Positions 1 to 38,094 of a stretch of DNA of 38,094 nt are shown in pieces. Source of the stretch: Pseudomonadota bacterium (GTDB taxonomy: Bacteria; Pseudomonadota; Alphaproteobacteria; CADEGL01); the NCBI GenBank assembly GCA_027619995.1, contig JAQCGR010000003.1, forward strand, positions 1 through 38,094, given 5' to 3'. The notes beneath the pieces are model-generated. The model was given only the letters and a program-made list of their open reading frames with translations. It was not told the origin of the DNA and ran no database searches. Within the stretch, counting starts at the first letter, position 1. Every line of letters begins with the position of its first letter. A program made the position numbers and the translations under genes.

Positions 1-190
1 CCACTGAATTATATGTAAGAAATAGACGAAAGCCGCATCAAATGGTTCGGTTACATGGGAAATGCGGGTGAAGATCGTTTTCATCGCACTCGGCCCGAGC
101 GAAACCCCGGACACGGACGAGCGCTGGATCCGCCTGACCGCTTCGCTCGCCGAATAGCCGCCCCCGCGCTTCCAGAGCGAATACCCGAAC

Positions 191-223
191 GAGAAACGGG
201 CGGAGCCTCGCGGCCCCGCCCGT
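191..223 (-). terminator. Probable intrinsic terminator of the aminotransferase gene
   Basis: Minus strand reads ACGGGCGGGGCC-GCGA-GGCTCCGCCCGT-TTCTC: a 12-bp stem (one G-U pair), a GNRA loop and a short pyrimidine tail, 24 nt after the stop codon. Confidence 0.6.
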
Positions 224-247
224 CGTCTTTAACCAAAGTCGGGTTGG

Positions 248-1591
248 TTAGGCCGCTTCCTTGATCGCTTCCGTCAGGGTGTCGACGATCTGGTCGATTT
301 GGCCCTTGGAGATGATCAGCGGCGGGCTCATGGCCAGGATATCGGCCGTGTAGCGGACCAGGACGCCCTTGTCGTAGCACTTGTTGAAGATGTCGTAGCC
401 GCGCGTGCCCGGCGCATCCTTGCGCGGCTCGAACTGCACGGCGCCCATGATGCCGAAGTCGCGCACATCCACCACGGGGCCGAGATCGGCCATCGAATGC
501 ATGGCGTCCTGCCAATAGGACTCCAACTCGGCCGCGCGCTCGAACAATCCCTCGCTCTGATAGACGTCCAGGGTGGCGAGGCCGGCCGCCGCGGCCAGCG
601 GATGGGCCGAATAGGTGTAACCGTGGGTCAGCTCGACCGCATAGGGATTGTCGCCCTGCATGAAGGCGTCATGGATGAACTTGCGGCAGAACACGGCGCC
701 CATCGGCACCGTCGCGTTGCTCAAGCCCTTGGCCGTGGTCATCAGGTCGGGCACGACGCCGAAGCGGTCGCCCGCGAAGGGCCTGCCCAGACGGCCGAAG
801 CCGGTGATGACCTCGTCGAAGATCAGCAGCAAACCATGCTTGTCGCAAATCGCGCGCAGGCGTTCGAGATAGCCCTTGGGCGGCACCAGCACGCCGGCCG
901 AACCGGCCACCGGCTCGACGATCACCGCGGCGATGGTCGAGGCGTCGTGCAGGGCCACGATCTCCTCCAGCTCGTCGGCCAGATGGGCGCCCCATTCGGG
1001 TTGGCCGCGGCTGAACGCCATCTTGTCGATATTGTAGGTATGGGGCAGATGATCGACCCCGCCCAGCAACCCGCCATAGAGCTTGCGGTTGGGCGACATG
1101 CCGCCGACCGAGATGCCGCCGAAGCCGACCCCGTGATAGCCGCGCGCGCGGCCGATCAGGCGGGTGCGCTGCCCGTCGCCCTTCATCCGGTGATAGGCCA
1201 GCGCGATCTTGAGCGCGGTGTCGACCGATTCGGAGCCCGAATTGGTGAAGAAGACATGGTCGAGATCGCCGGGCGCGATGCGCGCCAGACGGGCGGCCAG
1301 CTCGAAGGGCGCGGGATGGCCCATCTGGAAGGACGGCGCGTATTCCATGCGCGCCACCTGTTCCTGCACCGCGCGCACGATCGGCTCGCGGCAATGGCCG
1401 GCATTGACGCACCAGAGGCCCGCCGTGCCGTCCAGCACCTTGCGACCGTCCTGGGTGGTGTAGTGCATGTCCTTGGCCTCGACCAGAAGCCGGGGCGCCG
1501 CCTTGAATTGGCGGTTTGCCGTGAACGGCATCCAAAAGGCCGACAGGTCGTTGGGCATACGGTCGTAAACGGAGTCAGATGCGCTCGCCAT
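248..1591 (-). CDS. Class III PLP aminotransferase, omega-amino acid/beta-alanine:pyruvate transaminase (BauA-like)
   Basis: FWMPFTANRQF N-terminus, FFTNSGSE, RGYHG, VIVEPVAGSAG, LLIFDEVITGFGR, PLP lysine in TTAKG, HGYTYSAHP; GAGGGAG RBS upstream. Confidence 0.93.
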   Translation of the reverse strand: MASASDSVYDRMPNDLSAFWMPFTANRQFKAAPRLLVEAKDMHYTTQDGRKVLDGTAGLWCVNAGHCREPIVRAVQEQVARMEYAPSFQMGHPAPFELAARLARIAPGDLDHVFFTNSGSESVDTALKIALAYHRMKGDGQRTRLIGRARGYHGVGFGGISVGGMSPNRKLYGGLLGGVDHLPHTYNIDKMAFSRGQPEWGAHLADELEEIVALHDASTIAAVIVEPVAGSAGVLVPPKGYLERLRAICDKHGLLLIFDEVITGFGRLGRPFAGDRFGVVPDLMTTAKGLSNATVPMGAVFCRKFIHDAFMQGDNPYAVELTHGYTYSAHPLAAAAGLATLDVYQSEGLFERAAELESYWQDAMHSMADLGPVVDVRDFGIMGAVQFEPRKDAPGTRGYDIFNKCYDKGVLVRYTADILAMSPPLIISKGQIDQIVDTLTEAIKEAA

Positions 1592-1768
1592 GGCAATTCT
1601 CCCTCGAATTTGGGCCGGAAACGCGGAACTTGAGCCAGTTTATCACCTGTCGGGGGAGGGGCAAATGCGCTCGCGCCCCAGCGGATAGGGGCGGCGGAGC
1701 GCGTGGGCGGGATAGTCTTGGTAAATAAACATGGTTAATTTTAACAGCATTTTGTCAGTTCAAATGCC

Positions 1769-1784
1769 TGGCATGATTTATGCT
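1769..1784 (+). promoter_or_regulatory. Sigma-54 (-24/-12) promoter candidate
   Basis: TGGCATGATTTATGCT has exact GG-N10-GC spacing and is close to TGGCACG-N4-TTGC(A/T); it lies in an AT-rich intergenic tract 80 nt upstream of ORF 1865. Confidence 0.6.
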
Positions 1785-1864
1785 TACTTCGACAGATAGA
1801 GAAATTCCTGTGGAAAGATAAAATTGTAGAAACCTTTTATTGAGTATGCGTAGGATAGATTGCC

Positions 1865-2236
1865 ATGACGAGCATATCCGCAATCCGGCTTCCCGGAACC
1901 CACGCCCCTCGGGCCGCGCATCCTGCCGCCCCCGTCGAGGCCGTCGCCCCCGCGGGATCCAACGATAGCTTCCCACCGCAGCGGGAGTCCGGTGCCGCAA
2001 GAACCGAACGGCGCAACCTGCCGGCCGTCATCCGGGCGCCGCGGACGGAGGCGGCTGCGCCGCGCCCGGCCGGCGTTTCGCTACCCTATCTGGCGCAGCA
2101 TATCGCCCAGGAAATCCTGGGCCCGTCGCGCATGGCCCTCGATCTGCGCTTTCACCACCATCCCGGCCTCGACGCCTATGCCGCCATGCAGATGGCGGAG
2201 CCGGAGCTGCCCGCCCAACGTCGCGCCTGGGCCTGA
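1865..2236 (+). CDS. Small hypothetical protein: Pro/Ala-rich N-terminus, C-terminal LPYLAQHIAQE...DAY segment
   Basis: 123-aa ORF with ATG, AGGA RBS and GC-rich codon usage, filling the gap between the AT-rich promoter region and the ureohydrolase. Confidence 0.65.
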   Translation: MTSISAIRLPGTHAPRAAHPAAPVEAVAPAGSNDSFPPQRESGAARTERRNLPAVIRAPRTEAAAPRPAGVSLPYLAQHIAQEILGPSRMALDLRFHHHPGLDAYAAMQMAEPELPAQRRAWA

Positions 2237-2307
2237 AGTCGATGCCCCGATAGCCGCGGCCTGATAGACTGGCCGTCCTATTGGAGGCTGGCGGCGAGGG
2301 CGCGGAC

Positions 2308-3294
2308 ATGACCGAAGACAACAAGAGGGGCAAGCCGCCCGCCACCGATCAGCGGGCCATGAACCAGCCGCGCTACACCGGCATTCCGACCTTCATGCGC
2401 GCGCCCTATTGCCCGAACCCGGCCGAGCTGGATATCGCCATCGTCGGCGTGCCCTATGACGGTGGCGTGACCAACCGGAGCGGCGCGCGCCACGGGCCAC
2501 GCGAAATCCGCAACAGCTCCAGCCTCATGCGCGCGATCCACCATGTCAGCCGGATCAATCCCTTCGACATCTGCCGGGTTGGCGATCTGGGCGATATCGA
2601 GCTGCCGCATCTGTTCGATATCGCCGCGACGGTGGACGACATCGCCGCCTTCTACGCCGATCTGCACGCAGCCGGCGCCGCGCCGTTGAGCGCAGGGGGC
2701 GATCACGCCATCACCTATCCGATCTTCAAGGGAATCGCCGCGCATCGGCCCGTCGGCATGGTCCATATCGACGCCCATACCGATACCTGGGACGAATTCC
2801 TGGGCTGCAAATTCATGCATGGCACGCCCTTCCGCCGGGCCGTGGAGGATGGCCTGCTCGACCCCAAACGCACCATCCAGATCGGTATCAGAGGCGCCCA
2901 GAATACCGAGGAGGGTTGGCGCTTCTCCCTCGAAAGCGGCATGCGTGTGGTCTGGATGGAGGAATTCACCGAGATGGGGGTCGAGGCGGTGATCGCCGAG
3001 GCCCGCCGGGTGGTCGGCGACGGCCCGACCTATGTGTCCTTCGATGTCGACGGGCTCGACCCGGTCTTCGCGCCCGGCACGGGCGCCCCCGAAGTCGGCG
3101 GATTGACGACGATCGAAGCCCAACGCCTGATCCGCGGATTGCGCGGCCTGGATATCGTGGGCGGCGATGTGGTCGAGGTCTCGCCGCCCTTCGATCCCAG
3201 CGGCAACACGGCCTTGGTCGGCGCCACGATGCTTTACGAAATCCTCTGCATCCTGGCCGAAGCGACTGCCAAGAGGCGCACCCGCGCGACCTAG
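2308..3294 (+). CDS. Ureohydrolase (agmatinase family), guanidinopropionase GpuA-like
   Basis: GGDHAI, DAHTD, HGTPFRR, SFDVDGLDP, APGTG, DVVEVSPPFD. The segment TNRSGARHGPREIRNSSSLMRAIHHVSRI closely resembles P. aeruginosa GpuA as I recall it. ATG 2308 preferred over TTG 2281. Confidence 0.9.
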   Translation: MTEDNKRGKPPATDQRAMNQPRYTGIPTFMRAPYCPNPAELDIAIVGVPYDGGVTNRSGARHGPREIRNSSSLMRAIHHVSRINPFDICRVGDLGDIELPHLFDIAATVDDIAAFYADLHAAGAAPLSAGGDHAITYPIFKGIAAHRPVGMVHIDAHTDTWDEFLGCKFMHGTPFRRAVEDGLLDPKRTIQIGIRGAQNTEEGWRFSLESGMRVVWMEEFTEMGVEAVIAEARRVVGDGPTYVSFDVDGLDPVFAPGTGAPEVGGLTTIEAQRLIRGLRGLDIVGGDVVEVSPPFDPSGNTALVGATMLYEILCILAEATAKRRTRAT

Positions 3295-3410
3295 TTAAGC
3301 GGCCGAGTGAAGCGACCTAGTGATGCCGGGGCCGAGTTGCTATCGTCCCGGGCCTTCCGAATTCGCGAACCGAAACGCGAATCGCCACCGAAAAAAACGG
3401 ACGATCCACC

Positions 3411-4925
3411 ATGGCCGACACCGTCAAATCCCTTCTTCGCGCGCCCGCCGATGCCCCGGCGATCCTGGCCCCGGACAGCCCGGCGCTGAGCCACGGGGCC
3501 CTGCGCGCCCATGTCGAGCGCACCGTCGCGCGGCTCAACGAGTTGGGGATCGGACGCAACGACCGGGTTGCCATCGTGCTGCCCAACGGCCCGGAGATGG
3601 CCAGCGCCTTTGTCGCCATCGCCGCCGGGGCAACCACCGCGCCGCTCAACCCCGCCTATCGGGACGAGGAATTCGAATTCTATCTCTCCGATCTGGGCGC
3701 CAAGGCCCTGGTGCTGGAGGCCGGCGCCGACTCCCCCGCCATCGCGGTGGCCGAACGCCTCGGCGTTCCGATCTTGCGCCTGGAAGCGCGGCGCGATGAA
3801 GGCGCGGGGCTGTTCGATCTTCTGGGCGATGCCGGCGGCGCACCGGAATCGGGCGGCATGGCGGAGCCGGACGATATCGCCCTGGTACTGCACACCTCGG
3901 GCACGACATCCCGGCCCAAGATCGTGCCCCTGGCCCAGACCAATATCTGCGCAACGGCGCGGCATATCGGTGAAACTCTCGCGCTGAAACCGGCCGACCG
4001 CTGCCTCAACATCATGCCGCTGTTCCATATTCACGGCCTGATGTCGGCCGTGCTCTCCAGCCTGGCGGCGGGCGCCAGCGTCTATTGCTCGCCGGGCTTC
4101 AACGCCCTCAAATTCTTCTCCTGGATGGAGGAGGCCGGACCGAGCTGGTACACGGCCGTGCCGACCATGCATCAGGCTATCCTCAGCCGGGCCGCGCGCA
4201 ACCAGGCGACCGTCGACAAGGCGAAGCTGCGGTTCATCCGCTCCTCCTCCTCCTCCCTCGCGCCCCAGGTCATGGCCGAGCTGGAGCAGGTCTTCGGCGC
4301 CCCGGTCATCGAATCCTACGGCATGACCGAAGCGGCGCATCAGATGACCTCGAATCCCCTGCCGCCGCGCGAGCGCAAGCCGGGTTCGGTCGGCGTCGCC
4401 GCCGGGCCGGAGGTTGCGATCATGGGGAAGGATGGCGCCCTGCTGCCCGCAGAGACCGAGGGCGAGGTCGTGATCCGCGGCCCCAATGTCACCGGGGGCT
4501 ATGAGAACAACCCCGAAGCCAATGCCGGCGCCTTCACCGACGGCTGGTTCCACACCGGCGACAACGGCGTGATGGACGACGCCGGCTATCTGCGCATCAC
4601 CGGGCGGATCAAGGAGATCATCAACCGCGGCGGCGAGAAAATCTCGCCCCGCGAGGTCGACGAGATCCTGATGGATCATCCCGCGGTCGCCCAGGCCGTC
4701 ACCTTCGCCATGCCCCATGACAAGCTGGGCGAAGAGGTCGCCTGCGCCATCGTCCTGCGCGAAGGCGCCACGGCCGAGGAGCGCGAGATCAGGGATTTCG
4801 CTGCCACCCGCCTCGCCGATTTCAAGGTGCCGCGCAAGGTTCTGTTCCTCGAGGAAATCCCCAAGGGGGCGACCGGCAAGCTGCAACGCATTGGCCTGGC
4901 CAAGCAATTGGGCCTGGCCCCGTGA
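3411..4925 (+). CDS. Acyl-CoA synthetase, oxalate-CoA ligase (AAE3/Pcs60/Oxs)-like
   Basis: LVLHTSGTTSRPK, PLFHIHGL, WYTAVPTMHQ, LRFIRSSS, YGMTEAAHQMTSNPLP, FHTGD, INRGGEKISP, PKGATGKLQR. Confidence 0.88.
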   Translation: MADTVKSLLRAPADAPAILAPDSPALSHGALRAHVERTVARLNELGIGRNDRVAIVLPNGPEMASAFVAIAAGATTAPLNPAYRDEEFEFYLSDLGAKALVLEAGADSPAIAVAERLGVPILRLEARRDEGAGLFDLLGDAGGAPESGGMAEPDDIALVLHTSGTTSRPKIVPLAQTNICATARHIGETLALKPADRCLNIMPLFHIHGLMSAVLSSLAAGASVYCSPGFNALKFFSWMEEAGPSWYTAVPTMHQAILSRAARNQATVDKAKLRFIRSSSSSLAPQVMAELEQVFGAPVIESYGMTEAAHQMTSNPLPPRERKPGSVGVAAGPEVAIMGKDGALLPAETEGEVVIRGPNVTGGYENNPEANAGAFTDGWFHTGDNGVMDDAGYLRITGRIKEIINRGGEKISPREVDEILMDHPAVAQAVTFAMPHDKLGEEVACAIVLREGATAEEREIRDFAATRLADFKVPRKVLFLEEIPKGATGKLQRIGLAKQLGLAP

Positions 4926-5902
4926 AGATCTGCGTCTTCGGCGCGGGCGCGATCGGCGGCTATCTGGGCGTCCAGCTTGCCCTGGCCGGGCAAGAGGTCA
5001 GCCTGATCGCGCGCGGCCCGCATCTGGCCGCGATGAAGGAAAACGGCCTGGCTCTGCGCATCGACGGCGAGGAGCGGGTGGCCCGCCCGCTCTGCACGGA
5101 CGATCCGGCCGAAGCCGGGGTGCAGGATTTCGTCATCATCGGCCTCAAGGCCCATTCCGTGCCGGGGGTGGTCGAGGCTATGCAGCCCCTGCTCGGCCCC
5201 GACACCGCCATCGTCTCGGCCGTCAACGGCGTGCCCTGGTGGTATTTCCACGAACTGGGCGGCCCCCATGACGACGCGCGACTCGAAGCGGTCGATCCCG
5301 GCGACGTGCAATGGAACGGGCTCGGGCCGGAACGCATGATCGGCTGTGTCGTCTATCCCGCCTGCGAGGTGGTCGAGCCGGGCGTGATCGAGCATATCGA
5401 CGGCGACCGTTTCACACTGGGCGAGCCTTCGGGCGAGAAGACCGAACGGATCGCGCGCATTTCCGGCGCCATAATTGAGGCTGGCCTGAAGGCCCCGGTG
5501 CGGCCCAATATCCGCGACGAAATCTGGGTCAAGCTTTGGGGCAACCTGGCCTTCAATCCGCTGAGCGCCCTGACCCATGGGACCCTGGACGTGATCGCCA
5601 CCGATCCCGGTACCCGCGTCGTGGCCAAGGCCATGATGCTGGAAGCGAAGGCCGTGGGCGAGGCGCTGGGCGTGCGCTTTCGCATCGATATCGAGAAGCG
5701 GATCGACGGGGCGGGCGCGGTCGGCGCGCATAAGACCAGCATGTTGCAGGATCTCGAACGCGGGCGGCCGATGGAAATCGACGCCATCGTGACGGCGGTC
5801 CAGGAGATGGGCCATCTCGTCGGGATTGAAACGCCGACGATCGACACGATCCTCGCCCTGGTGCGACAACGGGCGCGCATCGCCGGCTGCTACGCCAGCT
5901 GA
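4922..5902 (+). CDS. Ketopantoate reductase family protein (PanE2 / oxalyl-CoA reductase-like)
   Basis: GAGAIGG, NGVPWWYF, EIWVKLWGNLAFNP, HKTSMLQDLERGRPME; GTGA overlap with the synthetase stop. Confidence 0.88.
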   Translation: MKICVFGAGAIGGYLGVQLALAGQEVSLIARGPHLAAMKENGLALRIDGEERVARPLCTDDPAEAGVQDFVIIGLKAHSVPGVVEAMQPLLGPDTAIVSAVNGVPWWYFHELGGPHDDARLEAVDPGDVQWNGLGPERMIGCVVYPACEVVEPGVIEHIDGDRFTLGEPSGEKTERIARISGAIIEAGLKAPVRPNIRDEIWVKLWGNLAFNPLSALTHGTLDVIATDPGTRVVAKAMMLEAKAVGEALGVRFRIDIEKRIDGAGAVGAHKTSMLQDLERGRPMEIDAIVTAVQEMGHLVGIETPTIDTILALVRQRARIAGCYAS

Positions 5903-5932
5903 CCCGGTAACGCCCGGTAACGCCAACTAACG
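5903..5932 (+). repeat. 10-bp tandem repeat (two perfect copies, one degenerate)
   Basis: CCCGGTAACG CCCGGTAACG CCAACTAACG directly before the AAGGAGG RBS of cydA. Confidence 0.7.
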
Positions 5933-5945
5933 AAGGAGGACGACC

Positions 5946-7328
5946 ATGGAATTCGACGCCGTCCTCCTTTCTCGCATCCAGTTCGGCTTCACCCTCGCCT
6001 TCCATATCCTGTTTCCGACCCTGACCATCGGGCTCGGCCTTCTCCTGGTCTTCGTCGAGGCCCAATGGCTGCGCACGCGGGACGAAGCCTGGCGGACCCT
6101 CTGGCGCTTCTGGATCAGGATCTTCGCCCTGGCCTTCGGCATGGGCGTGGTCAGCGGCGTCGTGCTGTCCTTCGAATTCGGCATGAACTTCTCGCGCTTT
6201 TCCGCCGCGACGGGCGAAGTGCTGGGCCCCCTGCTCGGCTACGAGGTGATGACCGCTTTCTTCCTCGAGGCCGGCTTCCTGGGAATCATGCTGTTCGGCT
6301 GGAAGCTGGTCGGCGACCGCCTCCATTTCATGGCGACCTGCATGGTCGCCGTCGGCACCTCGATCTCGGCCTTCTGGATTCTCGCGGCCAATTCCTGGAT
6401 GCACACCCCCGCCGGCTTCGAACTGGTCGACGGCGTGTTCAAGCCGGTCGATTGGGTGGCGGTGATCTTCAACCCCTCCTTCCCCTACCGCTTTCTGCAT
6501 ATGACCCTGGCCTCCTGGATGACGGCCTCCTTCGTCATGGCCGGGGTCTGCGCCCTGCTGATCCTGCGCGGCCGGACGGACGAAAGCCTGCGCGAGGGCT
6601 TCCGCCTCGCCCTGCTGACGGCGGCCATCGTCTCGCCCGCACAGATCTTCGTCGGCGATATGAGCGGTCTGGCCGTGCGCGAGTACCAGCCGATCAAACT
6701 GGCCGCGATCGAAGCCGTCTGGGAGACCGAGGGTGCCGTCCCCTTTCATATCTTCACCTGGCCGGACATGGAGGCCGAGGAGAACCGCTTCTCGATCTCG
6801 ATCCCCTACGGCGCCAGCCTGATCACGACCCATGACCCGGAGGGCGTGATCCAGGGCCTCAAATCCGTCCCCCCCGAGGACCGGCCCTATGTGCCGCTGG
6901 TCTTCTTTTCCTTCCGCATCATGGTCGGGATCGGCTTTGCCCTGCTCGGCCTCGCGATGTGGGGGGTATGGCTGCGACGCAAGGGCCGGCTGTTCGAGGC
7001 GAAACTATTCCAGCGGGCCTGTGTCGCGGCGATGCCGCTGGGCTTCGTCGCCACCATCATGGGTTGGATCACGGCGGAGGCCGGGCGCCAGCCCTGGGTC
7101 GTCCAGGGCCTGATGCGCACGAAGGACGCGGCCAGCGATCTCGCGCCGGAATCGGTCGCCACCTCTCTCCTGCTGTTCTTCGTCGTCTACAATCTCTTGC
7201 TGGGCACCTTCCTGTATTTCCTTTGGCATCTGATCCGGCGCGGACCTGACACCGAGCCCGAGCCGAACCGGGCGCCGGAGGACGAGCAGCCGCGCCTGGC
7301 GAGCTGGCACGGCGCGGACGGGAGCTGA
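5946..7328 (+). CDS. cydA: Cytochrome bd quinol oxidase subunit I, short Q-loop (CioA type)
   Basis: LSRIQF, AFHILFP, FFLEAGFLG, ILAANSWMHTP, RFLHM, QPIKLAAIE, FRIMVG, GWITAEAGRQPW; strong RBS. Confidence 0.96.
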   Translation: MEFDAVLLSRIQFGFTLAFHILFPTLTIGLGLLLVFVEAQWLRTRDEAWRTLWRFWIRIFALAFGMGVVSGVVLSFEFGMNFSRFSAATGEVLGPLLGYEVMTAFFLEAGFLGIMLFGWKLVGDRLHFMATCMVAVGTSISAFWILAANSWMHTPAGFELVDGVFKPVDWVAVIFNPSFPYRFLHMTLASWMTASFVMAGVCALLILRGRTDESLREGFRLALLTAAIVSPAQIFVGDMSGLAVREYQPIKLAAIEAVWETEGAVPFHIFTWPDMEAEENRFSISIPYGASLITTHDPEGVIQGLKSVPPEDRPYVPLVFFSFRIMVGIGFALLGLAMWGVWLRRKGRLFEAKLFQRACVAAMPLGFVATIMGWITAEAGRQPWVVQGLMRTKDAASDLAPESVATSLLLFFVVYNLLLGTFLYFLWHLIRRGPDTEPEPNRAPEDEQPRLASWHGADGS

Positions 7329-7330
7329 CG

Positions 7331-8347
7331 ATGGATTTCTCCTTCGACCTGCCTCATCTCCTGCCCTTGATCTGGGCCCTGGTCATCGCCTTCGGCGTCG
7401 CGATGTATGTCGTGCTGGACGGCTTCGACCTCGGTATCGGCATTCTCTTTCCCTTCGTGCCGAACGACCGCGACCGGGACCGCATGATGGCCAGCGTGGC
7501 ACCGGTCTGGGACGGCAACGAGACCTGGCTGGTGCTGGGCGGCGCCTCCCTGTTCGGCGCCTTCCCCCAGGCCTATGCCCAGCTTCTGCCCGCCTTCTAT
7601 CTTCCGCTCGCCCTGTTCCTCTTCGCCCTGATCTTCCGGGGCATTTCCTTCGAGTTCCGCGCCCGGTCCGAGCGGTCGCCACCGCTGTGGAACGCCGCCT
7701 TCGCCTGCGGCTCCACCATCGCGGCCTTTTCCCAGGGCCTGGTCCTGGGCGCCTTCGTCGAAGGCGCGGGCGCCAGCACGGAGGCCTCGACCCCGTTTTC
7801 CTGGCTGTCGCCCTTCTCGGTCATGGTCGGGCTGGGCCTGGTCTGCGGCTATGCCCTGCTGGGCGCGACCTGGTTGATCCTCAAGACCGAGGGGTTGCTG
7901 CAGGCCTGGTGCGACCGCGCGGCGAAGCGGCTGCTGATCGGTGTGCTGGTCTTCATCGGAATCGTCAGCCTGTGGACGCCCTTTGCCGAGCCAGAGATCG
8001 CCGCGCGCTGGTTCTCCTGGCCCCGGATCGCCTATCTCTCGCCCGTGCCGATCCTGACCGGGGTGCTGGCCCTGGCCCTCTGGCGGGCGTTGGCGGCGGG
8101 CCGCGAAAGGGCGCCGTTCCTCTACTCCATCGCCCTGATCCTGCTGGCCTATATCGGGTTGGGGGTCAGCCTATGGCCCTATGCCGTGCCGCGCGAAATG
8201 ACCATCTGGCAGGCGGCGGCCGGCCCCATGACCCAGGGATTCCTACTGATCGGGGTGGCCGTGATGATCCCGCTGATCCTGATCTACACGGCATACACCT
8301 ACCGGGTTTTCCGGGGTAAGGTGCGCGAAGAAGACACCTATCACTGA
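7331..8347 (+). CDS. cydB: Cytochrome bd quinol oxidase subunit II (CioB type)
   Basis: YVVLDGFDLGIG, PVWDGNETWLV, FRGISFEFR, C-terminal YRVFRGK; multi-TM; 2 nt after cydA. Confidence 0.96.
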   Translation: MDFSFDLPHLLPLIWALVIAFGVAMYVVLDGFDLGIGILFPFVPNDRDRDRMMASVAPVWDGNETWLVLGGASLFGAFPQAYAQLLPAFYLPLALFLFALIFRGISFEFRARSERSPPLWNAAFACGSTIAAFSQGLVLGAFVEGAGASTEASTPFSWLSPFSVMVGLGLVCGYALLGATWLILKTEGLLQAWCDRAAKRLLIGVLVFIGIVSLWTPFAEPEIAARWFSWPRIAYLSPVPILTGVLALALWRALAAGRERAPFLYSIALILLAYIGLGVSLWPYAVPREMTIWQAAAGPMTQGFLLIGVAVMIPLILIYTAYTYRVFRGKVREEDTYH

Positions 8348-8357
8348 CGGATCGAAT

Positions 8358-8615
8358 ATGATCGACGGCCCTTATGGAATGGCCGGCCTGCCTCGCGCAC
8401 GCCGCCAGAATCGACGCAGACCTCGCCCCCAGCGGGTGCCCGGCACGGTGAAATCGCCCTGCACCGGCGTCTGCACCCTGGACGAGAGCACCGGCTTCTG
8501 CCGCGGCTGTCACCGCAGCCTGGTGGAAATCCGCGACTGGATGATCCTGGACGACGACGACCGCCGCGCGATCATGGCCAAGGTCGTCGTGCGCCGGGGC
8601 GTGGTGCCGGAATAA
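8358..8615 (+). CDS. DUF1289 family small Cys-rich protein (putative Fe-S/metal binding); start uncertain
   Basis: SPCTGVCTLD...CRGCHRSLVEIRDW matches the SPCxxxC...CxGCxR...EI..W pattern. Confidence 0.8.
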   Translation: MIDGPYGMAGLPRARRQNRRRPRPQRVPGTVKSPCTGVCTLDESTGFCRGCHRSLVEIRDWMILDDDDRRAIMAKVVVRRGVVPE

Positions 8616-8728
8616 GACCCCGGCTCCCAAACTCTTCTCGGTCGACGATCAGTATTCCGCTGGTGTGACGTCCGGTCGGAGGCAGTAGGCTTCCGGCAGA
8701 AAAATCCGAACAGCTACAGGAGAGGGAT

Positions 8729-9487
8729 ATGAGCGATCAGCGCGTCGCCATCGTCACCGCCGCCGGCAAGGGGATCGGCGCGGCCTGCGCCAAGGGCCTG
8801 GACGACTCCGGGCACAAAGTCGTTCTCATGTCGATTTCGGGCGGCGCTATCGGCCTGGCCGAGGAACTCGGCGGGGTCGGCATGAAGGGCTCCGTCCTCG
8901 AAACCAAGGATCTGGAAGCCCTGGTCAAACTGGCCATGGATACCTATGGCCGCATCGACAGCGTGGTCGTGAACACCGGCCATGGTGAGGGCACCACGGA
9001 ATACACTTACGGATCGGGCTATCACGCCGACGATACGGTCGAGCGCAAGCTGCTCGATATCGATGACGAGGCTTGGCATGGCGGCCTCGACCTCTATGTC
9101 ATGGCCACGATTCGCATGGCCCGTCTGGTGACGCCGATCATGCAGAAGCAGGGCGGCGGCGTGTTCCTCAACATCTCGTCCTTCGGCGCGACCGAGGCGC
9201 GGGCCGCCTCGCCCATGAGCATCCTGCGCGGCGGGTTGCACGGCTTCGCCAAGCTCTATGCCGACCAATACGCCCGCGACAATATCCGCATGAACAACCT
9301 GCTGCCCGGCTTCATGATGAATGTCGAGTTGAGCGAGAAGGCCGCCAACGGCATTCCCCTGGGCCGCAGCGCCACCGAGCGCGAATTGTGCGGCACGGTC
9401 GCCTATCTCTGCTCGCCCGAGGCCGGCTACGTCACGGGCCAGAACATCCTGATGGACGGCGGCGGCAACCGCGCCATTCCGCACTGA
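8729..9487 (+). CDS. Atypical short-chain dehydrogenase/reductase (no YxxxK)
   Basis: TAAGKGIG, YGRIDSVV, NISS, NNLLPG, YVTGQNILMDGG; active-site helix reads PMSILR; AGGAGAGG RBS. Confidence 0.9.
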   Translation: MSDQRVAIVTAAGKGIGAACAKGLDDSGHKVVLMSISGGAIGLAEELGGVGMKGSVLETKDLEALVKLAMDTYGRIDSVVVNTGHGEGTTEYTYGSGYHADDTVERKLLDIDDEAWHGGLDLYVMATIRMARLVTPIMQKQGGGVFLNISSFGATEARAASPMSILRGGLHGFAKLYADQYARDNIRMNNLLPGFMMNVELSEKAANGIPLGRSATERELCGTVAYLCSPEAGYVTGQNILMDGGGNRAIPH

Positions 9488-9504
9488 TCTGCTACGAGCC
9501 TGTT

Positions 9505-9589
9505 TCCCCTCACCTTCCCACCGCTTCCTCTCCCCGAGGAGAGGGGTTCTTGCTCCCTCTCCCATCGGGAGAGATCTGGGGTGAGGGGA
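9505..9589. repeat. Composite palindromic intergenic element (boxC/REP-like)
   Basis: Outer inverted repeat TCCCCTCACC (9505-9514)/GGTGAGGGGA (9580-9589) enclosing hairpins CCTCTCC-ccga-GGAGAGG and CTCTCCC-atc-GGGAGAG; sits between convergent genes. Confidence 0.8.
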
Positions 9590-9605
9590 GAAAAAGCCTT
9601 TTCGG

Positions 9606-10997
9606 CTATCCCGCCTTGGCGCGGAAGGCCGGCGCGGCGAGGGCACCGAGGGTCACCGGCTTGAAGGGCGGGCGCGGGCGATATGCCGGCACTTCGGCAT
9701 CGTCCAGCCCCCGAGTCTCGGCAATCAGGGCCGAAACGGTGGGGGCGCACAGCCGCCCCTGGCATGGCCCCATCCCGCAGCGAGTATAGGCCTTGGCCTG
9801 GGTCAGGCCGAGCGCGCCCATGCGTGCCGCCTGGCGCACCTGGCCCGCCGTCACCTCTTCGCAGCGGCAGACGATGGTGTCGTCCGCGGCAGGCACCCGC
9901 TGGCTCCGGGCGGGCCGGTAGAGACGATCGAGAAAAGCCCGCGCGCCCGCGACAGATTTCAAGGCGCCGCGCGCCTCGGCGACGCCGGCCTGATCCAACC
10001 CGTCCTTGCCCAGAGCCATCGCCGCCCCATGGGCGGCCAGCAGGCCCAGATGTTCCGCCGCCTCCGCGCCCCAGATGCCCGCACCGTCGCCGGCGACCGA
10101 GAAGCCCGGCTTGTCGGCCCGGCCCCAATCGTCGAGCCGCGGCTGCCACCATTGCTGGATGTCGTTCCAGCCATGCTCCAGCCCCAGGGCGAGGGAGATA
10201 TGGGTGTTCGGAATGACCCCTTCATGCAACAGGACGAGGGGCGTCTGGATGGTCTGGCGCCGTCCGCCTTTTTGGAAGGTCACGGCCTCGGCTGCGCCTT
10301 CGCCTTCGATGCGCACATCGGTCACGCCGCGAATGCGCCGCACCCGGGCGGATCGCAGATCGCGCAGCCAGCGCCGGCCCTTGGCCAGGAGACGGCCCTG
10401 GCTCAGCATGCCCGACGCATGGGGCAGCGCAGACCAGAGATTCGACCGCGGCACGGTTTCCAGAATCGCGCCGATCTGCGCCCCGGCCTTCAGATACTGC
10501 CAGGCGACGAGATAGAGCAGCGGGCCGCCGCCGACGAGCACCGCCGGCTGGTCGGGCACATAGCCGCCGGTCTTGAGCAGAATCTGCGCCGCGCCCACGG
10601 TCATCACCCCGGGCAGGGTCCAGCCGGGCACCGGAACGGGCCGCTCGATCGCGCCCGTGGCGAGCAGGACATGGCGCGCCTGCACCTCGGCGGAACGTCC
10701 GTCGCGCAGAAAGGCGATCTCGCCCCCTGCCATCACGTCCCAGACCGTCGCGCCCGGGCGATAGTCGATATCGGCGGCGCGGAATTTTTCGATCAGCTCC
10801 ATGCCATGGGCGTAATCCTCGCCCAGAGCCTCCAGCACCTCCGGAGTCGGCTGGGCCGGGTTGCGGTAGATCTGGCCGCCGGGCCGGGGCTGTTCGTCGA
10901 GCAGGCCGACCTTGAGTCCGAGACGCGTGGCGGCCATGGCCGCCGACATGCCGGCCGGGCCCGCGCCGATCACCGCCAGATCCCAATTGGCGCTCAT
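9606..10997 (-). CDS. NAD(P)/FAD-dependent oxidoreductase with C-terminal BFD-like Cys cluster (opine oxidase alpha/OoxA, HcnB-like)
   Basis: DLAVIGAGPAG, LATGAIERP, PGWTLPGV, AGDGAGI, VCRCEEV, TRCGMGPCQGRLC, RPRPP; start ATG overlaps the upstream stop (ATGA). Confidence 0.9.
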   Translation of the reverse strand: MSANWDLAVIGAGPAGMSAAMAATRLGLKVGLLDEQPRPGGQIYRNPAQPTPEVLEALGEDYAHGMELIEKFRAADIDYRPGATVWDVMAGGEIAFLRDGRSAEVQARHVLLATGAIERPVPVPGWTLPGVMTVGAAQILLKTGGYVPDQPAVLVGGGPLLYLVAWQYLKAGAQIGAILETVPRSNLWSALPHASGMLSQGRLLAKGRRWLRDLRSARVRRIRGVTDVRIEGEGAAEAVTFQKGGRRQTIQTPLVLLHEGVIPNTHISLALGLEHGWNDIQQWWQPRLDDWGRADKPGFSVAGDGAGIWGAEAAEHLGLLAAHGAAMALGKDGLDQAGVAEARGALKSVAGARAFLDRLYRPARSQRVPAADDTIVCRCEEVTAGQVRQAARMGALGLTQAKAYTRCGMGPCQGRLCAPTVSALIAETRGLDDAEVPAYRPRPPFKPVTLGALAAPAFRAKAG

Positions 10998-11293
10998 CCG
11001 CCGATCCTCCGTGCGCCGACCTGGCGTTCGATCCGCATGCCGTCGCGAATCTCCGTCATGCAGGCCTGCCGGTTGGGCGCGCCGTCGATCATGACCAGGC
11101 AATCGAAGCAGACGCCCATCATGCAATAGGGGCCGCGCGGCGCACCGGTTATCGGCGTTGTCCGTCCCGTGGCTTCGCCGGCCGCGACCAGAGCCGCCGC
11201 CGCCGTTTCGCCCCGGGGCAGAGTCACGGGCTTGCCGCCGACGGTCACCGTGACCGTCTCGACCGGGCTGGCAGTCTCGAGCCTACGAAACAT
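10994..11293 (-). CDS. 2Fe-2S subunit (opine oxidase gamma / HcnA-like)
   Basis: GETAAAAL, RGPYCMMGVCFDCLV...QAC...GM. Confidence 0.9.
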   Translation of the reverse strand: MFRRLETASPVETVTVTVGGKPVTLPRGETAAAALVAAGEATGRTTPITGAPRGPYCMMGVCFDCLVMIDGAPNRQACMTEIRDGMRIERQVGARRIGG

Positions 11294-12404
11294 GGAACCG
11301 CTCCGGCCCCAGCTTGGCGATCGCCTCAGGCCTGTCGGCGCCCATCAGCCAGCCGCCCAGCTCGTTGGCATGGGCCGCAGCCAGGGTCACGCCGCTATGG
11401 CAGATCGTGGCGAAGGCGCCGGGACATTCCTCGGAGGCGGCATAGATCGGCAGGCCGTCCGGCGACAGCACCCGCAGGGCCGCCCAGGCGCGCACCACCG
11501 GCACATCGCGCAGGATCGGAAAGGCCGTGACGGCGCGGGCTGCGATATCGGAGATCACGCTGGTATCCGTGGAAGTGTCGAACCCGACATCTTCCTTGGA
11601 ATCACCCATGATGATCGAGCCTTCGACGGTCTGGCGCATGTTCTGGGTCGGCAGGCGCATGAAGGGGGCGACCCTTTCGGTCACCAGGATCTCGCCGCGC
11701 TGGGGATTGAGGGGAATTTCCATCCCGACCTGACGCGCGAGGCCCGGCGTCATATTGCCCGCCGCGATGACGACGCGCGGCGCCTCATAGGTGCCGTGGC
11801 GGGTCTCCACCCGGAAGATGCCGTCCCTATGCGCGATCGAGGCGACGGCATGATCCGGGCGGTAGACACCGCCCAGCTTGTCGAAACCTTGATGCACCGC
11901 GCGCAGCGTGAAAAGCGGATTGGCAGTGCCATCATAGGGCGTGAAGGACGCGCCATAGACCGAATCGCCGGCTTCGGGCACCAGTTCGCGCAATTCCTGC
12001 AGGCGCAGCATCTTGTATTCGAAGCCGCGATTGCCGGCGTCGCGCCGATGGCGCTCCATCAGGGACCGGCGATCGAGGAATTCCGACTCGCTCAGGCACA
12101 GAGTCAGGCCGCCGTTGTTTTCGTGATGGGTGTCGACGCCCGTCCGGGCCTTCAACTCCGCCGCGAAATCGGCCCAACGCTCCTGGCTGTTGCGGGTCCA
12201 ATGGGTGTAATGGGGCGCCCCGTCGCCCTTGCTCTGCACCCAGACCAGGCCGAAATTGCCGCGCGTCGCGCGGAACGCGCGGTCGCCTTCGTCCAGCAGC
12301 ATGACCCGCGAGGCATGGCGGGTCAGCCCATAGGCAATGGCCGAGCCGACGAGCCCGCCGCCGACCACGATGATGTCTGCCTGTCTGTCGCGTATGTCTG
12401 TCAT
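11283..12404 (-). CDS. FAD-dependent DAO-family oxidoreductase (opine oxidase beta/OoxB-like)
   Basis: IVVGGGLVG, LDEGDRAFRATRGNFGLVWVQSKG, PQRGEILVTE, VRAWAALRVLSPDGLPIY, CHSGVTLA. Confidence 0.9.
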   Translation of the reverse strand: MTDIRDRQADIIVVGGGLVGSAIAYGLTRHASRVMLLDEGDRAFRATRGNFGLVWVQSKGDGAPHYTHWTRNSQERWADFAAELKARTGVDTHHENNGGLTLCLSESEFLDRRSLMERHRRDAGNRGFEYKMLRLQELRELVPEAGDSVYGASFTPYDGTANPLFTLRAVHQGFDKLGGVYRPDHAVASIAHRDGIFRVETRHGTYEAPRVVIAAGNMTPGLARQVGMEIPLNPQRGEILVTERVAPFMRLPTQNMRQTVEGSIIMGDSKEDVGFDTSTDTSVISDIAARAVTAFPILRDVPVVRAWAALRVLSPDGLPIYAASEECPGAFATICHSGVTLAAAHANELGGWLMGADRPEAIAKLGPERFHVS

Positions 12405-12508
12405 GCGTGGTGGCGGAGAGTAGGCGAGAGCGCAGCCGTTGAACAGCATCCAGACACATGTCTAACTTGGCGCATGTTTTTCAGGCCGGTGAGAGAGGGA
12501 ACGCCGCC

Positions 12509-13663
12509 ATGACTCTGCCCCAGGATCTGCTAGATCCCAAACATTACGCTGCCGCCCGACGCCCGGTGGAGGAAGCCTCCACCCTGCCGCCCTGGGCCTA
12601 TTATTCGCCCCGTTTCTATGAGGCGGAGCGCGAGCGCATCTTCTTGCGCGCCTGGAATTTCGTCGGCCATTGGGATCGCATTCCCAATCCGGGCGATTAC
12701 GCCGCCTTCGATCTGGCCGGCATTCCCCTGATCCTGGTACGCGGGCGCGACGGCAAGCCGCGCGCCTTCGCCAATTCCTGCCGCCATCGCGGGGCCGAAC
12801 TGGTCCAGGGCGAGGGCAAGTGCAACGGTTTCGCCTGCCCCTATCACGGCTGGGCCTACGGCCTGGACGGCGCCCTGCGCGGCGCGCCCGGGATGGAGCG
12901 CACGGCCGGTTTCGACAAGGCCGATTGGGGGCTCAAGCCGATCCGGCTGGAGACCATGGGCGCCTATATGTTCATCAATTTCGATGCCGATGCCGCGCCC
13001 CTCTCGGATTGGTTCGGCGATCTGCCGGAGCTGTTGGGCCCCTATGCCCTGGAGGACACGGTGCTGGCCCGGCGCACGGAATACGACGTGGCCTGCAACT
13101 GGAAGGTCTATGTCGAAAATTTCATGGACTACTACCACACGCCGACGGTCCATAAGACGTCACTCGCCGCCACCGACCTCTCGGCCTATCACCAGAATCC
13201 GCCGGACACCTGGGTCGGCAAGGGCGAGTACCTGACCCTCTATGCCGTGCACAAGGGCAGCGCGGCTTTGCTCAAGGGCGCGAAGGGCTTTCCCGACAGG
13301 ACGACCCTGACCGGCCCCTCGGCCATCGGCTCGACCTATGTCTGCGGCTTTCCCAACGCCCTGATGGCGAATACCAAGGATTGCTCCTGGTATGTCGAGA
13401 TCCACCCGACCGGCCCTACCACGATGCGCCTGGCCCTGGGCGCGGTCTTCCCGAAGGAGACTGCGGAGCGGCCGGATTTCGACGAGGTGGTGCAACAGTA
13501 TTTCAAGCGGCTGGACGTAGGGGTCGCCGAGGACAACGCGATCAACGAAGTGCAGCAGCGCGGCGTCTCCTCTCCCCTGGCCGAAGCCGGCCGGGTCTCG
13601 ATCATGGAGACGGCCAGCCATCTCCACCGCAACTGGGTGCTCGACCGGGTGATCGGGAACTAG
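12509..13663 (+). CDS. Rieske non-heme iron oxygenase alpha subunit (choline monooxygenase/CntA-like group)
   Basis: Rieske CRHRG...CPYHGW; mononuclear Fe motif NWKVYVENFMDYYHTPTVH and ED; GAGAGGG RBS before ATG 12509. Confidence 0.92.
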   Translation: MTLPQDLLDPKHYAAARRPVEEASTLPPWAYYSPRFYEAERERIFLRAWNFVGHWDRIPNPGDYAAFDLAGIPLILVRGRDGKPRAFANSCRHRGAELVQGEGKCNGFACPYHGWAYGLDGALRGAPGMERTAGFDKADWGLKPIRLETMGAYMFINFDADAAPLSDWFGDLPELLGPYALEDTVLARRTEYDVACNWKVYVENFMDYYHTPTVHKTSLAATDLSAYHQNPPDTWVGKGEYLTLYAVHKGSAALLKGAKGFPDRTTLTGPSAIGSTYVCGFPNALMANTKDCSWYVEIHPTGPTTMRLALGAVFPKETAERPDFDEVVQQYFKRLDVGVAEDNAINEVQQRGVSSPLAEAGRVSIMETASHLHRNWVLDRVIGN

Positions 13664-13707
13664 GGCCGCATTCACACCCAAGCAAAGCATAACAAGGAGG
13701 CACCATC

Positions 13708-14175
13708 GTGGCCGGCCGCATCGAAGCGCGCTTGAAGGAATTGGGCATCACCCTGCCGCCGCCGGCCCGGGCGCTCGGCAGCTATGTCCCCTATGTCCGA
13801 ACCGGCAACCAAGTCTGGATTACCCAGGGCCCCATCCTGGGCGAAGAGCTGCATTTCGAAGGCAAGCTGGGCCGGGAATTCGGCGTCGAGGAAGGTCAGG
13901 CCTGCGCGCGAATGGTGATGCTCAACATCATCACCTGCCTCCGGCAGGCCTGCGGCGGCGATCTCGACCGGGTCGTGCGCGCCATCCGCTGCGTCGGCGT
14001 GATGAATGCGACGGAAGATTTCACCCAGCATAGCCAGGTGATGAACGGCGCCTCCGACCTGCTGGTCGAGATTTTCGGCGAAAAGGGCCGCCACGCCCGC
14101 CTGGCCTATGGCTGTTCCTCGCTGCCAGCCGATCTCGCCGTCGATATCGAGGCGATTTTCGAGGTCGAAACATAG
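13708..14175 (+). CDS. Rid (YjgF/YER057c/UK114) family imine deaminase, Rid1-like
   Basis: RLKELGITLP, YVP, VMNGASDLL..IFGE.GRHAR, LP...VDIE; AAGGAGG RBS, GTG start. Confidence 0.88.
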   Translation: MAGRIEARLKELGITLPPPARALGSYVPYVRTGNQVWITQGPILGEELHFEGKLGREFGVEEGQACARMVMLNIITCLRQACGGDLDRVVRAIRCVGVMNATEDFTQHSQVMNGASDLLVEIFGEKGRHARLAYGCSSLPADLAVDIEAIFEVET

Positions 14176-14266
14176 GCCTGTTGCGGCGCCGACCGTTGAC
14201 CGGCGCGCCCGACAGGTTTAGCCATTAGGGGACGTTTCCGCTTCTGGTTGCCGAGGGAGAAAAACC

Positions 14267-15052
14267 ATGGGCTCCGTGACTGCCATGACCATCGACCGTT
14301 CGATGAAGGGTCGCGTCAGCGACGCCGAATGGGAAACACGCGTGAATCTGGCCGCCTGCTATCGGCTGCTGGCCCATCACGAGATGACCGACAACACGGC
14401 CACCCATATCTCGGCGCGGGTCCCGGACGAGCAGGACACCTTCCTGCTCAATCCATATGGTCTTCTATTCGACGAGATCACGGCCTCGTCCCTGGTCAAG
14501 ATCAACCACAAGGGCGAAATCGTCGACGGCTCGACCTTCCCCTATAACGAAGCCGGCTTCTGCATCCATTCCGGCGTACTCTCGGGCCGACCCGAGATCA
14601 ACAGCGTGCTGCACACCCATTCCAACGCGGGCATGGCGGTGGCGGCGCAGAAATGCGGATTGCTGCCGCTCTCCCAGACGGCACTGCGCTTCTACAACAA
14701 CACCGCCTATCACGATTACGAGGGCATCGCCGACGATCTCGACGAGCAGCGTCGCCTGCAGCGGGATCTGGGCGACAACTACGTCATGATCCTCAAGCAT
14801 CACGGCCTGCTGACAGTCGGTCGCAGCGTGGCCGAGGCATTCCTGATGGTCTGGGACCTGGAAAAAGCCTGCCAGTCGCAGATCTGGGCCATGGCCGGCG
14901 GCATGGAAAATGTCGATATCCCGCCCGAAGAGGTCTGCCAGCGCACGGCCGACCAGTACAAGCGCTACTACGGCAACAAGCCGGCGGGCGAGGCGGCATG
15001 GCCCGCGCATCTCCGCATGCTCGACCGGATGGACCCCAGCTACCGAGATTGA
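14267..15052 (+). CDS. Class II aldolase/adducin family protein
   Basis: RVNLAACYR, THISARVP, FLLNPYG..F.EITASSLVK, IHS, HTHS, HHG metal ligands. Confidence 0.92.
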   Translation: MGSVTAMTIDRSMKGRVSDAEWETRVNLAACYRLLAHHEMTDNTATHISARVPDEQDTFLLNPYGLLFDEITASSLVKINHKGEIVDGSTFPYNEAGFCIHSGVLSGRPEINSVLHTHSNAGMAVAAQKCGLLPLSQTALRFYNNTAYHDYEGIADDLDEQRRLQRDLGDNYVMILKHHGLLTVGRSVAEAFLMVWDLEKACQSQIWAMAGGMENVDIPPEEVCQRTADQYKRYYGNKPAGEAAWPAHLRMLDRMDPSYRD

Positions 15053-15057
15053 TCAAA

Positions 15058-15083
15058 GGACGGCCGCCACACGGCGGCCGTCC
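15058..15083. terminator. Perfect GC-rich hairpin (terminator or mRNA-stabilising stem-loop)
   Basis: GGACGGCCGCC-acac-GGCGGCCGTCC, 5 nt after the aldolase stop; only a weak U tail. Confidence 0.5.
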
Positions 15084-15118
15084 GGTTTCGGGAAGCGCCC
15101 GGCTTCAAGGAGCGAGTT

Positions 15119-16129
15119 ATGGAATACCGACGGCTCGGCAATAGCGGCCTTCGGGTCTCGCCCATTTGCCTTGGCACCATGATGTTCGGCCTGCGCACGA
15201 CGCCGGCGGTGGCCGGGCGCATCATGGACAAGGCCCGGTCCGCGGGGATCAATTTCCTCGACACCGCCGATGTCTATTCCAAGGGCAAATCGGAAGAGAT
15301 TCTCGGCCGACTGATCGCCAAGGACCGTGACGACTGGGTCCTCGCGACCAAGGTCGCCGCCAATTGGTCCGCCCGGCCGAATGAATCCGGCTCCGGCCGA
15401 AAATGGGTCGAGCGCGCGCTGGAAGCCAGCCTCAAACGACTCAAGACCGACTACATCGACCTCTACTATCTGCACAAGGACGATTCTGGCACGCCGATGG
15501 AGGAGACGGTGGCGGTCATGGCCGATGCCATCCGGGCCGGCAAGATCCGCTATTGGGGCCTCAGCAATTTTGCGAGCTGGCGCGTGGCGCAGGCCTGCGA
15601 GACGGCGGACCGGCTGGGCGCGCCCCGGCCGATCGCGAGCCAACCCTATTACAACGCCATGAACCGCATGCCCGAGGCCGAGCATCTGCCGGCCTGCGCC
15701 TCCTACGGTTTGGGGGTCGTGCCGTATAGCCCGGTGGCGCGCGGCGTATTGACCGGCAAGTACCCGGTCGATGGCCCGCCGCCCAAGGGCACCCGCGCCG
15801 GCCATGCCGACAAGCGCATGATGGAGGCGGAATACCGCCGCGAATCCCTGGAAATCGCGCAGATCGTCGTCGCCCATGCCGAGCGGCGCGGCATGACCCC
15901 GGTCCAATACGCGACCCTCTGGGTGCTCAACAACCGCCTCATAACCTCGGTGATCGCCGGGCCACGCACCACGGCGCAATGGACCGAATATCTACGCGCC
16001 CTGGACCAGGAATTCACCGCCGAGGACGAGGCGCTGATCGATTCCCTGGTCCCGTCGGGCCACCCGTCGACCCCCGGCTATACCGATCCAAACAATCCGG
16101 TCATCGGGCGCGCGGTAAGGACGGGTTAG
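15119..16129 (+). CDS. Aldo/keto reductase
   Basis: LGNSGLRVSPICLGTM, DTADVY, LATK, SLKRLKTDYIDLYYLH, GLSNF, YSPVARGVLTGKY. Confidence 0.94.
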   Translation: MEYRRLGNSGLRVSPICLGTMMFGLRTTPAVAGRIMDKARSAGINFLDTADVYSKGKSEEILGRLIAKDRDDWVLATKVAANWSARPNESGSGRKWVERALEASLKRLKTDYIDLYYLHKDDSGTPMEETVAVMADAIRAGKIRYWGLSNFASWRVAQACETADRLGAPRPIASQPYYNAMNRMPEAEHLPACASYGLGVVPYSPVARGVLTGKYPVDGPPPKGTRAGHADKRMMEAEYRRESLEIAQIVVAHAERRGMTPVQYATLWVLNNRLITSVIAGPRTTAQWTEYLRALDQEFTAEDEALIDSLVPSGHPSTPGYTDPNNPVIGRAVRTG

Positions 16130-16135
16130 TCCCCC

Positions 16136-17701
16136 TCAGCCGCTCACCCCGTGCCGATGCGCGATGATGGCGAGGTAGTCGTTCACCTCCTTGTCGATCC
16201 GCGCTTCGTCCCAACCCAGGATATCCGAAACCGAATCGGCCGCGACCCGCGCGCCCTCGCGCGCCATGGTCTCGGTCCAGCCCGCGCCGACCCGGCGGAA
16301 CAGCAGGTCTTCCAGGGTCACCGGCTGTTCGTGTTCGGCCGCATGGCGCAGATCGGCGATGCGCACACCATCCCAATGGTTCAGCAGGGTCGGCGAATCG
16401 AGCGCTTCGGGATAGGGCTTGGCGTCGTAGGAAATCTGCTGCGCCGTGCCCGAGGGCCGGATCTTGCCCTTGACCGCCTCCGAGAGCTGCTTGCCGGCCA
16501 GCCGGTGGGATTGGATCGGCGATGAGGTCATGTTGAAGACATTGGGCATGCCCTCGGCCGTGAGATCGTGGATGCGGTGGCCGCGCAGGCCCATCGGCTC
16601 GTCCGCCGAATAGGTCAGCGGCCGCACCCCGGCCCAGCTGAAGCAGACATCCTCGCGCTTGACCCCCGCGCCCGGGATCAGGTCGTTGACCTCGTTGACC
16701 AGGAAGCGGATTTCGTCCTCCTCGGCGCGGATATCGTCGATATCCCCCTCATAGGCCACGTCGGTCGGCCCGGCGTAATGCATGCCGCGCCAGGGAATGA
16801 CGTAGAAGGGCTCGCGCGTCGTCGTATGGGTGCAGATCGCCAAGCCGTCGCATTCGGGCGGCAGGCGAAACATGATGTGAATGCCCTTGGTGCCCATGAT
16901 GCGCCGGCCCACGGTTTCCGATCCCAACTTGTTGACCCGATCGGTCCAGATGCCGGTGGTGTTGAGCACGGATTTGGCCACGACCTTGGCGGTGCCGCCG
17001 CCGAAGCCGTCCTCCAGCCCGATGCGCCAGAGATCGCCGTCGTGCTTCAACTCGGTCACGACCGTGTGGTTGCGCGCGATGGCGCCCATGCGCTGGGCGT
17101 CGAGGATCGTGTCCATGACGATCCGCTCGGGCCATTCGTAGCGGAATTCCTTCCAGCTATGGACCGAGAGCAGATCCTCGGGCCGGCGCAGCCATTTGAG
17201 CAGGGGCTGGCGCAGAGCCTCGGCTCCCGACAAGCGGTCGATCTCCATCGGGATACCGCCCTTGGGGCCGACCGCCTCGACCAGGCGCATGCCGGCCGAG
17301 ACCTGCCAGGGCTTGTAGAAATCGCCTTTCCAGACCGGGAAATGGAAGCGGAAGCCGAACAGCCGTTGGGCCATGGTCGTGCCGATCTGGGTGCGCACGT
17401 TCATCGCGTCGCGCGCACGGCCCAGATTCTTGAGGAAGGTGCCGGGCTTGAGCAGCGGTTCCCAGACCGAGGGCTGGCGATAGCCCAACCCCTCGCCGGG
17501 CTCGATGAAGCGCAACCCGCAATGGAGCAAGCGGCTGGAGCGGCTGGAAGAACCGGTGGCGAAATCGTTCTTGTCGACGATCAGGACCGAATAGCCCTCC
17601 GCCGCCAGATGATGGGCGCCACTGGTGCCGTTGACCCCTGCGCCGACGACGACCACGTCAAATTCGCGGCCGTCGAGTTCCGAAAGCGGTTGGCGCGCCA
17701 T
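16136..17701 (-). CDS. GlpD/glycerol-3-phosphate oxidase-like FAD-dependent oxidoreductase (divergent)
   Basis: FDVVVVGAGVNG, DKNDFATGSSSRSSRLLHCGLRF, TKGIHI, WAGVRPL, C-terminal E...TLEDLLFRR...LGWD domain; GGGAGG RBS. Confidence 0.85.
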   Translation of the reverse strand: MARQPLSELDGREFDVVVVGAGVNGTSGAHHLAAEGYSVLIVDKNDFATGSSSRSSRLLHCGLRFIEPGEGLGYRQPSVWEPLLKPGTFLKNLGRARDAMNVRTQIGTTMAQRLFGFRFHFPVWKGDFYKPWQVSAGMRLVEAVGPKGGIPMEIDRLSGAEALRQPLLKWLRRPEDLLSVHSWKEFRYEWPERIVMDTILDAQRMGAIARNHTVVTELKHDGDLWRIGLEDGFGGGTAKVVAKSVLNTTGIWTDRVNKLGSETVGRRIMGTKGIHIMFRLPPECDGLAICTHTTTREPFYVIPWRGMHYAGPTDVAYEGDIDDIRAEEDEIRFLVNEVNDLIPGAGVKREDVCFSWAGVRPLTYSADEPMGLRGHRIHDLTAEGMPNVFNMTSSPIQSHRLAGKQLSEAVKGKIRPSGTAQQISYDAKPYPEALDSPTLLNHWDGVRIADLRHAAEHEQPVTLEDLLFRRVGAGWTETMAREGARVAADSVSDILGWDEARIDKEVNDYLAIIAHRHGVSG

Positions 17702-17702
17702 G

Positions 17703-19296
17703 TCAGTTTCCCTCCCCAAGGACGGCGCGGCGACCATCGTAAAGGCCACCCTCGCCCACGCGATGTTGCTGCATCAAGTAGTCGTGATAACGCTTCACTT
17801 CCTGGTCGATCCGGGCCTGGTCCCAGCCCAATTCCTTGGCCGCCTCTTCCGCCGCCTTGCGCGCGGCCGTATGGGCCATGGTGGCCGTCCAACCGGTGTT
17901 GACGCGGCGATGCAGCAGATCGATCAGGCCGGTCACATGCTCATGCGCCGCGGCGTGGCGCAGATCGGCCAGCTTGATCTCCTTGTAGTCGTCACTCAGC
18001 GGCGGCGAGTTCTGGTTCTCCGGGAAGCTGCGCGCGTCATAGGAGATGGCCTGCGCCGAGCCCGAGGGTTTGATGCGCGCGGCCACGGCATCGGTCAGTT
18101 CCCGGCCGGCCGAGCGATGGGTCATGATCGGGCCGGCCGTCATCGCCAGCACGCCGGGCATTCCGTCCTTGGCGAGATCGTGAATCTCGCGCCGCCGCGC
18201 GCCCTTGGGCAGGGCCGGATCGTAGGTCAGTGGCCGCACCCCGGCCCAGGCGAACAGCACATCGCCGCGGCGGAAACCGAGACCCGGCATCAGGTGATTG
18301 ACCTCCCCGATCAGCCAGTCGATGTCCTCGTCCAGCGGGCGGATGCCGTCGATATCGCCTTCGTAGAGGGTTTCCGTCGGGCCGAAATAATGCAGATCGT
18401 TCCAGGGCAGGCAGTAGAGATGCTCGTTCTCGCGGTTGGTGCCCATGACGGCGCGACCGCGGCATTCCTCGGGCAGACGCACCATGAGATGGACGCCCTT
18501 GGTGCCGGTGATCTTGCGACCCGCGCCGGCCCCGGCCATGGCATTCACTTTGTCGATCCAGATACCCGCCATGTTCAACACCGTGCGGGCGCGCACCACC
18601 GCCTCACCGGCCTCGCCCAAGGCATCCGACAGGGTCAAGGGCCCAGCGACCGTCGCCCTCGCGCGCCATGCCCGTGACCGGGGTGTAGTTGCGCACGACC
18701 GCGCCCATGCGCTCGGCGTCCAGCACCGCGTCGATGCCGACCCGCTCGGGCCATTGGAACTGGTACTCGCGGAACAGGGCGGCGGCGGTCAGGTCTTCGG
18801 GATTGCGCAGCCATTTTACCAGCGGCAGCTTAGTCGCCGTCGTGCCCGGCACCATTTCGAAATCCAGCGGAATATCGCCCGGCCCCAGCATTTCGAGCAG
18901 CTTGAAGGCCAGGCGCACCTGCCAGGGCTTGAAGGCATCGGTCTTGTAGATCGGAAAGCAGAAGGTCAGTTTCCGCGCCCGCTCGGGCGTCGTGTTGACG
19001 AACTGACTGCGCGTCGTCATCGCCTGTTTGGCCATCGACAGGGCCGTCGCCAATTGACTGGGATGGCGCGCGAATTCCCACATGGAATCGCCCGGGGCGG
19101 GATAGCGGATACCGCCGCTCAATATGCGAGTCGACCGGCTGCTGGAGCCCGAGGCGTAATCGCCCTTGTCGACCAGCAACACGGTATAGCCGGCCGCCGC
19201 CAGATGCTGCGCGGCACTGGCCCCGTTCAGCCCCGCCCCGATCACGGCGACATCGAACGCCTGCCCGTCCAGGTTTTCGAGTTTGGATCGCGGCAT
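17703..19296 (-). pseudogene. Second GlpD-like FAD oxidoreductase, split by a one-base frameshift near 18637-18642 (real lesion or sequencing error)
   Basis: ORF 18604..19296 holds the FAD-binding N-half and ORF 17703..18638 the C-half. Removing one base from TGG GCC CTT GAC C gives W-A-L-T-L-S-D, collinear with W-R-I-G-L-E-D of the neighbouring paralogue. Confidence 0.85.
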
Positions 19297-19447
19297 ATTC
19301 TCTCCCCCAAGTTGCCGATTCCGGAAGAGCCTAGCCTCTTGTCGTGGGCCTTACCATTGCCCCGATACCCCTGCTTGGGCAAGTTAGGCGAAGGGCTGAA
19401 CCCGGCTGAAAGCGAGACTTCAAATTCGAGACATGAAGAACAAGGCA

Positions 19448-19864
19448 ATGGACGAGGAACATGCGGTTCTTTTCGCCAACGAGGCCTTCTACCAAGCCTT
19501 CACCGAAGGCGATGTCGCGGGCATGGACGAGATCTGGGCGCGCGATGCCGAGATATTCTGCATTCATCCCGGCTGGGCACCGCTTTCCGGGCGGGACGAG
19601 GTCATGCAAAGCTGGCGCGCGATCCTCGAAAATCCGAATGCGCCCAGCGTCGAGTTTTCCGACGCCAGGGTTTCGGTCGAGGGCATTTTGGCCTTTGTCG
19701 TCGGGTATGAATCCGTCGGCGAAGGGCACCTGGCGGCGACCAATATCTTCACCCGCGAGAACGGTTTGTGGAAAATGGTCCACCACAATACCGGCCCGAC
19801 CAGCGGGGTGCCGAAGGGCGCCGAGCGGCCCAAGGCCGTCCGCCGGCCCCAGACGATGCATTAG
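19448..19864 (+). CDS. NTF2-like/SnoaL family protein (alternative start 19433)
   Basis: ANEAFYQAF..GD..M..IW, CIHPGW..L.GR..V..SW, ATNIF....G.WKMVHH. Confidence 0.88.
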   Translation: MDEEHAVLFANEAFYQAFTEGDVAGMDEIWARDAEIFCIHPGWAPLSGRDEVMQSWRAILENPNAPSVEFSDARVSVEGILAFVVGYESVGEGHLAATNIFTRENGLWKMVHHNTGPTSGVPKGAERPKAVRRPQTMH

Positions 19865-19886
19865 CCGACGGGCGAGAGGACAGTCG

Positions 19887-20849
19887 ATGACCAGACCAGC
19901 GTGGGATTCGGTGTCGAACGCAGCAATCGTGGGCACCGGCACGATCGGCGCGAGTTGGTCCGCCTATTTTCTCGCGCGCGGCATGACCGTCACCGCCTTC
20001 GATCCGATGGCGGGCGCGGAAGCCCGCACCCGAGCCTTCGTCGCCCGCGCCTGGCCGGACCTCGAAGCCCTCGGCCTGGTGCGGACCGGGGCGAGGCAGG
20101 ACGCGCTGCGCTTCGCCCCCACCCTGGAAGACGCGGTCGCGGAAGCCGAATTCATCCAGGAGAACGGCCCGGAAGACCAGGCCAAGAAGGGCGCCCTGTT
20201 CGCGGCGATCGATGCGGCCTGTCCGCCGGAGACGATCATCGCCTCCTCGACTTCGGCCCTGGTCATGACGCCGATCCAGGCCCACTGCGCGCGGCCCGGG
20301 CGCTGCGTCAACGCCCATCCATTCAATCCCCCCCATTTGATGCCCCTGGTCGAAGTCTCGGGCGGCGACCGGACGGAGGAGGAGGCGATCGCCTGGGCGA
20401 TGGACTTCTATGCCGCGATCGGCCGGACGCCCGTCCGCCTCAACCGCGAGGTTTACGGCCATATCGCCAACCGCCTGCAATACGCGCTCTACAACGAGGC
20501 GGTGCGTATCGTCCTCGATGGCATCGCCAATGTGGCGGATGTAGATGCGGCGGTGCGCAACGGGCCGGGCCTGCGTTGGGGCATCCAGGGGCCCTTCCTG
20601 AATTATCACCTCGCCGGCGGCGAAGGCGGGCTCAAGCGTTTCTATGAGATTTTCGAAGGGCGCGATCGCGGCAACACCGACCGTATCGCCCGCCAGACCC
20701 TGACCGAAGAGCAGAAGCAGCTGCTGTCGGACGGCATCGCCGAGATGCTGGACGGCGACGACGAGTTCGCCGAGCTCACCGCCCGGCGCGACCGCCGCCT
20801 CGTCGAACTGCTGCGCCTGCGCGCAAGGATGGACGCCGGCGAGCTCTAG
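19887..20849 (+). CDS. 3-hydroxyacyl-CoA dehydrogenase family protein, L-carnitine dehydrogenase/lambda-crystallin-like
   Basis: GTGTIGASW, QENGPE, SSTS, HPFNPPHLMPLVEV, GHIANRLQ, GPGLRW; GAGAGGA RBS. Confidence 0.88.
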   Translation: MTRPAWDSVSNAAIVGTGTIGASWSAYFLARGMTVTAFDPMAGAEARTRAFVARAWPDLEALGLVRTGARQDALRFAPTLEDAVAEAEFIQENGPEDQAKKGALFAAIDAACPPETIIASSTSALVMTPIQAHCARPGRCVNAHPFNPPHLMPLVEVSGGDRTEEEAIAWAMDFYAAIGRTPVRLNREVYGHIANRLQYALYNEAVRIVLDGIANVADVDAAVRNGPGLRWGIQGPFLNYHLAGGEGGLKRFYEIFEGRDRGNTDRIARQTLTEEQKQLLSDGIAEMLDGDDEFAELTARRDRRLVELLRLRARMDAGEL

Positions 20850-20935
20850 ACCCGGGCTTCACAAGGCCGATACGCCGTTTCGGCACCTCGAAACAGGACT
20901 TCCTGGGTGCGCAGCGGCGGAGTAGCTTGCCCGCC

Positions 20936-22747
20936 ATGACCTACGAACAGATCGTCGTTTTCGCCCTCCTCCCCACCATCTTCGCCCTCTTCGTCTGGGG
21001 GCGGTGGCGCCATGATGTCGTGGCCTTCGTCACCCTGATCGCGGCCGTGGTCCTGGGGGTGGTGCCGGGCGAAGCGGCTTTCTCCGGCTTCGGCCATCCG
21101 GCGACGATCACCGTCGCCGCCGTCCTCATCATCAGCCGCGGGTTGTCGAACGCGGGGGCGGTCGACTATTTCGCCCGGCTCGTCCGCCCCGCGACCGGTT
21201 CGACCGTCGGCCATATCGCCGTCCTGTCGGGCGCGGCGGCGATCCTCAGCGGCTTCATCAACAATGTCGGCGCGGTGGCCCTGTTCATGCCCGTCGCCAT
21301 GGCGACCGCGGCCAAGGCCAAGCGGGCCGCGGCCGTCCTGCTGATGCCCCTGTCCTTCGGCTCGATCCTCGGCGGGATGGTAACTCTGATCGGCACGCCG
21401 CCGAACATTATCGTCGCGGCCTATCGCGGCGAGGCCCTGGGGAAGCCCTTTGGACTGTTCGATTTCACGCCGGTAGGCCTGCCTCTGGCGATCGCGGGCG
21501 TGGCCTTCGTCGCACTGATCGGATGGCGCCTGTTGCCGGCCTCGCGCCGCGCCGCGCGCTCGCCCGCCGAAATGATCGATATCGAGAACTACGTCGCCGA
21601 AACGCGGGTGCCGGAGGAGTCGAAAATTGTCGGCAAGTCGGTGGCGGAACTCGACGAAGTGACGCGCGAAAATGATGCCCTGATCGTCGGCGTGATCCGG
21701 GGCGAGAAACGTATCCTGGCGGTCTGGCGCGAACGCATCCGGGCCAACGACATGCTGCTGATCGAAGCCTCGCCCGAAGCGCTCGGTACCCTGGTCAAGG
21801 AATTGGGCCTGAAGCTGGTCGAGGATGCGGTGGAGGCTACGGAAGAGGACGGCGGCAAACCGAAGCCCAGCCGGGTCAGCATCGGATCGGACGACGTTTC
21901 GGTGGTCGAGGCGGTGGTCACGCCCGGTTCGCGCCTCGTCAACCGTCCGGCCGGCGCGGTGCATTTCCGCAGCCGCTACGGCATCAACCTTCTTGCGGTG
22001 GCGCGTTCGGGCCGACCCTTTCGCGATAGCCTGGCTTCGTTCGAGTTTCAGACCGGCGACGTGCTGCTGCTCCAGGGCGACCGCGACAGGTTGCCCGAGA
22101 TTGTCGCCCAGCTCGGCTGCCTGCCCCTGGCCGAACGCGCCCTGCCGATCGGGCGCCGCAATGCCACCGTCTTCGCCTTGAGCGTCTTCCTCGGCGCCAT
22201 CCTGCTCGCTGCCTTCGGCATCTTGGACTTCCCTATCGCCCTGGCCGGCGCGGCCGCCCTGATGGTGGTCGCCAATGTCGTGCCGCCGCGCGAACTCTAC
22301 GAAAGCATCGACTGGCCCGTGATCGTCCTGTTGGGCGCAATGATCCCGATCGGCGGCGCTCTGGAGACCAGCGGGGTGACGGAACTGCTGGCCGGCTGGA
22401 TTACCGGTCTGGCCGCCGGCACCTCGATCATCTTTGTCCTGGGCCTGCTATTCGTCGTCACGATGACCCTGTCGGATGTCATGAACAACGCGGCGACGGC
22501 GGTGATTGCGGCGCCCCTCGCGGTCGCCATCGCCAATGGGCTGGGAGTCAGCCCGGATCCCTTCCTGATGGCCGTCGCGGTCGGTGCGTCCTGCGCCTTT
22601 CTGACCCCGATCGGGCACCAGAACAACACCCTGGTCATGGGCCCCGGCGGCTACCGGTTCGGCGATTACTGGCGCATGGGTCTGCCTCTGGAGGTGATGA
22701 TCGTCGCCCTCGGCCTGCCTCTGATACTCTGGGCCTGGCCGCTCTAG
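20936..22747 (+). CDS. SLC13/DASS family permease with two TrkA-C (RCK_C) domains
   Basis: AFSGFGHPA, SGFINN, GGMVTLIGTPPN, central soluble repeats, MNNAAT, ASCAFLTPIGHQNN.LV.GPGGY.F.DY. Confidence 0.92.
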   Translation: MTYEQIVVFALLPTIFALFVWGRWRHDVVAFVTLIAAVVLGVVPGEAAFSGFGHPATITVAAVLIISRGLSNAGAVDYFARLVRPATGSTVGHIAVLSGAAAILSGFINNVGAVALFMPVAMATAAKAKRAAAVLLMPLSFGSILGGMVTLIGTPPNIIVAAYRGEALGKPFGLFDFTPVGLPLAIAGVAFVALIGWRLLPASRRAARSPAEMIDIENYVAETRVPEESKIVGKSVAELDEVTRENDALIVGVIRGEKRILAVWRERIRANDMLLIEASPEALGTLVKELGLKLVEDAVEATEEDGGKPKPSRVSIGSDDVSVVEAVVTPGSRLVNRPAGAVHFRSRYGINLLAVARSGRPFRDSLASFEFQTGDVLLLQGDRDRLPEIVAQLGCLPLAERALPIGRRNATVFALSVFLGAILLAAFGILDFPIALAGAAALMVVANVVPPRELYESIDWPVIVLLGAMIPIGGALETSGVTELLAGWITGLAAGTSIIFVLGLLFVVTMTLSDVMNNAATAVIAAPLAVAIANGLGVSPDPFLMAVAVGASCAFLTPIGHQNNTLVMGPGGYRFGDYWRMGLPLEVMIVALGLPLILWAWPL

Positions 22748-22792
22748 GCCTGGGGTTCACGACGAAGCGGGACGGATCGGAAGGAACGCGCG

Positions 22793-23524
22793 ATGACAGG
22801 CGAGACGATCGGCAGAATCCTGGAAATCCGGCGCTATCCGGTGAAATCGCTGGGCGGGGAATCGATGGCCGCGGCTTCCCTGCTGCCGGGCGACGGTATC
22901 GCCGGCGACCGCGCCTTCGTCCTTCATGCCCCTGAAACCGGCGCCATCGTGCAGGCCTCGCGCCCCAGGGACTGGCCGGGGGCGATGGATGTCTCGGCGG
23001 CCTATATCGCCGGCGATGCCGGGGCCATCCGCTACACCCTGCCCGACGGCACAGAGGTCGCCAGCACCGATCCGGCGGCGGCGGATCTGCTGGCGAAGGC
23101 CTTGGGACGGCCTGTGACCCTCGTCGAATCGGCGGAGGTCGGCCGGATCAAGGATGGCGACGTGCATCTTCTGACCACGGCCAGCCTGGCCGCGATGGCG
23201 GCGCTTCACCCGGAGGGCCGATTCGAGACGCGCCGTTTTCGCCCGAGCCTGGTGATCGAATCGCCCGCGGGCGCGCAAGGCTTCGTCGAGAACGATTGGG
23301 TCGGCCGCCGGCTGCGCATCGGCGACGCCATCATGCGGGTCTCCGACCGGACCGTGCGCTGCGTGCTGCCGACCCTGGCCCAGGGCGATCTGCCCAAGGA
23401 TCCGGACATTCTGCGCACGGTGGTCAAGAATAACGGCGGCGATGCCGGCATCTACGCCATGATCGAAACGCCGGGCCGGATTCGGGTGGGCGACGATCTG
23501 CTGTTGGAAGACGCCGCTGGCTAG
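22793..23524 (+). CDS. MOSC domain protein (YcbX/mARC-like molybdenum cofactor protein)
   Basis: YPVKSLGGE, GDRAF, RRFRPSLVI, END.WVG, conserved RC, GIYA....G.I.VGD. Confidence 0.9.
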   Translation: MTGETIGRILEIRRYPVKSLGGESMAAASLLPGDGIAGDRAFVLHAPETGAIVQASRPRDWPGAMDVSAAYIAGDAGAIRYTLPDGTEVASTDPAAADLLAKALGRPVTLVESAEVGRIKDGDVHLLTTASLAAMAALHPEGRFETRRFRPSLVIESPAGAQGFVENDWVGRRLRIGDAIMRVSDRTVRCVLPTLAQGDLPKDPDILRTVVKNNGGDAGIYAMIETPGRIRVGDDLLLEDAAG

Positions 23525-23778
23525 TCGCCCGTCGCGCCCAGGGCGACCTTGTCGCCCGCGATCATGAACACGACCGTGCCGTCGGACGCCTTGTAGGTCC
23601 ATTTCTCGATCGGCCCCAGCTTGTCGATGCTGTCGGGGTCGCCGAGCTTGTCGCGCAGCGCGGCGCTGGTCTCGACCCCGCGCGCCTTTTCGACGATCTC
23701 GGTCTTGTCGGGATCGCCGCAAGCGACCAGCAAGGTGGCCGCGAAGAGAAGCGCGAGAATGGTGCGCAGGGCCGTCAT
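23521..23778 (-). CDS. Small lipoprotein, SmpA/BamE/BLIP-like
   Basis: Signal peptide with lipobox LVAC (Cys20), LGDPD...EKWTY motif; 85 aa; GGAAGGA RBS. Confidence 0.8.
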   Translation of the reverse strand: MTALRTILALLFAATLLVACGDPDKTEIVEKARGVETSAALRDKLGDPDSIDKLGPIEKWTYKASDGTVVFMIAGDKVALGATGD

Positions 23779-23804
23779 GGGCGGGTTCCTTCCCGTATCT
23801 CGAT

Positions 23805-24947
23805 CTATTCCAGGGTTTCGAACAGGCGCAGCAGCAGCCGCGCGCGCGGTTCGAGCGAAGAATACAGCATGTGTTCGTAATCCGTATGGGCGCCGTGGCC
23901 GTCCACACCGAGGCCGTCCAAGGTCGGGATGCCCAAAGCGGCGGTGAAATTCGCGTCGCTGCACCCGCCCGTCATGGGCACATCCTCCAATTCGAAGCCA
24001 AGTTCCGCCGCCAGACCCTTGGCATGATCGAACAGCGCGGCGATGCCGTCGTCCTTGAGATAGGCCTGGCGCGAGACGCCGCCTTCGACGGTCACCTTCA
24101 CATCCGGATCGACCGGTGTCAGCCCATGCACCCGCGCCACCATCTCGTCCATGGTGGCGGGGTCGGGGCAGCGCATATCGACCAGAACCTCGCAATGCTG
24201 GGGCACCACGTTGCGCCCCGTGCCGCCCTTGATGGTGCCGACGCTCAGGGTCACGCCGCGCGCGTAGTCGGTCATGCCCTCGACGGCCAGAATCTGGTGC
24301 GCCATTTCCTTGATCGCATTGCGACCGTCCTGATGGCGCAGCCCGGCATGGGCCGGCCGGCCCTCGGTCCGGATGGTGAATTCGGCATTGCCCTTGCGCG
24401 AGGTGACGATCTTGCCGCCGTCACGGGCGGGCTCGGTCACCAGCACGTATTTGTTCTTCTTGGCCTCGGCCTCGATCGTGGCGCGCGAAGTCGGGCTGCC
24501 CACCTCCTCCTCCGGCACGAAGAGGAAGGTGATCGGCAGCTTGGTCGTCTTGCCCTCGCGGATGAGATGGCGGAAGGCGTAATAGGCGAGATAGGCCCCG
24601 CCCTTCATGTCGTAGATGCCCGGGCCGTAGACCTCATCGCCCTTGCGTTCGAAGGGCAGGGTTTCGAGCGTGCCGATCGGATGCACGGTGTCGAGATGGC
24701 TGAGGACCATGATCCCCGGCCCGTCACCGCCCCAGGGGCTGCGCGCGATCAGGATATCGCCGAAGCCGTCGCGCCCCGGCATCCGCTTGATTCCCGCACC
24801 AATATCCCGCATCTCGCCCTCGGTCTGATCGACCATGCGGTTGACGGCCGCACCGTCATTCGACGGGCTTTCGATTTCGATCCAGCGGCGAATGCCTTCC
24901 AGGATTTCGGCGGCGTCGATGCGCGGCGCGTTGCGGCCTTCGGTCAT
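23805..24947 (-). CDS. M20 metallopeptidase/amidohydrolase (carboxypeptidase G2-like)
   Basis: SHLDTV, GPGIYDMKGG, EEEVGS, TEP, GRPAHAG, GGCSDAN, GAH; GAGAGGA RBS. Confidence 0.92.
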   Translation of the reverse strand: MTEGRNAPRIDAAEILEGIRRWIEIESPSNDGAAVNRMVDQTEGEMRDIGAGIKRMPGRDGFGDILIARSPWGGDGPGIMVLSHLDTVHPIGTLETLPFERKGDEVYGPGIYDMKGGAYLAYYAFRHLIREGKTTKLPITFLFVPEEEVGSPTSRATIEAEAKKNKYVLVTEPARDGGKIVTSRKGNAEFTIRTEGRPAHAGLRHQDGRNAIKEMAHQILAVEGMTDYARGVTLSVGTIKGGTGRNVVPQHCEVLVDMRCPDPATMDEMVARVHGLTPVDPDVKVTVEGGVSRQAYLKDDGIAALFDHAKGLAAELGFELEDVPMTGGCSDANFTAALGIPTLDGLGVDGHGAHTDYEHMLYSSLEPRARLLLRLFETLE

Positions 24948-25930
24948 GCGGTCCTCTCTCGGGTTGGTGGGCGGGGCCGAGCCCTCATGGCCAGAAATAT
25001 TCCGCCCAGGACCAGCAGGGCGCCGGCCCCATGGTACCAGGCGACGGTCTCGCCCAGGAATAGCACGGCCATCGTGCTGCCGAACAAGGGGAGGAGCGGG
25101 AAACACAGGGCCGCCCGATTCGCGCCCACCAGTTCGACCCCGCGGTTGAAACACAGGAAAGCGAGGACCGAGGGGAAGATCGCGACATAGAGAACAGCGG
25201 CGGCCGCATTGAGGGTGAGCGGCACGGCGAAACCGGCCGAATGCTCGATCATATAGGCCGGCAGCAGCATGACCGCGCCCAGAAGAAAGGAAATCGCAAC
25301 GAAACCGAGGGGCGTCATCACTGGTTTGCGCCGCAGCAAGACAGCATAGACGCCATAGGTGACAAGCCCGACGAATATCCAGATATCGCCGGTATTGGGC
25401 TGGAAGGCGAGCAGCACGTCGAGATCGCCATGGGCCACCACCAGCATCGCACCCGAAAAGGATACGATCAGGCCCAGAGCCTGAACCGCCCGGATCCGCT
25501 CGCGAAAAAACAGGAAGGAGAGAAGAATCACGACAACCGGCATCAGTGGCTGGATCAGCTAGGCATTGACCGCCGTCGTCTTGGTCAGTCCGATATAGAG
25601 CAGGGTGTTGAACAGGCTGACGCCGCAGAACGCCATGACGATGACGAGACCGGGGGCGGTCAGAAATATCCTCAAGTCCTGGCCCAACGAGCGCCAGACG
25701 AAAGGCAGAAGGATCAGGAATCCCAGAACCCAACGCCAGAAAGCCAGGGCGATCGGCGGCACGTCGCCCGCCACGGCTCGGCCCACCACGATATTGCCGG
25801 CCCAGAACAGGAAGGTCAGACAGAGCAGCAGATAGGGCCGATCAAACAGCCCAAATAGCCCGCCGGTCCTGCGGCCGCCAACGGAACCCGGACCGGCGCC
25901 CTCGTCAGGCGCTTCCGTCGCAGCCCGCAA
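24944..25930 (-). pseudogene. DMT/EamA family transporter interrupted by one in-frame TAG at 25559-25561
   Basis: ORFs 25559..25930 and 24944..25543 share a frame: ...TTAVNA-TAG-LIQPLMPVVV...; EamA motifs FWAGN..VGR, LAFWRW, NRGVELVGANRA. Confidence 0.85.
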
Positions 25931-27058
25931 TCAGGCCTCGAGACCTGCGACGAAAGCGAGGATGTGGCGGTTCACCTCGCCCGCCGCTTCCATCTGCACC
26001 ATATGCCCGACCCCTTCGATCAGGGCGATCTCGCCCCGGCCCTCGACCGCCTTGGCATGGGCGGCCGGGATGATCCGGTCCTCGACGCCCCAGAGGGCCA
26101 GGATCGGCGCCTTGATCTCGCCCAACCGTCCGGCCAGGGCATGAGCCTGCCGGCCGCCCGGGAACCAGGCCTCGCGGATTGCCTCCAGGGCCTCGGCCGC
26201 ACCTTCCAGACGCCGGTTGCGCAGGGCGCCCTCGACGACATTGCGGTTGACCAGGGCAGGATCGGCAAACAGCGATTGCAGCGCCGCCTTCATCTCCTTG
26301 CGCCGGTCGGCCGAGCCGAAGGCCTCCAGGAAAGCGCCGTCGATCTCCTCGCCCAGGCCCGCCCCGGCGACCAGCACCACGCCCGCCGCAAGACCCGGCC
26401 GGGCGAGCGCAAGATCGAGCGCCAGGGCGCCGCCCATGGATTGTCCGATCAGGACGACCCGTTCCAGGCCCAGCGCATCGATCGCCGCCGAAACCGCCGC
26501 TCCCAAAGCGTCCGGCCCGCCGTCGCCGACGGATTTGGAGGACTGGCCATGGCCCGGCAATTCGATCGCATGCACCTGACGGTCGGCCGCCAGGGCCTCT
26601 TGGTTGAAAAGCCAGGCATCCAGATCGCCGCCGAAACCGTGGATCAGGACGATGGGCGTGGCCTCGCCCTCGCCCAGGCTGCGCACCCGCAGGCTATGGC
26701 CACCCGCCTCGATCACCGTGACATCGCCGGCGCCCTCGCCGCCGCCCGATTTCGATTCGGGCGCTTCGAAGGCATCGACGAAGGCGTCGATCTCGGCCTG
26801 AGGCACATCCTCGCCCGCCATGACCGCGAGAAGCCCGCCGATCGGCACTACGTCGCCCGGCTTGGCGACCAGGCGACGGACGGTACCGCCTTCCGGCGCC
26901 TCGATCGCGCCGGTGATCTTGGTCGTCTCCATCTCGACGACTTCGTCCATCGCCGAAACCGATTCCCCTTCCTTGACCAGCCATGCGACCAGCTTGCCGT
27001 CCGATTCGGTCATGCCCCATTTGGGCATGGTGATCGCCGTGATGCGCTCCCCCGTCAT
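25931..27058 (-). CDS. acoC: Acetoin dehydrogenase E2-type subunit (lipoyl domain plus alpha/beta hydrolase)
   Basis: MPKWGM, lipoyl Lys in ETTKI, HGFGGD..WLFN, GQSMGG nucleophile, WG..D.IIP, GHMVQME. Confidence 0.88.
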   Translation of the reverse strand: MTGERITAITMPKWGMTESDGKLVAWLVKEGESVSAMDEVVEMETTKITGAIEAPEGGTVRRLVAKPGDVVPIGGLLAVMAGEDVPQAEIDAFVDAFEAPESKSGGGEGAGDVTVIEAGGHSLRVRSLGEGEATPIVLIHGFGGDLDAWLFNQEALAADRQVHAIELPGHGQSSKSVGDGGPDALGAAVSAAIDALGLERVVLIGQSMGGALALDLALARPGLAAGVVLVAGAGLGEEIDGAFLEAFGSADRRKEMKAALQSLFADPALVNRNVVEGALRNRRLEGAAEALEAIREAWFPGGRQAHALAGRLGEIKAPILALWGVEDRIIPAAHAKAVEGRGEIALIEGVGHMVQMEAAGEVNRHILAFVAGLEA

Positions 27059-27069
27059 GCCGGACCGCC

Positions 27070-28089
27070 CTAGGAACCGTGGCGCGCGACGGCGCGCACG
27101 GCATCGGCGATGCGCGCGGCATCCGGCAGATAGGCGGCTTCGAGCGGCGGCGAGAAGGGCACCGGGGTATGGGGCGGCGCGACCTTGCGGATCGGTGCTT
27201 TCAGGGAATCGAATGCCTTTTCGGCAACCATCGAGGAAATATCCGCCCCCATGCTGCAGCGCGGATAGGATTCGTCGACCACGACCAGACGGCCCGTGTT
27301 CTCGACGCTCTCCAGGATCGTGTCCTCGTCCATGGGCGAGGTCGTGCGCGGATCGATGACCTCGCACTCGATACCTTCCGCGGCCAGGGTCTCGGCCGCC
27401 TCCATCGCCATATGGGCCATGCGGGCGAGAGCGACGATGGTGACGTCCCCGCCTTCGCGCAGGATGCCGGCCTCACCGAAGGGCAGGGTATAGGACTCCT
27501 CCGGCACCTCGGTCTCGGCATCGTAGAGCTTCTTATGCTCGAAGAAGATGACCGGCGAATTGTCGCGGATCGCTTCGATCAGCAACCCCTTGGCGTCATA
27601 GGCATTGGAGGGGATGACGCATTTCAGGCCGGGGATATGGGTGAAGATCGGATAGAGGCACTGGGAGTGCTGGGCCGCGGCCGAGAAGCCGCCGCCGATC
27701 TGGGTGCGGACGACGACCGGGCATTCCGCCTTGCCGCCGAACATGTAGCGGAACTTGGCCGCCTGATTGAAAATCTGGTCGAAGCAGACGCCGAGAAAAT
27801 CGACATACATCAATTCGACGATGGCGCGCATGCCCGTCGTCGAGGCACCGATCGCCGCGCCGATAAAGGCGGATTCGCTGATCGGCGTGTCGATCACCCG
27901 ATCGCGCCCGAAGCGCGGGCCCAGCCCCTTGGTCGTGCCCTGGGTGCCGCCCCAGGCATCGCCCTCGAGCCAATCGACACCAAGGCCGCCCATGATGTCC
28001 TCGCCCATGACGATCACCGATTCGTCACGCTCCATCTCTTGATGCATCGCCTCGTTGATCGCCTGGCGCATGCTGAGTTTTCTGGCCAT
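27070..28089 (-). CDS. acoB: TPP-dependent acetoin dehydrogenase E1 beta subunit
   Basis: AINEA, DTPISESAFIG, DQIFNQAAK.RYMFGG, AAQHSQ, FEHK, IDPRT.SP. Confidence 0.92.
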   Translation of the reverse strand: MARKLSMRQAINEAMHQEMERDESVIVMGEDIMGGLGVDWLEGDAWGGTQGTTKGLGPRFGRDRVIDTPISESAFIGAAIGASTTGMRAIVELMYVDFLGVCFDQIFNQAAKFRYMFGGKAECPVVVRTQIGGGFSAAAQHSQCLYPIFTHIPGLKCVIPSNAYDAKGLLIEAIRDNSPVIFFEHKKLYDAETEVPEESYTLPFGEAGILREGGDVTIVALARMAHMAMEAAETLAAEGIECEVIDPRTTSPMDEDTILESVENTGRLVVVDESYPRCSMGADISSMVAEKAFDSLKAPIRKVAPPHTPVPFSPPLEAAYLPDAARIADAVRAVARHGS

Positions 28090-28113
28090 CGCTCGCCCCT
28101 CCCCCGAACTGAA

Positions 28114-29082
28114 CTAGTAAGTCACGTAAACGTCGGTCAGCACCTCGGCCGCATCCGGCCAGGGCGCCGCGCGAGCGGCTGCGGTTGCCACATCCATCTG
28201 ATCGAGAATTTCCCGGTCGATGGCGTCGAGTTCGGCCGCATCCAGCAGCGAAGCCTCGGTCACACGGCGCCGGAAGTTGACCAGAGGGCAACGTGACTCG
28301 CGCGCGTTCCGCACCTCGTCGGGCGTCCGGTAGGACTGGTTGTCGCCCTGGTGATGGCCGTAGAAGCGGGTCAGAGTGACCTCGATCAGGCTGGGCCCGC
28401 CGCCCTTTCGCGCACGATCGATCGCCTCGCCCGCCGCCTCGTGAACGGCGAAGAAATCGGTGCCGTCGACCTGCACCCCAGGCATCGCGAAAGCCTCGGC
28501 CCGGCGCACGATATCGCCGCCGGCGACCGACCAGTTGGCCGCGGTGCTTTCGGCGAAACCGTTGTTCTCGAACACGAAAATAACCGGAAGCTGCATCACC
28601 GACGCCAGGTTCATGCTCTCCAGGGTCGTGCCCTGGTTGGAGCCGCCATCGCCCGTAAAGGTGACGGCGACGCCGCCCGTCTTCTTGATCTTGGCGGTCA
28701 TCGCCGCGCCGCAGGCCAGCGGCGGGCCGCCGCCCACGATGGCATTCGCGCCCATCATGCCCTGGGACAGATCGGCGACATGCATGGAGCCGCCCTTGCC
28801 GCCGCAGAGCCCGCCTTTGCGCCCGAACAGCTCCAGCATCATCGGCCCGACCTCGCAGCCCTTGGCGATGCAATGGCCATGGCCTCGATGGGTGCTGATG
28901 ATCTGGTCGCTCTTCACCAGATGCGAACAGACGCCCACGGCGGAGGCCTCCTCGCCTGCATAGAGATGCACGAAGCCCGGCAGATCGCCCGTGGCGAATT
29001 CCTTGGCCACCCGCTCCTCGAACTCGCGGATCGTCTTCATGCTTCTGTATGCTTCCAGAAGCTTGTCGCGACTAACCTGCAT
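28114..29082 (-). CDS. acoA: TPP-dependent acetoin dehydrogenase E1 alpha subunit
   Basis: PGFVHLYAGEEA, STHRGHGHCIAKG, GKGGSMH, GDGGSNQG...ENN TPP motif, RFYGH. Confidence 0.92.
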   Translation of the reverse strand: MQVSRDKLLEAYRSMKTIREFEERVAKEFATGDLPGFVHLYAGEEASAVGVCSHLVKSDQIISTHRGHGHCIAKGCEVGPMMLELFGRKGGLCGGKGGSMHVADLSQGMMGANAIVGGGPPLACGAAMTAKIKKTGGVAVTFTGDGGSNQGTTLESMNLASVMQLPVIFVFENNGFAESTAANWSVAGGDIVRRAEAFAMPGVQVDGTDFFAVHEAAGEAIDRARKGGGPSLIEVTLTRFYGHHQGDNQSYRTPDEVRNARESRCPLVNFRRRVTEASLLDAAELDAIDREILDQMDVATAAARAAPWPDAAEVLTDVYVTY

Positions 29083-29122
29083 GATTCTCCCCCTCGATAG
29101 CGCCGTCCTCGGGCGGCCCCGG

Positions 29123-29142
29123 TCAGCTTAACTCAGCTTAAC
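29123..29142. repeat. Perfect 10-bp direct repeat upstream of acoA
   Basis: TCAGCTTAAC TCAGCTTAAC, 41-60 nt upstream of the acoA start. Confidence 0.65.
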
Positions 29143-29206
29143 AGCCTCAAGGCGCGAGCAGGAAGGCGCGGAAGGGAAAGTTTCGGGCGGGCCCGGATTT
29201 GCCCCG

Positions 29207-30031
29207 CTAGGTGCCGATCTTGAGCGGCGAGACCAGACCCTTGAGGGTGGCGATGGCGTTCAATGGAGTCAGTTTGCCCGTTGCCGGATTCTCAACACTG
29301 GGCACCCCGGCGATGGTCATTTCGAAACGGGTCTCGGCGCTTTCCACCCGGATCGTATGGGTGTTGCGGTCGAGGCCCGGATCCGCCCAGATCTCGTAGC
29401 GCGTCTCGTCCGGGCCGATTCCCGCCAGCGCCAGGGCGACGGAGACATTGACGTTGGCCGGAAATTTCTGCGCCGCGTCGCGCACAGAACCCTCATAGAG
29501 CTTCACCGGTCCAGTCAGAGCGTCGAGATCGATCCCCTGTTCCTTGACGAAAGGCGCCGAGCGCAGGCCGGCGGGCGGTTTGCGCGTGACCATGACGACC
29601 TCGTGCACCGTGCCCTCGGCGGCCGCGCGCACGGCGTCGAGTCCCAAGATCGCGCCGGTCGGCACGATGATCCGCCCCCCGGTCTCACGCGCCCGGTCGA
29701 CCAGTTCCATATTGACCAGAAGGGCCGTGACCGTGAGTGGAATGAGGATCTTTCCAGCCTCCACCACCGGCCGAGCGAGGTCCAGGAATCGCGCCGGCGG
29801 CAGACCCTCGACCAGCACATCCGACAACTCGACCAACTCGTCCAGCCCGACGACGGGCGGGGGCGTCCGGAAATCGGCGGTCCGGGCCTCGGCACGCGCC
29901 TTGTCGGAGGCGGAGACCCCGGCCAGAACCAGGCCCTCGATCCCCGCATCCAATGCCCTTGCGACCGGCATCCCGACCGCGCCCAACCCGGCCACGCCGA
30001 CCCGCAGCGGCGACTTGTCCATCCTGCCCAT
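29207..30031 (-). CDS. nadX: L-aspartate dehydrogenase family protein (alternative start 30022)
   Basis: GLGAVG, GAILGLDAV.AA, TRKPP, FPANVNV, WADP, N.H.I, PS.ENP.T. Confidence 0.85.
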   Translation of the reverse strand: MGRMDKSPLRVGVAGLGAVGMPVARALDAGIEGLVLAGVSASDKARAEARTADFRTPPPVVGLDELVELSDVLVEGLPPARFLDLARPVVEAGKILIPLTVTALLVNMELVDRARETGGRIIVPTGAILGLDAVRAAAEGTVHEVVMVTRKPPAGLRSAPFVKEQGIDLDALTGPVKLYEGSVRDAAQKFPANVNVSVALALAGIGPDETRYEIWADPGLDRNTHTIRVESAETRFEMTIAGVPSVENPATGKLTPLNAIATLKGLVSPLKIGT

Positions 30032-30044
30032 TCCGCGTCCCTTT

Positions 30045-31070
30045 CTAAGCCGCCGCACGTTCCGATCCACCACCCGCAACCGCGGCCAGGGCCCGCTCCA
30101 CGACCTCGGGGCCGGCCCCGGTCGCATGAACCTCCGTGCTGAGGATACGCCGCCATTGCCGTGCGCCGGGTACGCCCTGAAACAGCGAAATCATATGCCG
30201 GGTGACGGTATGCAGGCGCAGGCCGGCGCCGAGTTGTCGCTCGATATAGGGCAGCATGGCAGCCACCACCTCGGCCCGGCTCGGCACCTCATCACCGGCA
30301 CCGAAGAAACGGCGGTCCGCGCCCGCCAGGAGATAGGGGTCGCGGTAGGCCGCGCGGCCGATCATCACCCCGTCGACCGGGCCGAGATGGCCTGCCGCCG
30401 CATCCAGATCGTCGATGCCGCCGTTGATCGAAACGTCGAGATCCGGCCGCTCGGCCTTGAGGCGATGCACCAGTTCGTGGCGCAGGGGCGGCACGCTGCG
30501 GTTCTGCTCCGGACTCAACCCTTCCAGCCAAGCTTTGCGGGCATGGACGATGAAACGCGTACAACCTGCGGCCGAGACGATCTCCACAAAATTCGACAGG
30601 GCGGGCCATTCCTCCTGCTCGTCGATGGCGATGCGCGATTTCACGCTGACCGGCAGGGGCGTGGCCGCGCGCATGGCCGAAACGCAGGCGGCCACCGTCT
30701 CCGGCTCCGCCATCAGGCAGGCGCCGAAGCGGCCCGATTGCACCCGGTCGCTGGGGCAGCCGACATTGAGGTTGATCTCGTCATAACCGAAATCCGCGGC
30801 AATCCGCGCGCATTCGGCCAAGGAGGCCGGGTCGGCGCCGCCGAGTTGCAGGGCGACGGGATGTTCGTCCGGGTCGAAGGCGAGATGGCGTACGCGGTCG
30901 CCGTGAATCACGGCATTGGCCGTGACCATCTCTGAATAGAGCAGGGTATGGCGCGTGATACGCCGGAACAGATAGCGGCAATGCCGATCGGTCCAGGCCA
31001 TCATCGGGGCGACGGCCAGGGGCATGGGATAGTTCAGGGGATACCGCAGTGATTCGCTCGGCATTGTCAT
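30045..31070 (-). CDS. dusA: tRNA-dihydrouridine(20/20a) synthase (start uncertain: 31070 or 31064)
   Basis: VAPMM.WTDRHCRY, EHPVALQLGG, NLNVGCPSDRVQSGRFGACLM, VHARKAWL.GLSP..NR..PPL, INGGI, GVMIGRAAY. Confidence 0.95.
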   Translation of the reverse strand: MTMPSESLRYPLNYPMPLAVAPMMAWTDRHCRYLFRRITRHTLLYSEMVTANAVIHGDRVRHLAFDPDEHPVALQLGGADPASLAECARIAADFGYDEINLNVGCPSDRVQSGRFGACLMAEPETVAACVSAMRAATPLPVSVKSRIAIDEQEEWPALSNFVEIVSAAGCTRFIVHARKAWLEGLSPEQNRSVPPLRHELVHRLKAERPDLDVSINGGIDDLDAAAGHLGPVDGVMIGRAAYRDPYLLAGADRRFFGAGDEVPSRAEVVAAMLPYIERQLGAGLRLHTVTRHMISLFQGVPGARQWRRILSTEVHATGAGPEVVERALAAVAGGGSERAAA

Positions 31071-31171
31071 GGCGCCATAGGAACGCCGCGCACCCGCAAA
31101 AGGCAAGGTCGGCTCATGGCTCTCGGCATCCGGAGGCGGTTTGGCGGACCATTTAGGGGAACGGGTCGCTA

Positions 31172-32056
31172 TCAAGCGTAGTAGATTGCCCCGGGAACGT
31201 AGGCCTCTGGAAGGTCGAGGCCCGGGGGCATATCCCTGTTCAGCTGAAAGCGCTCGGGAAGAAAGTGCGTGTTCGGCCCGTACGTCAAAGATGCGTTCGG
31301 CGGCGAGATCGGCGTTCGAATTTCGATTCGTCCCAGCCTTGTCTCAACGACCCGCGTCGCGTTTTCGTCACTCAATGTCGGACCCAGTTCCGGAAGAAAA
31401 GCAGGCAATTGCATGCCTTCGCGCGATCGAAGTTCGGCGGCACATCGCTCGCTTTGCGCGCGGACACAGAATCGAATGTTCGCCGAACCCAGCCCCAGGT
31501 CATAAAGCGGGCACTGCCTGTCGGCGCGTCGGATCGCTGCAGTATCCGGCCCACGCAAGGTCAGGCTGTCGACGGCCCGCAGAGCCCGCTTCGCCCTTGG
31601 CACGGCGAGGACGATTCTTTCCGTCCCGCTGAGACCTGATGCCCCAGTATCCACCCTCAAAGCTCGAACGCCCTGATCGCCAGTAAGACGCAAGGCGGCG
31701 CGCGGCGTCACGGCTTCGATCGTGGCATCCTTGCGGGTCACGACAACAACTTCGTCGCGGTCACGGATGAATTCGGCGACGGCACCGTATACGCCAAACA
31801 CCCATGTTCCCTCACCGGATCGCAGCGTCCGCTCGACGTATTCCAGGATGTCGATTTCGAGCCACGGCAAACGGCTCACGACGATTCCGAGTTCGGCGAA
31901 CCGGGCGAGGAGACCATCCCAAACGCGCTGGCGCTGGCTTTCGGCCATCGTGCGCCAGTTGGATAACTCCTCTGCCGTCCTGCCGCAGCCCAGGCAGTAA
32001 TCACTCGATCCGCCGAATCGGCAGATGCCGACGCAAGGACTCGCGATAGCTGTCAT
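31172..32056 (-). CDS. Uncharacterised protein: N-terminal DUF1289 Cys motif fused to a ~230-aa domain of unknown function
   Basis: SPCVGIC...CLGCGRT.EE...W at the N-terminus; C-domain motifs WVFGVYGAVAEF, RFCVR, GRIEI, GPNTHFLP; 23 nt downstream of cbtA on the same strand. Confidence 0.8.
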   Translation of the reverse strand: MTAIASPCVGICRFGGSSDYCLGCGRTAEELSNWRTMAESQRQRVWDGLLARFAELGIVVSRLPWLEIDILEYVERTLRSGEGTWVFGVYGAVAEFIRDRDEVVVVTRKDATIEAVTPRAALRLTGDQGVRALRVDTGASGLSGTERIVLAVPRAKRALRAVDSLTLRGPDTAAIRRADRQCPLYDLGLGSANIRFCVRAQSERCAAELRSREGMQLPAFLPELGPTLSDENATRVVETRLGRIEIRTPISPPNASLTYGPNTHFLPERFQLNRDMPPGLDLPEAYVPGAIYYA

Positions 32057-32079
32057 GGAATTGCGTGAACCGCCTGCAT

Positions 32080-32826
32080 TCAGCCAAGCCGGCGATAGAA
32101 TGCCGCCGAAAATCCGCCGATCAGCACCCAGGAAATGGCGCTGACGACAATGGATGCTGCGACAAAGTGCCCGGCGAGTTCCGGAGGCACGGCGCCGCCG
32201 ATTGCTTCCGGATTCGGCGCGCCCACCACGTGCGGGATAACCATGGCCAGGACGCCGGCGGCCTTCCAGTAAAGCTTGTCAGTAAAGACCAGCAGGCCCA
32301 GACCGAGCGCCGCGCCGACGGCCACAAAAACCCACCATTGCTGGCGCGCCCCGAGTTCGGCCGCCATGGTTCCGGGAAGTTCCGGCGGCAAGCCAAGACC
32401 TGGCGCAAGCGTGAAGACGACGAAACCGGCTGCGCCCCACAGGACGCCCGTTCCCACTGAAACAGGCTTTCCGCTAAGGACCATTCCGGCGACAACGAGA
32501 AGGGAGAATCCCGTTGCGACGAGGATGTTCGCCAATGTCGTGTATAGCGTCCGCTCCAATCCGTCCGCCGGAGCCCAGCCTTCCTCTTCCCCCATGACCG
32601 GCGCGCCATCCTCGACACGATGCACGAGTGTCGCGGCCGAGTTGTCGAAAACGGCCGGCTGGAAGCCGTTTGTTCCCGGCAACGTAGCGCTGTGCTGGTG
32701 TCCGCCGCCTTCATATTCCTCGGCATGCAGGATAATCGGCGTGGTGGTGACGCTCTGAATCCCGGAAATCAGGACACCCACAAGCAAGCCGGCGGCAATA
32801 GCCGCCAGCAAAACCCGTCGAATCAT
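32080..32826 (-). CDS. cbtA: Putative cobalt transporter subunit CbtA
   Basis: AG...G, PIILHAEEYE, His-containing loop, EGWAPADGLER, LWG..GF..F.LAP.LGLPPELPG, RQ.WW, PHVVGAP. Confidence 0.92.
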   Translation of the reverse strand: MIRRVLLAAIAAGLLVGVLISGIQSVTTTPIILHAEEYEGGGHQHSATLPGTNGFQPAVFDNSAATLVHRVEDGAPVMGEEEGWAPADGLERTLYTTLANILVATGFSLLVVAGMVLSGKPVSVGTGVLWGAAGFVVFTLAPGLGLPPELPGTMAAELGARQQWWVFVAVGAALGLGLLVFTDKLYWKAAGVLAMVIPHVVGAPNPEAIGGAVPPELAGHFVAASIVVSAISWVLIGGFSAAFYRRLG

Positions 32827-32839
32827 GTTTCGTGATCCG

Positions 32840-33037
32840 TCAGTGGCAGGGAAAAGCGAAGGCATGCCGTGCATCGTGCGCGGCGTTGTGCAGCACGTTC
32901 GGGCTGGCGAAGCCTGTACCTGCGATCAGAAACACGCCAAGCAGAATGGCGGCAACGGCAGCGTAGATTGCATTGACTCTTTCGCCAGTGACAACGGGAT
33001 GCGACTGCGCCGATGACGTCTTGGAGATTGGTTCCAT
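32840..33037 (-). CDS. cbtB: Putative cobalt transporter subunit CbtB
   Basis: Single TM followed by C-terminal HNAAHDARHAFAFPCH; AAGGGGAG RBS. Confidence 0.93.
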   Translation of the reverse strand: MEPISKTSSAQSHPVVTGERVNAIYAAVAAILLGVFLIAGTGFASPNVLHNAAHDARHAFAFPCH

Positions 33038-33120
33038 CTTGATCTCCCCTTTTGGCGCACCCTGCGTGCGCTATGGGCAAAAGTTAGCCGATGAGCGAAA
33101 AACGAGGCTCATCGACGATC

Positions 33121-33290
33121 TGACGAGGCAGGTCTTCTGGCTTCCGGATCCTCGCCCGATGCGTTCCGCCTTCCCAGCGCGACAGCGCCAGTGGCGTGAT
33201 ACGAACGCAGACTCCCCGGTCACAGCTGCGGGGCAGCGCCGGATTCGCACCGGCTTCCCTCTTGCCCGATTCACACCAGGCACCCCATCA
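33121..33290 (-). ncRNA. Cobalamin (B12) riboswitch
   Basis: Minus strand has GGTGC...AAGAGGGAAGCCGGTGCGAATCCGGCGCTGCCCCGCAGCTGTGA...GCCACTG...CTGGGAAGGC...GAAGCCAGAAGACCTGCC (B12 box); P1 TGATGGGG pairs with CCTCGTCA; upstream of cbtBA. Confidence 0.95.
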
Positions 33291-33298
33291 CAATTTTT

Positions 33299-33328
33299 AG
33301 CCTAGCTACCTTTAACAAGACGGGTCAA
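33299..33328 (-). promoter_or_regulatory. Sigma-70-type promoter of the riboswitch-cbtBA unit
   Basis: TTGACC-N18-TAGGCT, placing the start site just before riboswitch P1. Confidence 0.6.
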
Positions 33329-33501
33329 CCTTACAAGACCCCTCGGGTCATTCATAAGCCCGCCAGATACTCCCAGAGCACCCTGTTCGACGGCGATCGT
33401 CTCGCGGGATAGAGCGGCATCATTTCGGGACGCGGCAATGAACTACGCGCCCTCGGACGTTGAACTGGTGTTTGATCCGGGCCCAGGCGAAAGGCGACCT
33501 C

Positions 33502-33942
33502 ATGGCCCATACCTATCTGTCTTCCTGCCATTGCGGAAATCTATCCGCGCGCTACGAGTGCACCAGCGCCACGGGAGCCTTGCCCCTGCGCGCCTGCGGC
33601 TGCGGGTTCTGCCGCAAACACAATGCGCGCACGACCTCGGATCCCAAGGGGCGCGCCGAGATCGTGGTGCGCGATCCCGCCGCGCTGACGCGCTATCGCT
33701 TCGGCCAGCGCACGGCCGATTTCCTGGTCTGCGGCAATTGCGGCGTCTATCTCGGCGCCCTGTTCACGGATGAGGACGGCGCCGCCTACGCCACCCTGAA
33801 TGCCAATACCTTCGCCAATGCCCAGGCCCTGCCCGACACGGTCGAGACGGTTCAGTACGAGCAGGAATCGGCGGCTGAGAAGAATGCCCGGCGCCGGATC
33901 CGCTGGACCCCTGCCAGCCTGCGCATCGCCGGCGTGGATTAG
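33502..33942 (+). CDS. GFA/CENP-V family Zn-binding protein
   Basis: SCHCG, CGCGFCRKH, YRFG..TADF..C..CG. Confidence 0.88.
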   Translation: MAHTYLSSCHCGNLSARYECTSATGALPLRACGCGFCRKHNARTTSDPKGRAEIVVRDPAALTRYRFGQRTADFLVCGNCGVYLGALFTDEDGAAYATLNANTFANAQALPDTVETVQYEQESAAEKNARRRIRWTPASLRIAGVD

Positions 33943-33975
33943 GTTTCCGAATGCGATCCTCGCCGGCGATCGCCG

Positions 33976-35511
33976 TCACATTTCCTCATCCGCCAGCCGC
34001 TTCCGCAGCACGGTCTTGAGAGTCTTGCCGTAGTTGTTTTTGGGCAGGGCATCCAGGATGCGATAGCCCTTGGGCCGTTTGAAGCGCGCGATCCGCTCCA
34101 GGCAAAGGCGATCCAGTTCCTCCGGGCTGGGTTCCGCCCCCGGCTTGGGCACGATGAAGGCGAAGACAGTCTCGCCCCAATCGGGATCGGGCCGGCCGAT
34201 CACCGAGACCTCCGCGACCCCGTCATGGGCCAGCAGCGCCTCCTCCACCTCGCGCGGATAGATGTTGGAACCGCCGCTGATGATCAGATCCTTGGACCGG
34301 TCCATCAGGGTCAGGAAGCCATCGCCATCCAGCCGCCCGATATCGCCGGTGTGCAGCCAGCCACCGCGCAGGGTTTGGGCCGTCGATTCGGGATCGCGCC
34401 AATAGCCGGCCATGACCGTCTCGCCCCGCACCAAGATCTCCCCCGCCTCGCCCACCGCCACCGGGCGGTCCTCCGGATCGGTCAGGCGCAGATCGACCAG
34501 AGTCTGGGCCGTCCCGACGGAGGACAGGCGCGCCTCGTGGCGCGGATCGTCGCGGTCGGCATGATCGGCCTTGGTCAAGGCGGTGATCGTCATGGGCGAT
34601 TCGCCTTGGCCGTAGATCTGCGCGAGCTTGTTGCCGAACGCGGCCAGCGCGCGCCGACAATCGCCGAGATACATGGGCGCGCCGCCATAGACGATGGTCT
34701 TCAGATTGGCGGTATCCGCCGAGGCGGCGAGAGGGCTTTCGGCGAGGCGATGGACCATGGTTGGCGCTGCGAAGATCGTGGCCTTCCGGTGGGCCGGCAG
34801 CAGGGCGAAAATCTCCGCCGGGTCGAAGCCGCCGCTCTCCGGCATCACCTGGGTCGCGGCCTTTGCCATATGGGGCAGGACGTAAAGGCCGGAGCCGTGG
34901 GACAGGGGTGCGGCATGAAGGATCGAATCGCCCGGCGCGATGGTATCCACATCCATGAAATAGCAGGCCGTCATGGCCATCAGGTTGCGATGGGTCAGCA
35001 TCGCGCCCTTGGGCCGGCCGGTCGTGCCGCTGGTGTAGAACAGCCAGGCCAGATCGTCGAGCGCGGCCTCGGCCGGATCGCCGCCCTCCGCCGCGCAGAA
35101 GCTTTCCCAATCCTTCGAGCCCGCGATCAGGATCGTCGGCGCCATCGCCGCATCGCGCGCGGCATCGGCCGCCGTCTCGGCGAGATCGCCGGTGACGAGG
35201 CAGGCCCCGGCTTCGCTATGGCCGAGGATGTAGCCGATTTCCCTGGCGTGCAGCTTGGCGTTGATCGGCACCGCGGCCAGCCCCGCCCACCAGCAGGCGA
35301 ACAGCGCCTCCAGATAGGCCGGATGGTTTCGCATCAGGATCGCCACCCGGTCGCCTCGGGCCAGACCCAATCGACCGCGCAGCCCAGCGGCCAGTCCCGC
35401 GGTTCGCCGCGCCAACGCGGCATGGTCCAGGACCGGCACGGCCCCCAGGGCGACGGCCGTGCGCGCCGGATGCAGGCGCGCCGCGCGGGCGAGCAATTGG
35501 GCGAGATTCAT
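33976..35511 (-). CDS. AMP-binding acyl-CoA synthetase
   Basis: WLFYTSGTTGRPKG, QIYGQGE, GWLHTGD, DRSKDLIISGG.NIYPREVE, LPKNNYGK; MNLAQLL start. Confidence 0.92.
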   Translation of the reverse strand: MNLAQLLARAARLHPARTAVALGAVPVLDHAALARRTAGLAAGLRGRLGLARGDRVAILMRNHPAYLEALFACWWAGLAAVPINAKLHAREIGYILGHSEAGACLVTGDLAETAADAARDAAMAPTILIAGSKDWESFCAAEGGDPAEAALDDLAWLFYTSGTTGRPKGAMLTHRNLMAMTACYFMDVDTIAPGDSILHAAPLSHGSGLYVLPHMAKAATQVMPESGGFDPAEIFALLPAHRKATIFAAPTMVHRLAESPLAASADTANLKTIVYGGAPMYLGDCRRALAAFGNKLAQIYGQGESPMTITALTKADHADRDDPRHEARLSSVGTAQTLVDLRLTDPEDRPVAVGEAGEILVRGETVMAGYWRDPESTAQTLRGGWLHTGDIGRLDGDGFLTLMDRSKDLIISGGSNIYPREVEEALLAHDGVAEVSVIGRPDPDWGETVFAFIVPKPGAEPSPEELDRLCLERIARFKRPKGYRILDALPKNNYGKTLKTVLRKRLADEEM

Positions 35512-35661
35512 CTGTTCGACCGGTTTCGTTGGCGCCGTCACCTTGGCCGGACCGGCCGCCTCGGCACAAGAGCGGGTCCGGCAATGCCCTTCGAACCCCG
35601 CCGCCATGACTTGCGCGGCGGACCGATTCGCGAAACCCTGTCCCGACGGGGGAGGAATGCG

Positions 35662-37179
35662 ATGGCCGAGACGATTCTGATCAAGGGCGGGCGGGTCTAC
35701 GATCACGACGCCGACACGGACCGCCCGGCCCGGGCGGATATTCTGATCGAGGGCGATCGGATCGCCGGGATCGCGCCGGAGATTTCGGCCGAGCGCGCGG
35801 GCCGGGTGATCGACGGGGCCGACCGGCTGATCCTGCCCGGCTTCGTCAACGCCCATTACCATTCCCACGACACGATGCTGAAGGGGATGCTCAATCCCCT
35901 GCCCTTCGACATGTGGCTGCTCAACTGCCTGCCGCCGGCCTATCCACCGCGCAGCGCGGCCGAGCTGCGCGCCCGCACCATGCTGGGCGCGGCCGAATGC
36001 CTGAAAAGCGGCATCACCACCTTGCAGGACATGGTCACCCTGCATCCGATCAGCGAGGAGAACGTCGATACCGTCCTCGCCGCCTATGAGGAGATCGGCA
36101 TCCGCACCGTGCTCTCCCTGCAGATCGGCGATCGTTTCGGCATCGAGTTGACGCCCTTCTGGCGCGACTGCGTGCCCGAACATCTGCATGGCAGCCTGGG
36201 CTCGGCCGTCGAGGAAGGCGCGGGCGCAGGACCGTTCGAGCAGGCCGTCGCGCAATACCGCCGCATCGGCCAGGACCAGCAGCGCCTGACCTGGGCGCTC
36301 GGCCCCTCGACCCCGCTGCTCTGCACCCCGGACCTGCTGCGCCGGGTCGCGGCCCTGGCGGAAAGCGACGGCTTGCCGGTCATCACCCATGTCAACGAGG
36401 CCCGCACCGAGGCGCTGAGCGCCAAGACGATCCTGGCCGAGCATGGCGGTTCGCAGGTCGGCTATCTGCGCGACATGGGCTTGCTCGGCCCCGGCACCGG
36501 CATGGCCCATACCGTCTGGCTGACCGAAGCCGAGATCGACATGGTCACGGAGGCCGGCGCGACCGTCATCCTGAACCCGGCCAGCAACATGAAGACCCTG
36601 AGCGGCGCGGCGCCCGTGCCTCTCTATCTCGCCGCCGGGACCAAGGTGGCGCTGGGCTGCGACAATTGCAGCTGCAGCGATATCCAGAACACCTTCCTGG
36701 CGATGCGCCTGGTCTGCTCCCTCGCCGGCCTGCACGACCCCCAGCGCAGCGCGATCCCGCCCGGCGCCCAGGTGATCCGCTGGGCCACCGAGGGCGGCGC
36801 GGGCGCGCTCGGCCTCGCGGGCGAAGTCGGCGCCCTGAAGCCAGGCATGAAGGCGGACATGACCCTGCTCGACCTGGGCCGGCCCAGCTATCTCCCCTTC
36901 AACAGCGCGGCGCGCCAGACCGTGTTCAGCGAGGCGGGCGCGGCGGTCCATACCGTGTTTGTCGATGGCCGGGTGGTGCTGGAGGACGGGCATCTGACCA
37001 TGACGGACGAAGACGCCCTGCGCAGTGCCGTGGAAGAGGCAGCCGTGGACCTGCGCCGGGATTTCGCCGCGGTGAATGCGCGCTTCGAGGAGGTCTACGA
37101 CTATCTTCAGGAAGCCTGGCTGCGGAGCTGGCAGGAGGATATCGGCATCGCCCGCACCATCGCCCCGCCGCGCTTCTAG
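35662..37179 (+). CDS. Metal-dependent amidohydrolase (MTA/SAH deaminase, AtzA/TrzA-like clade)
   Basis: PGFVNAHYH (HxH), THVNE, AHTVW, NP.SN, ALGCD, AT..GA.ALG, G....G..AD; GGAGG RBS. Confidence 0.9.
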   Translation: MAETILIKGGRVYDHDADTDRPARADILIEGDRIAGIAPEISAERAGRVIDGADRLILPGFVNAHYHSHDTMLKGMLNPLPFDMWLLNCLPPAYPPRSAAELRARTMLGAAECLKSGITTLQDMVTLHPISEENVDTVLAAYEEIGIRTVLSLQIGDRFGIELTPFWRDCVPEHLHGSLGSAVEEGAGAGPFEQAVAQYRRIGQDQQRLTWALGPSTPLLCTPDLLRRVAALAESDGLPVITHVNEARTEALSAKTILAEHGGSQVGYLRDMGLLGPGTGMAHTVWLTEAEIDMVTEAGATVILNPASNMKTLSGAAPVPLYLAAGTKVALGCDNCSCSDIQNTFLAMRLVCSLAGLHDPQRSAIPPGAQVIRWATEGGAGALGLAGEVGALKPGMKADMTLLDLGRPSYLPFNSAARQTVFSEAGAAVHTVFVDGRVVLEDGHLTMTDEDALRSAVEEAAVDLRRDFAAVNARFEEVYDYLQEAWLRSWQEDIGIARTIAPPRF

Positions 37180-37910
37180 GTCGTAGCGCCGGCGGCCCCC
37201 TCAGCCAGACCGCGAACCGCGCGCTCCGCGTCTTCCGTCACTTTGCGCCAGCCCTCGCGGTCGTTGCCGGTATCGGCGAAGACCAGCGGCTTGCCCAGGG
37301 TCAGCGAAATCGCACCCCTACGCGGCAAGTTTCGTCCCGGCGGCAGCACGCCATGCGCGCCCGCGATATGGCAGGGCAGGACCGGCACGGCCGTGCCCGC
37401 AACCAGACGGCCCAGGCCCGACTTGAACGGGCCGAGCGCGCCATTGCGGCTGCGCGTGCCTTCCGGAAACAGGATGAAGACGCTGTGCCGGTCGACCAGG
37501 CGGCGGCGCAGCAGTTCCATGTGTTCTGGCCGGGTCCGGCCGCGCCAGATCGGCAGGGCGTTCAACATACCGGTCGCCAGGGCGGCGGTCGCGCGGGACA
37601 TGAAGAAGGTATCGCCGGCGGCCAGGGCGAAGGTCCGGTCGCACCAGCCGAGCGGCAGGGCCGCCGCGAGGACCGGCGAATCGAGATGGCTGGCATGGTT
37701 GGAGATCATCACGAAAGGCGGCTGCAAAGGCAGGTTCTCGCCGCCCCGGACGGTCAGCGAGCAGCCCGCGCGCAGGATCCCGCGCGCGGCCGCCCACCAG
37801 AGAAACCGCCCGGCGGCGCCGACGAGCCCCGTCTCGCGCCGGATCGACCGGAGGCGCTCGCCCGCGCTGAGATCGAGGTCTTCGGCCGGCTGCAATCGCC
37901 AATCCTGCAT
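37176..37910 (-). CDS. Lysophospholipid acyltransferase (PlsC family)
   Basis: NHASHLD (HX4D), AAGDTFF, FPEGTRS, FKSG; GGGAGGG RBS before ATG 37910. Confidence 0.9.
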   Translation of the reverse strand: MQDWRLQPAEDLDLSAGERLRSIRRETGLVGAAGRFLWWAAARGILRAGCSLTVRGGENLPLQPPFVMISNHASHLDSPVLAAALPLGWCDRTFALAAGDTFFMSRATAALATGMLNALPIWRGRTRPEHMELLRRRLVDRHSVFILFPEGTRSRNGALGPFKSGLGRLVAGTAVPVLPCHIAGAHGVLPPGRNLPRRGAISLTLGKPLVFADTGNDREGWRKVTEDAERAVRGLAEGAAGATT

Positions 37911-37921
37911 CCTGCCCTCCC

Positions 37922-38026
37922 TCACAAGAACAGGCGCTTGGCCTGATCCAGGCCGAAGCCGTTGATATAGGCGACATAGTGGAAGACTGCCGGGGCCACG
38001 AGCAGCAGGCTGTTGCAGCGGTCGAG
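37922..38026 (-). pseudogene. C-terminal fragment of a phosphatidate cytidylyltransferase (YnbB/CdsA-like)
   Basis: A frame absent from the ORF track reads LDRCNSLLLVAPAVFHYVAYINGFGLDQAKRLFL*, matching the (GHGG.)LDR.DSL...P..FH end of CTP_transf_1; the expected upstream GHGG codons are replaced by unrelated sequence. Confidence 0.7.
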
Positions 38027-38094
38027 TGTCCGTCATCAAAATATTTGGGACCACTGAGCCTGTTTCATAACGGAGGATCTGGCTCATCTTGGAT
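38027..38094 (+). mobile_element. Probable terminal of an insertion sequence (TGT-start, IS481-like); runs off the window
   Basis: Abrupt switch to more AT-rich sequence starting TGTCCGTCATCAAAATATTTGGGACC exactly at the gene break; TGAGCC...GGCTCA inverted repeat around a GGAGG; no transposase visible. Confidence 0.5.

Follow-up and report, generated by a model that had tools for sequence, protein, structure and literature searches.

How corrinoids and cobalt are handled in bacteria, from import to the finished coenzyme, is poorly known. Humans possess dedicated B12 chaperones, and to our knowledge no such protein has been described in bacteria for the steps that follow BtuCD. CbtAB is a predicted cobalt importer, and CobW (COG0523) serves CobNST as a cobalt metallochaperone. 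HemS/PhuS/ChuS/ShuS (PF05171) and ChuX/HutX are cytoplasmic haem proteins, of which HemS and PhuS hand on haem after its import by ABC transporters. DUF1289 proteins of the Escherichia coli YdhL type (PF06945; COG3313, "predicted Fe-S protein") are small, stand-alone Cys proteins. CbtJKL of Sinorhizobium meliloti is a BtuFCD-like ABC importer of cobalt controlled by an AdoCbl riboswitch, and the accessible portion of a review gives it as an example of the FecCD-type systems behind B12 riboswitches that can carry cobalt.

The locus described here lies in a 38,094-nt stretch of a contig from an alphaproteobacterium; this whole stretch of DNA is referred to as the window. In it, cbtB and cbtA are followed by a third gene, the product of which fuses a DUF1289 module to a second domain. 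The analyses below address the architecture of the unit, the domains and predicted fold of the third protein, and its association with B12 and cobalt genes in related genomes.

A cobalamin riboswitch leads the cbtB-cbtA-third gene unit

cbtB, cbtA and a 294-residue open reading frame form a unit, carried entirely on the minus strand, behind a cobalamin riboswitch whose platform is of the terminator type (Table 1). As had been predicted from the sequence, the three genes are tightly spaced: 13 nt separate cbtB from cbtA, and a gap of 23 nt lies ahead of the third gene. The predicted riboswitch is confirmed by RF00174, the sole Rfam match across the 38-kb window, and was also recovered by a model built in this study (R1, 119.9 bits). 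The hairpin and T-run at the 3' end of the aptamer are likely its expression platform, at which binding of B12 would turn transcription off. The promoter that had been placed upstream fared less well: the TTGACC hexamer is present where expected, but the best -10 candidate matches at only three of six bases, and a sigma-70 consensus scan of positions 30000-34000 returned 0 promoter-like sites (0.5 expected from shuffles). A Shine-Dalgarno-like run, GGGGAG, precedes the ATG of cbtB.

Table 1. Features of the unit and of its downstream neighbor, with positions in the window.
Feature	Position	Strand	Evidence
TTGACC hexamer, possible -35 element	33323..33328	-	Read from sequence; candidate promoter
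Cobalamin riboswitch aptamer	33110..33302	-	RF00174, 116.1 bits (gathering score 31.5), E 1.2e-28, model 1-189 of 189
Terminator-like hairpin and T-run, 3' end of aptamer	33098..33127	-	Stem 33127..33108, 6 pairs, tail CCTCGTTTTT
cbtB, small subunit of predicted cobalt importer, 65 aa	32840..33037	-	PF09489, 63.4 bits; TIGR02459, 70.5 bits (cut-off 64.4)
cbtA, large membrane subunit of predicted cobalt importer, 248 aa	32080..32826	-	PF09490, 147.5 bits; TIGR02458, 228.9 bits (cut-off 182.9)
Third gene, DUF1289 + DUF6925 fusion, 294 aa	31172..32056	-	Open reading frame and Pfam profiles
DUF1289 module, residues 6-52, C8/C12/C21/C24	31901..32041	-	PF06945, 60.5 bits (cut-off 27 bits)
DUF6925 core, residues 72-290, predicted beta-sheet domain of ChuX/HemS-like fold	31187..31843	-	PF21973, 150.7 bits (gathering cut-off 27 bits), E 7.6e-44, and model
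GPNTH motif, residues 260-264	31265..31279	-	Sequence alignment; family consensus GPHTH
dusA (tRNA dihydrouridine synthase), downstream neighbor about 100 nt off	30045..31070	-	NF008774, 500.2 bits; start inferred from beginning of family match

No terminator-like site was found in the 23-nt gap between cbtA and the third gene. Metatranscriptome contigs from four runs cover the riboswitch, cbtB and cbtA, with small shares (0.06-0.10), and reach positions 31984-32056 of the third gene. The junction itself is spanned by one 151-nt contig (31984-32134; depth 2, 6 differences) from RNA libraries that may hold DNA. Taken together, the short gap, the lack of a terminator-like site within it and this single contig hint weakly at co-transcription of the third gene with cbtA. 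The downstream dusA is probably outside the unit; no terminator-like site was found between it and the third gene, and read-through is possible.

The genome encodes CobN (1303 bits) and CobW (522.8 bits), the latter behind the only other cobalamin riboswitch of that genome, and the presence of both proteins indicates that this organism uses the aerobic pathway of B12 synthesis. Compared with its counterpart in a sister species, the third gene has a dN/dS of 0.34, the highest among four genes compared, and judged from these sequences it is intact and under purifying selection.

The original prediction singled out the third protein as a B12-repressed partner and the strongest candidate for a new component; a dedicated partnership with CbtAB does not survive the comparison with related genomes. 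Beyond the window, cbtBA lies beside the gene only in three loci (L005, L006 and L109) that represent one identical gene of a sister species; neither cbtA nor cbtB was found beside it in the other 79 genome loci, and three relatives from the same family (G005, G006 and G009) carry cbtBA without a DUF6925 fusion gene. In the accessible portion of a transcriptome paper on N. hansenii, induction of cbtA and cbtB is only mild and the third gene is not mentioned.

Domains and predicted fold of the third protein

The N-terminal region matches DUF1289 with all four predicted cysteines in place. Across 73 sequences, C8 and C12 never vary, and conservation of C21 and C24 is at least 90%. The remainder had been described as a soluble domain with three motifs. 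The motifs (GVYGAVAEF, RFCVR and GPNTH) are all found. The family is uncharacterised, and no paper mentioning DUF6925 was found; the domain itself, however, already has a name, Pfam PF21973 (DUF6925), and a whole-genome scan placed the match at the same site. The match spans profile positions 4-223 of 300 rather than the full length; the window protein lacks the helical extension that the unfused form has at its C terminus, and belongs to a shorter, DUF1289-fused DUF6925 subfamily. A role as a periplasmic or membrane subunit was considered and rejected, as the translation, read directly rather than with a dedicated predictor, contains neither a signal peptide nor a transmembrane segment.

Residues invariant in both the fused and unfused subfamilies are W85, G88, G91, E95, F96, T117, G169, D171, A174, L184, D186, G188, R199, G214, R235, V236, G242, R243, E245, I250, P261, T263, H264, L266, P267 and P283. 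T263 and H264 belong to the GPHTH motif, in which the nearly invariant H262 is replaced by Asn only in the closest clade of the window protein.

An AlphaFold model of the window protein (pLDDT 91.6, pTM 0.89) was compared with known structures. The top 5 of 48,161 chains in one structural search, and the top 11 rows in a second, are all HemS/PhuS/ChuS/ChuX/HutX or ChuX-like proteins, with Z scores of 5.1-7.7 against 3.8 for the next row; all of these scores are below 8, a range in which a match can mean merely a common arrangement. The two-repeat haem-binding proteins align with the model over 158-176 residues. With an independent model, built for the unfused subfamily (pLDDT 90.8), these five top chains came back in places 1-4 and 9 of the ranking (Z 7.0-4.2); its ChuX-like rows, at Z 4.0-4.5, are barely above helical noise. 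By sequence, hhalign of the family alignment against eight HemS proteins gave a probability of 0.3, and a PDB profile search with that alignment returned one unrelated chain only (E 0.15), indicating that there is no sequence-level link to HemS. Foldseek against the PDB likewise gave no match at E <= 0.001, the Pfam HemS profile (PF05171) did not match the window protein, and an ESM Atlas look-up with residues 58-294 gave no usable match. Based on the models, the DUF6925 core is predicted to share a ChuX/HemS-like fold.

Riboswitch linkage, operon partners and candidate functions

The family comprises, as clusters at 90% identity, at least 574 fused and at least 1,403 unfused members, and the DUF1289-DUF6925 fusion is common in Alphaproteobacteria. 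Loci were gathered by an alignment-based search of genome and metagenome contigs, where single-protein scans had returned none. A same-strand upstream cobalamin riboswitch was found, 210-4656 nt away, in 49 of 80 related genome loci, a sample drawn mostly from metagenome-assembled genomes of few studies and related lineages, so that the counts are not independent. Among loci whose upstream flank extends over 4.7 kb or more, 39 of 50 have such a riboswitch and 11 do not; the background is 0-3 cobalamin riboswitches per related genome (34 in 21 genomes). Rfam verified the riboswitch in 11/11 loci chosen for conserved gene order and found none in 11 loci scored negative by the study-built model. 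In two loci (L008 and L081), the riboswitch immediately precedes the fused gene. Among cultured strains, an upstream riboswitch is present for the fused form in 1/1 and for the unfused form in 4/6, with none within the stretch fetched for Azospirillum, and B12 or cobalt genes neighbor the family member in all seven regions inspected.

The fused family is thus large, alphaproteobacterial and regularly found in the B12 riboswitch regulon, and the DUF6925 family as a whole is among the most consistent members of that regulon in Alphaproteobacteria. The association of homologues with B12 and cobalt, on which the original prediction had staked its case, holds: riboswitch-led loci are common, and the operon mates serve cobalt or corrinoid uptake. 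The same observations bear on the possibility that the third gene is a passenger belonging to haem or another pathway, placed behind cbtA by local accident and having no role in B12 or cobalt metabolism. Such an origin would fit the restriction of the cbtBA linkage to two sister species, the comparatively high dN/dS, the Asn at position 262 and the haem-binding fold relatives. Given the family-wide riboswitch linkage, the neighbors in all inspected cultured-strain regions and an apparently selected, intact gene, it is highly improbable.

The usual partner of the fused form is a Peripla_BP_2 (BtuF-like) gene of cluster 1, which ends within 60 nt of the gene start in 41 of 80 loci; in 24 of 29 pairs, there is a 4-nt overlap between its stop and the ATG of the fused gene. 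This adjacent form has no signal peptide. By profile, its closest solved relatives are the B12-binding 5ysc (6e-18) and E. coli BtuF (9e-13), and also haem-binding proteins. A complex prediction for this partner and the fused protein gave a score of 0.00, which speaks neither for nor against binding. A copy of the partner in the window organism was sought and rejected, the best match in its own genome having 31% identity and 53 bits in a 327-aa frame.

The unfused form terminates btuB-btuFCD corrinoid-uptake operons and lies next to CbiZ in two genera. In Phaeobacter, the order is riboswitch-TBDR-SBP-permease-ATPase-CbiZ-DUF6925-exbBD. In pCMU01 of M. extorquens, it is riboswitch-btuBFCD-DUF6925; the accessible portion of the pCMU01 paper names the four genes behind the riboswitch btuBFCD. 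Shinella has the same order as pCMU01 with CbiZ and a phosphatase in addition, and Aminobacter a similar arrangement.

Among the roles originally suggested, a redox protein, a cobalt chaperone or a corrinoid-salvage factor, the predicted fold and the genomic context lean towards corrinoid handling. We tentatively favor a reading in which the third protein handles corrinoids in the cytoplasm, is repressed by B12 and is a counterpart of haem chaperones. The DUF6925 core, of predicted ChuX/HemS-like fold, would bind a tetrapyrrole in the cytoplasm, holding on a face of its beta-sheet a corrinoid that has been imported or that arises as a cobalt-corrinoid intermediate of de novo synthesis. Because DUF6925 is under cobalamin riboswitch control rather than iron regulation, a corrinoid and not haem is expected as the ligand. 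The invariant His of GPHTH and conserved Arg, Asp and Glu residues may contact the ligand, which would then be handed to adenosyltransferase, CbiZ or amidases, much as HemS and PhuS do with haem. The four-Cys DUF1289 module could contribute a metal or Fe-S site, either structural or redox-active. When adenosylcobalamin is plentiful, the riboswitch would stop transcription and turn off cobalt import and the handler together. In the genus of the window organism, the gene may have lost its usual cytoplasmic BtuF-like partner and moved behind cbtBA. Counting against the corrinoid reading, the nearly invariant H262 is an Asn in the window protein, which is also without the usual partner.

The main rival is a cobalt-ion chaperone or buffer that would take up Co(II) after import through the four cysteines, the GPHTH His or both and pass it to CobW/CobNST, binding no tetrapyrrole. 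Among the operon mates of the fused form, importers of metal ions or a CobW-like GTPase are frequent, pointing to cobalt rather than a corrinoid. In an approximate tally of the 49 riboswitch-led strings, with genes called by a crude GC3 rule that missed some or swapped them for antisense shadows (clusters 4, 7 and 21), a Znu-like importer occurs in 7, a FecCD-type system in 7, Nik-like with DUF1636 in 2 and CbtAB in 1. With a NicO gene directly upstream of the fused gene in L008, the mates include at least four metal-type importers (CbtAB, Znu-like, Nik-like with DUF1636, and NicO); the seven FecCD-type strings could also be CbtJKL-like cobalt importers, and in three loci (L111, L112 and L114) a CobW-like GTPase gene is directly upstream. 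CobN scores above the cut-off in 27 of 30 fused-form genomes compared with 23 of 61 in a class-wide sample, and the candidate Cys and His ligands are conserved. Nevertheless, the unfused form retains the core without the Cys module, in TonB-receptor/BtuFCD/CbiZ operons that move corrinoids and not ions; two of its carriers (G040 and G060) have no CobN match; the fold matches are tetrapyrrole binders only; and the constant partner most resembles B12- and haem-binding proteins. A cobalt-ion chaperone is considered rather unlikely.

The fusion of a four-Cys module to a putative tetrapyrrole-binding domain also raises the possibility of a redox enzyme, an Fe-S-dependent corrin reductase or dealkylase in which a DUF1289 cluster would pass electrons to a corrinoid held by DUF6925. 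The electrons could serve to bring Co(III)/Co(II) down to Co(I) ahead of adenosylation, or to decyanate imported B12. The fused form occurs in CobN-positive producers, repression by B12 suits a biosynthetic or salvage step, and we know of no dedicated cobyrinic acid diamide reductase gene in many aerobic B12 producers. This function is improbable, as the unfused subfamily works without the DUF1289 module, a close variant of the third protein (P0002) lacks two of the four cysteines, and Pfam profiles reveal no flavin or NAD(P)H domain. In the titles and abstract openings of the literature naming DUF1289, no functional study is apparent and Fe-S binding by the module finds no support.

A bolder extension of the corrinoid-handling proposal is that DUF6925 proteins are the missing bacterial corrinoid chaperones of the cytoplasm, re-using a HemS-like fold, and that the fused form with its BtuF-like partner is an Fe-S-driven corrin reductase or hand-off station between cobalt insertion by CobNST/CobW and adenosylation. 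This is a long shot; if true, it would fill the reductase gap of the aerobic pathway. Corrinoid handling itself, if true, would extend maps of the B12 pathway by a step and would be relevant to engineered B12 production and, since most carriers found are marine Alphaproteobacteria, to marine B12 cycling. The idea is directly testable because the family is found in cultivable Cereibacter, Phaeobacter, Methylorubrum, Shinella and Azospirillum.

Comparison with known systems

CbtAB is encoded in the same riboswitch-led unit as the third gene, but the third protein is a soluble one, and its association with CbtAB is not conserved. CbtJKL resembles the FecCD-type ABC systems ahead of the fused gene, and differs from the third protein in being a transporter. 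With CobW, the third protein would share the character of a cytoplasmic cobalt-supply factor controlled by a B12 riboswitch, and CobW-like genes can be its immediate neighbors; it has no GTPase domain, however, and its fold is unrelated. The likeness to YdhL-type proteins is confined to the N-terminal 47 residues with their four cysteines, which in the window protein are joined to DUF6925. MMACHC/CblC-type B12 processing chaperones correspond in the proposed role, taking up B12 in the cytoplasm and readying it for cofactor synthesis, although their fold family differs from that of DUF6925.

HemS/PhuS/ChuS/ShuS and ChuX/HutX are the sole families topping the three structural searches, and the DUF6925 core is predicted to belong to their fold class. 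Like the DUF6925 protein, they are cytoplasmic, and unfused DUF6925 occupies a slot equal to that of HemS-type chaperones, at the end of a TonB-receptor/SBP/permease/ATPase uptake operon. The conserved His of DUF6925 could act as an axial ligand, as in HemS-type proteins. In contrast, sequence similarity is not detectable, the DUF6925 domain measures about 235 residues compared with about 165 in ChuX and about 340 in HemS, and the fused form in the window carries an additional four-Cys N-terminal module. Finally, HemS-type proteins are subject to iron regulation, whereas DUF6925 is under the control of a cobalamin riboswitch.

Architecture and expression of the riboswitch-led operon

Features of the riboswitch operon and flanking sequence (coordinates in the window)
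Feature	Coordinates	Strand	Evidence or remark
Cobalamin riboswitch aptamer, full-length	33302..33110	-	Rfam, 116.1 bits (gathering score 31.5)
Terminator-like hairpin, then T-run	33127..33108	-	Meets 3' end of aptamer
cbtB	33037..32840	-	Score exceeds curated NCBIfam cut-off
cbtA	32826..32080	-	Score exceeds curated NCBIfam cut-off
Third gene, 294-aa ORF	32056..31172	-	
dusA	~100 nt downstream of third gene	-	Profile match
Cys-rich 160-aa ORF	33460-33942	+	Divergent from operon; no Pfam or NCBIfam match at E <= 0.1

The cobalamin riboswitch is the sole Rfam element across the 38-kb window, and the hairpin and T-run at its 3' end suggest that its expression platform is transcription termination. 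The original prediction of a tight unit, with gaps of 13 nt between cbtB and cbtA and 23 nt between cbtA and the third gene, is borne out. Its promoter is not: a consensus scan returned no sigma-70-like site, and a TTGACC hexamer stands alone where the promoter had been placed. Contigs from four seawater metatranscriptomes, 90-99% like the window, connect cbtB both to the riboswitch and to cbtA. A single 151-nt metatranscriptome contig runs from the end of cbtA across its stop into the third gene, a weak hint of co-transcription, given that RNA libraries may hold DNA and that a two-gene contig does not amount to proof of a single transcript.

The third gene is single-copy in the window genome (92.6% complete, 418 contigs) and is intact in comparison with the sister species, with dN/dS of 0.34 against 0.33 for cbtB, 0.25 for cbtA and 0.12 for dusA. 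The genome contains CobN and two cobalamin riboswitches, the second of which heads a cobP-like gene and cobW.

The third gene belongs to a conserved family in the B12 riboswitch regulon

The third protein fuses a four-Cys DUF1289 module (residues 6-52) to a Pfam DUF6925 domain (residues 72-290, 150.7 bits), the latter match spanning only profile positions 4-223 of 300. When 5.8 billion clustered proteins were searched and 8,000 candidates scored, the fused family gave at least 574 matches at E <= 0.001. The two-domain make-up was identical in all 120 matches listed, and the named ones among these came from Rhodobacterales, Kiloniellales and other Alphaproteobacteria. Across 73 aligned members, invariant positions include C8, C12, W85, G88, G91, D171, D186, R199, R235, R243, T263 and H264, and conservation reaches 90% or more at C21, C24 and H262; H262 is replaced by Asn in the window protein and its 89% identical relative, with His kept in relatives at 70-72%. 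That 89% relative, encoded on a 2.6-kb JGI contig, is missing six residues, among them two of the four DUF1289 cysteines; the sister-species copy in L006 retains all four.

In an alignment-based scan that took a single genome for each species, 220 related stretches were confirmed, and the best 80 of these were fetched (L006-L085). With a covariance model trained on 15 Rfam-verified cobalamin riboswitches, a same-strand upstream riboswitch was found in 49 of the 80 loci, at 210-4656 nt, in a set that is non-independent (mostly MAGs, from few marine studies and related lineages). Among loci with 4.7 kb or more of upstream flank, 39 of 50 had one, versus 10 of 30 among those with less, and in six further loci a riboswitch lay nearby, downstream or on the opposite strand. 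Rfam returned a riboswitch in 11 of 11 loci selected for conserved gene order and none in 11 loci negative by the covariance model. The background is low, at 0-3 cobalamin riboswitches per genome (34 in 21 related genomes). CobN scored above cut-off in 27 of 30 sampled fused-form genomes, against 23 of 61 genomes sampled class-wide. Downstream of one fused-type locus, L025, tandem matches to the SorX sRNA were seen (6945-7020 and 7120-7193, minus strand; RF02784, 67 bits each).

Genomic neighbours of the fused gene

The original prediction, which is partly supported, had cast the third protein as a B12-repressed cytoplasmic partner, such as a cobalt chaperone, redox protein or corrinoid-salvage factor. 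Its B12 aspect holds for the family, given the linkage in 49 of 80 loci; the linkage of the gene to cbtBA is local and confined to one genus. Among the loci examined, the window, L005, L006 and L109 are the only ones where cbtA and cbtB adjoin the fused gene, and the last three carry an identical gene copy from one sister species. In three family relatives (G005, G006, G009; loci L165, L166, L167) cbtBA is followed by a different gene, and no cobalamin riboswitch was found within the 3.5 kb fetched. After cbtB-cbtA these loci carry a PNPOx-like/DUF2470 gene, which is annotated in L165 and can also be seen in L167, and pckA.

Elsewhere the usual neighbour is a BtuF-like Peripla_BP_2 protein of ~265 aa without a signal peptide. 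In 41 of 80 loci its reading frame stops at most 60 nt from the fused gene, and 24 of the 29 pairs examined show a 4-nt overlap between its stop and the fused gene's ATG. Its mean column identity is 80% across 29 loci (for example L021:5201-5998), and its nearest solved proteins by profile are B12-binding and haem-binding. A "periplasmic binding protein" in the cytoplasm is in itself unusual. The window genome yielded no close homologue of this partner. A ~100-aa protein, often encoded by the first operon gene, occurs in 29 of 49 riboswitch-led strings, and its family has no Pfam or NCBIfam match; its gene precedes the BtuF-like and fused genes at L082:4904-5206 and, in Cereibacter azotoformans pORIO2, at L160:6666-6962.

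By an approximate reading, the 49 strings also include ABC systems of Znu-like (7), FecCD-type (7) and Nik-like plus DUF1636 (2) kinds, a TonB receptor (1) and CbtAB (1). A NicO gene lies immediately upstream of the fused gene in L008, as does a CobW-like GTPase in three soil-metagenome relatives. These many metal-importer and CobW-like neighbours favor the main rival to corrinoid binding, namely that the protein is a cobalt-ion chaperone. A review describes the BtuFCD-like CbtJKL of S. meliloti as a cobalt importer controlled by an AdoCbl riboswitch, so FecCD-type mates need not signify corrinoid transport.

The unfused form, predicted fold and proposed function

Plasmid records were matched by tblastn in 49 cases. 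Only one listed record, from Cereibacter azotoformans, gave a match over most of the query, to a fused protein; the remaining 39 listed rows cover the DUF6925 part alone, roughly residues 66-293. Seven cultured-strain regions were inspected.

Gene order around fused and unfused DUF6925 genes in cultured strains
Strain	Form	Arrangement
Cereibacter	fused	riboswitch, 98-aa gene, fused gene; amid cobyric acid synthase, cobyrinate diamide synthase and cbiM genes
Phaeobacter	unfused	riboswitch, TonB receptor, SBP, permease, ATPase, CbiZ, DUF6925, exbBD
M. extorquens CM4 pCMU01	unfused	riboswitch, btuB, btuF, btuC, btuD, DUF6925
Shinella	unfused	as M. extorquens, plus CbiZ and histidine phosphatase
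Aminobacter	unfused	similar
Novacetimonas	unfused	DUF6925 and cobyric acid synthase, divergent from riboswitch-led TonB/ABC operon
Azospirillum	unfused	SBP, permease, ATPase, DUF6925; no riboswitch within stretch fetched

The btu names are those of the pCMU01 plasmid paper, which does not discuss the fifth gene, and DUF6925 is mentioned nowhere in the literature searched. Immediately after DUF6925 at the operon end, pCMU01 carries a 174-aa AAA_33 kinase-like gene (L162:8891-9415). The Cereibacter region (pORIO2, 100560-115423) has six cobalamin riboswitch matches in 15 kb, interspersed with cobalamin-biosynthesis, ABC-transporter and cbiM genes. No CobN match was seen in G040 or G060, the two class-sample genomes with the unfused form. 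The two subfamilies have in common a conserved core including GPHTHxLP, and in the unfused form a C-terminal helical extension takes the place of the Cys module. That the unfused form sits among corrinoid-uptake genes and CbiZ speaks against a cobalt-ion chaperone.

The predicted fold points the same way. AlphaFold modelled the window protein confidently (pLDDT 91.6, pTM 0.89). Foldseek gave no match to this model at E <= 0.001; in an exhaustive alignment against 48,161 chains, the top five were all of ChuX/HutX/ChuS type (3na2, Z 7.7; ChuS, 6.8 over 162 residues; HutX, 5.8; 3fm2, 5.8; 2ph0, 5.1). A second structural look placed HemS, PhuS, ChuS, ChuX, HutX and 3na2 in rows 1-11 (Z 7.7-5.4), the next row scoring 3.8. 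When the unfused subfamily was modelled independently (pLDDT 90.8), the five chains of the exhaustive alignment came back at ranks 1-4 and 9 (Z 7.0-4.2), with less separation from helical noise than for the window model. Sequence profiles related the DUF6925 core to neither HemS-type nor other solved proteins, and on the predicted models the core likely adopts a ChuX/HemS-like fold and may belong to that superfamily.

We propose that, when B12 is sufficient, the riboswitch would turn off the third gene and cobalt import jointly. The Cys module may contribute a metal or Fe-S site, and the DUF6925 core would, like a haem chaperone, bind its ligand in the cytoplasm, here a corrinoid.
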